In this document: piece by piece, positions 1 through 64,000 of the stretch
Position numbering within the stretch: the first letter of the stretch is position 1
Layout: each line of letters starts with the position of its first letter
NCBI RefSeq assembly: GCF_964194025.1
Contig: NC_134472.1
Span: 52,762,001 to 52,826,000, forward strand
Reading direction: 5' to 3'
Length of the DNA: 64,000 nt
DNA from: Convolutriloba macropyga
Lineage: Eukaryota
Notes under the pieces: model-generated
What the model was told of the DNA's origin: nothing
Database searches by the model: none
Seen by the model: the letters and a program-made list of their open reading frames with translations, nothing else
Made by a program: the position numbers and the translations under genes

Positions 1-800
1 ATGATGAAACATAACAGAATGAATAAAATGAAATTAAATTTGTCCAAGTAAGCATTTGTAGGTCTCGACTAATGTTTGGTATGAGTCTCTTACAAGTCTG
101 CGGGTATTTATCTTACCCCAAGAAAATAAAATTTATGTTTTGAAAATATCTCTCATCAAACATGGAGGCTTTGTAATTTAATGTTCCCAAAAATGAGGTA
201 GAAGTACAAAACTTTTGAAAATTCGCAAGCTGTTCAAAAACAATTGTTGAATGATTAAGAACTATCAAACCACTAAGTGAATTGAATAAAGCCGCAATGA
301 GGAAAGAAGAGATCTTAAATTAAGAGGCAAGGTGACAAGACAAAAAGCAAAAAAAAACTTTGAATTTGGGTGTAACATCTACTTTTATCTGAAAAACCTG
401 TAGAAACGAAGTTGAAATATCATCAGATTAATCCTAAACTAAAAAAATGAACCGGATCTTCACTACAGAGCAGATAAAGCTTGTCCTTAAAGAGACCAGA
501 TAATATCTAAAAAGAAGAAGAAAAGGCGGAAAGTTCAAGACCCGATCAAATTATTTGAAACCAAAGAACTTAAACGTTCCCAACAACCATCTGCTTTCAA
601 TTAAAAAAAATTACGTAAAAAACTCATGTAAAAACCATGTAAAAAAACATGTAACTCCTTGCAAAGCCAATGGGCCTGCCACTAGTGAAGTTAAAAAACA
701 AAACCTTAAAATTAGCAACAAGTACCGACAAAACACGGATATTTAAAGCACAATATTGAAACCATTGAAGTAATTAACTTTTAAAGGAATCTTCATTTGA
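1..800 (+). mobile_element. Decayed fragment of a dispersed, unidentified large coding element family
   Basis: Broken reading at 135-210 (CFENISHQT/HGGF/FNVPKNEVEVQ) resembles minus-strand fragments at ~11590-11665 and ~29260-29340. 555-760 resembles the reverse complement of 10680-10860. Frameshifted, no intact ORF. Confidence 0.4.
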
Positions 801-813
801 GCTAGATTTGAAC

Positions 814-980
814 NNNNNNNNNNNNNNNNNNNNNNNNNNNNNNNNNNNNNNNNNNNNNNNNNNNNNNNNNNNNNNNNNNNNNNNNNNNNNNNNNNNNNNN
901 NNNNNNNNNNNNNNNNNNNNNNNNNNNNNNNNNNNNNNNNNNNNNNNNNNNNNNNNNNNNNNNNNNNNNNNNNNNNNNNN
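814..980. other. Assembly gap (167 N)
   Basis: Run of n characters. Confidence 1.
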
Positions 981-3900
981 TTTCAATAACTTGTTTTTAA
1001 CGTGATCGTTTGTCATGAAACCAAAAGAGAAGCATTCATATAAGCATAATTAAAAAAATATGAAAATTTGTATTGTCAGAAACACGAGCCAAAAGCTAAT
1101 TTCTCAACAACCGATAAAAATTGTTTTGGTTTCACTCAAAAGAGGATATGACTTGTCTAAAATGAGACTAAGCTACACTTGACCGCCAAAAGATGCTGAA
1201 AAATCCATAAAATTTTTTTTAAAAATTCACCGCTGTTTTTTTACAAATTTATTGATTGTTATAAGAGCCATTATTTTCAACAAAGCGTTTGTGCAGACCA
1301 CTATTTTGAATTTTAAATTGAAAAAAAAAGTTTTCCATTAATATGACTATGCCACACTTTGACAGAAATATTCAAACTGTGGCGAAGTTCAAAAAGTCGA
1401 TCTTAAGTTTAAAATGACACGTTCGGAGGAGCTGTTATTTATCAACTGAAGCCCTTAAAAAATTTCACTTCCAATGCTTTAGATCGCTTATTGAATCTTT
1501 GCGTATTGAGAATTAGTCATGAGACAAAGAAAAACAATTGCAGTCAAAACTCGAGATTTAATTGGAATTTAGGAAAACAATTGATCGGAGCCACTAAATC
1601 TATAATTTTTTTTTCTAAAAGGATAATATCTGTTCACTGGGCTTCATTTGAGAGTAAATCACGTTAATTAATTTAATCTCTAATTGAAAACGATTTTGTT
1701 TGTAATGGGGACCAAAAATTTGCAGGAAATTGCGCAAAAAATTGCTTGTCTGCTGAAAACAGGTAATTGTTCCAAACCTGTCTTACAAAACCGAATTTGG
1801 CAAAAAATCTTATTATATCTAAAAAAAAGAATGTAGAATTTCTGGTATTGAATTAATTTGGCGGTATACCAAAAGAAATTTAGTACCAGAGGGCTTTCTT
1901 GGGAAGCGGAAATATAAAAGCTCTCATCTCAGTCAACCGATTTTGTTGTGTCACCAATTTTTGTGCCCGATTTCCCGCAAATTTAAGCAAAGCGTGCTAC
2001 AGAAGCGTTTTTGCAACCATTTTAATGGGAAAAGAATGCACTTTTTGAGAAAAGTAGCCCAAATATTAACCAAGAGTTGGATTAAACAAAGCAACCCTGC
2101 TCTATCTTTAAAGCTAAAATCATTAATCGTATAAAAACCTTTTTACAATTTGTAAGCAGTTTAATTTTTTTTTCTAATTTTAACGCAGCTTTGCAAAATT
2201 GAGGAACACAAAATGTGTTTAAAAATGTGCTAAAATGTGTTAAAAAACGACGGAATCAATGAAATGTGAACAGAAATTTAAACCTCGATAGCTCAATTGA
2301 AGAAACTAAATAAAAAAATCCTTTATTATATCTTCTACGCTGGACGAGTTTTCAAATGATACCCCTGCTCGATGAATCTATCGATCAGTCAAAATTGGCT
2401 GAACAAGAAACGCAGTTAAACATATAGTTCTTCAGGTGGGATTGTATTTTTCTGATTTTTAGATTTTCCATATAGTATACTGAGAGTAAGTACTTGCCAT
2501 TGCAAACAGCACACATTATCACTCTCAAGGGTGTGAAGATGTCAATTAATTTTTGTATAATTATTTTCCAAAACATAAGGGTTGGTGCTGACGAAACAGT
2601 TTCCACTTTCTGATATACTTTGTGCAGCGCTATTAGTGAAACTATTAGTGTTTCTGTGGAGAATACCTAGTATAATAATCATGCTTTATGAGAATTATGT
2701 GCAAAATTTTACAATGAAAACACTAAGTCGAGAAATAAACTCTTTCAATAAGAGTATACACAAGTGGTGGTAATTTTTGATAATCACCACTCAGTGACAA
2801 GCAAGAGCCCTCAATCCTATAGAGTGATGTTTTGATTTTTCCTCGACATCTCTCTTCATAAGAACAGTCTTTAGAAGAGTGGGTGGTGCGTTTATGTTTG
2901 AGAAAGGATATTAGCAATCTCCTTCCCATAATGAGATAAATACAAACTACCACCAACACTTTTGCCCTCTTCACAACCTCCCTTTTTAACCTCCTCTCCA
3001 ATTGTGTTCACATATTTTATTCTCCAACTTTTCCTCTCTGTTGTTATTCTCATGATGAAATAATCTCTTCATACATACCATCAATACCACCATTCACTCA
3101 TCGTGTTTTGTTCACCCAGCTGCGCTATTGTTTTTATTATGTGAGAAGGCTCATTTGGCATACTTAATCAAATAACCGAATTTTCCAACATTGTGAGTTT
3201 AAGAGTTTAAGAATTGTTCAAATCTGAAACGAGGACATTAAGACATACAATTTTCTATTGTAGATGAGCTAAGGTGAGGCATCGAAGCGAAGTTTAGAGT
3301 ACCTGTATTCCTCCTGTGAAAGTCCATAACCCAAAAATATTTTTAATTCAAGTTACGATGGTTGCGTTTCTTATGCTCATTGTTTACATAACGTTTTTCA
3401 GTTTTTTTGTTAATTTCTGAAATTGTGATTGCACGTCCTTAGTTCTAAATTATCTTGTTTTTCCGAGAAAATCTTTGCAAAATTTGAATATCCATGAAGG
3501 ACCAAAAAAACAGCTTCGTTTCATCAAGATCATCTTATGATTTCAGAGTATCAAAAATTGCCACGAGTTATTTCACTGTATCGGCGTAATAATCATAGAC
3601 CATTTGATACGAAACGCCTAAATTTAGAAAGAGCCAGGGAGAGAAATCAAACAATTGTCAAATATCGCAACTGAAGATAACAAACATGTAACACCACAAA
3701 TCATTTCGCAAAGTAAGCCAGCTCAAAATATCAATAATTTCCTCCCATTTAGTTGCCCTCTTTACTCTCAAGCGCCAGTTAGATACATTTTATATGGAAT
3801 TAATGGCAGTATCTTATTCAGAAGGAGCTTAAGAAAAAAATTGATCTTTTGATTAATTCATTTATTGATATTGTTTTCCTGTTTACCTTTTACACAGCTT

Positions 3901-4798
3901 TATTAAGAGGAAAGCTTATTATTATGAAATGGGATATAGCTCTTTTCAAGCTAATTTCAAATTAAACCAATTGTCCATCAAGATACGTAATGTTCTAAAA
4001 AATATTCCCAATTGTTATTTTTGTTAAATATTTGAGATCAAAGCCATAGAGAAGCGAAACTTGATACATCTTGCCAAGACTAGTAAGATATTGGTTTTCT
4101 CGGCAAAACTAGGGATACCTTAGCACGATATTGTAAAAAAGGAACAGTGGATTTTTATGAAAATTGTGGAATAATCAAACAGGGGGATTTGGCTCAGCGC
4201 TTCCCACAAGAATTAATCTACCAAATGATGGTTTTTAATAGCCGCCATCAGCTGCCCAAATGACTAAAAATTAGTCGCTGTCCATTTTACGACTTCTACA
4301 ACCTTATTAATTAGGTAAATTCATTTATTTCACGTAGGATTTTTACGAGTAGACTAAAGTAAGATTTTCAAAGTATTCATCAGACTTATTTATGCAACTT
4401 CCAGACATCTTTTGTCATTTTGCCGTTTTAAGCCTTTTTTAATTAATCTTTTCTCCCGGAACTTTTTTCTGCTTTTTTGGTTCCGCCATTTTGTCTCTTT
4501 TTGATTCTCTGCTTTTTGGTGTGAATTTCAGATGTGTTTTGTGGTATTCTTTTCTCTGCAGATTTTATGAAAAACTTTTCAACACAACTATGAGGTGATA
4601 TTTGAAAGTATGATGAGCTTCTTCTAAATGCAATAAATAGAAACTTTGAAAAAATGCTTCGTTAACCGGTTTTTCTGATTCAGCATGCGAGATTTTTGCA
4701 TACGCAGTAACAAAAAACGAGAACAAAACGGAATGAAGAGCTCTCTGGCTAACCATTGGTGCAGCCTCTATACTTTGAGATTTGCCGTCATAGCTCAT

Positions 4799-6387
4799 AA
4801 CATATTTTGATCCTTATTGGGCTTGATTTTGCTGTACATATCCCTGGTTTTCTTAGTAGTAACCGTTCTTACAGTTTTATCTGTTTTGTTTCGGTTACGA
4901 TAAAATGTATCGTATCTCACTGTATATTCAAGATAACTGCTTTGAACAGAAGCCAAAAAGACATGACCTGTATTTGTTTAGACTAAGCCACAGAAACGAA
5001 ATAAAGTTGAAGAAAACCTAAAAAACAAAGAAGTTGCCTAAACACAAATTATCGAGACATTGAAATCATTTGCTTTTATCTGAATATGGCTTCTCTGATC
5101 TCAATTGTTATTTATATTATTTCGGCAAAAATTATACTTAAGGGTTAAATAAGTTCACTTGTTCCGGATTTGAAAATCATTGGGATCTGTTATTACGCGT
5201 ATATGCTTATCAAACAGAAAAAGAAACACAAATATTGACCACTCAAAAAAATTTCATAAAAAAGCATATCGTCCTCCAAACAAAACATCAGTTAAGACAT
5301 AATATCAATAAACAGGTTAACTTTTGAATTACATGGAATTGATTGGGACCTCTCAGTGATGAGATTAATTTACAAGTTGACGAAAAGAACAACAAAAACA
5401 GAAAACATATTAAAAAATTTTTTTAGATTTAAAAATATCATAAATTTTAAGACTATTCGCTATAAACAGAATGCTTTGAAAACCATCAATCGTTCAATTC
5501 TCAGTTAGTCGCTCTAAACATATTTTGATCCTTATTAGGCTTGATTTTGCTGTACATATCCCTGGTTTTCTTAGTAGTAACCGTTCTTACAGTTTTATCT
5601 GTTTTGTTTCGGTTACGATAAAACGTATCGTATCTCACTGTATATTGAAGATGAATGCTTTGAACAGAAGCCAAAAAGACTTGACCTGTATTTGTTTAGA
5701 CTAAGCCACAGAAACGAAATAAAGTTGAAGAAAACCTAAAAAACAAAACAAGTTGCCTAAACACAAATTATCGAGACATTGAAATCATTTGCTTTTATCT
5801 GAATATGGCTTCTCTGATCTCAATTGTTATTTATATTATTTCGGCAAAAATTATACTTAAGGGTTAAATAAGTTCACTTGTTCCGGATTTGAAAATCATT
5901 GGGATCTGTTATTAAGCGTATATGCTTATCAAACAGAAAAAGAAACACAAATATTGACCACTCAAATAAATTTCATAAAAAAGCATATCGTCCTCCAAAC
6001 AAAACATCAGTTAAGACATAATATCAATAAACACGTTAACTTTTGGATTACATGGAATTGATTGGGACCTCTCAGTGATGAGATTAATTTACAAGTTGAC
6101 GAAAAGAACAACAAAAACAGAAAATATATTAAAAAATTTTTTTAGATTTAAAAATATCATAAATTTTAAGACTATTCGCTATAAACTGAATGCTTTGAAA
6201 ACCATCAATCGTTCAATTCTCAGTTAGTAGCTCTAAACATATTTTGATCCTTATTAGGCTTGATTTTGCTGTACATATCCCTGGTTTTCTTAGTAGTAAC
6301 CGTTCTTACAGTTTTTTCTGTTTTGTTTCAGTTACGATAAAATGTAACGTATCTCCTTGTAGATTCAAGATAACTGCTTTGAACAGA
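4799..6387. repeat. Tandem duplication, ~718-bp unit, ~2.2 copies
   Basis: aacatattttgatccttatt recurs at 4799, 5517 and 6236. The full copies differ by only a handful of substitutions. Confidence 0.95.
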
Positions 6388-7899
6388 TACTTGCAGCAAA
6401 TGTTGTCCAGATTATCGCTTTTACCCTTTGTTATTTTTTTTCTCCGATTTTTTTCTCAGTGAAAATTTGACCAGGTGAGTATTCCTTTTCAGGTGTTTTT
6501 AAGAGGCTACTCCTCCTTCCATTTGTATCATAAATTGCTTTACCTTACGGTCATTTTTCTCGGTTTGCTTAAGTGACGGCTTTCATTTCAGATTGACTCT
6601 ACAATCCGTTCCAATTGAATTTTGAGTTTGTTTAACAATTTTTTCCTACTATATTGATTGCAGTTACTGTGAAACGATGAAAGTCAAAAAAAGTGTGTGA
6701 ACTGATGAAAACATTTCTTGAGTTCAGTGTCTGTTAGAACGTCAGATTTCATACGAACAAATATGGTCAACAGTATGGAACCTACGAAGCTTCATTGTCA
6801 GAGCTGAGTGCTGTAAAATTTTGCAAATTGCAAGAAATTGCACTCAAAGTTACTACTCTTTATGATAGTTCAAGAAATAGCAGAGAAGTCATAGTTTTAC
6901 CACGTTTTAATTCATTTTTTCATTCGGGGCTCAATGATGGGAATCTTCCGACAGTTTGTCAGTTTTATATCCTTCACAGTTTATTTGAATAAAATAATCT
7001 CATGGATCGCATCATTTAGGAATCTTTTTTTTTTCAAATGGAAAATTTTACATAACTCACAAAAAAGAAATTCAAATTTAGGCTAATAAGCGTATGCAAA
7101 GCATAAAATGATCAGAACTTTAAAAATTTATCCCGTAATTTTTCCTCGAGAAATGAAAATATGAAAAATTTAGAAAATCTGAAAACAATAAAAAAAAATC
7201 CTATATAGGTATCATAAGGTTTCTTACTTGATATATGTGAAATTGAGCGTATAATTTTGCTGAGACTTTGGATAAAGAACAGTTTTTATGAGTTGAATAT
7301 TTTTTTAATAACCATTATTTTGTACGGAATCACTTATCATTAAAAAAAAATTAATGAATTTTTAAAAAAAAAATTAGAAATTTTATTTGGGAACATTTGA
7401 AATCATAATCAAACGTAACCAAGAATTTAAAATCAAATTAACTAGTAATAAAAATTGTTTTTTCAGATCAGTAAAATCAGATAACTGAAGTCGAATTTGT
7501 CAAATTCTCTTTCAATTTCGGGGATACGACTGAGACAACTAATTTTCATAATAAAGTTTTAGTTAATTATAAATTCTTAAAATCATTCTGCAAAAATTTT
7601 TCCTCTAAGAGAGCCCTCGTTAATTTATTGATATTATAAATTGTATAGGTTCTGACGATTTTTTGTTTATCAAAAACAAAGGAAAAAATTTGCTCTATTT
7701 TTATTAGCAGACTCTACAAAGAACACTATGAAAAAAAAATTTTGGACAAATTTGAACGAAACAGCTAGGTGACTTCTTGCGAAGTCAGGTAGCACACATT
7801 TTTTTTTCAATTGAAACAAGTTGAGCCAAATGAATTTGTAGGTTCGCAAAGGTGAATCAAATTTCAAAATAATGCACAGAACTCAATTCCGAAGAAATT

Positions 7900-10800
7900 G
7901 TTCCAAAAAATTGACTTGGCGGTTACTTTTGTCAATAGATTTATAAATTTAAACCATGCGTATTTGCCGAAAACACTTAGATAATGGCAACTCAAATGTA
8001 TTCTCTGCATCGTGTAGCTCTAAATTGTCCCTAATCAATTTAGTATTTCTGTTAATTGATGTTTTCTAGTTAATTTTATGTTTTTCACTTTGTTTATAGC
8101 TTTTTTGAATTTAGTTCTGGTAGCACAGTGTTCTATAAAATAAACAGTTGTTTTGAAGAAACTTTTGATTAACAAAGAGCATTTAAATCTTCGTTGAAAA
8201 AAACGTTAATTCTTTTGGGATATCTGAGATACCTTTCCCGAATTGTCAAACTTGAGAACGCTGCACTTCTTCTGTATTAAAAATAGAAAGAACATATTCT
8301 GGAATCAATGAACGATCGTTTTGGGGCAGTTGATTGTTGTTCCGACCCACATGTGGTGGGAGGAACTATATACTCAAATGGGTTTTTTTCAGACAATTTT
8401 GGCCGATCGATATATTCATCGTCGTGAGTTGTGACTGGTATCATTAGCAAGCTCATCCAGCGTAGAATATGGAATTAAAAAAGAATTTTTGATTTTTGTA
8501 TTTTACGGGGAGTTATCGAGGTTTAAACTTTTGAGAAAATTAGAGTGAATTCGGTTCTTTTTTCATTTTCCGTAATTTTTGAACAAATTTTCGTTAATTT
8601 TAAAAAAAACGTGTTAAAATTTTTAAAAACAATGTTATTGGTTTTACGGTTAAGGATAGAGAAGGCTCGCCAACTCGTTTTTATTGAGATTTGGGTTAAT
8701 TTTTCTTCTAAATTTTTCGAATTTGATACTTTTTTCAACTTAAAAAAGGCTTCAAATAAGCTTTTGTTTCCTACTTCGTTTAAATTTGCAGAAAATTGAG
8801 GCTTAACATCTGCTGCCACAACCTTTGAAAACTCCTAAAAAGTTAGTTGTACATTCATTTCCTGTAGGAATCTTTTAGAAATCAATTTTAGCCTTTTTTT
8901 TTGAAAAACAAATCTAAAAATTTTACTACGTGCATGATTTGTTTGTGGTTTATTGAAATATTTTATTTAATAAATGATCTATTTTGCAAACAGATGGACT
9001 AATTACTTGTTTTTTTGGACACTGAGGAAAATCAGGGCTAGGGGTCAACTCATCATGGATTCTTACAATCGATAATTATTCGAGTTATATAGGGCTCGGT
9101 CTTTTTCAAAAATTTTGTCGCAGTTTTGTCTTTTTTGTGTTGATTACTGACATTAAGTATTTCAAATTCCGGCTCAATCAATGACTATTAATCCAATTTA
9201 CAACAAAATAAGATCGGTTGAGAATACAAATTGTCATCAGAGAAAAGCTCATAGTTTTTATGGCTTCGAAAACATTTTTTCGTAAACTTTGAATGATTTT
9301 CTTTTGTTTTGGATTCATTTGTAAAAATTTTGCAGCCCTAGGACTGCATTTTTTTAAATTGAAGATTCAAATGGTCTCGAAGAGCTGCAGGTTAGCCAAT
9401 GCAATGCCTTCAGTTATTATCTATTGCCTCTTTTTACTTTGAATGTTTTTTAAGGGAATGTTAGTGAAGTTTTGAAATTTGTCAATTTTTAATCTTATTT
9501 CTATCCACATGTACCTTAGTCTCAATTTATACAGGGTCAAACTTTTTTCAAGTGGAGAAAAAACTCTGTAGATTGGTTTTATTTTCAAGTATTGTTTTTC
9601 GGCTCGCCTACTACAAAATTTGATGAAAGTTTTGTGAATTTTTGCATGTTTTCCTGCAGTTGAGGTAGTTATTTATTCCCTTTTCAACTAATCATATTAA
9701 ATAAAGCTCCAAGTGGCATTGAAAAAAAAACAAAAAGAATTTTTAATGACATCCGTGAATAGCTGATAGTTTTCACGACTGCGAAGCCGTTCTCTCAACA
9801 TTTCCTGGATTTGTGTCTTTGCCTGTAATTGTGGTTCTTTTCGTTTTCATACGGCAAATCCCGTTCAGATGAAAGCCCCAATTGCTTCTATAGGCGTTTA
9901 AATAAATATATTTACTGATTTTGGATTAGAGCTAAAAGTTTTAATGACTTTCAATTATTTTTCTAATTAAAAATTTTTGTAATTTTTTCAATTTTTGCAT
10001 ATTTTTTTCTATCTTGAGTCGTTAATTGCTCTCTTTCCATATCACACTAAAGATAGTTCCCACTGGTATTGAAAAAACGCGCGAAAGAACCTGTTCAAAG
10101 ACTTTATTTAATAGCCTAAATTTTCAACGGCTGCGCATCCGTGCTCTCACAAAATTTAATAGGTTTTTTTTGTTTTTGCCTCTAAATGTCGTTTTTTTGT
10201 TGTTGTTGGGTATTTTTATAACAATCGCAGGCTTTGAACGCTTCAGAAATACTTGAACTGATTTTGTTTCCTGTTTTCAATTTCTAGTTGACGGTTTTAA
10301 AGACTTTCATTTATTTTCTTTAAAGAAAACAGTTTTGTTATTCCTGTTTTTTTGGTATCTTTGTCGTCAGCAAGTAACTAAGTCTTATTATTGAAAAAAC
10401 TTATCAATTTTAGGTTGCTCCAAACAATATCGTCGCTGTTGTTTATGTTTTGCCAGATGTCCATAGTGTTTAAAAATGTGTTTTCATAAGAATTTTGTGA
10501 ATTTTCGATACGGGTCAATATTTGTGGTTCATTTTTTGTCTTTTTTCACAAAGACGCTTTACCTAGAAGACCCAAATAAAATCAAAAAGGCATAAAGCAA
10601 ATCGTTAAGTTGCATTCGCCAGTTCAAAGTTTTAATGGTTTTCTAATGTATTATAGATATGATGGCTTCAACAATGTAGCTTTAAACAATTGTTTATGAA
10701 ATTTCAAGTTTATCCGTATTTGCTGATTTTTGTTGTTCTATGATTTGGTTTCAGTAATAACAAGCGCAACTGGATTCTTGAGCAGTTGCAACCTAATCTT

Positions 10801-12900
10801 TTTTTGTTTAAAGTTCAAAGTTAAGGTTTGTTGGAACTTCTGAAAATATTTCTTATTAAAAAAGTCAGTTGATTTTTGAGCTTTGTCAATTTTATACTAC
10901 TTCTTTCTATTTTGTAGCTTGGTCTATGTAACGATAGGTCGCATCCTTAAGTAAAGCAAGACACAATCTTTATTATAGTTTTATTTTAAACCAATGGGTT
11001 CTTGGGTTTGGTACAACGCTCTTTATTTAAAAAAATGGGTGATATTTGGATATTAGCTCATTCTGAGTTTTCTTTTTTTTTCCCACATTATCACACTAAT
11101 GGTTTGGCCCAATTGGCACCGTTAATTTGCAGTCGTCCAACATATTACGGATAACGACAAGACTCTCAATAGCTTCACTTATAAATTAGCCTTCCTAATG
11201 AGCCGAGCTGTTACGAAGTAGTTTCATTTCAATAATTTTGAAATTGGTTATTTACAGAATAAAAAGAATTGTATTTTGAACTTGGCCGTTTTGCCCTTTA
11301 TTATCAGCCCGTCACCAAGGTTTTATATCTTATCCAATGGACATCTAATGAAGCAATGAAGCATAGGTTGGTTTGTTTAGATCGGGTTTTATGTGATTCC
11401 TTTTTCAGTTTGTTGTTTTCTGTTTTTTTTTTTTAAATATATTTATCGAGTTTTGGCCGTATGTAATGTTTGCTAGCTTTTGTTTTTGATTGTATCTCTT
11501 CCAATACTCCCATTGATGGCAAGTCTCATTGGCTCTCTAATCCAGCTTTAATTGTTTGCTGAAAGATATGAGAGTTTTTGAACCTTTACTTTCTCTTCCT
11601 CATTTGGTTGACTAATAAATCAAAATGTGGGTGAGCGGAGTTGGAACATCATGTGCGAACGCACATTACCGCTTCTCTTTGTTCTTGTTTAAGATTCAAA
11701 GAGGAGTTACGTTTTCACGTTGTCATTTTTTCTCATCCGTATAATTTGTAGAGAGTTCCAGTGTAGAGAATCTCAAATCAGAAATAGGTCTCATAATATA
11801 TGATATATTTTTGTGAAGGTTTTCAATCTTATCCTCTTGATATCAGAAGCTTCTTATTTTTCGGACTCCTAGATAATTTACAGGTACCAATTCTTGACTT
11901 TCTGTGATCAACTTATATTACACCGGCCCCTTGAAATAAAATGAAATTGTTCTAGTTGTATTCAAACCAAGATCATGTTATAATGTCATCCATGAAAGTT
12001 TTTATTCATTAAAAACTTGCGGCAGTAATTCATGTATTTTCATACATATTCAATAATAAGTTTATTCAAATGCTTTTCATAGATCAAAAATGCTCGTTGT
12101 TATATCAATTTTTAGGTCAACGTTTTCTGGAAATAATTTCCATTGAGTAAAGTAAGGCATTTTTTGTTGAGTGGGGCCTGCAAGGTCTAAATTTGAACGG
12201 GGTGATTAAACGATGTTGTTTAAAGCACTCACCCATATGGGTTTAAAATGATTTTTCGACAGATTTTGAAATTTTTCTACTTTGCTAGTCCAATATTGCT
12301 ACCAGAATGTCATCGAAATAGCACAATATGAGTTGCAATTCGTGACTAGTGCAATTGGTATCAAAACCTACATACTTACATACTATGCTGGACTTTTTAA
12401 CAGGTATATAGGGTCAAGAGTTTCATGTTTTAAACAAAGGCAGATCTTTTGTTTGTGGATAGTTTTAGGAAAGTCTGTCTGGTAAGTTTTCGTTTTATGT
12501 CTATGAAGCACCTATTCTTCATTCGCTTTTTAATATTAAATTAAACTGAGAAGTTTGTCTGGAACTTGCAATTTAACAACAATTCTTGATTGGAGAAATG
12601 ATGACACGGTATCTGTCTGCTGAAAAATGCAGAACTACAAGAGAAATTTTGACTCACACCCACTATTTTTTGTTAAACTTGAACTCATTTCATAGCTTCC
12701 CATTCATCTAGTTTGACTACAGGAATCATATGTTTACAGTTCAACTCAGTTATCCTGTTAAAACTCCAGACTTAGTTCATTTTCTTTTTTTGATGTTGAG
12801 ATCCGCTATTGTCTCTTAAAGATAACAAGTGTAGTTGATACATTTTCGGTAGTGTCTTACGTATTTTAAAAAGATTTGACGCCCGTCTTTTGAAAAGAGT
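7900..12900 (-). mobile_element. Long decayed copy of the dispersed element family (boundaries approximate)
   Basis: Minus-strand coding-like remnants with stops and frameshifts. Local matches to other sites: acaaatattgacc (10513-10525 inverted vs 5228), 11622-11665 vs 29297-29339, and a protein-level resemblance of 8790-8890 to 50095-50185. Confidence 0.45.
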
Positions 12901-14513
12901 TTTTTGTGCATATTGCACAAATGAGAAGGCATTTGAGCACTAGGTGACAAAAAAATGTTGTGACTCTTGATAAAAAAAATTAAATGTTTCTCAAATCAGA
13001 CAGTTCTTTCAGAGTGCTTAAGCAGCTTGAAGCAAAAAATGACATATTGCATTTTAAACAGTGAATATCAGCGGCAATCATCACAAGGCTATTCTCCAAG
13101 AAGAAAAAACAATCGTTATCAAAGTAGCAAAAAATATATAAGTCGAAATGTTGAGGCTCTTACAGTAGATATCCAATCAACTGACAGATGATCATTACAG
13201 ACTAGCGCCCCTACCAAATGAAACTTTACCCATATTAACACAACTTACCCAAAATTGCATAATTCTGAAATTTGTATTTTGTTGAAAAAGATCGTTGAAA
13301 ACTTTGGAATATGGTGCCAGAATTTGCTGACTGAGAGGTGTTGATAAGTTTAGCAAAGTGTGCTAAAAATGAGCCATATTGGTTAATGTTGCAAAACTAC
13401 AGTTGGATAAATAAATGTTTTCATTGACTTTTGAACATTGAAATAATTCATGGCGTGATCTATTTAGCACACTCTGCAAGTTTTAATACGATTTACTTTT
13501 CCTACTTAACACATTGCCTAGTGATATTTTTTGCTACTACAATTTATCTTAAAAAATGCGAAAAAAAGTTTAGAAGCAAGGCTTTTTGATTTTCAGTCCG
13601 AAATTTCAACTCCTGCTCATCCTGGGGAAAGACGTTGTTTTGACGCTCTAGATTCTTTTTTAACAGTCTCTCTCACGCTAAAAGAGTGTTATTTTTCAAC
13701 TTTTTTGAAAATGAAAACACTTGAATTAAAAAAAAATAATGAATAAAAAAGCAGCGATCGATGACTCGTCCAAATTCCAAAGCTTCAATTTACAGTTTAT
13801 GGAAATTCAGTTTTTATTACATATCAAATTCTCGCTGATATCAGAATTGAAAACAAATTCTTTTATCCAAAACAGCTATCAATACGGTTTTACTTTGAAA
13901 GAAAACCAAAAGTTGAAACTACTTGTTTTTTTCCGATGGCTTATTTTGCATTTCTAGACAACTTTTGTGAGTTTGAAAAAGTTCAAAGTTTGATATTGTT
14001 GACCTAGTTAGCTAAACGAAACATTTCAGAACTCAAAATAGAAACTTAAAAAAACAGACGTTATCATGTTTTTTTTTTAAAAAAAGAGAAAAATAATACG
14101 GAATATATTTTTATCTTCAATTTCCTTCTTCTTCTCTCTAAAATGTATAATTTTTTATCAAGATCACTCTTCTGCAACTAATGATCACAATTGATTTGAA
14201 AACATGAAGAAACAAATTCAATGATTATTTTATTTTAACAAATTTAATTAACAGCATTTGAACATCAACAGTTTTCTCTAAACTCCAGAATTCAGTGATT
14301 TTTGTTTACAATTGAAAAAGCATGAAAAATCAAAATTTTCGGACCTATTGTTTCAACCAAAAAAAACTGTTATAAAAGGAATGCTGACAAATTTAATGAG
14401 AATTGAAATCAATATCGAGTGATTTTGAAGCTATCTGAAAGGTTTTTCCCTACCTGACAGCTTCTTTTTGGGGCCAGTCACAGGGCCGTGCTTAGAATTG
14501 ATCGTTTTCGTTG

Positions 14514-15390
14514 CCCCAGTTGAGACCAGATAGTTATCTTGCAAAATTCTGCCAGAATCCTGCAAAAACTGCCCATCTTGCAAGATCTTGCAGAAAAATG
14601 GTTATCTTGCAAGACCTGGCAGAAAACTGGTTGTCTTGCTAAATCTGCCAGAAAAATAGTTATATTGCAAGATTTTTGCAATTTTGTTCCGGTCGAGTTG
14701 TCCTCTTATTGGCTCTCTTTCATTCAACACATTTCATTTTGAGCAGAAACCTACTTAAAAATAAGTTGCGTGTTTTTCAAGAAAAATAATAAATTTAAAT
14801 AGATTTTATATCTGGAAATAAGAATTATCTGACGAAAACAAATAAAAATGTGCATATGAGAACTGTTAACACAAATTAAATTACTATTGAAATCTATTTT
14901 CCTTCAACTTTATCAAGACTTACAAAACTACACTTCTAGATTACCTTTTTTGATGAAAGAAGTATGTGATATTATTCTTTGCATCTTAAACAACTTCCTT
15001 TCATTTAATTCAGCTCCTTACGCCTAAGTTTTCTTTCCAATGCCTAAAAAAAGTGATTCCTCGCAGCTTAACATTTTTTTTGAGCTTCGAAGGACTTTAG
15101 AAGAGCTTTGGCGCAAATCCCTTTCTGTCAGAATTACCCGCATTAATCAATTCATCTTGTAGGATCTTGTGCAAAAAAGTGGATATTTTAGAGGATTCTT
15201 ACAGAGAAAAGATTACCTTGTAGGATTCTGGCAGAAAATTGCTATCTTGCAAGATTCTGGCTGAAAAATAGTTATCTTGCAAGATTCTGGCAGAAAAATG
15301 GTTATGTCGCAAGTTTCTGGAAGAATGAAGGGTTATCTTGCAAGATTCTGGCAGAAATCTTGCAAGATAACCATTCCAAATCAACTAGGG
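14514..15390. mobile_element. Non-autonomous TIR element (MITE-like, CCC...GGG ends, possibly CMC/EnSpm type)
   Basis: Left end ccccagttga...gttatcttgcaaaattctgccagaatcctgcaa matches the reverse complement of the right end (ccctagttga...ggttatcttgcaagatttctgccagaatcttgcaa). About 31-bp subterminal repeats with core ttatcttgcaaga at both ends. Flanked by tg on both sides (possible 2-bp TSD). No ORF. Confidence 0.75.
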
Positions 15391-16099
15391 TGATCAAAAA
15401 GAAACATTAATTCAATGCATTTTCTTAAATTGGTTTCAATTATAGGTCAAAAATTGCTGCTGAAACGCCGTTGGTCGAAAATTGCTGCTGAATTTAATTT
15501 TCAAATTTAATTACTTATTTTCACATTTAGCTCTTTACGGAAAACTTGAAAGATTGCTGGTATAATTGCTGTTATTAAAGCCACAGTGCATTTTTTTCTA
15601 GTATCAGGTTGCAATGTTTGTCCATCTTTGTTTGGGCAAACTGATAATTGATTCAAATACTTTTTCATGTAATCATTACAAGCGTCTACCGGTACCGAAG
15701 ACCCTATTTCCGAAGAAAGTAGCTGGCGCTTTCACGTGACGACTTCCGTTCAATACGGAAAGCGCCTAAATTTTGTGAAAATGAAATGGCTTCCACAAAG
15801 CAATTATCCTTAAATTGAAAAATAGGATCGAATAAAGAAAAGTACTTCATTAAGTGAAAAGTATTTACAGGCTGTAAGGCTGTAAGAAAAATGTTTTTTT
15901 TTTAAGATTTTATAAGCTCTTCTTAGTGTTCTATTGACTTGTATGATCTACATATGCATTTTAACCAAAAATTCTCATGGTTGTTTATATTAAGCAAGAG
16001 GTTACCTATCTGTTTACAGGTCCAGTGAAATCAGAAATGATAGCGATCCAAATCTGTCCGAAAGACTTCATCTTACCTCTGATGTGACGTGTTTGTGTG

Positions 16100-16265
16100 A
16101 TGGGTGGGTCCTCTTCCAAACATCAACAGAGAGGGGTGACAGCCCCCTTGTGTCACAACTCTGCCCCCAACCTCATACTGCCTCTCGCATCCACCACATC
16201 ATCATCATCTGCCAACAACTCCCCCAAGTCTGGCCGACGAAAGCAAAAACAACGCAAAGGAACAG
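16100..16265 (+). CDS. Probable first coding exon of a host gene; N-myristoylated, polybasic N-terminus (exon 16020-16265)
   Basis: Acceptor tgtttacag|16020; in-frame upstream stop at 16085; ATG at 16100 gives MGGSSSK (MGxxxS/K myristoylation consensus), a Ser run and GRRKQKQRK; donor ag|gtcagt at 16266 (phase 1); locally GC-richer. Confidence 0.65.
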
Positions 16266-16380
16266 GTCAGTCTTATTTTTAGCCACAAATTTTCCGAGCA
16301 GACGTTGGAAGAAAACGGTGGAAGAATTGCGGCGCAGCTGAAATAAACATTTTTTCCACCAAGGCACCTGTATCTTTTAG

Positions 16381-16410
16381 ATGAGAATGCTGCGAAAGTG
16401 GTGAGTTTAT
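16381..16410 (+). CDS. Candidate micro-exon (20 or 30 nt)
   Basis: Acceptor tatcttttag|16381; two donors, gtgagt (16401) and gtaaga (16411). Continues the exon-1 frame as DENAAKV(VSL). Confidence 0.45.
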
Positions 16411-17973
16411 GTAAGAACTGAGATGAATTTTAGTTTATTTTATTTTCACTGCATTGACCTCAATTCTTACATTGTTGGAACGTCAGATTATGTCACAATA
16501 CTCTCTTATTGTTGTCTACGACAGTGGCGCGAATAATAGCAAATTCAAGCCACTTTTAGAAGCTGAGTTTAGACGCTGAAATAATGGTTGGGAATAAATG
16601 ACAACTGTTCCATGGGTACACTATTTATGTTTACGATTCAATTATCTAAAGAACAAAAAATAAATACTAATTTCACCTTCCTCATACTTTTAAAAAATTT
16701 CAGTACTACTTGTACTTCCAATCATGGTTAAATAATGTTCAAATAATTTCCATTTGTGTGGCACTATCGGTCTAAAATCAAAAACCATACTATATCTTGC
16801 GAAATTTATTCTGGTCCGTTCTAAGATCTCTAAGTTATCGTATTGAGGCTGTATCATTAATATGGCTGTAATAAAATTATAAAATAACCAGAAACCATGT
16901 CGTAAATATCTCCAGTCCAGTTTACAACAAACTTTTTTTAAAGATTTTTTCTTTTATTTGTGTTACTTGTTTGTCTTTTATTCCTTTTTTAAGCTTTGAA
17001 GCGTAAGCGATCAATAGTTTTACCACTAATGCTATTTATTTTTAATATATGAATGCTATTCGCTGCTGTAATTTTTTAATAATCATTTAGATATCTTTCT
17101 TGCACAAGAATTTGTTCGTGACAGACAAAAAAAGTGAGTGAGCACCTATCAAACTAATAAACATGCGCTGCAATCAAAAAATTTTCAGACGCCTAGCAAT
17201 TTCAGAATGAACACATACTAATCAAAATTATTTTAAAAAACTTGAATATAAGTTAGATTTATGGGTTTTATTTGTTGTAGCACTTTTGTTGTAGCGTCTC
17301 GAATTTTTACAGCTACCAGCAAAATTATAACTATTTCTTAGCTTGAAAATTCCTAGAGTGTGAGATAAAGAGTTCTATACAATTACTGCTGGCTGACTAT
17401 GTTCTATTCCAGAAACAAAAGAGACCTGAAAAAGGGAAATTTGGGGAAAAACCTGATTAACATTTCATTGTTGAAAGTTTGTGTCGTTAATTTAAGGAAA
17501 AATACTTTTATTAAGACGCCTAAACTGATAATTTACGTGCTGTAAAGATTTTTGTGACACTTAGCAGCTGAAATAATTAAATTGACAAAAATTAATCCCC
17601 AAAAACTGCATTAGAGAATTGCTTGGAAGTTTCGCTTATTGAGATGTTTCTAGATTTACGCAGGCGTTTGAGCAAATAAAGCTCATCTTTCAATCCGAGG
17701 TGCTAAATACAACAAAGTTCAAGCAAACGCTGACTTAAAAAATTTGCTGTCCCCAAATACCAACCAAGTAAGGCAAAATAAAATCAAATTAACCAATTTT
17801 TTTAAAAATTGGGGGCACGAGAACACTAATGCTACATTATTTCGTTAATTTGTTGCTGAAAGTCAATTTTGTCCATCAAAAACTCTCAAAAATTGATGAG
17901 ACATTGAGATCGATTAATAATTTTTGCGATTTTAAGAGGAAAAATAGAAATAAAACAAAAAATTTTCGAAGAC

Positions 17974-20834
17974 TTTCACACTCTTAGGAAATACACAACG
18001 AAAATGTTTGAGTAATTTGATGCCTTCTATTCAAAACTGACAAACTTTGAACAATAAAATGATGACAAGCTTGTACGAATTAAAACTTCAAATTCTTTAA
18101 AACTGAAGAAATTCAAATAAAAAAAACTTTAAGAGACAGTTTTTTTATATTTATTGTTGAATTCAACACTCAAAGTCCAACATTTCATAGATACAACACC
18201 CAAAATCACCCCAAAAGTTTTCTACTTGAAATTATCTTATTTGGTTTTTGAAACATTTCAAAATTTCAAGAAGATGTGTGCTTTTCATGCAGTGTGTAAT
18301 TTGAAGAAATATATATATCTGATTGTAGAAATTAAACTGGGAAAAACGGATCAAGCCAGTACAGAATTCAAAAGTGCGCCAAAATCAGGATTTTAAAATT
18401 AAACAAACTGTTATCTGAAGTTCTTTTTCAGTTATTTTGGTAAAAGTTTGTAAATGTTTTGTAAATGTTTTTTTACGTTTCCTTAAAAAATTTTAACAAC
18501 CAGAAAGTCATTTGTAAGAACTAGTCTCAAAAAACTAAAATTTCGTTTGCAGAAAACTTTTAACATTTTTAATACAAACTCATCACTTAACTAAACCCAA
18601 CGTCTAGATCTTCATGCTTATTGCCTCAAATATCTTTTTTTGACTGAAAAGCAATTTTTTAAAACTGATTTTCATCCGCTAGATTTTTTGATAGAATTTT
18701 TCTTTGGATTCTTTTTGGTCTCGCAGCTTTAAGATTTCGGTTTGTCTTTTTTTTGTTGATATTTTCGAATGGGTAAATGTATGAATGGGTTCTCGACTGT
18801 TTTTAGGATATATAAAGAAATCATTGAACCAAGTCTGTTGGCAGCCTGAAAAGATATTCGGGCATTTTATTGCACATAATGAACAATTTAAACATAATTC
18901 AGTACTAAAACAAATATTTTGCTCAATTCTTGATGAAAATGAATTACAGAATTTAGATTTTAACAACAATATCTGATGTTGGAAAAACTATCTAATTTTA
19001 GAGAAACATTGTCAAAGAAACATGCAGCATAAAAATTAAAGTCGAATATGAAGCCATTAGCGACCCATGAGTGACTGTCCGTTCTTGAAATTTTCATCAA
19101 AATCTAGAGGAAAAGACAGTTTTGATAAAGTTTTGACAAAGTTTTGACAAGTTGTTTTTACAAAATCTCGCGCAAACGTATTGCCATTATTGATTATTGA
19201 ATTAAATTTGCACATTTTCACTTAACCATTTTTCAACAAAGTATCATCTTCGATAATGAATTTTTAGAAATTTTAGCTTTTGACACTTTTAAACCTTAAA
19301 TTTTAATATTTTGATCTTTTCTTAAGCGATCAATCATTTTGCGAAGTTTTTTAACACAGAAAAATGGCCGGTCTTAAACCAAACATCTGATTTTTCCTGA
19401 GTTGTTTTCACACTCTTAGGAAATACACAACGAAAATGTTTGAGTAATTTGATGCCTTCTATTCAAAACTGACAAACTTTGAACAATAAAATGATGACAA
19501 GCTTGTACGAATTAAAACTTCAAATTCTTTAAAACTGAAGAAATTCAAATAAAAAAAACTTTAAGAGACAGTTTTTTTAAATTTATTGTTGAATCCAACA
19601 CTCAAAGTCCAACATTTCGTAGATACAACACCCAAAATCACCCCAAAAGTTTTCTACTTGAAATTATCTTATTTGGTTTTTGAAACATTTCAAAATTTCA
19701 AGAAGATGTGTGCTTTTCATGCAGTGTGTAATTTGAAGAAATATATATATCTGATTGTAGAAATTAAACTGGGAAAAACCGATCAAGCCAGTACAGAATT
19801 CAAAAGTGCGCCAAAATCAGTATTTAAAATTAAACAAACTGTTATCTGAAGTTCTTTTTCAGTTATTTTGGTAAAGGTTTGTAAATGTTTTGTAAAAATT
19901 TTTTTTTGCGTTTCCTTAAAAAATTTTAACAACCAGAAAGTCATTTGTAAGAACTAGTCTCAAAAAACTAAAGTTTCGTTTGCAGAAAACTTTAAACATT
20001 TTTAATACAAACTCATCACTTAACTAAACCCAACGTCTAGATCTTCATGCTTATTGCCTCAAATATCTTTTTTTGACTGAAAAGCAATTTTTTAAAACTG
20101 ATTTTCATCCGCTAGATTTTTTGATATTATTTTTCTTTGGATTCTTTTTGGTCTCGCAGCTTTAATATTTCGGTTTGTCTTTTTCTTGTTGAAATTTTCG
20201 AATGGGTAAATGTATGAATGGGTTCTTGACTGTTTTTAGGATATATAAAGAAATCATTGAACCAAGTCTGTTGGCAGCCTGAAAAGATATTCGGGCATTT
20301 TATTGCACATAATGAACAATTTAAACATAATTCAGTACTAAAACAAATATTTTGCTCAATTCTTGATGAAAATGAGTTACAGAAATTAGATTTTAACAAC
20401 AATATCTGATGTTGGAAAAACTATCTAATTTTAGAGAAACATTGTCAAAGAAACATGCAGCATAAAAATTAAAGTCGAATATGAAGCCATTAGCGACCCA
20501 TGAGTGACTGTCCGTTCTTGAAATTTTCACCAAAATCTAGAGGAAAAGACAGTTTTGATAAAGTTTTGACAAAGTTTTGACAAGTTGTTTTTACAAAATC
20601 TCGCGCAAACGTATTGCCATTATTGATTATTGAATTAAATTTGCACATTTTCACTTAACCATTTTTCAACAAAGTATCATCTTCGATAATGAATTTTTAG
20701 AAATTTTAGCTTTTGACACTTTTAAACCTTAAATTTTAATATTTTGATTTTTTCTTAAGCGATCAATCATTTTGCGAAGTTTTTTAACACAGAAAAATGG
20801 CCGGTCTTGAACCAAACATCTGATTTTTCCTGAG
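17974..20834. repeat. Tandem duplication, ~1432-bp unit, 2 copies
   Basis: tttcacactcttaggaaatacacaacg at 17974 and 19406; near-identical paired ORFs at 18154 and 19586. Confidence 0.97.
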
Positions 20835-23700
20835 CTTTTTTTCAGTAGGATCGTCTTTTCCAGCAAAAATTAACAGTTTTTGACTTCTTTTAAACCTAAA
20901 ATCTGATAATTTTTAATCCTTTGATTTAGAAAATGACTGTTTTTTACGGTATAGGAAATAAATTTTGTTACCCCTGCTAAACAAAAAACGCTGTTTGATT
21001 GTTTTTTAGGGAAAGCTTGTTTTGGAAATCACCACTATCTACCGTGCTTAAACTTTTAAATAGATCTGTTTTGATTGTCTCCCATATAAAACGATGGTAT
21101 TTGCAGTAAACAACAGTTTTTGAGGCTTCTTATACCAAAAATATGATCGTTTTCTTCAGTCAATCAGCGTTTTTGACCACAATTTAGCGAAGAGATAACA
21201 GTTTTAGACCCTTTGTGAACCAAAAATTGATCATTTTTGATTGCTTTCTCCAGAAAATTAAAATTACTGAACCTTTTCAAACATCGACTTCTACCATACC
21301 CGATTGTTTTATTTAGGAATGACCCTTTTGTTCAGCATAGAAAATGCAGTTTCTCATCCCTCCTAAGCCCAAAAACTATCTGTTTGCAATCGTTTTTTCT
21401 TTAAAAAACATTTTTTATAGCAAAAAAACTGTTTTTAATAAAGAATTTTTTGCAAATATAAGGCCGTTTTTGTCAAAAATGAAATTAGATAAAAAATTGC
21501 TTTGCGACCATTCAAGGAGGCCGGACTTTAGGCACTTTATTTTTTAGAAATCAATTTGTAATTCTGATTTTTCCATCTCAAAAGAGGTTTGCACCCAAAC
21601 GCTAAAAAAGGGTAATAAAATTTAGCAACCAAAAATGCACAAAAAAGTTTCTGCCGAGAAAAACCTTGCCTTTGTAGATTGCTCTCGATAATTTGAGATT
21701 GAATCAAAAATTGCTGCATTTTGATCACTTTGAGATGTTGTCCTGAACCCACACTGGCGGGGAAAGAATTAAATACACAACTGGATTTTTCTCCGTCAAG
21801 TTTTGCTCATCAAAATTTTTTATCGTACTATGGTTTTTAGTATAAATATTGTGTGTAGTAAGTAACATTAAACATACCGCCAAGAGTAGACTCTTTCATT
21901 TTCGAGGTTTTTTTGAATTTCAATATCTGAAAATTGATAAAATTTTGTACACTTTTACTATTATAAATGTTCAATTTATGATTTTTTGTCAGATTCTTAT
22001 TTATACTAAGACATCAAACAGCTAATTGCTTCTAATAGCTTCAAAGCAATGGCAAGGTTGTTTTTGGTTCTCATCATGTTCTTCTTTAAATCAAAAGTGT
22101 TCAATGTATCGGGGCGCCGCCATCTATTTTTTTTTGTTTTATTTCGTGTTAGCAACTGACATATCATTGTTCATATCATTAACCCAACAATGACAAATCC
22201 CATATGAAGGCCCAGGCGGAATAATACAATTTTTTCAGTTATTAGCTAAATGTTTTCATGGCTTCAACGCAGTTTTTGGAGGAAATTGTTATCAATTTTA
22301 ACGTTATGCCTGTCTTATCATCGTATAGCTTGTATTCATTAATCAGAGCTTACGTCGACGTTTTTATAAAGATACAAGCGAACCTATCTAACGCGTCCCC
22401 TTGATAGGGAATGGTTTCTTTGATTTGATTTATTTTCAAAAATATCTCTGTTCGTAAATGTCGATTTTTTTTCTTCTAATTGTAAAAATGTTTACCCGTC
22501 TAATTTATAAAAGGTCCAATCCATTTAGCTTTGAAACAAAGAATAATCTGCTTTGTAATATTTTGTTTTTTTTTAAGCTAATTCATTGCTTTGACCGTAG
22601 GTTTTAGATCAAAATTAGAATTCTCTTTGCTAGTTCTCCCTTAGTCCCACTAAAGACGATTCCGATTTCGTTAACATTATCAAATAATTGCATATAGTGT
22701 AAGGCCTCAAAATTTAGTATTTTTTAAATCTTTTTTTCTTTTTTTAAGTTTTTCCTGTGTTTGCTGAATCTTTGCTGCTACTATGCCATTAATTACGGGT
22801 CACATTGTCTCTCTGAGTTGGTACGAGTTAATTTTGGTAGTGCCGTAACAGCCTAGACTTTGAGTGTTGGCCATAAGTAATGTTTTTCTGCATAATTTTT
22901 TTTTGTTTCTTTTCTTGTCCTTTTGCTTTGTCAATTTTTCAAGGAGATTTCAGTAAACTTTTTAGTGATGCCAGTTGTCCATTTTGTTTTCTTCGCTGTT
23001 GCTTGTCATGTATTCTGAGGACGCTTAAGGCATTTTTCAGCGTGTTGTAATTCGTTTCGATAATAAACCTAATTAGTTTTCGAGTTTTTTTGTGCTCATT
23101 TTTGTTCGTATGCTGTTTTGGCAGTCAACAGTTCTCTCGTTACATTTTTGCGGTTTTTTTTATTATCATGCTTCAAGGAGCAAATCTCTTCGCGGACTTC
23201 TACCGCTCAGTTGCTGTATGAAATATCAAATGATCTCAGCGTGAGCTTGAACCCATTTTACTGCATTCTGTAAGCGTTGCATTGTGGTTGGTGTGAAAAC
23301 GGTTTTTAGAGTATGCAAGACTTACCTCAATCAATAAATATGACTTAGGCGCCCACTTATTAAATCTATGCTTAGAGTCACATAGATTTAATAAGTATGC
23401 AGAATTAATTAAATCTATGCGCAGAATCAAACTGAAATTAAATATATGTCAACCAAACTAGGTAATTATAGTGTTATGTAACATGAAAAACATTGGTGTT
23501 TCAAATTTTTCTAAAATTAAAAAAATCTGAGTAGAGAATCTCTTCTTTTTTTGCTGGTTGACAAAATTAGATATTAACTTGATAAGACTTTTTTCTTTCT
23601 GCTTGAGAAATTGCTCGAGTTGATTTCTTCTTTTCCTATCATTTTTCATTTTTTAAGTTCATTTAATGTTGGTCGTAGTGAAATGAAAAAATTTTAACTT

Positions 23701-24309
23701 TGTTGGGTTATGGACTTTCGCAAGCGGAATAAAAAGCGTTTTTAACTAAGTAAAAGAATTAATTTCTCAAAAATGAGAGAATAACAAAATGATATTTTAC
23801 AGTAGAATTTAGAGATTTACAGGAGAGATCTGATTATTAGATCAAGATGGTGATTTGAATTTGGGGATGAAAAAGGACTCAAAAATCAGCTGTATATATA
23901 CCCATTATCAGTGTGAAAAAGTCAAGATACAAAACTAATCTTAGCACCGTAATTTATAGTGGGGGTCGCAAAGGTTACCCAATATGGTTTGCTTCTGCAA
24001 ATCAGTCGCAAAGGGAACCATAAATGGAATGCATTTGCACTTTTCTAAGAATTCATTCACACTTCCGGAGATATCATCATCATTTATTACATGCTGGGAA
24101 GATTTTACATCACTTAATCTAACTCTAATAATAGTTATCTAGATTCACCAATTTGAACCGAATATTTATTCTCAGCACCATTTCTTGACGATTCATTTAT
24201 ATAATTTCTTTGATCGAAGTCATATTGCTTGTCTTTCTAATCTGGTAAGTCAAACTTTCTTTCTAATTCTCAATAAGTTTAGGACTATAGTTTGATCGAT
24301 ATTCTAACA
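23701..24309 (-). repeat. 3' LTR (609 bp)
   Basis: tgttgggtta...attctaaca; 2 substitutions relative to the 5' LTR. Confidence 0.98.
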
Positions 24310-24318
24310 CCCCCACTC
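24310..24318 (-). other. Polypurine tract
   Basis: Minus strand GAGTGGGGG abuts the 3' LTR and overlaps the pol stop codon. Confidence 0.85.
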
Positions 24319-27300
24319 AGACTTGAGCTGATTGCGTAGAGTCTGCTCCCATCAAAACTGCTCTGAATGTTTCCACTTTCGAAACGGGTAAGGACTTTGT
24401 GAAGATGTCCGCTGCCATTTTGTCTGTAGGGACGTAATGAATTAAAATAGTCCCATCCTCAGTCTTGTCATGAATGAAGTGAAACTTTGTTTCGATGTGC
24501 TTGCTCCTTTTGTGCATGACTGGGTTTTGGCAGAGTCTGATACAACTTTGGTTGTCTTCTCCGATTGCTATTGGACGTTTCTGTTGGATGCCAAAATCCT
24601 CTAGAAATTGTTTCAGGTAGAGTGCTTCCTGAACTGCTGCTGCCATGCCCTGATATTCTGCTTCTGATGAAGAAAGAGCAACTGTGGCCTGCTTCTTGAC
24701 ACCCCAGCTGAGTGCTGCGCCACGTCCGTTGAGCTTGAAGTAATAGCCCGTTGTTGATTTTCTGTCGTTCATGTCTCCAGACTAGTCTGCATCACTTTCC
24801 CCCACTAAATCATAACTAGCCTCTTTTGTGTAAGTAAGTTTTAAACCTTTTGAACCTTGAAGATATCGCAGAAGTCGTTTTCCGCACATCCAGTGTTGAT
24901 TGGTAGGTGCATTCATGTGTCTGGACAGAATGTTGACTGTGAACATGATGTCTGGCCTCGTCTGTTTGGCCAGATACAGAAGTGATCCAACCAAGCTTCT
25001 GTAGATCCTCTGGTCCACTTCTTCGTCTCCGTTCTGTGCTGTCTGAAGTTTCAAATTCAAATCAGCTGGAGTTCTTGAGGGTTTGCATTGATCCATTTGA
25101 AACCGCTCAAGCATTGTGTCTATGTAGCGTTCTTAGTCGACTGTGACTTTGCCCTCTTCTGGTCGGATTCTTAGACCCAGAAACCAGTGTAGTCTCCCTC
25201 TGTCTTCCATGTGAAAGGTTGCTTCTAGTGCCTTCTTGACATCAGAGACCACTGTCATACTTCTTGATGCTACTATGATGTCGTCAACCCAGACCAAGAT
25301 GAAGGTGTGATCCTCTGCCTCTGAACTTGCGACCAAGCAGTGATCGTTCCTGCTTCTGGTGAACCCCTGTCTCAGTAGGAAGTTTGCCAGCTCTTTGTAC
25401 CAGTTGTTAGCAGCCTGTTTCAAACCATAAATTGATTTATTCAGTCGACATACTTACTTCTCTCCATCTGATCCTCGTTTTACAAACTCCTGTGGCTGTT
25501 TCAGATACACTTTTTCCTCGATTGGTGAGTGCAGGAAAGCTGTTTTGACATCGAATTGGTGCATCACATGGCCCTGCTTCGCTGATAGCTGAAGTAGAAT
25601 CCTGAATGTCTCTGGCTTACAGGTAGGCGCAAAAGCCTCAAAGTAGTCCAGTCCTTCCGCTTGTTTGAAGCCTTTGGCCACATAGCGCGCTTTGTATTTG
25701 TCCACTTGACCACTGGGTCCCAATTTCACTTTGTAGACCCATTTGCCCGGTATGACGTCCCTATCTGTGGGTGGTCTCACTAGGTTCCAAGTCTCGTTGT
25801 CTTGGAGTGCCTTGACCTCGTCCTTCATTGCCCGGTGCCACTGGTCCCAATCGTCACCTTGCTTGGCTTCGTAGACTGTTTTGGGTTCCACATAGTCGCC
25901 CTCAGTCACAGCAAGATGGGTCCTGACTTCTCCAAAAAATTGTGAGAATAACTGTGAGAAGTCTTCTGTGTCACTGTCTTCCAGTGACTCTGAGTCTCTG
26001 TGACTCCCTCTTGTTGCAGTAGATCCTTCATCTAGTGCTGTTTCTCCAACATCCGAGGCCTCTGGTCTCAGTATTGTTTCTTGAGTATTCACGCTCCCTG
26101 CGTCATGCCACTCCTCCTTTATTTCAGTAGATGTGTCCTGTCGTTCTCTGTTGTCATCATCTTGATGACCATCATCTGGGTGCCAGATTCCCAGTTCCGA
26201 CCCATCATCTAGTAGGTCAGCCGTTTTTGTTGTTGTCAGGGATTGAGCCCACTTCAGACTCCTTGATGATCACATCTCGAACTGCCATCACCTTGCGTGT
26301 GTTGGGTATGTACACCAGGTATCCGTTTTCTCCTTCAGTGTAACCCACAAACTTTCCTTCCAGTGCCTTGGGTTCAAGTTTGCTGACTTCTCTGTCCCTC
26401 TTCCTCACTCATGAAGACTGTGCAACCACAAATAGATAATTTACTAATTGAAAGCTTAGGTTTTATACCTCTCATCAGCTCTGCTGGGCATTTTTCTTCT
26501 CCTCGTCTCACAACCAAGTTTCTGATCCTTGCTGCGTGAAGAATTGCTGCTCTCACATCATCTTGGGAAGTCCTGAGTCAATGAGCAAACATCTTGCCAT
26601 CTCCAGCAGTGTCCTGTTGCACCTCTCAGCTAAGCCATTCTGTTGTGGCGTCTCTGGTATGGTCTTTTCCTGTAGAATGCCTGCATCTAAGCAGTACGTC
26701 TTAACTGCTCTGAGAGAAATTCCTTCGCATTGTCTTGCCTCAGCTTCTTGGGCGTCCCCACACTGAGAACAAATTTCTTCAGGCTGGCCAGTGCTTCACT
26801 CTTTACCTTAAGCAAGTCCACAAACAAAAACTTCGTGTACTGGTCTGCAAACACTATGCAGAACCGGAACCCTGACAGTGATTCTACTCTGAAAGGGCCC
26901 ATCACGTCTGTGAACACCCTCTCCAGCTTCTCTTCTGCTTGGGTCTCTGCCACTCTTGGTACTGGAGTCTTTGTGATCTTGGCCAATGCACACACATTGC
27001 ATACATCATCGAGTTCCCCCACTGTCTCTGGTGCATTTCTGACTACATCCGCTTGATTCAAATGACCCAACCGTCTGTGCCACTTCCTTGCACTGTCAAG
27101 TTTCACGCTGTTGGAACTCATCTTGAATTCTAGAACGCTGCAGGGTAAGTAAAACAAATTATTTTCTTGTGTTAGTTTTACCCGAGTTCCCTTCTGGAGT
27201 TTCATGCAGCTGTTTCCTCTCTCGAAAGTGAAGCTATGTCCCCACTCCGTGCATCTTGAGACTGATAGGAGGTTTGAAGAATAGTCCGGCACACACAGAA

Positions 27301-28429
27301 CATTTTTGAGTTCGCATTGGAATTCCCCTTTGTTTGAGGGTATGCTGATCCTCACACAGCCTTTGCCCACCACTCTGGAAGCCTCTCCGTTGGGATTTCT
27401 GACCACTGATTGAATGGGCACAAAGTCCAGGAACGCATCGATGTTCGTCACTATGTGATCTGTACAACCACTGTCCACTAGCATGCCTGCTGTCTTCCAC
27501 TGGGTCAGTGCTGCCCAGCATTCCTCGTCTGGTGTAGCCAATGTTGGACCCATTGCCACTGACTCATGTTTGCCTCCATCTCTTTGTCTCTTGCATGCCC
27601 TGTCTAGGTGACCCTTCTCACCACACTTGCTGCATTGTGCTGTCTCCTTCTTCCTGCGGTCCTTGGCAAAGTGTCCAGGGATCCCACACACAAAGCAGTT
27701 TCCTTTCTTGGGTCCCTTCTTGAAGTCACGCTTCACAGCCAGTGCCACTGAACCACTTTGTCCCTTGTGTCTCTGCACCGTGCTCTCATGAAAGTTCTGC
27801 AGCCTTTTCCTCAACTCTGTGAAGTTCGTTGCCGGGTTGAAGCTTTCCTGTATAACAAAACTTTCATACCTCATTTGCAGACCATTGAGGACCAAGGCGT
27901 TGAAGAGGGTCTCTGAGACTGCTTCCCCTGCTTCTTGTAGCCTTGTGAGCAACTCCTGTCCTCTGATGAAGAAGCTGTCCAAATCCTCGGAATCCTCGAG
28001 CTGCAGTCGAGCAAGCTGTGCCACTAAAGTCACCACTGTCGGTGTCTCCACACTCTGAAATCTCTCTTGCAAAAGCTTCCAAGCCTTTGCTCCATCTCCA
28101 ATGCCATCATCTCCCACACAGTCATGTCTCATCAGCATGAGGGTTGTTGCATCTAGAGTCAGTGCCAGATGGCACCACACATTGTTCCGTTTCTCCTTGA
28201 TGTCTGCAACTTCCTTCTCATATGCATCCTTCAGCACCTTGTGGTTCTTCTTCTCATCATTGGTTGCCCCATTGGCCAGTGGCGCAGGCTCATTGGGTTG
28301 CTCCTCTGTCCCCAGTAGTGATTTGTAGAGTCCCTTCGTCTGCATCATCGCCACAAATCTTGTGCTCCAGATTGGAAAGTCCTGTGCCTTTCCTGTGTAG
28401 GTCAGCAGCTTCACTGTCTGTTGATCCAT
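24317..28429 (-). pseudogene. Copia gag-pol polyprotein, disrupted
   Basis: ATG at 28429. Zinc knuckles CFVCGIPGHFAKDR (last Cys lost) and CSKCGEKGHLDRAC; protease LVDSGCTDH; GAG-pre-integrase WHRRLGH...CNVC; integrase D-D-E (FTDVMGP, RQDNAKEF, NGLAER); RT (YKARYVAKGF, DVKTAFL, WVDD); RNase H (SSEAEY, EDNQS, ADIFTK). Nonsense codons at ~25454, 25133 and 24782; frameshifts near 26702, 26555, 26409 and ~26200. Confidence 0.95.
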
Positions 28430-28545
28430 TGAAGTTTGAGCAGGCCAAACAGTTGTGAAAAGAAAAGGTACTAAGCAGAAAAGGATTATGACTGTCAACA
28501 ACAAATTAGTTTTGTTTTGGAAATTAATTTTATGACTTAGAAAAT

Positions 28546-28561
28546 TGCTGGGCCCATAAAC
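28546..28561 (-). other. Primer-binding site for the 5' half of initiator tRNA-Met
   Basis: Minus strand GTTTATGGGCCCAGCA directly after the 5' LTR. It is complementary to the tRNAiMet anticodon-arm sequence TGCTGGGCCCATAACC with 1 mismatch, as in Drosophila copia-type half-tRNA priming. Confidence 0.85.
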
Positions 28562-29170
28562 TGTTGGGTTATGGACTTTCGCAAGCGGAATAAAAAGCGT
28601 TTTTAACTAAGTAAAAGAATTAATTTCTCAAAAATGAGAGAATAACAAAATGATATTTTACAGTAGAATTTAGAGATTTACAGGAGAGATCTGATTATTA
28701 GATCAAGATGGTGATTTGAATTTGGGGATGAAAAAGGACTCAAAAATCAGCTGTATATATACCCATTATCAGTGTGAAAAAGTCAAGATACAAAACTAAT
28801 CTTAGCACCGTAATTTATAGTGGGGGTCGCAAAGGTTACCCAATATGGTTTGCTTCTGCAAATCAGTCGCAAAGGGAACCATAAATGGAATGCATTTGCA
28901 CTTTTCTAAGAATTCATTCACACTTCCGGAGATATCATCATCATTTATTACATGCTGGGAAGATTTTACATCACTTAATCTAACTCTAATAATAGTTATC
29001 TAGATTCACCAATTTGAACCGAATATTTATTCTCAGCACCATTTCTTGACGATTCATTTATATAATTTCTTTGATCGAAGTCATATTGCTTGTCTTTCTA
29101 ATCTGGTAAGTCAAACTTTCTTTCTAATTCTCACTAAGTTTAAGACTATAGTTTGATCGATATTCTAACA
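28562..29170 (-). repeat. 5' LTR (609 bp)
   Basis: Direct repeat of 23701-24309, adjacent to the PBS. Confidence 0.98.
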
Positions 29171-29175
29171 AACTT

Positions 29176-29700
29176 CGCCTGCATACACGTCTGTTCTTAT
29201 TTGAGAATCCATCAAGTTGTAAATTACAAAGCATGAACTAGTGTTTATTTTTTGAAAGTGTCCCATCTCTTCTTCGTTCGCTGGACAGTTAAGCCAAAAA
29301 TGTGGATGAGCTCGGGTCGGAACATTTTGCGCAAACACAATTTAACGAGCCTTTGTGTTTTAATACGGCCTAATAATCAGAGACATAACTAAATGGTACT
29401 CGTGTTGGCTCGTAACCAGAATCAGCAATAAACACCAAACTTCAGTCCATTACACTTGCAATACAAAAGTCAAACACATGATTTATTGCTTGTTGTCAAT
29501 AAAAACGTCTTTGAATATTGCGCAATTCCTCTTGATCGATATAACATGGATATAATTTTAGCACTGGAAGATAATAATCGACGGCGTGTACTTTTAGCGC
29601 TTTTATTTATTCAAAAGCAGACATTTTAATCTCGAATCTAAACAAACATACGTCGCTTGTGTGTCGAACAACAGTTGTTCCATAACTTATTTCCTCTCTT
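29176..29700 (-). mobile_element. Decayed older element fragment flanking the Copia insertion
   Basis: Minus-strand peptide VFAQNVPTRAHPHFWLNCPANEEEMGH; DNA similarity to 11622-11665. Confidence 0.45.
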
Positions 29701-32617
29701 CCGCTCTCCGTCAATCTGTCTTGTCACAAATGTCTCTTTCTCTTTCAATAATGGAGCGAATGCTACGATTCTTAGGAAGTTAGTCCTAGTTTAAATAAAC
29801 CCAATTAATTTCTCCCCCATTTTTGCTTCTTATTTACCACCACTGAGGTTGAATTTGTATTTGTATGTTCATTTTGAACAGAAAACATGAATAAACACAG
29901 TGAAAAGCATTATAAAAGGTATACTGAATTCAAATAATGTATTTTATATTCCGTTGGATATTTGTTTGTTTTTCTTATATTTATGCGCTTGTTTTTCTTT
30001 TCCATGCCCTTTAGCCATAGTTCATCAAAGACAAAATAACTTCCCCCTTAGGAAAAGTTGGTCTCGCGTCTCGTTCTCAATCTTTCTACCTTTTTGAGTT
30101 CATTAAATAGGCCGTCTTTTGATTAAGTCGATTTCAGCTATTTACAAAATGCTAGGTCTCAACTGTTTAATCCAATATCAAAAGCATTAACAAATGTAAA
30201 CACCCTTGGCGAAAATTACCCGGTCAATTTTGCATTTTTGATTTTATGGTAAACAGTATTTCAAACGGAATCGTGTAAAAATGTTGATACTTATCAAATT
30301 AGAACCACGTTTCATTTTGAAAACAGCCAGTGATTACTGTTTTTATTTCTGTTTTAGGGATCATAATTAGGGTAAAATATGTCCTTGGTTGTTTTGAAAT
30401 TTTGAAGTTTAAATTGTGAAAGAAATGAAGTGACGCGTGAAACCTTCTGTTTATAACTAAAGCAGGTCTATTCATATACCATTGTTGACTATATTTCCCT
30501 ATTCCATTCAAGTTATGCATTACACAAATTTGCATGAACAAACTCGCTCAATTGTCTTTTTTTTCAGCTCAAAGCAAAGAACTGAAAAAAGAAGTGAAAA
30601 GATTACTTGTTCACCAGATAGGCAATTGTTTGTTCATAACCTTAACCCCAAGAGACTAAAAAGCCCAACTTTTCCTAAATTGCCCGCTGTCTTTTCCTTG
30701 AATTATCCATTATAACAATTCCCCCTCCCCGTAAATTCTTAGCAAGGAAAATGAGTGACAACTTTAAGCCTAACCAGTCGAAAATTGGCTTGTCTCTCTA
30801 TAGCTCCATCAAGCCATTTAAGTTATATTACATCATTTGAATTTCTGTATACAGTTAAAATGTCCAAGCCGGAAATTGGATTAATTTGAAGCTTAATTGC
30901 TTTTGGGGAAAATCGTTTTTATCATAACTTGGGCTATAATTTTTCCGCATCAAAAGTGGCTTTTCTCAGCCTATCTTGAAACTTCAAAGCGCCATTTCTG
31001 CGTAAGCTAGAAAGCGTGACTGTTTAATGAAGCCATTTCAAATCGATTTACCTTTTTGCTTTCCTTTTTGGTAACCTTTCTTCCTTTTCCGCTTTTTCCA
31101 TATCTTTTACAATCAACCAACAGGCTAGACTGATTATAGCCATTGAACTTGCAACATCTGAAGATTTCCGAGTCGTTGCTTTGAAACAGCCTTTTATGGT
31201 GCTTCCTTTAATGTTTAAAAGTTACTCCAAAATTATTTCTTTTTATCGCGACATTTGGTTTAAAGTTATACATCCATCTAAATAAATTGATCAATTACAG
31301 GCGTTGAAAAGTTTCATGAACACGGATTGAAATCTCTAACAGTGATCTTTAAAATATCTTGTCTAAACTTGTCTTAATAAAAAAAGTAAGAGCATAAAAT
31401 GAGTTGTTGCATAAATAAAGATATAAATTTAATATAATTTGGACTTTTTTCTGTTTTGGATAGATGTTCGAAAATTATTCTTTGCAGTGGGCGTGAAATG
31501 ATTCGTTGTGAAATCCATGAATGATTTGTTCTCGGACAGACTAGACGTCATTTGTCAGGAAATTACCACATTAATCAACTTTCTTAACTTATACTATCAA
31601 AATTGCGGAGCTCCATAATTTAGGCGCAGAACCGCAATATATCCCACCAAAATACTCGTTTCTACTATCAACCGGGCTTTTTTGCTGGCTCGCTTTCACT
31701 ACAGTTTACAACCCTCTCAGAAATTCATTAATCACTTTGGCAACGCAACATTTTTTTTTCAAAATTTAATAACAAAAAGTTGAAAACAATAAGAGATATT
31801 TCAAAGAAAATATATTCTATTGAAGATGGGTGAATCCTTTATTGCAATTATTTAATATGACTTGATATGGACTATTGATGAGGAGAGGACAAAGGCCTGA
31901 AATAACATCCTAAACTAACATCTAAAAATGCAAAAAAGATTATGTGAACAAATTTTTCTGTTTGTTTCAAAGTGCTTGCTTTTTTAAACACAAAATTAAA
32001 TGAACGCTCAGTTAAAGAAAAAACTTTTTAAAGACGGTTTGAATCCGCATCTTAATGATATTTATCGTTTGACTTTTTTGATAGCTTATTTTGAGTGCAA
32101 AAGAAAATGAAAACTTTGAATCATTGATTGCAAGATTGTAAATGGCACCAGTATCGTATGGCATAGAGTGCATTTCGTAGAGGTTTTGCCCTGATCGAAA
32201 ACGTTGGTCGACCTGGTAGTTAAGAAAATAGACAAGCGAGAATTTTTTATAGAGAAAATTATTGTTTCAACCATTGCCATCGAAAATGCGAGTTTTTGAA
32301 GAGAAAATTTCAGAATCATTGCATGATCAATTTTGTTGACAAAATTGTCAAACATTTGTATTGTTGATTTGTAGAAAAAAAGCAATGTATCAATCTAATA
32401 TTTTCCCAAAACCGTTTTCATGTCCCTTCAGTACTATCACAAGATCTTCTGAAAGTAATTATTCTGTATCCAATTATTTGAATTATAGTAGTTCTGCAAA
32501 GTATTAATTACTTTAGCCACCAAATTTCTTGATTTGATTTTCTATATTTTACGCTTATTGTATGTGCTCAAGATCTTTTTTAAAGAAGAAGATTAGTTTG
32601 GTGTCTGTAGAGCGTCT

Positions 32618-34756
32618 GATCAATTGATTGGACAATTAAAACATAGAGCAGTTACCTTTGGCTCATGAAAAACAGTAAAACCTGAACAAAAATTGACAAT
32701 ATGGGCAGCATTTTTAATCTTAAGGCAAACTTAAATAATCAAAGTTTAAGGTTTATCAAAGCTTTTATAGGTAGCAACCTTCTGTATGGAGCAATTTAAC
32801 GTTATTTTTTTTGTTTTGATCAATTGATTGGACAACCTTTGGCTCATGAAAAACAGTAAAACCTGAATAAAAATTGACAATATGGACAGCATTTTTAATC
32901 TTAAGGCAAACATAAATAATCAAAGTTTAACGTTTATCAAAGCTTTTATAGGTAGCAATCTTCTGTATGGAGCAATTTAACCTTATTTTTTTGTTTTGAT
33001 CAATTGATTGGACAATTAAACTATAGATCAGTTACCTTCGGCTCATGAAAAACAGTATAACCTGAAAAAAAATTGACAAAATGGACAGCATTTTTAATCT
33101 TAAGGCAAACATATATAATCAAAGTTTAACGTTTATCAAAGCTTTTATAGGTAGCAATCTTCTGTATGGAGCAATTTAACGTTATTTTTTTGTTTTGATC
33201 AATTGATTGGACAATTAAATATAGAGCAGTTACCTTTGGCTCATGAAAAACAGTCAAACCTGAACAAAAATTGACAATATGGACAGCATTTTTAATCTTA
33301 AGGCAAACTTAAATAATCAAAGTTTAAGGTTTATCAAAGCTTTTATAGGTAGCAACCTTCCGTATGGAGCAATTTAACGTTATTTTTTTTTGTTTTCATC
33401 AATTGATTGGACAATTAAACTATAGAGCAGTTACCTTTGGCTCATGAAAACAGTAAAACCTGAATATAAATTGACAATATGGAAAGCATTTTTAATTTTA
33501 AGGCAAACATATATAATCAAAGTTTAACGTTTATCAAAGCTTTTATAGGTAGCAACCTTCCCTATGGAGCAATTTAACGTTATTTTTTTTGTTTTCATCA
33601 ATTGATTGGACAATTATACTATAGAGCAGTTACCTTTGGCTAATGAAAACAGTAAAACCTGAATATAAATTGACAATATGGAAAGCATTTTTAATCTTAA
33701 GGCAAACATATTTAATCAAAGTTTAACGTTTATCAAAGCTTTTATAGGTAGCAATCTTCTTTATGGACCAATTTAACGTTATTTTTTTGTTTTGATCAAT
33801 TGATTGGACAATTAAACTATAGAGCAGTTACCTTTGGCTCATGAAAAACAGTAAAACCTGAAAAAAAATTGACAATATGGACAGCATTTTTAGTCTTAAG
33901 GCAAACATAAATAATCAAAGTTTAACGTTTATCAAAGCTTTTACAGGTAGCAATCTTCTGTATGGAGCAATTTAACCTTATTTTTTTGTTTTGATCAATT
34001 GATTGGACAATTAAACTATAGATCAGTTACCTTCGGCTCATGAAAAACAGTATAACCTGAAAAAAAATTGACAAAATGGACAGCATTTTTAATCTTAAGG
34101 CAAACATAAATAATCAAAGTTTAACGTTTATCAAAGCTTTTATAGGTAGCAATCTTCTGTATGGAGCAATTTAACGTTATTTTTTTTTGTTTTGATCAAT
34201 TGATTGGACAACTTTTGGCTCATGAAAAACAGTAAAACCTGAATAAAAATTGACAATATGGACAGCATTTTTAATCTTAAGGCAAACATATATAATCAAA
34301 GTTTAACGTTTATCAAAGCTTTTATAGGTAGCAATCTTCTGTATGGAGCAATTTAACGTTATTTTTTTGTTTTGATCAATTGATTGGACAATTAAATATA
34401 GAGCAGTTACCTTTGGCTCATGAAAAACAGTAAAACCTGAAAAAAAAATTGACAGTATGGACAGGATTTTTAATCTTAAGGCAAACATAAATAATCAAAG
34501 TTTAACGTTTATCAAAGCTTTTATAGGTAGCAATCTTCTGTATGGAGCAATTTAACGTTATTTTTTTTGTTTTGATCAATTGATTGGACAACCTTTGGCT
34601 CATGAAAAACAGTAAAACCTGAATAAAAATTGACAATATGGACAGCATTTTTAATCTTAAGGCAAACATAAATAATCAAAGTTTAACGTTTATCAAAGCT
34701 TTTATAGGTAGCAATCTTCTGTATGGAGCAATTTAACGTTATTTTTTTGTTTTGAT
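32618..34756. repeat. Satellite array, 11 units of ~200 bp or 180 bp
   Basis: Unit starts (g/c)atcaattgattggacaa at 32618, 32818, 32998, 33197, 33397, 33596, 33794, 33993, 34194, 34374 and 34574; array ends ~34756. Confidence 0.98.
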
Positions 34757-37563
34757 GCAACATGCAAGCAAGTAAAACATAGTCTGAAGTTTGCCTTCAT
34801 GTAATATTAGTTCATGCAACGTGAGTATCACGTTCGTCTGCTGGCCGAATACACTAGGAGGAAAAAGTCTTATAATTCAAGAGTATATTGCGTCTGAGTC
34901 TCAACCGTCTTGCGTCAAAGAGAGTGAATCATCTATGTAGGCAGACAAAAGAACATAGCATAACCTTCGCTATAGCAGTTAATCATTACAAGGTCATAGT
35001 AGTTTGTAGCAGACAATGAACTAAAGACCTTTTACAATCATCGGGTACAAAAACACAAACGTCCGTCAAAGCGATTATCAAATACCTTATTGTGTTTGAA
35101 ATACGTGTACCACAAAATGCTAGTCAATGTTTCTTACTGTAGCAGAAACGGATAAAGAAGTAACTAAAGATTAATCTGGATTTTTTTAATGTGTTCGATG
35201 AAACAAACTATCATGAAATTGTTGTTGGTAAATTCTGTACCGGAAACGTAAATAACAGCGTGGCACTTTTTCCAACTATCATTAGTTGAAGTCTTCCTTC
35301 GTTCAGAAAATATATTTGGGCGATAATAAGACAAGTTTGTGTGTTTGCATTTTTGTTCCTGTGTTTCAAAATTGAAAAAAAACTTTTGGGAAAATTTACA
35401 TTTTAAGGCAGGAATTTGATTGAAAAAAAGGCAGGGATCTATTCCGTTTTGCCCCTTGATGTTTATTACCCCTCTTCATAAATTTTGATTTGCTATTAAG
35501 AACAATAATTTTTAAACTGCCGCACGGGCTCCTGGTATGCATTGTTTTCATTGCCTAAATAATCTCCAAACAGAATAGATGCAAAAATATTTCCAATCAC
35601 TAAATTTTGGATCCAATATATCACCTGTGCCCTTTTTGAATGCCACTCGGCAAACTATGTGTCATTATGTAGCCTTTCTTTTGTCTGAAAAAAAGCGTTT
35701 GCACTTGCTGTTAGTATTGCTTGCTAGGAACTCACAGGAGAATAGATGAAAGATTTCGAAGTGTTTGCTGCTCTTACTCAATACAGTCAAGCATGAAAAT
35801 CTTTCGAAGAGCAGTTTTACATTGAAGTATTGTCATGATCATGGTGAAACACCAAGTTAGAGAATATCGATCTATTCTGGAATCTTTGCAAGAAGCAGCT
35901 TGCTTTTTGGTACCTAGTAGAGAATTTCAAAATTTCATTCTTGCTTTTCAAAATTTTATTTGTTATACATTATTGAGAACACGAGATGTGAACGGAAGCC
36001 TTTGTTTCTGACCAGCTAAAATCACTCTAGGCAAAACAATGGACCCTTGTTCATGGCCATGCAAAAAATCTAGCTCTCTGTCTCTGATTTGTCAATGAAT
36101 TGCGCTCTTAGTTTCTATTTAAGAATTGACCCCCCCCCCCTTGACAATGGGAGACAATAGGGGGGAAATTTTTCCAAAATAACAATCACTCGTTATTGTT
36201 GTTAATACTGAGTCAGTTGCAAACGAAATCTTTAAAAAGGGAGAATAAACTACAGACAAATTCTCACAGCGGGAATGACTTCTGAGTAAAAATTTGGTGC
36301 TAGAGTTGTTCCAGAGCATCTATATTGTTTTTAGAAAATGGAGATTAGGAGTCTTCAACAATTGTGGGAATTTTTGGAGTATTTTTTTGGCTTGAAAGAA
36401 AGCTGGCCTTTAATTGCCTAATTTTTGTTTACCTCAAGGTCACTTGGTCATACCAGGAGTCTGCCTGCTGTTGATTTACATTTTTCCTTTGTCAAGTGTT
36501 CTCTACCACAATTTTGAACAGTGCTCTCACGATAGGAAAGATTTCAGTCATGTCTCGGCAAACCAATCTATTTCAAAGTTCCGTTCTTTTTTGATAATTG
36601 TGCGAATAAGACATTCCGCCTTGTTTTCAAAATACGTTCTTCTCAGTCAGCAAAAAAGGTGTGGCTTTTGTAAAAAAAAGATTCGTCTTATATGTGACAA
36701 CATTGACCAGAATAGAGGCCATAATTGTCAGTTAATTCATAAACTAAAGCGACCGGTAAAGCTATTTATTCAGATAGAAGTTGGCTTGAGGCAAAATTTA
36801 AATCAAAATTATGACAAAAGGGCTCTATTATTTCAAGTGTTATTACAACTGCGAACTAAAGATTTTTTCAATTACACAATTCGCTTTGTTATTACAGTCT
36901 TCACGGCAAAGTGTTACAAAAAGTGTACAATTTTGTATGTTTTACTTTTGTATGTTATTAAACTGTTTTAACTCAAAAGAGCTTTCTTACCAATTTTTCT
37001 CACCTGGTGGTAAAACGATACTCTTTTGGACATCAAATTTCCCTTAGGTGGGTTTTTGAAGCTGAAATTGAAACATTAAATCAGACAATTTGTCGTCTTT
37101 TTTTATTAAATTTTGCCTCCCTTAAGAGTGAAAATATTTGACAGGTTATTTTTACTTTCAATTATTGAAAATTTATTATCCATTATTTCGTATATGCCTT
37201 TACAGTTTTCTATCTTGGCATTTAAGTGAATATATCGAGTACAATAAGATTAAGTCGTTATGATAGTGAAAAAGTGTTCATATTTAATGAAAGATTTCAA
37301 CAATTTTATAGCATTTCAACAACCCTATTCGCCAAATCGACTCTTGCCCTTTATTTACACGCAGGCGGGCGCTGAGTTCATGTCATTTGCAGCCATTTCA
37401 ACCAATTATCACCTCTAGTTGCCAGCTATAACTCAGTAATAACTTATGTAATAACCAATTGGTTTTGAAGAGTGGTTAATATTGTTGCCGATCAGTGATG
37501 GTAGTTCAGTATGAGAAAAAGTGTACACCATTCAAGGTGTTGGAATTATGCAGATGTACTTTT

Positions 37564-37645
37564 ATGGAGTTTTTACCCCCTCCGCACCACGGTTTGAACA
37601 AAGCTCTTCCGCCACCTCCACCCCACTTTCATCCTACAACAACAA
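37564..37645 (+). CDS. Candidate proline-rich exon (alternative first or internal exon) of the host gene
   Basis: MEFLPPPHHGLNKALPPPPPHFHPTTT ending at donor a|gtaagc (phase 1), compatible with the exon at 45183. 5' boundary uncertain. Confidence 0.5.
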
Positions 37646-38417
37646 GTAAGCATCTGAGTCTGTATAATAATAACAAGAAGCTTGTTATTATTAAACAGAA
37701 TTTTGTTTTCAGACCTGTTTTGGGCTTGCCTAGGCTTGGATTTAGACTTAACCAGTCATAGATCAGACTTGTATTTAGACTGCCAAGTGTAAAAAGCGCC
37801 ATGACCATAGTTCTGAATCAGTAATGAAATAAGACTTGAAATTAGACTTGCCCAGTACTGAAATAGACTTGGCGTTAGGTTCGGGAGGCTCGCGTGAGTA
37901 TGCGAGTAGGCTTATAAATAAAAACGACTACCTTTTAAGCTACCTGGGGAGTGCTGGGGAGGCTTTGACTTCGTTCGCCAGATTTTATTTTGTTACATAC
38001 AAAACCGGGAAATTGTTTGTTATTGCAATCTTGCTTTATATATTTGTTTCACGAGTTTATGTTACCGTGATTTCTTAAGATTGTTAATCAAATCTTACAA
38101 AAAAAAAGATATGGAAAGTGGAACAATTACGCAGCAAATAACTGTTCTATCTAAAGTTTTTGATGTCTGTAATAGAATTTTCGGATATCCATACCTTAGT
38201 TATCAAAGAAATCCAAATCTTGCAAGCAATCTTGTAAGGTAGTAGGGGAGTAGACATAACTTCAGTTTTTCTACAGCTGGTCGACAAAAATCTCATATCC
38301 TAAATGTTTTTATAATTTTGGTTTCAGAGGAAGAGTTTTTGTTCGAAAGATGTTGCACTTGCTACGAGATGCTTATAAATACCGTAGAGCTTCCAAATTT
38401 TGGTATGCAGAAGTTGT

Positions 38418-40490
38418 CCGGGACAACTGCGAATGGTTATCTTGTAAGATCTCACAAGGTTCTGACGGAATCTTAGAAGATAAACATTCGTCTTACAAGA
38501 TCTTATAAAACAACCATTTGCCTTGAAAGACTTTTACAAAATAACCGTTCTTCTAAAAGAATTGTACAAGATAATTGTTTGTCTTTAAAGAACTTGACAA
38601 GATAACTGTTCGTTTTAAAAAAAATCCTAGAAATCCGTTTATCTTAAATCCCAAAGATCTGTGTTTGAAGCATTGAAGTCTACTAAACATCCAAAATATT
38701 CCTGAATAAACTCAAGTGCGCTCGCTGTTTTTTGTCAGGTTTCTTGGAGGGCAAGAAACAATTAGTGGTATTGGAAAATCAATTTTTTAAAAGCAAAACG
38801 GCCTTCTCATGACTGTCCATGAGTTCAGCGTTGAATGATTTTGGTTTCCGCCACTTCTTGTCCTGTTTTGCCAAGCTACTTCGAGGGTATTGAGGCCCAT
38901 TTCAGATTCAAAGAAAACATATATATTTAAAACACCATTTTGTTGAAAATGGTAATATAGATTTCATGTATGATGACAAATATATGAAAAAAAATAATCG
39001 ATTGAAGAAAATGATCGGTAAAAATCAGAGCAAAAATTGGTCACAAGAAGTGTTTATAGCATGAATTGGTTTGGTTGTGTTCCAGAAGTCAGAGAGAGAC
39101 CAGGAGTGTTTGATGAAAAACAAAAACGATCAGAGATCATATCGCTCTTCTTTCAAATATTATATAAAAGTTTTATATGCATTTTTGATTACATGCTTTA
39201 TTTTTGTTCTTTAGCGAGAACTGAAAGCTTTTCATGTTTTTCTTAGATCAATAAGAAGCAAACTATAAATATTTTTAATTGTTATTACCGACAGCGGCAA
39301 AGCTGTGAAAGAGCTCACCACAAATTTTAGCAAATTTTGTCCAAGAAGTGCCAATTAGTTTTTTTGTAACACAGCTAAGTTTACTATATATCCAATTTAT
39401 TCCTCAAAGAACTCAATTCCGCTCATTTTTTTCTATTTCAATGAGAAACTCTCTTGAAAGGGTAAAAAAAAACAGTTTATGGTATTGGAAATTCAAATTT
39501 TGGAGCAAAACGGCCTTCTCATGACTGTCCATGAGTTCAGCGTTGAATGATTTTGGTTTCCGCCACTTCTTGTCCTGTTTTGCCATGCTACTTCGAGGGT
39601 ATTGAGGCCCATTTCAGATTCAAAGAAAACATATATATTTAAAACACCATTTTGTTGAAAATGGTAATATAGATTTCATGTATGATGACAAATATATGAA
39701 AAAAAATAATCGATTGAAGAAATTGATCGGCAAAAATCAGAGCAAAAATTGGTCACAAGAAGTGTTTATAGCATGAATTGGTTTGTTTGTGTTCTGGAAG
39801 TCAGAGAGAGACCAGGAGTTTTTGATGAAAAACAAAAACGATCAGAGATCATATCGCTCTTCTTTCAAACATTATATAAAAATTTTATATGCATTTTTGA
39901 TTACATGCTTTATTTTTGTTCTTTAGCAAGAACTGAAAGCTTTTCATGTTTTTCTTAGTTCAATAGGAAGCAAGCTATTAATATTTTTAATTGTTATTAC
40001 CGACAGCGGCAAAGCTGTGAAAGAGCTCACCACAAATTTTAGCAAATTTTGTCCAAGAAGTGCTAATTAGTTTTTTTTGTAACACAGCTAAGTTTACTAT
40101 ATATCCAATTTATTGCTCAAAGAACTCAATTCCGCTCATTTTTTTCTATTTCAATGAGTAACTCTCTTGAAAGGGTAAAAAAACAGTTTATGGTATTGGA
40201 AATTCAAATTTTGGAGCAAAATGGACTGTCCATATGACCTTCTCAGGACTGTCCATATGTTTAGTGACTAATGATTTTGGTTTCCATCACTTTTTGGGCC
40301 TGCGTTCCTTGCTAATCTCAGCTTATTGGTGTCCCTTTTAGATGTTATTAAACTGTAATTTTTCATTGTTTTAATTTTGCAAGTATTTCACAAGATAATT
40401 TGTCGTCGTACAATATCTTATAAGTTAAAATTTTTTTGCAAGATTCTTGTAAGACCTTACAAGATAAAAACCCAATCTCGCCCCCCGTGG
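38418..40490. mobile_element. Older TIR element related to 14514-15390
   Basis: ttatcttgtaagatctcacaag near the left end vs inverted ttatcttgtaaggtcttacaag near the right end; degenerate ~31-bp caagata subterminal repeats at both ends. Exact termini and TSD unclear. Confidence 0.5.
38767..40290. repeat. Tandem duplication, 712-bp unit, ~2.1 copies
   Basis: tggtattggaaa at 38767, 39480 and 40191; paired ORFs at 39037 and 39749. Confidence 0.95.
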
Positions 40491-42095
40491 TTATCACTTT
40501 GATGACATATTTATCTAATCTACGTTTCGAACTCAAAAAACGTCGGCGAATTTGAAATTTTTTCCCTGTAGAATTTTGTATTTTTATCGTTATAAGGCTT
40601 CTAGCTGGGGACTGGCTAGCGCCCAAAACACTATCAAGCTTGAAAGGTTCTTCGAAGAAAAGTGAGTCCGTCTGACAATTAAGTATAAACTATTGTCCCC
40701 TCTGCTCTCTCAACGCTGTATATAAAAGATATTTGATGCGCGCAATAATTAATTTCTTTTCCAAGTAATGGAAATAATAATTCACTGAAATGTAGTTATT
40801 AAAACAACCAATTATATATCGGTTTTTTGCACCAGTGAATTGAAGCTAAGGGTTATCCCCAGAATAAGTAATTACGAAGTAGAGAATTAATGAACACAAT
40901 AAAATTTTCTCCTCTAATTCAAAATTAAGAATCATAAACAACTTAAAACAGTTGGAAGAATCCCGATTCCACTAAGTCAAGGTACTTTAAGCTAGTCAGA
41001 AAGATCGATTAACCGTTTTTAAACACTCTTTTTAACCTAAGAAAGTTGAACTCGCGTGTCAACTTCGTCTCGCAACTATGACTAACTTGTTTGACGAACA
41101 AATGCTTTTCAGATTAGCAAATCTCTCTCTGAGCGTTTTTATTTTGCCTAAGGGTACTCAACCTTATCAGTTTTTTATCAGCAAAACGTAGTGTCGTTTC
41201 TTATAGAACATTCTGACCTAACGTCTAAGTGTTATAGGGGGCGTGTAAGGTCAGTCACAAGATGCCACCTATCTTATGTGAATGTTTGTTCGAGATGACC
41301 GGAGTTGCGTGTTTAACTCGGTTTGATAATTTCAGAATAAGGCACAATCCATGTTTCCTGCTGAGCATTATGTGTGCGAAATTTTGCACGTTTGCTTTTT
41401 TCCGCCCTAACTAACGGATACGCATCCAATTTAAACTATGATACCTTTGTTTCCCATTTAGGCTGGAGTAGTGTTCCGTTTTAAATAAAACTTTAACCAT
41501 TTCCTTAAAGTCATCAAAAAAAGGAAAAAGAAATCTTAGCTCTTTGTGTCCATTATTCCCTTGTAGAATAATTTCAGTGCTAATACTTTGGGATCGACAG
41601 ATAATTTATCTCAACTTTCCACACTGAACGAGGCCTTGGTAAAATGTTTTGACTCTAGAAAAAGTGTCGTTTCTTTCAAAGGAGTATAAGAAATTCGCCT
41701 TTCATTTATTTTCTTTGTTTTATTTTAAAGGCCAAAAGAACGGTTTGTGGTACCGTAAAAAGCCCGTTGTTTTTTTCAATGTGTAAGGAATTGGCCTAGG
41801 AGTGATCAGTTAAAATTTCATGGTGATCGGACTTGAGGAAGTACGGTTTTCAAGACTTGCGGGGGTGGTGGTGAAATTCTAGACGCTTAGTTTGAAGCAA
41901 TTGGGAACCCTGAAGCCGTACCAGAGAGTAGCAGATCGATATTTCATGCTCTGATAACTCAGTAAGGAAATAGTGTGCACACCCTTTCTTGTTTGCTCAA
42001 TGAACCTATGCGAATATAAGAAAACTAGCAAGTCACCAACTAGCAAATTCATTAAACCTTAATTCCTACTAGTTTTCATTTACCTACTAACTTAG

Positions 42096-43034
42096 AGCGC
42101 CAATGGATTTCTAGTTATACAGTCTATTCTCAAATTTCATCGTCGTGGAACATTTCCACAAGATGTCAGTTTTAATCGACAGAAAAGGCACAATTTTAAA
42201 CAATTATGCAGTCGGTTTTGCAAACCAAAACTAATTCTTATTAATAAAAAGACTGGACTTAAAGTGTTGCATTCCAGGAATGCAAAAATTATCATACAAA
42301 AATTACATCAGAACCACAAGCATATTAAAGCAGTTAAGCTCGAACGGCTTGTTAAACAATCTTACGATGTCCAGGGAGCCCAGCCTATCGTTCGAGAAAT
42401 AGTACGTAGCTGTGAATATTGCAATGAAAAAATTACTCATCGCCGTTTTACCGGTCCCTTAGTTCATGCTTCTCGCCTTACACTGGATAGAATTTGTTAT
42501 GAATTAGGCCTAGTTATTAACGAAAGGCCGTTACTGGAAAACAATTGCTTCAAGAACGCCTCTTCGTTAGATCCTACTTCTTTTATCCCTAAAACCGTGG
42601 ACACTATTGATCCCAATTACAATTGCGTGTGCGCTGCACTTAGCACAATTCTGACCAGAAACCCTAATCAAGGCGGAAAAATTGAAGAGATAATTCGTTC
42701 TTTACGAAAAGAAGGCCCGGACCGCCACTTATTAAATCTGATGGGCGCTTTCCCTCTTATTAATGGCCCAGATGATCTTAATTTTGTTACAAGAACATAT
42801 TTGAGAATGCTAACCCGAACCTTTAGAACTAATATTTATATGTTTTATGAGACCGATGAGTTCGAGCAAGCCCACTGGGATTAATACACTGGAAACAAAA
42901 TGGGCCCAAATAGAGGAGGAATTTACTTAAAGGCCGGCCTGAGCGGTGGAACAATGCATTGTTTTATTGTTACTCGAGTTAAGCCACAAAAAATGAGGGG
43001 TAAGTTGTTCAATTTCGATGACATAATTTGTTAA
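42096..43034 (+). pseudogene. Ginger/GIN-like integrase N-terminus + H2C2 zinc finger fused to an OTU-like cysteine protease, no DDE core; one internal TAA
   Basis: Frame open 42096-42881: ILKFHRRGTFP...KRHNFKQLCSRF (Ginger/GIN1-type N-terminus); H-x4-H-x29-C-x2-C at 42306-42422; IDPNYNCVCAALS (Cys at 42624); LRMLTRTFRTNIYMF. After TAA 42882 the same frame gives GIYLK...MHCFIV (His at 42957) to a stop at 43034. Confidence 0.7.
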
Positions 43035-43123
43035 ACCGGACTAGCGCACACATGACAGTTATCTAAATTAAATTAAAGTTTGCTTTTACACTGCATATGG
43101 ACGCTCGATTTGCACTCTCTTCT

Positions 43124-43456
43124 TTATTTCCAATAGCGCTTGTTGCTCGGCTTTTTCGTCTTCGGACAAGTCGCTATCACAAGCTGGTTGATGCTGTTGT
43201 TCGCGTTGCTGTTGTTGTTCGCATTGCTGCTGTTGTTGATCGTTTGGTGGCTGTTGTTGCTCGCTTGATTGCTGTGGCTGCCCGTTTTGTTTCGCTGCGA
43301 GGGTCCTTTTCCCTTGTTAGACCTGCCGCTTTTTGTTCGCCTCTTTGCCTTCCTCTTGGAGTTTCGAATGTGCTCTGCCCGTGGCGTTTTACCAGCCACT
43401 GGAGGCAGTTTTATTGGGGCCTTTCTATGTCGAGCCTTTGCGATTTTGTTGTCCAT
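43124..43456 (-). CDS. Small basic protein, 110 aa, with H3-tail-like motif and Asn/Ser-rich (or frameshifted Gln-rich) low-complexity region
   Basis: ATG at 43456, open to TAA at 43124; GC-richer than the flanks; KARHRK...AGKTPR and KRKAKRRTK. Confidence 0.4.
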   Translation of the reverse strand: MDNKIAKARHRKAPIKLPPVAGKTPRAEHIRNSKRKAKRRTKSGRSNKGKGPSQRNKTGSHSNQASNNSHQTINNSSNANNNSNANNSINQLVIATCPKTKKPSNKRYWK

Positions 43457-45182
43457 AGTGCTATAATTTATTAAAACCTGACGAATAAGGATAATATGGA
43501 GCAAGGCCAATAACAGCAATTAGCTAAGTTCAGTTTTTAATGGAAAAATAAGGAAAATAAATTGATTTCCTTTCTTTGTAGTTTCCACGGGCTAAGTTTT
43601 AATGTGAATGACCTCGAGATTTTCCAACTCGAATAATCTTGGACTTATTTGCCTTGCCCCAAATCGCGCAACAATAATGTGTGCCTCTTATCAGGTGTTA
43701 TTTGCCGTGCAAAACTCCACTTTTGGTATTGTTGGTAGTTTGTGTGCTAATTCGGTCTTGTCTTTGTTAGAACAAGGTATTTGAGTCCTAAGTGCTTGTT
43801 TCATCAGCCCTAATGTTAATACGCATATTTGTATTTGAGACCTGTCAAAACTAGGACCTATTTATTTTACCCGCGAAAGTTCTGGGTGTGAAAGATAAAG
43901 TTGCGACTAACAAAGGTGTCAATAAACTACGCAAGAACTAAATTCTACATTCACCCAAAACTTTGTTTTAAGTCAATATTTTAATCACACACTTTTGCTC
44001 CTTTTTTTGTCTTCTTTCTTTTATTTCAAATTTTCTTTTATTCTTTAAATTTTTCTTAATTTTTTGTCATTTCAAAGTTCTTTTCAAACACTGCTAATTA
44101 TAATTTTTGAATCTTTGAGATAGACGATTTTCCTATATACTGATTTTGCGATAACAGCGAATAATGAGTAAAATTTTGACATTTTGTGTACTTCTGTTTT
44201 TAGGAGAGTTTACGAACCAAATTTTTGGATGCTCTTCAAAGTTGACCTTAATTTAAAACAAGATTAAACAAGAATGTTCCATTTCTTCAGCACATGAATA
44301 AAATGAAATCTTATTTTCAAATTTTTTATTCATTTTTTTGAATTTTTAATATGTTCAATATCAAAAAAAAGTTCCTGCTGTTTTAAAATTATGTAAATTT
44401 TGAAAAACTGGCTATTTTGCTGAAATCAAGAAGGAAGACGTCGACGAAACGTTTTTTCTTCGCCGCCTGCATTTATTTTTCATAGCTTAATGCTGGAGTC
44501 TATTCCCACAATATTTAACAGTATTTCAATGGTCAAATAGTTGAGAAATGTACCATTTTTCATCATTAGAGGATATATTGAACAAAAATCAGCACGTCAA
44601 AGTCGTGGGAAGGCGATTGTTTGTAGTGCGCGCGTTCCCAAAAGCGCAATTATTCTAATGTTTGTGTGTGACGCAAAAATGAACAATGGGCATTTATTTA
44701 ATGTACAGTTTCTTTAAGCGTGGTGTCAATTGTTAATGATAAAATTTGCGAAAAATAATAGAAATAGTTTTCTTCAACAAACAAGCGAAACGTCAAAATT
44801 GTTTACAGAGCATTCTATTGTGTTTAAGGTCCTGGCAAACGCGGAAAAACTGCATCTTCAAAAAGCGTTGGTAAGTTTGCTGCAATTTTGTGCTCAATTT
44901 ATTTTTCTTCCATATTCCCTCTTTAGCACGGTCTAATCAAAATTTCAGCTCAAAATTCGACGTCTTAAGTGGTTGTTGTCACGAACAACAATCCTCTTAA
45001 TACTTGTAATTAGAAACATCTGACAATAAAGTCTTTTTTCCCGTTCAAGCTTCAAAGCTTCAACCTATTTTTCATCTATTCTCTTGTCTATTTGGAGAAG
45101 TAAACGTCTATAAAAGAGGCTTTTATTTAAATCGTGTGTATGCAAATTTATTTTGATAACATCTGTTAAAATTTTAATTCAG

Positions 45183-45792
45183 GCACCAGTGCAACTTTCA
45201 ACAGCGATCTCGGATCATGCCAGAATCACATGCACCAGTTAACAACATCCCCCAATAGCCCGTTTCAAACTGAAGGAATTTACTCAACTTTTGAATCTGC
45301 GGTATCGTTACAGTCGCATCGGCACAGACCATTAGAGCGTTCTTGTTCAGCTTCAGCGCGAGATTTCAGCTCGCCTACGAATACTTCACGTGAAGGGATA
45401 TACGAAACGTTACATTCATGCCGTGCGCAACGTTACGTGTCACCGTCAGACCAAGGATGCTTACTTCTCGCAGAACCGGATTACAATTCGGAAAATTTCA
45501 GCCAATCAGAACAGCTTGAAACATTTTGTGCTCATAACAATTATCAATATTTCCACCCTTCGTACCCCCTGCATTACTCTCCCGTAAACACAGCCCCCCT
45601 AGTGATAGGTTGTCAGCCACATCCAGAGCAGTTTGCGAGCACGTCCAGTGGGGATGAGCATTTTGGGGGGACATTTTCAGATCAGTCTGGCTATGACCCA
45701 AAAGTGCTCTTGTTGTACAAGGGTCACAAGCACTACAAGAGGCTGAGGAGGCCCCCTCGCGCTGCCAGTCACAGTCCAGAATTCTATCCCGA
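45183..45792 (+). CDS. Large coding exon of the host gene (Ser/Pro-rich, Tyr motifs)
   Basis: Acceptor ttttaattcag|45183; 610 nt open and GC-richer; phase-1 entry matches the upstream donors. The ORF-track stop lies inside a perfect donor ga|gtaagt (45793), so the gene probably continues downstream. Confidence 0.7.
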
Positions 45793-46949
45793 GTAAGTAC
45801 TCCAAAATTAACATTGGCATTCTTTTGTCAGAATCTTAAGCAGCCGGTGTCAGCCGTCCTTAGCCTTAGTTCTCGACTAATGTCCATATGCATTTGATCC
45901 TGAGTTGATAAATTCTTACAATTATCATTTAACTATTAAGTCTAAAGAAGAGGCTGGGTATTGCGCTTGCACATAATGTCCCGACCCCTCTCATTCCTGT
46001 TTCACATTTTCGCACATTTTTTTAGCAAATAGAGGACAGAAATTAGCGAAAAGTAAAGTGCACGTGGAGCAACTCGCTGAGACAATAGTGAGCATTGTAA
46101 TTTATTTTAATCTTTTTTATCGCAATCTTCTGATATCAAAAAAATAGGTTCTGACACTCAAGTTTACTTTTAGTTAGGAAGCGATTTTGATTTTTGGCCT
46201 GAGCATAAAATATCATCGTTTCTCAGAACACAAATCAATATCACAATATTTGCGAAGTAAAACGAAGTGAAGAATATGCGGAAAAAAATGAAAGCAAGGC
46301 ATTCTTAGCGATACAAATTTGTTTTAGTCAACTGAGAAGCCTTGAAGTGAAAATTTCAAAGATTTCATCATCCTTTTAAAGAGGATTGAACAATAGGAAC
46401 AAGGAAAGTCTTCATATTGCTTCTTCCGTTTGCGTTTTGTTCTACTTCAGTTTGGTCGAAACAAAAAAGAATGTTTCATTAAAAAATTTAAAGAAATCAA
46501 ATCAGCATGATCAGAAAGCAACGAAAGATAATCGAAATCCAATTTTCATGTCACTTGAGTTATGAATGGCAAATTACTCATTTATGTGATAGCCAGCAAA
46601 CATTGCTCGAACAAAAAAATTCCGAAAACAATATAAGCGAAGAAAAATTGTACATCATGCAAAACAAGTTTTTTCAGGTAATACAAGGAAACTCGAAAAC
46701 TAGTCGCTCACGATTTTCATTTGATTGCCAAGTCTTGAAAACCATAACTAAAAGGTAGTGCTAACTTTGAATTTAGGATACTTTATAGTGAAGAATTGAA
46801 ACATAGAAAAGAACTTAGCCAAAGACCTTAGAAAATAACTTAGAGCTCAATAACTTAAAATATATTTTACAAAACTCACAAAAACAAACATGTCAGTTTA
46901 TAAAGAAGACTGCAACTAACAATTGTTGAAATTTGTGGTATATGTTTTG

Positions 46950-49900
46950 TCAAATAATGCTATTTACCTTCTCATACTGGTCGATCGATGGAACTTTGTG
47001 AAGTATTTCAAGTGAGGTAAATTTTCTCATATAATTGTGAATTGGCACCACATGATATGCCTCAAAGTGAGTCATCTCTCAAATGAAAATTGTATGTATA
47101 ATTTTTTCTGTGACTTTAATTTCGATAATTTTTGCAATTTTTTGATCTTCTTGATTATCTTAAAAATGACTTTATTCGAAGACTATAATCTCTCAAACTC
47201 GTTCGAGCTTCTTCGACACCGATCGTTCCATAGCTAAAACTGATTCATCGAGATTGTTTTGCTATCAAGATTTAACTTCCATCGGACAAGTTATGGGGTC
47301 TTCCAATCCGTTGATTTGTCTCCAGAGTTTTGGTTGAAATCGTGGTATCTGCTAGAACTCTCACCAATTTGGAACATTGTAGTCTGAACTTTTCTTCAAA
47401 GTTTTGTTTGTTTGAAGCCTTCACAGGTAAATAAGCTCTACCAGCAAGGCAACAAAAAATCACAGCCGATGCCAAAAATGAATAGTGAAGACAGAATGAG
47501 GCAGAGACACGCGGAATGATAAGAAAATAAAACCTAGATTTGATGCTGCCTGGCTTTAAAACTGGCCTCAGTGTTGATAACAAAGGTTGGTAATTTCTGC
47601 AGTGGCAATTTGGGAGCTATGACTTTATCGCAGCCATAAATTGATACTTGATGGGACACCTGGTCAAAATACATCTTGATGAAGATGAAGCAATCCATCA
47701 GTTTTTTTTTCAGGGCACAAAAGTTGATCACTCGCTGGTGAAGACCTATTACAAATGTCCTTCTTTTTGTGGTATGGTATGCCCTTCCAGAACGCTATGA
47801 GCATTTTGTGGCACAGGAGAGTTTCAACCCTGCTGACAAATTTGTGTAGCTAAAACTACATCTCTCGAATGTTGAGGAGAGCTTCAGATATACAGTTGAT
47901 CTGGAAGATAATCAGCACGATGCCTTGTTGGCAAAAAAACATCTCATCTCACTGGCATCTGGCATAATTTTTTCATTGAACTAACTTCGAAGGAAAATTT
48001 TTCGCTCGGATGATAGATAGAAGATGATTCGAAAAATACCGTCGTTTTCAAAGCCATTAAACAATACAGATGGACAGCAAACACAATTTGAAAATGTAAA
48101 ATATATAGATGTTGAAGCGAGAGAAACTATGGATGGACTACATATTTTGATTACTAAAAAAATTGCCTTTTACTGATTACCTGGCAACTTTATTTTAAAA
48201 TTCTAGTTTAGATTAGAGAAACTTGAGCTAACTTACTTAAAATTAAAGTCAGCTTTCAACTAAAGCACAATGAAAGCCTCAGATTTTTAGGCACAGAAAA
48301 TTCTTCCTGTTACCCTGCAGAAAGGAAATGAAACTCTAACTTTAAATTGGAGCGGGGCCATAGTCAGACTAAATCTTTATGAAACACAAGAAAGTTAGGC
48401 TTCAAAAAGCATTAAAAGTTTTTGCTGAACCATATTGCAGGCCAAAAATTCTGAACTGATAACGGAATAGAGTACAAAAACATAGCTTTTAAAAAACACG
48501 AAAAAAAAAACAAAAAAAATTGTGAGTATATCGTTCACGAAACAGATAGGCAAAACGTTGCTCAGCGTTTTAAAGGGATAGTATTGAGGTTGGAAGATGC
48601 CTTTGAACAGACTCAAAATTGCGGAGCAGCTAATTATCAGGGTGTTGCTTTCAGCATTCATATATCATGGACAAAACAAAAAAAATACGTTATGAAAAGG
48701 TTTTTCGTAAAAAAAACTTAAAGCTATCACCTAAAATATTTTGTTTGTTCAATTTATTCAAGCAAATGTGGTATGCAAATAAACTTCAAAGACTGTTGCA
48801 AAAGCTTCAAATGTTTATTCATTAGCAATTCAGATAAAGTTACAGCGTACTTGCTGCAATATTTGAAGGTAATCTTAATTTTTATTCATTTTTCTAAAAA
48901 GAAGTTTTAACAAATACAGTACTACCGAATTTTTAGAAAAAGAAAATTGAAAAAAATTGAAGAAGAACCACGGAATACTTCAAGTTCCTATAAACGGTAA
49001 ATTGAGACCAAGAGTGTTTTGGAAAAACCAAAAAGAGCTAACGTCCATGCTGGAAAAAGAACAGAATAGGCAAAACCAGTTTCATACTTGAAACCAAAGA
49101 AACTAGAAGGGTAAAACTTAGAAAAGATTTAGAACAACCAATAGAAGCGTAGTCTAAAACAATCGGCAATCGCCAAAAGTGAAGCAAAACTCCAAGACGG
49201 TTACCGGTGATAGAGACGTTAGGTCTAGTTTTGTTTCCCTCAGGGGATGAAAAAACAAAGCTGCTGTGTTCAGAAGACAAATAAGTAAAAAATTTCGGAA
49301 CATCATTTTTGATGAAAACTAAAGGATTCCGATAGGCTTCGACCAACTCCATAATGGTATGCCAGAAGCTGCTCACGTATTGTACAAAACTCAAGCATAG
49401 ATATTTTTGAAACATAAAATTTTGGAGGGTGTTACTGCGTTGACACAAAAAGATAAGTGATTTTAATCAACAAAAACAGACTTTAGCAGTTTGCAAGAAA
49501 CTCAATTCTGGTATCTAGTTGACCGAGAAACAAGAGAAATATTTATTCAAGGTTTTTGGGTGTACAAAAAAAATTGGGTGTACAGAAAGGCCATTGAGGA
49601 TCTGACGACAAATTTACCTTTAAAGCTCGATGTGTAGCGAGGGTTTAAAATCAGGAGAAAGAATTGAGTACTCTGAAAATTTTGCTGTAGCCCTCGAACC
49701 CGAAACTTGTTTTAGTATTAGCAACTAGAAATAATTTCTTGGTAAAGCAAATGGACGTAAAAGAAACCAGATATTGCATTAAAAAAAGTGGATTAAGTGT
49801 TCCTAGAGCTACAAAAATGCATCAAGCTAGTCGACAAAAAATGGCGATAAAATAGTTCCTAAACTAAAACAATCGTTTCTTGGACTAAGAAGAAGCAATT

Positions 49901-51320
49901 TAAATTTGATTAAAAGATTTCTCAAAGATCTTAGTTGCGCAATGTATTGACAGAAACGGGCATCACTGCTCGCCGATCGTTTGTTTAATATAAAAGAAAA
50001 CTTGTTCAATTTAAGCTGTGTTGATCATTTTCTGCCGGAACTGTGAAACACAAATTAACGTTATCAATTGTAAACAACATTGATTTTATCAGACAGAAAC
50101 AAATTGAAGCCAGAAGATTAGGACGAGAGATGCGGGCACAAGTGTTGACGCAGCAAGATTCAGTAAAAGTAGCTGCACATAGGTTTAGAGGTCTAGTAGG
50201 TTCGTTATATATCTTACGAAATTGAGCAGACATCATGCGGATCAACATTGTTATATCACGTTTCATGACTCAACTTTTGAGAATTTCCTTGATGAAAAAC
50301 GCGTGTTTTTGTACCTAGAAAAAGCGAAAACTCTTACTGTTTTCCCTTTTACCATCAATGCCACTTAAGTTGGCTAAACAAATTTTGACCTAATTCTTAA
50401 TGTTACTGATTGACGTTTAACAACAACTGCTTTTTCAAAATTGGGGACAGAGGGGATCGGTCAGTTAGTATATCGAAAAACATCAAACAAGGTTTCTCCA
50501 AAGTCCAGCAACAGATTTTCACGCAGCATCCTTCCTGCGATGCTTTCTTCAAAGAGGTCAAGTATGAAGAATATGAGCCAAAGAAGAATCGACAGGCCAA
50601 ACAGAATTGTATAACGCTCGCAACTAACCCACTGCAACACAAGCAATTGTAGCACATTGCCACAAATTACCGTTTAGTAGGAGAAAATAATGACAACAAC
50701 CCAATTAAGGTGATCTACAGAACACACCAATAGATAATATAGCACCTGATGTTCTGACAATGGAAATGTCACTTGTTAAATTGGGAGAATTTCGAGCAAA
50801 ACCTTTTCGAATCCAGATTATTACCTAGCAGAATTTATTAGAGTGGGGTAATAAAACATTAAAAAATTACGTATCCATAGAACTTAGAAAACATCTTTGG
50901 GCTTACAAACTTAAAGTACTTTAGTGAACTCACAAAGAAATCAATTTACTTGTTTAAAACGACAGGGCAACAAATAAATTGGAAACGGATTGTCCATCAA
51001 AAATGAGCTGTATCCTTGTCAAACAATGATGTTTATCTTCTCAAACCTGTTGATCAATGGAACTTTGTCAATTATTTCAAGCGAAGTAAGATTTTGAATT
51101 AAAATGTTAATTTGCATCACCTGATAAGCCTATTTTCGGATTTTTTTTGGTAAATTCGCTTTTGTTTATTCTTTTGGAACAATTTTTGCTAAGTTTTTAA
51201 TTTTTTTGACTATCATAAAACTGACTTAATTTATTTTGAAATTTTTAATCTCTCTAAATTCGTTGACCTAATACAGCATCAATCGTGCTTCTTAGGTCCC
51301 ATAGTTTGTAGTGTTTCATC
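46950..51320. mobile_element. Decayed fragments of the dispersed element family, including a membrane-protein (env-like) remnant on the minus strand at ~47270-47900
   Basis: 46953-47250 and 51022-51320 are diverged direct copies. Plus-strand remnants at 49100-50700 resemble the inverted 8000-9900 region. A hydrophobic stretch LCLILSSLFIF / LASAVIFCCL follows Cys-containing remnants. Confidence 0.4.
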
Positions 51321-52156
51321 GGTTCTGTTGCACTACCTTGTTTGAATTTATTGCGAACATTAATAAGACATTCGGTGACTTTGATAGAGTTGACAAAAAC
51401 ATGAAAAAAAACGGAATGAAAATTTTTTAAATCAATGGGCAAGTTTTGCTTCGCATATTTTCTCTATGATTTAAGCAGTTGCGTCTATCAAAGCTACAAA
51501 CAAATAACTGTAAGTTTGAAAATGGAAAGTATTTATTCCTCTACAGTAAATGATAAAGTGTTGTATCATAGCTGAAGGCTGCTAAAAACCTGAAAATGAA
51601 AACGGAAAGCACATATTCAGGTTTTCGGTCGAGAATTTCAACGTGATTGTTTCAATTTGTTGTTTTTATTAGAAAATTATGACATGAAGGACGTTTTCTT
51701 ACGACATGAGATTTTTCCAAAAATGAGGTCTTCTTGTCCCAAAGCGGACGAAAATTTTAAGAACGGAAAAGCTCAACAAAGGGAACAACCTCCCTGGGTA
51801 ACACAACGTTAATTGGCTTCTTGTTTGATTATTCACGACATAAGACACAGCCTGGCAGAAGTTAATTGTCTATTGAAAACTTTAGAGCGAAATTGGGACG
51901 GAGTCAACTAAAACTTAAAATCATCCAACTTGCCATAAATTTTTTCCAGAATCATTTTTTTAAAACATGTGATCCAAAAACTGAGAATTTTTTTTGAATT
52001 TTTTCACAAAATTGTTTTGACTTATTAGATTACTTTCAACGGGCTTTCAATTGTTATCCGAAGAATGATAGTTTCTTGCAAAAAAAAAATCACTGGCGGA
52101 ATTACTGGAGTTAATTGTTTTTGTTTTATTTTTTTTCGGCTGGCTGCTTTAGTCGC

Positions 52157-52178
52157 GGGGGGGGGGGGGGGGGGGGGG
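52157..52178 (+). repeat. Poly-G tract (22 G)
   Basis: Seen directly. Confidence 0.95.
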
Positions 52179-55100
52179 TCTTACCATTCAAACTTTTTGA
52201 CAATGTTTTTGTTATCCATCTGCGTAATTGTTTTCTGACCCGTCTGCTCAGCCTTTAAATTAGTACACAGAAAAAATTATAATACGTACACTCAGTCATA
52301 TTACGGATAGTCTACGTACACACCCAAAAACTTGATTTTATTTCGATCATTTCGACTGCAAGGTGAATAAATATTTTAGTGCGACCTGTTAAAAACCTTG
52401 AAAACAGAAAAATGTCTAACATGGAAAAAAATCTTAGCTTGAGGAGCAACTCAAAAATATTTCTAAAAGACAGGTTGCCAATTTTGGATTTCAATCCAAC
52501 AAGAAGAATTTATTACGCGGTTCAGTTCGAGCCATTAACACTTCTTCTTTAAAATACCAGAGAAACTTTATCACTATTGCAAACAATAAAACACAAATTT
52601 TTCGAAGCAGTACAAAATTCAGCTTAAAAATAATAACAATTGTCATTTTTTTCTGGTTTTTCTTTAGACGTTGATAGTTTTTACTACCTCTCTGATTTTC
52701 GCCTGATCAACAAGAGACCAGAAAATTCTTTTTTTCTGTTTTCTGTTTTGCAAAATTGATGTTTTTGTCATTGAAGAATGTTTTTGTTAATTTAGCTTTA
52801 TAATTAGTTTGATTTCTTTTTGAGTTTGAAAGTATTAGAAAAAAAACCCGGTATGCGTATAAATTGATTTTTTTTTCGTTTTTATCAAATATATTTTAAG
52901 ATATATCTATTCTACTCGGTTAAGTTTTCTCAATATTTTGGTTTAATTAGTTTTTTTTAATTGCTTCTAACGGTAAGAAAATCTAGCTCCTAGTTTGTCT
53001 TTGTCCAAATTGTTTGATTTCTTGTTCAATTTTTTGAAAATGTTTTGTTTCCCTTGAACCAAGTGTTAATTTATCTTCTTGTGATGTTTTTCACGTTTTA
53101 AAAAAACAAAAACTGAGAGCTCAAAGTGAATCTAAGATGGGGGATAAAAACAATTATTGATGGAGTAATTCAGGTTTCTCAGTTAGTTGTAGGTTTGAGT
53201 TTTCGTAGAAAAATGACTTTTTTTATGTGTCAACGAAAGAATTCATTATAATGACACAATCTTAAATATTTTATCTATTTACAGTTTTCTTTGGAGCGCC
53301 AAACTTTCTGTGTTTGTTGTTTTCTTCGGCGACAGGATTGAAGTTGAAAGCAATAGTAATAAAATTATTGAGAAGTTAATTACCTATCTGGTTGCATTTT
53401 TTCATTTTTAGTGATGCTTTACTTTCCGTAATCTCTCAGTTGTAGAGTTAGCTGCACCTATCTACTTCTTGGGTTTCATTAAAATAAGCGCCCAAATTTT
53501 CAGAACCAGAAATGCTTTTTTTGGAGAGCAAAATTGTGTTTTGGTAAAATTTTCTGACTGAAATGCAAAGAGACTGAAACCATAAAAAATTGAAAACTAT
53601 GCAGAAATTCTGGGTTCTTTGTTAGAAAACTAAGTTAGGGATAGACGGACTTTCCCTTCCAAATTGAACTCGAACGAATGGTTCTTCGGTTCTTCTCTTC
53701 AAAATACAAGAAAGCCAAAATTTAAAATCCTGAATTGCCTTTGTTTCTAGCGTATTAATTTTTGGTTGAGATAATCAAATGATAAAACGAATACCGTTAA
53801 TCATGATACTCTGATAGTAACAATTCCAACGTTTGCTTCATAAAAGAATTTTATTTTAATATCTTCTTTTTCTTCTATTTCTTTATTAACATTTTTGTAC
53901 TTATTTTTTTAAGGAACATTTTATAAGCTTTTCATACCTGAATTAAAAATCTAAAAGCTTTTATTAAACTGTCACAGGAAATGTTCCTGGCTGTTTGATT
54001 TCAATAGTTAATCAATAACCATGACAGATTCGGTTTGGTGGCGTACCGACTAACACAAAGTTTCTTTTGTTCATGAGATATAATTTTTATTGCGGCCTAT
54101 GATTTGATTAAATTTATTTAACCTAGTTATCATTAGACAAAAAAATTATTAATAATCAATAAGGCTACAAAACAGTGGCTATGCGATATCAGTAAGTTTT
54201 CTTAGAGCAGGTGTTTAATGCCTCTCAAAGGAAAATGAGCTCATTTTAGTTAAGACCTCCATTTTCTGACGTCAGACGGTTTTGTTTGAAAATTTATGTT
54301 GCACTTTTATCCTCACGTTTTTTCAAATTATATGGTTTCCTGAATCTGTGCCAGATCAATAATTTTGTTTTTGGATATTACTCAAGATAAGGGAATCTGA
54401 TATAAAACATTGCTGAAGAATTGTGATTACTGCTGACATTGCATCTCATTCGGTTTATTCTCGTCTTTCGAAAATTTAAATGTAACATATGATTACAAAA
54501 AATTTGCAAAAAAATTGAAACTTTCAAAGCCATTATCGGCTACATTTTGACTGTGAGGGGAACAAAAATGCTAAATACGAAATCATACTTTTCGGGTTGA
54601 AGAAGGAATCGTGTCATTTGAATAATGACAAGTAGCTCGTAAAAAAGCTTTATATGGACGATTTTTTGCCCGAACGGCAGTTCTTTAGTATAGAATGTTT
54701 GAATTCATCAGAGAAAATTATCTAAGTTTTGACCCATTTCTTATCCAAGTTCTACTAAGAGACGTCAGTTTTAATAACCAAATGACATTTCATTTGAAGC
54801 ATTCTTTAAAATTGTGAGATTAAATGTATCCTGGTTTCAATTTACTTTGAACTGTTCATTTCTTGTAACATATTAGCAATTCAAGATCTGAAATCTGACC
54901 TTACCTAACTCAAATTGTCTGGAAATGTCTCATAGTCAATCAAAAGATGAGTTTGATCAATCAAAGCAAGTCAATTTTCATTGTGTTTTGTCAACAATCT
55001 ATCTCAATGGTAGATTGTTTCTAAAGCTTCGATTCGCACAATTTCTTTACGAAAAAAGTTTTTTTCCTGAACATCTTTTAGCTCAACAAATCTTTGATTG

Positions 55101-58100
55101 TTTTTCATTTATATGTTGAGAATTGCTGCAGAGCAAATTTTAACTCTTTTCGTAGCATCCTTTCATTCAAATTCTTTATTTATCATTGTTGTATTTTTAA
55201 GGTTTCATAAAACGAAGAACATTTTTTGAAACGATCCTGGTGGACATTAGTCAATGTATTTTCAGGCAATTTTCAGTTTAATTCATTAACAAATCATGCT
55301 GTCATTTGGGACGAACTTTGAAGTTGCTGCCCACAGAATCCGGTTTTTAATTCCAACAATTATTTTGCAGTAAAATTTCCCAAATTATTTTGTTGTTTTC
55401 TAGTTGTTTTCCAGTCTCTCCGTTGATTGCTTGGGACAACCAATTTGTAAAATTGCTTACTGTTTTCGTCGTTTGAATGTTGGTTAGTTTTGGAGTCAAA
55501 AATCCCCTCTCGTTGGTTGAGTTTCAGTCCACACAATTGCGGTTGTTAGGGAGCTTTAGCGCGTATCATGATTGCAATTTCTTGGATAACAACTGTAGAA
55601 TTTGACTCGGTCAATTTGTTAAATGAAACTGATCAGGCAACAGTAAAGTTGTTAAAATGATAATTGATCTATCTATTAATCAATTTTTTCACCCACAAAA
55701 AACAAAAGACACTTTTTTTGAAAATTTTGGGTAGTAGTAGAGTTTTGACAGCCTATTCGATCATTTGAACTATCTGAAAAGTATTGAAACTGATGATTTC
55801 GATGTCTAATTATCTAGAGGATGGAGTAGAAAACGTGCTATGAAAACCGCAATCACTAACTATGCAGTTCATTAACTGAACGAGGTTTTTTTAAATTGGT
55901 CGAATCTTATCTGTACCTCATAGTATTTCCGCTTCATTTTCGCATTTTTTAAATCCCGTTATTCAAAGCCATATCTTGCTAGACGAAAACAAAAAATCTT
56001 TTAATGTCTCATTGGTGACAAAAAGAAAACCTGAAAAGGGTTCTGACATTGCAAACATCGATTTCGGCTCAATCTGCCTCTACTCTTGCGCCCTTAAGCT
56101 GCTCAATTTTTGCAACCCCCCAAAAAATCGAAATTGCCAGACGGAGAAGTTAATTTAGAAGCCAAAAATTAAAATCAACTGGCACCCATACTTATTCTTT
56201 TGGAAACCAGTGGCTTTCATTTTCACTAGGTCAAGCAAAACGTTTTTAGCAATTGGATTGTAGTGAATACAGAAATTGCCTATGTCTATCTCATAAAATC
56301 ACAGTAAGCAAAAGTTGAATCTGATAAATAAGTATCCGGGAAGAATGCATAATTTGCATCGTTTGATCTCTCGTGAAATATAAAACTCGGGACATGCAAA
56401 CAAAATTGATTGATGTATCCGGGTCAATTGAAGCAAACGATGCAATCCACAATCCTTCAAAGTTGTCATTTACAAAATCATTTGACAGCATTTACTGATG
56501 TGCAGATTCAAAATGGACAATTTTTTTAAATAAAATGCCAGATTTTAAAGCTTGGCAATGAGAGCATTTGAAAGGAAGTTGCATGACTCAGCCGAAGTTC
56601 TAAAGAATTTTTGACTGAGCATAGCATACGGCTACGCAATTTTTGACGAGTTCTAGATGATAACGCACCTGCTAAATAAAGTTAAGGCAATTTTATCTTA
56701 AAAAGCAACCTACCTCAACTGTTAACCTCAACTTAACTGTATAATTTAATTGTTAAAACTAATCGTTAAAAGTTAATTGTTAATTCTTCTGGTATTGTTT
56801 TTTTAAGTTTCCGTATCAATAGCAAGGTAATTTTGTAGCAGCTTTAGAGAAAATTAGAAAATCTAAGGACGAAACGATAAAAATTTCGAGGAAAATAATG
56901 TTTTTGTTCAGTTTTGTAGTTTTTTCCAATATGAAATCGGAGCCAACATTTTTTTTCCGAGGAAATTTAATGCAAAAGTAGGGATTTTAGTTGTTTTTAT
57001 ATGTAATTAATGCACTCAACTGAAGCTGAAAAAGAATTGTTGCTTAGAGAGAAAAAAATATTGAATTAGCCCTAAAGTAATAAAACTTTATGAAACAATG
57101 AAGCAGATAGGAGGCAGCAAATAAGAAATTAATTGAGAGTCTTAAAAGCTCCCGTCTTTGTAAATTCTGTTTTTTATTCAATTTGTTTCCCAGATGCACT
57201 TTAATTGCTCGTCACTACGTTGTTGCTCGTCAACTAACCAAAAACAGGTTGCTCGTCAACTATCTTTTATCTTGTCAATAGGCCCTACAGGAGTTATAGG
57301 GAATAGAAAGAGGATTTGTGCTCACTTAAAAGGCTTAGAAAACAAATATTTATTCTTTTGGAAAACTTTGTAAACAATTTTTGAGCACTTTATTGTATAT
57401 CAGATTGCTTTGAGATTTGATGGTCATGGAGTTCTCGTACTTATCTTTTTTCACTTTTTATTCAACTATTTATTCCTCATTTTGACCCCATTTTTATTGT
57501 TTTTCTTAAAAGAAACCTTTGACATAAAGAACTGAAACATGGCTTGAATTCAACAAGCTGTTAAAGATACGTGCAAAATTTAGTTGTTAAAAGTGGGAAA
57601 GTTGTTGAAAAATTTCGATTGAAAATTTGCACACACTTTAATCTTGTTTTTGATTTTATTTAAAGTTTTCTTTTATCTGCTTCTCAGAAAGACACGGTTA
57701 TATTTGCGTTTTTAATGGATAAATATTTTATAACTGTCAGTTGTTCTTCAGGCAAGAGTTCATGAATAAATTTGAAAACAGTATCTAAAATTTTAATAAG
57801 ATATTCTGTTTTTTCTCTTTCTTAATTTTTTATTAGACAATGATTAAACTTGTAACGGCTGCTCTCCTATCAAAGTCAAGGAAAGCTTTACACCGCCCAG
57901 TTCGTTTCAGCGGTTTCAAATCTTTCCGGATATTGTGTTTTTGCAGTTAACTTTTATGAACTGTATTATCCGCTATATTGTTGAATGCCGTTGCAATACT
58001 TGTTGCTCAATTACTCCTGATAACTAATCGCTCAGCTTTGCTGTATAACAAACTTGTTTCTCTCAGAATAACAAAATAATTCAAATTGAAACAATCAAAT

Positions 58101-61100
58101 TTCGCTTGAGTTTTGGTTAATAACTCAAGTTATACTTCGAAATTTCAAAATCTCCTATGTACAGCTCTAGGTAACTATAAACTACTGGTTAGGGCAAATG
58201 ATTTCCGTCTCCGATATTATAATATTTTCGGAGAGTTTTTCCCGATAATCAAATTTAACAAATGTAACCAAATTCGCACTTTGTGCTTCTCAGCGCACTC
58301 AATTGCTCAATAACGCAATCAGTGAACTACACTAGGCTTCGTTAAAGACAGTAAGAGAAACTGACTTTATGCTTTGCGCAAAGATTCTCTTACTTAGGAA
58401 CTTCGTTCCTCAGAAAATAAGTTTTGAGAATATCAAAGTTAAATCTCTTTTCACAAGTCAAAGTAAAGTTCAATTCGTACAATCACTAATATGATCTCCA
58501 GAAACAAGACACAGTAACAAGTAATTTACCGCTCAAGAAATTGTGCTTCAATACGCACTGTATGTCAGTTTATTGTAACCAAAATTGCAAATTTTAACTG
58601 ATTTTTGGTAGTTTTTCAAGCTCTATTTATGCTGCCGTACATCTCTGATTGGTTGTAGATAAAGATGTTGACAGAATGTGAACACTTTTCCATAACGTCA
58701 CTTTTTCAGTGTAAATTTGATGTCATGAGGTTTGTCAACCATGAAGAAGTTTTGTCGAATATTCTGTATCAATAACAGGTTGATTCGCAATCCATTCGCA
58801 AAGAATCTGATGCAATACTGTTAAATCGTAGTATTGTTTCGCTGGTGGTTAAGGTAGTTCGAGTTTGAGTTTCACTTCATGTATGACGATTGTGTACTAA
58901 TAATAGTTGCTAAATATAAATGTTGAACTAAGTGAACAAATCCGTATGGCTTCAGTAGAATGTGGCTTTAAATTTCGTTCTTCATGCTATTCTAGCTTTA
59001 ATACTTGAAATAGCCTTGAAGAGCTATTCAATTCGATTTCTGAGTTATTAAGCTCTGCCGCGATAAACCTAGAAAAAATTAATGTTTTCAATTTGAGAAT
59101 ACAATGATTAACAAATTTTTATGAAAGCGCATAACCAAATGTTTGCGTTTCAGCAATCTATAGTTAAGTTGCACAGTATACAAATAAGAATAAATTGATT
59201 GGCAATCGATTTTCAATTTTGCAATTGATACTAAAGTTCTTCTCTGGATATTCAACTCGAATTTCGTAGAACACAAAAAGTGTTACTTCTGAAACAAAAA
59301 CCATTTTAGTTTAATTTCTTTTAAAAAGAGTTGCGAATATGTAAGTGGTATGAAACCTTGGGTTCTTTTCGAACGAAACAACCTTAGTAAACGCCACTGC
59401 CATTGAGCGATAGCAAAAAAGCATACCATATACCAAAGAATAATAAATAGCATGAAACAAACACTGGTCAGTTTTAAAACCTGACCTCCTATTCTAAATT
59501 TATTTCTCGAGTTTTCCCTCCATGAACTATTTTTGCTCAACACTTCTGTGATGTAAATATATGCCCACAAAAGATACCCGGTCTTTTTATTTACTACTAC
59601 CAGAATTTATAAGAAATTAATAAAAATTATAGTTTTTATTAAAAAACATAGGGGAAGGATCGCAAATCACTGTATTATATTTCAAAGCAAGATTTCGATA
59701 GGTTGATATATTTTTTAAATTGGGTGATTTTCTAATTGTTTTGAATTAAGATATACTGAAACAGAAACGATGTGAGCTAAATTGACAGCTTTTTAATCAT
59801 TAAATACTTCGTTATAAAGCTCTTTGATCTTAAAATTCAACGAGAAAATTATCGAATTTAGGTTTATAGAATAAATTCTTTCATTTTTATTTAGTGTTTC
59901 TTCAAATGAACAAAAATTTTGCCCTTTTCAGCATATTTTTTTTAAAATTTGAACAATACTTTATTCAACATTATTACCATACAGTTCAAACTCATAAAAA
60001 TTTTTTATGGTTGGTTTTTTGGAAAAAAATACACACATTCTGACTATTTTGGCAGTATTGGGTGTATTTTTGTACATTTTTGCATCTGGATTGTTCTAAT
60101 GCTTTATAAATATTTTATTTTTTTAATCCTCTGAGAACCAGGAAAGTGCTGATTTGAGCTGTGGTTAGAAGTTTTAAATTCTTTTTCATTACTTTTTTTG
60201 AAAATTATCACATTTTGAGCATTGAAAATTCATCATATTTTCTGCTTGTCGCACGAATTGACTTCCGTTCTATGGAAAGCAGCTCTTTGAAAGTCGTAAA
60301 GTTTGTTCAAACTTTTTTTGTTCCCCTCGATTAACAGTTTTATATATGATAAACTTTACAGTTCTGAAAAACTATGAATAGGGGTAGATGACAAATTTTA
60401 AAGCTTGATTGTAAAAAATGTTTACAAGTTTGGGTTTTGGTCAACTAATGTTAATTGTACCGCGTTTCTTGTAGCTCTGATTCTGTTGATTGTTATTTTT
60501 AGGTATCTGCAGCTTCTCAGGTTAAAGTTCACCCAGGCCGCTGTTGAAACTGCATCAATTATTATAAAGTTAATGATAACATTTTAGCTGAATTACTTCT
60601 GTAACGCACGACGTAATTCAACGAACGAAAATTATCAGAACTGATGTACTTTTCTTTCCTCATAGATTGTGTGAAGGATGTAGAACCTGGTGTGTTTTAG
60701 TAGTTGATGTAATTTACTATAGAGATTCTATATATACAATTGATTGCGGTTTTTTTGCTCATTTTTTCTTTCTTGGGTTTCAATGTAATTCTATTGAACA
60801 GTTTAGTTCAAGGTCCGTTGAATAATTTACTTTTGTACTGTTACAAAAACTCTCTTTGACTCTAAACAGTATTCTGAAAAAAATAGTCATAATCTGTTTT
60901 GCGCTGCCGGTTTTTCCACCTTGACGGTTTACTCTGTGTAAAGGCTAGTGAAAAACTGTTTTGTTTGTCTAGAGGAATTTTCTCCAAACATGATTAAATA
61001 TTTTTTAAAAAATGGCGAGGCTTATGCTTATTTTTCAACATCTACTAATTTTGATTTTGTGGTTTTAATGGACGGTGGAGGGTCCGAATTTTTCACGCGG

Positions 61101-62517
61101 CCAATGTTTTCTCAAAGTGCATTTTTGCCAGATCCATTTAAGAACGTGTCATCTTGTAAACTTTTTTGTTAGTCCACAATTATGGAATTAATTGTTGTGA
61201 CTGAGGCATCGTTTAGCATATCAAATATTCTAAAAAATTTGCACAATTAAAACGTTATGGCTACAGCCCTCCCAATGAAGTGATTTCATCCATTTTAAGT
61301 CGATAAATACGAGTGCGGATTTGTTGTTTTTGTTTTTTTTTAAATTTTATTTATAATCTTCCGAGCCTTATTGTTAACACTTGGATTATTGCATTTTTGC
61401 TCATTTTCAGGCGGCTAATAAATAGTTTTTGCTCATTTTTTTGCTAGATTTATGTTTTCTTTTGATACTTATTTTGTAAATTGTATTGCATCGTATTAAT
61501 CATTAACGTTTCTACGAGTAATTTTTGCTTATTTCGGATAACTGTTCGCAAATTAACCCCCACAATCGCTAAAACGAGCCTTTTATCAGCTGTTAATAAT
61601 ATTTGGCCAAGCACTTGGTGGGCAACCATGCTTCAAAAAGTTTTTGGTAAAATAGATTATAAATTCTTAAATGTAGATTTACTACATTTTTTGCCTGTCA
61701 TGGAGAATTTTTCCGACGAAAGATTTTGGTAGTTTTCAATTTTCAATTTATAATAAACTTAGCAGATTTGATGCTAGCGGGGTAGCAATCTGTGGTCTAA
61801 TTCCACACTACGAATTGAGTCTGTTGAAATTGATATATCGTCTAATTAAATTACAGTGGAAGTTAAGAGGTCATTTAAATACAAAAATCGGTCCATTTTC
61901 TAGCCTACTTTTATTATAGGAAAATTATAAGATAGTGTGGAAAGCATTATTGATGGTATACTTGATTTATGACTGATTCCTTATATCGATCATTTCTGAT
62001 CAGTTTTGATGTTAGTACGGGAGGCGGTCAAATTGGAAAAAAATCACCACTCTGATCCAGTACTGATCCTGTAGTGATTCAGTATGACTTAGTTTAACGG
62101 GTCGTGTAAGGACACAAAAGGGTCAGAAATAAAGAAAATTACCTGAAAATTTCTCTTTGTAGGTCATAAAAATTTAGTCATTCAGTTTCCTTTTAGTATA
62201 CTACTCTTCAGGAGGCTATAGTAAACAGAGTCTGTGAAACTATCATGTAACATTTCAACTGAATCCCTGCTGATTCAGTATGACACCTTTTCTGATCAGG
62301 GAAGAATGATGCAAATCTTGCAAGAACCTTACAAGAAAAATAGAATTAGTATATATTCGCTTCCAATTAGTATTCAAGTTTGCTTGCAAGATATATGCAG
62401 GATTTTGAACCCTTTGGTCACTAGCGAATCCGATGTGATCATGGTTCCATTTGAGTAATCGGCTAAGTTATAACTTAAGCATGTCTAAATATATTTCACC
62501 TCTCTGTTTCTTTTAAG

Positions 62518-62576
62518 GTGTTCTAGCGTCAGTCACCCGTGGTTTATTTGCTTAGCGGTCTGCCTTTGTTCTCAAG
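62518..62576 (+). CDS. Possible further small exon of the host gene
   Basis: Pyrimidine-rich acceptor ctctctgtttcttttaag and donor ag|gtatcg; open in the phase-2 frame required by the 45792 donor (CSSVSHPWFICLAVCLCSQ). Splice signals only. Confidence 0.2.
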
Positions 62577-64000
62577 GTATCGATTCACGTTGAGGAAACA
62601 CTCATGCGCATTTTTGTCACTTTTAATCAAACTGTAATGAAGCGATCTTCAAACAACCGGGGGCTTCTTTGAATTATTCACAAGGGCCTTTTAAATATGA
62701 CATCGCTGAGCTGTTTTTTGTTGCTATTTTGAGCCGCTTAATTATTAATAACTCGCAACCCCGTCGCTTGTTTATCGACATTTAAGTGTAAATATTTCCA
62801 GTGTTACCTGTGATTATTTCTCAATTTCCTCAGCCGATTAAAGTGCGTTTTTCAATCCGAAATACGTTAGCTGGGAGGTCTAACTTTTGTTGGTAATAAC
62901 GGCTTCCTGTAAACACAAGGCCATAACGCTTGACTTAGAAGAATATTTGAACTATGCGCATAGTGTCTATGTTGGGCGAATTTCAGACAGATTTTGTCTG
63001 AGAAGCAGAAAGTTGAAAGAAGCAGGGTCAAATCAAATGAAATTACCCTCTTGGCCCCCGTAATGTAGTGTCTATCTATTCTGAGCAGCAGCAATGTATT
63101 GTCGAGTTAATGATGTGTTATAATATAACGACCTTCCTTTCATTTGTGAAGTGGGAAAATTATTGGAAATGGCCCGAAAGTGTCGCCTGACCTTTCATGA
63201 TCAAATGTGGTTGACTTTGAGGTTAGGCTAATTGGACGGTCGGCCTTGAGAACAGCTGTTGTGTTTTGTGTGTGTGTGTTGAGTGCCCGTGGCAGTATTT
63301 TTGGTGGAATCTGCGGATATTGCAAAACCAAGCCAGACCTTTTCCTTCTCCCCTTTTCCCAATTTTGATCTGGATAGATAGGCACAAATTAAAGCTACCC
63401 CACTTGCACTATTTACCAAACTCTCTCACGGTATGCGCCACAAAGTTAGAGTTAGTCGTGAAATATTCATTCAACACATTCAGTGAATAAACTGTCTCTA
63501 TGTGTGTATTGGAAGGTATTTAAGTGAACACAAATAAAACTACCACCCCGTTTAATATGCGAGCGATAGGTACACTGCTTTGTTTGCATAACACCACGGG
63601 ACGGACCGATTCAGATTGCAGGGTTGGGGGGGGGGGGTGTTGAGGGGTTAGTGGCAAGTTTATTGGTGGCTAAATTGGGGCGGCATATTGCATTAATACT
63701 TTGTGACTGAGATCTGGTCTGGCAGTGCCGGTCTTTTATACCTGATAATAATCCGGGCCAAAATGCCAAGGGACTTCTTAGTGTGTGCTCTCTTTCTCCT
63801 CCGGTCGCTTCCAGACCCGCTCTTATTCAGGACCCAGCCCCATTCAAGCCATAGGAAGATATATCAACTTATTCTGAGAACCTGAAATAGACGATCAAAG
63901 ACCTGCAGCAACCCCTCCAGTAACTAACTAGCGACTTATTAGCCCACTGTTTTATGCCACCAACAAGTGTTCCTTTATCTTTTCACTCTTAAGTGTCTTC

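Follow-up and report, generated by a model that had tools for sequence, protein, structure and literature searches.

An antisense gene in the long terminal repeats of env-bearing Ty3/Gypsy elements of Convolutriloba macropyga joins an integrase N-terminal module to a predicted OTU-fold domain

This study focused on an open reading frame within 64,000 nucleotides of contig NC_134472.1 of Convolutriloba macropyga (the whole stretch is referred to as the window). The frame is a decayed copy of a conserved accessory gene that lies, antisense to gag-pol-env, in the long terminal repeats (LTRs) of env-bearing Ty3/Gypsy elements, and intact copies of the gene are under purifying selection. The original prediction, made from the sequence alone, was of an integrase zinc finger fused directly to an OTU-like protease with the DDE catalytic core missing, representing either an internally deleted Ginger transposase or a dedicated accessory protein. 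That architecture was confirmed, while the location in an LTR and the antisense position had been missed. Of the two readings, it is almost certainly the dedicated accessory gene that is correct, as stop-free copies, purifying selection and the same DDE-less architecture in four families and in distant database proteins all indicate.

The open frame in the window spans 42096-42884 (+) and has 262 open codons. The gene itself occupies 42103-42983 (+) and is broken here, while open copies encode about 297 aa. Its first part, an integrase N-terminal extension (YPYY-like) and H2C2 zinc domain at 42103-42422 (+), was recognized by Pfam PF17921 and by structure modelling, and includes the motif H-x4-H-x29-C-x2-C with exactly the predicted spacing at 42306-42422 (+). 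The predicted OTU-fold domain at 42564-42980 (+), assigned with Foldseek, VIA-align and HHalign to Helitron OTUs, contains a Cys box (42615-42629, +) and a His box (42954-42965, +). The anticipated gap of 67 residues from the final Cys of the zinc finger to the Cys of the box was found in the frame of the window copy, as was the single in-frame TAA (42882-42884, +) with the His box beyond it; this stop codon is private to the window copy among the copies compared. The prediction had extended the feature from 42096 to 43034, and although the open frame was confirmed, the gene ends at the TAA of 42981-42983 (+). As an alternative to a spliced 5' end, the ATG at 42103 had been suggested to be off by one base; this ATG is the start codon of the family, and the window copy carries a one-base frameshift near 42119. 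The coding region therefore needs no spliced 5' end. A branch-point-like TACTAAC plus TTAG directly 5' of the start codon (42085-42095, +) is retained in the two other family-1 copies compared, and families 2a, 2b and 3 have an AG after pyrimidines shortly 5' of their ATG, whereas 2c and 4 show no clear one; TACTAAC-TTAG is a possible acceptor of a 5'-UTR intron. The damage to the window copy consists of the frameshift and the internal TAA, and its dN/dS of 1.05 against the closest copy indicates drift since insertion. Among the profile checks, Pfam Integrase_H2C2 matched the window ORF with E 7.7e-5 and 23.2 bits, which is below the cut-off of 25.5, and there was no match to rve or OTU.

Similarity of the window to other copies of the repeat runs from 40567 to 43949 with sharp edges, at 88-93% identity. 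These limits define the termini of an LTR of 3,383 bp (- strand in the sense of gag-pol) with the ends TGTAGAATTT and AAATTCTACA, which form 10-bp inverted termini. It is flanked by TTCCC on the left (40562-40566) and TTCAC on the right (43950-43954), a target-site duplication (TSD) in which four of five bases agree. A DNA search of the host's own genome (1.18 Gb) returned 138 candidates, and the 40 that were scored all matched at 90-100%. Four paired copies, with their members about 14 kb apart, show the same LTR flanking gag-pol-env on the opposite strand. Given the sharp repeat edges, the flanking TSD and the same repeat around gag-pol-env in the pairs, the repeat in the window is the solo LTR of an env-bearing Ty3/Gypsy element, with the accessory ORF lying 1.0-1.85 kb from the U3 end and antisense to gag-pol-env.

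The interior of the paired family-1 elements comprises gag (393 codons, CCHC), pol (1,429 codons) and an env-like ORF (784 codons). The order in pol is PR-RT-RH-IN, with matches to Asp_protease (92-183), RVT_1 (408-567), RNase H (631-758), H2C2 (924-981) and rve (1007-1097). In each of the three families examined, the env-like ORF has RxKR or RxRR followed by a hydrophobic stretch, plus a C-terminal hydrophobic stretch, and its match to Baculo_F (E 0.006) is under the cut-off; by these sequence features, the third ORF can be classed as a putative F-type env, as in errantivirus-like Gypsy elements. All four family-1 pairs have a perfect 5-bp TSD, a purine tract (PPT) before the other LTR, and a primer-binding site (PBS) of which 20 nt are the complement of the 3' end, CCA included, of a host tRNA-Asn gene, and the two LTRs of each pair are 99.6-100% identical. 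Across all families, the TSD was perfect in 10 of 12 checkable paired elements, the exceptions being one family-2 pair and the sole family-3 pair. A tandem array (L040-L041, G000:C2:17259000-17308000) of at least five family-1 units of 11.9 kb each, with shared LTRs, has a shorter interior than the paired elements and no rve match in pol. Two extra open frames (188 and 150 codons) lie in the gap between env and LTR of a family-1 element (L034:8026-9659, -); they have no Pfam match and were not found in the other families.

Of the 30 best DNA matches, 22 had an open frame of about 297 codons starting at ATG, a count biased to young copies, with the window copy among the eight that are broken; a stricter context pattern gave 19 of 30 open, missing three copies with an altered flank. 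Between two young family-1 subfamilies, dN/dS was 0.19 (Sd 38.5/203, Nd 28.5/688; Fisher p 3.6e-10), with 0.10 for the OTU part (p 3e-5) and 0.22 for the N-terminal part. The sum over every pairing of 15 open copies, pairs that are not independent, gave a ratio of 0.28. Close pairs gave 0.3-1.7 on few changes; several of them lay at 0.5-1.7, which is expected of drift after insertion, and they add no support for selection. A search for stop-free DDE-less copies and for dN/dS among them had been suggested at the outset, and returned both, with a ratio of about 0.2 between young subfamilies.

Protein searches of the same genome reached three more families (2, 3 and 4, the window's own being family 1), so that the DDE-less gene is now known from the 3.1-4.0-kb LTRs of at least four Gypsy families, in the same orientation and with the same PBS. 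Identity between families is 25-41% for the accessory protein, 60-69% for pol and 32-63% for env. There was no rve match in the window ORF or in 55 family members, and the structure models leave no room for a core. The concern that this junction might be unique, with all relatives keeping the DDE core, was thus not borne out, as the junction recurs in four families. Family 4 includes a gag-pol-env element and gag-only elements that keep the LTR gene open; the non-autonomous members L072, L074, L079 and L084 have a long gag-like ORF and no pol, and retain the LTR gene. Among 72 database representatives, all true matches were of 302 aa or less, and several join both domains without a core; P0071 and P0082 were repeat proteins matching by chance and were dropped. 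For three distant homologues searched against this genome, nothing close was found (best 35%, 31%, and none at 1e-25), so the gene family likely reaches other hosts; no loci for them were found in metagenome or viral contigs.

Families 2 and 3 carry a phase-2 GT-AG intron of 60-75 nt at one position between the two domains, while families 1 and 4 are without it. The GTAAG...AG intron was found in all 17 family-2 copies first fetched, and was canonical in nine of 10 further copies of families 2 and 3. Read-through of the intron was considered, because the first 17 were all of length 3n, and was rejected when further copies of 62 and 70 nt were found; the earlier uniformity reflects a selection effect of in-frame matches. 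The intron reads in the gene's own (antisense) direction and so would not be removed from genomic RNA, and judged on sequence features it offers good, though indirect, evidence that an antisense transcript exists and is spliced. Four unlabelled contig sets were compared with a family-2 LTR, and no joint at the intron occurred among 15 of 74 joints, a result that is uninformative on expression.

The model of an open family-1 copy (pLDDT 93.2, pTM 0.73) is consistent with an integrase front end joined to an OTU fold. Residues 2-108 superimpose on residues 8-100 of foamy virus integrase (Z 9.0, rmsd 2.5, 85 aligned), and the N-terminus also matches the integrases of Ty3 (Z 7.5) and MLV (6.7), from which the front end is predicted to be an N-terminal extension plus zinc domain. 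The top rows of Foldseek (best E 8.9e-4) and VIA-align were all OTU domains, led by Qalyub vOTU (Z 10.8), OTUD3 (10.7) and OTUD1 (10.7), at rmsd 3.6-4.0 over 127-132 aligned residues. A family-4 model (pLDDT 90.3) matched OTUD3 (Z 12.2, rmsd 3.2, 127 aligned) and Ty3 (8.8); the two models are not independent, as their input alignments overlap. The original prediction of a Cys-His pair agrees with the family-1 model, in which C175 opens the helix 175-185 and H286 is on the last strand, 284-295. HHalign to Helitron OTUs gave a probability of 95% and E 2.5e-8, with Cys and His in register. Among 56 divergent rows, and counting those that cover each site, Cys is kept in 29/32 and His in 20/23, and the four zinc ligands in 32/33, 24/33, 32/32 and 25/32, so that the second His and the last Cys of the zinc site are the less constant ones, which counts against the reading. 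In the ESM Atlas, the N-terminal half matched Integrase_H2C2 clusters at 0.91-0.92; the C-terminal half scored under 0.9 only, its third match being 19% OTU, a lead only. A Y/F-x-P...Y/F pattern is visible by eye in the accessory alignment, a comparison made without a Ginger1 sequence.

The call of an OTU-like protease, which stands on the predicted structures and HHalign to Helitron OTUs, was not matched by profile or sequence searches: Pfam PF02338 (OTU) hit 0/55 members at E 0.1, its 16 places in a genome-wide search did not include the accessory gene, and sequence searches of the PDB gave no OTU match. An Asp or Asn two residues past the His was seen in 0/22 rows, and the GDGNC and WGG motifs of Helitron OTUs are replaced, so that activity may be weak or aimed elsewhere. 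TYMV PRO, however, is a deubiquitinase without a third residue or oxyanion hole (PMC3744425, as described there). On the models, the intact protein is likely a deubiquitinase of OTU fold with a Cys-His dyad.

Comparison of the LTRs revealed a distinctive pattern of divergence. Two family-1 elements differ by a dS of 0.226 in the accessory gene against 0.027 in pol. Subfamilies of family 2 show accessory identities of 44-50% (exon 1) and 64-72% (exon 2), with dS from 1.4 to saturated, while their pol genes are 93-96% identical (dS 0.09-0.19). Along the LTR, identity of 92-98% drops to 64-76% over the cassette, and the putative DNA-contacting (N-terminal) half is the most variable part of the accessory protein. 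Since accessory dS is far above that of pol, old cassette alleles appear to ride on near-identical backbones; this mixing is most simply explained by recombination, and the pattern resembles that of an arms race. Contig depth over the distal half of a family-2 LTR (L068:2330-4345) is up to 100-fold above that of the cassette, which hints at many related LTRs with other cassettes, although contig depth is a poor measure.

The cassette includes a second, small basic ORF (43124-43456, -), which is in the sense of gag-pol and tail to tail with the accessory gene. It is frameshifted near 43305 in the window, and in young family-1 copies its product has 117 aa. In family 2, the neighbour ORF (L045:5961-6287, L048:6138-6473, L051:6399-6779) starts with MARTKQTRK, MARTKNTR or MARTKNTKK in three otherwise diverged variants, while host histone H3 starts with MARTKQTARK; the chance of ARTKQT after a given Met is 2e-8 by a rough composition estimate. 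The H3-like start is confined to family 2, with a faint echo in family 1 (GKAPIK) and none in families 3 and 4, and some family-2a LTRs are without the neighbour ORF. Histone H3 was not recovered from the PDB by phmmer when the opening 30 residues of the H3-like ORF served as query, and the likeness rests on comparison with the host gene.

The origin of the gene bears on the reading that it is an internally deleted Ginger1 inserted in an LTR and carried passively. As described, Ginger1 transposases carry YPYY, H2C2, DDE, GPY/F and OTU regions, introns in some families, terminal inverted repeats (TIRs) of 40-270 bp and a 4-bp TSD of CCGG or CCGT (PMC2836005). The accessory gene, with a putative YPYY-like region and H2C2 at the N-terminus, OTU at the C-terminus and an intron in some families, resembles them in order and orientation, and an ancient Ginger1-like gene minus its core would fit both the domain order and the intron. 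For the element in its present form, however, the deleted Ginger is not supported, in view of the TG...CA LTR, the 5-bp TSD, the PBS, the PPT and a pol with its own complete integrase, together with the absence of Ginger TIRs, a CCGG-type 4-bp TSD or the TIR or TSD of any nested element. It is also at odds with the purifying selection on the gene and with the recurrence of the junction in four families and distant homologues. No longer, DDE-bearing relative was found among 6,354 candidates of 530-2000 aa, which is weak evidence, and the 21 loci covered, out of 67 zf-H2C2 places listed from 4,338 candidates in the genome, included no Ginger1 donor. Passive carriage of a deleted Ginger1 is thus already largely refuted as a present-day description and is extremely improbable. 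Nor is the gene a recent duplicate of pol: against three integrases of the elements themselves, its N-terminal profile reaches no more than 4.0, -0.2 and -2.8 bits. The closest OTU sequences found were those of Helitron RepHel proteins of this genome, yet the accessory OTUs lie on one side of a long branch (16 rows, support 100/100) from eight Helitron OTUs, the only outgroup, and the tree singles out no donor.

With a deleted Ginger1 set aside, the preferred reading is of a deubiquitinase tethered by its integrase-derived front end to element DNA or chromatin, where it counters host silencing; we hold this to be evenly poised between right and wrong. The accessory gene would be transcribed from its own antisense promoter in the LTR, with the result that every LTR, including solo LTRs and those of gag-only elements, could supply the protein in trans, and the intron, being antisense to genomic RNA, would survive reverse transcription. 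The N-terminal extension domain of foamy virus integrase contacts DNA directly. In the foamy virus intasome, the N-terminal extension and zinc domain are described on the DNA-contacting inner subunits (PMC3185587), and the N-terminal module of the accessory protein may likewise bind LTR DNA or chromatin, while the OTU domain would strip ubiquitin from histones or silencing factors at the LTR. Chromatin is favoured over integrase as the target because the N-terminal half varies most while integrase is constant, in the manner described for VANC and its targets (PMC5735166). The H3-like neighbour ORF points in the same direction. Even so, the evidence does not tell chromatin from integrase or immune proteins as the target. 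More tentatively, and on balance rather doubtfully, the clade may possess an exchangeable LTR cassette made up of an intron-bearing, antisense, LTR-targeted deubiquitinase (integrase N-terminus plus an OTU of Helitron/Ginger type) and an H3-tail mimic, with old alleles swapped onto almost identical gag-pol-env backbones in a silencing arms race and solo LTRs supplying the proteins in trans.

A rather unlikely alternative to this tethered, anti-silencing deubiquitinase is that an active enzyme docks through its zinc domain on the element's own integrase or particle, and shields Gag, Pol or the pre-integration complex from ubiquitin-driven degradation. Integrase N-terminal domains do pack on catalytic cores in intasomes. 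OTU or Ulp1 domains are also fused to Ginger1 transposases and Helitron RepHel, as reported in descriptions of these elements (PMC2836005, PMC11417382), which suggests a role close to a transposition protein. The low profile scores show, however, that the accessory N-terminus is barely related to that of the element's own integrase, and a partner of a constant integrase should not vary by 50% between subfamilies with 93-96% identical pol. It is unlikely that the protein is a weak or re-aimed OTU (an endopeptidase, or acting on another ubiquitin-like tag) or a ubiquitin-binding scaffold, and mainly a DNA-binding LTR regulator like TnpA, VANC or HTLV-1 HBZ. The absent third catalytic residue and altered canonical motifs would fit, and catalytically dead transposase derivatives are described as sequence-specific regulators (10.64898/2026.08.24.746577), but Cys and His persist in about nine of 10 rows whose identity is 25-40%, constraint is strongest in the OTU part (dN/dS 0.10), and TYMV PRO works with neither third residue nor oxyanion hole (PMC3744425). 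A deubiquitinase with a general role against immunity, comparable to nairovirus vOTU and directed at signalling proteins of the host in cells entered by an env-bearing particle, would accord with the fast divergence, as in host conflict, with the F-type env-like ORF, and with the viral OTUs among the best fold matches, which also cover the linker from residue 107. It would leave the conserved integrase N-terminal module and the H3-like neighbour unexplained, the top Z-scores of viral and cellular OTUs are tied, and we consider it quite improbable. Very improbable is that the protein limits its own element by a dominant-negative effect, as an integrase fragment without the DDE core that would disrupt intasome assembly and keep copy number down: a multimerizing zinc domain is kept without the catalytic core, and solo LTRs would raise the dose with copy number, but such a protein has no need of a conserved protease dyad, is distant from the element's own integrase, and belongs to copies that are many and young (LTR pairs 99.6-100% identical).

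In position, the accessory gene is like retroviral genes located in U3 or read antisense from an LTR promoter (HIV nef, MMTV sag, HTLV-1 HBZ), and in predicted fold it is like the OTU proteases used by viruses, such as nairovirus vOTU and TYMV PRO. We know of no case in which an LTR gene combines an integrase N-terminus with an OTU domain. To our knowledge, animal LTR retrotransposons have been treated as gag-pol(-env) only, and most known anti-silencing factors of transposons come from plant DNA transposons. Unlike Ginger1 transposases of 500-800 aa, the accessory protein is about 300 aa and lacks the DDE core and GPY/F, and the gene is carried by a Gypsy LTR whose inverted ends are 10 bp long and whose TSD is 5 bp, not by an element with long TIRs and a CCGG-type 4-bp TSD (PMC2836005, as described). 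The backbone corresponds to that of the env-carrying Ty3/Gypsy 'ancient errantiviruses' in its gag-pol-env, F-type env features, LTRs, tRNA PBS and recent multicopy expansion in an animal, and differs in its LTRs of 3.1-4.0 kb holding a two-gene cassette; the words antisense, OTU, accessory and H2C2 do not occur in the main text of that study, the supplements of which may list such elements (PMC13524379). Family-wide antisense ORFs with a proposed nuclear or DNA-binding role are also found in Grande, RIRE2 and Retand TRP28 of plant Gypsy, but these are described in the gap between pol and the 3' LTR, with no integrase or OTU domain mentioned, whereas the accessory gene is inside the LTR (PMC11963269). 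Helitron OTUs (loci L085-L100) share with accessory OTUs a 'C..L.L' segment before the domain as well as the register of Cys and His, yet are described with DGNC, WGG and H-x-E motifs and a fusion to RepHel, while accessory OTUs have their own side of a long branch (PMC11417382). VANC of VANDAL and TnpA of Spm are likewise transposon-encoded accessory factors whose sister families diverge fast, and TnpA, as a regulator derived from a transposase, offers a further likeness; both belong to plant DNA transposons described without OTU, and the anti-silencing shown for them would be carried over by analogy to the accessory gene (PMC5735166, 10.64898/2026.08.24.746577). Among the properties of the accessory gene, it is only the divergence pattern that appears to fit VANC-like anti-silencing factors.

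Antisense extra ORFs in plant Gypsy elements, OTU domains in Ginger1 and Helitrons, and env-bearing Gypsy elements across animals were thus already known. The LTR cassette was not found described in the literature, nor was a retrotransposon-encoded OTU deubiquitinase, with Repbase, Dfam and subscription journals outside the scope of the search. A conserved, selected LTR gene for a probable enzyme, with an intron and with alleles far older than their backbone, provides a concrete protein and assay for the question of whether animal retroelements counter host silencing by enzymes of their own. It also presents an integrase N-terminus put to new use in the absence of the catalytic core, and, going by their open frames, solo LTRs in this clade would be protein-coding.

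Several other elements were noted. The Helitrons (L085-L091, L096-L104) have RepHel ORFs of about 2,500 aa that start with a canonical OTU domain. A small contig (L171, G000:C1921) carries an integrase that matches the accessory profile over its entire N-terminal region at 22.5 bits; the open frames of the contig are many and overlap, which suggests high GC and possibly a different organism. Within the window itself, a broken Ty1/Copia element at about 24300-28600 (-) has matches to gag, GAG-pre-integrase, rve and RVT_2, a satellite at 32600-34900 comprises about 12 copies of a 181-200-bp unit, and a tandem repeat at 38750-40350, with a unit of about 712 bp, adjoins the left end of the LTR.
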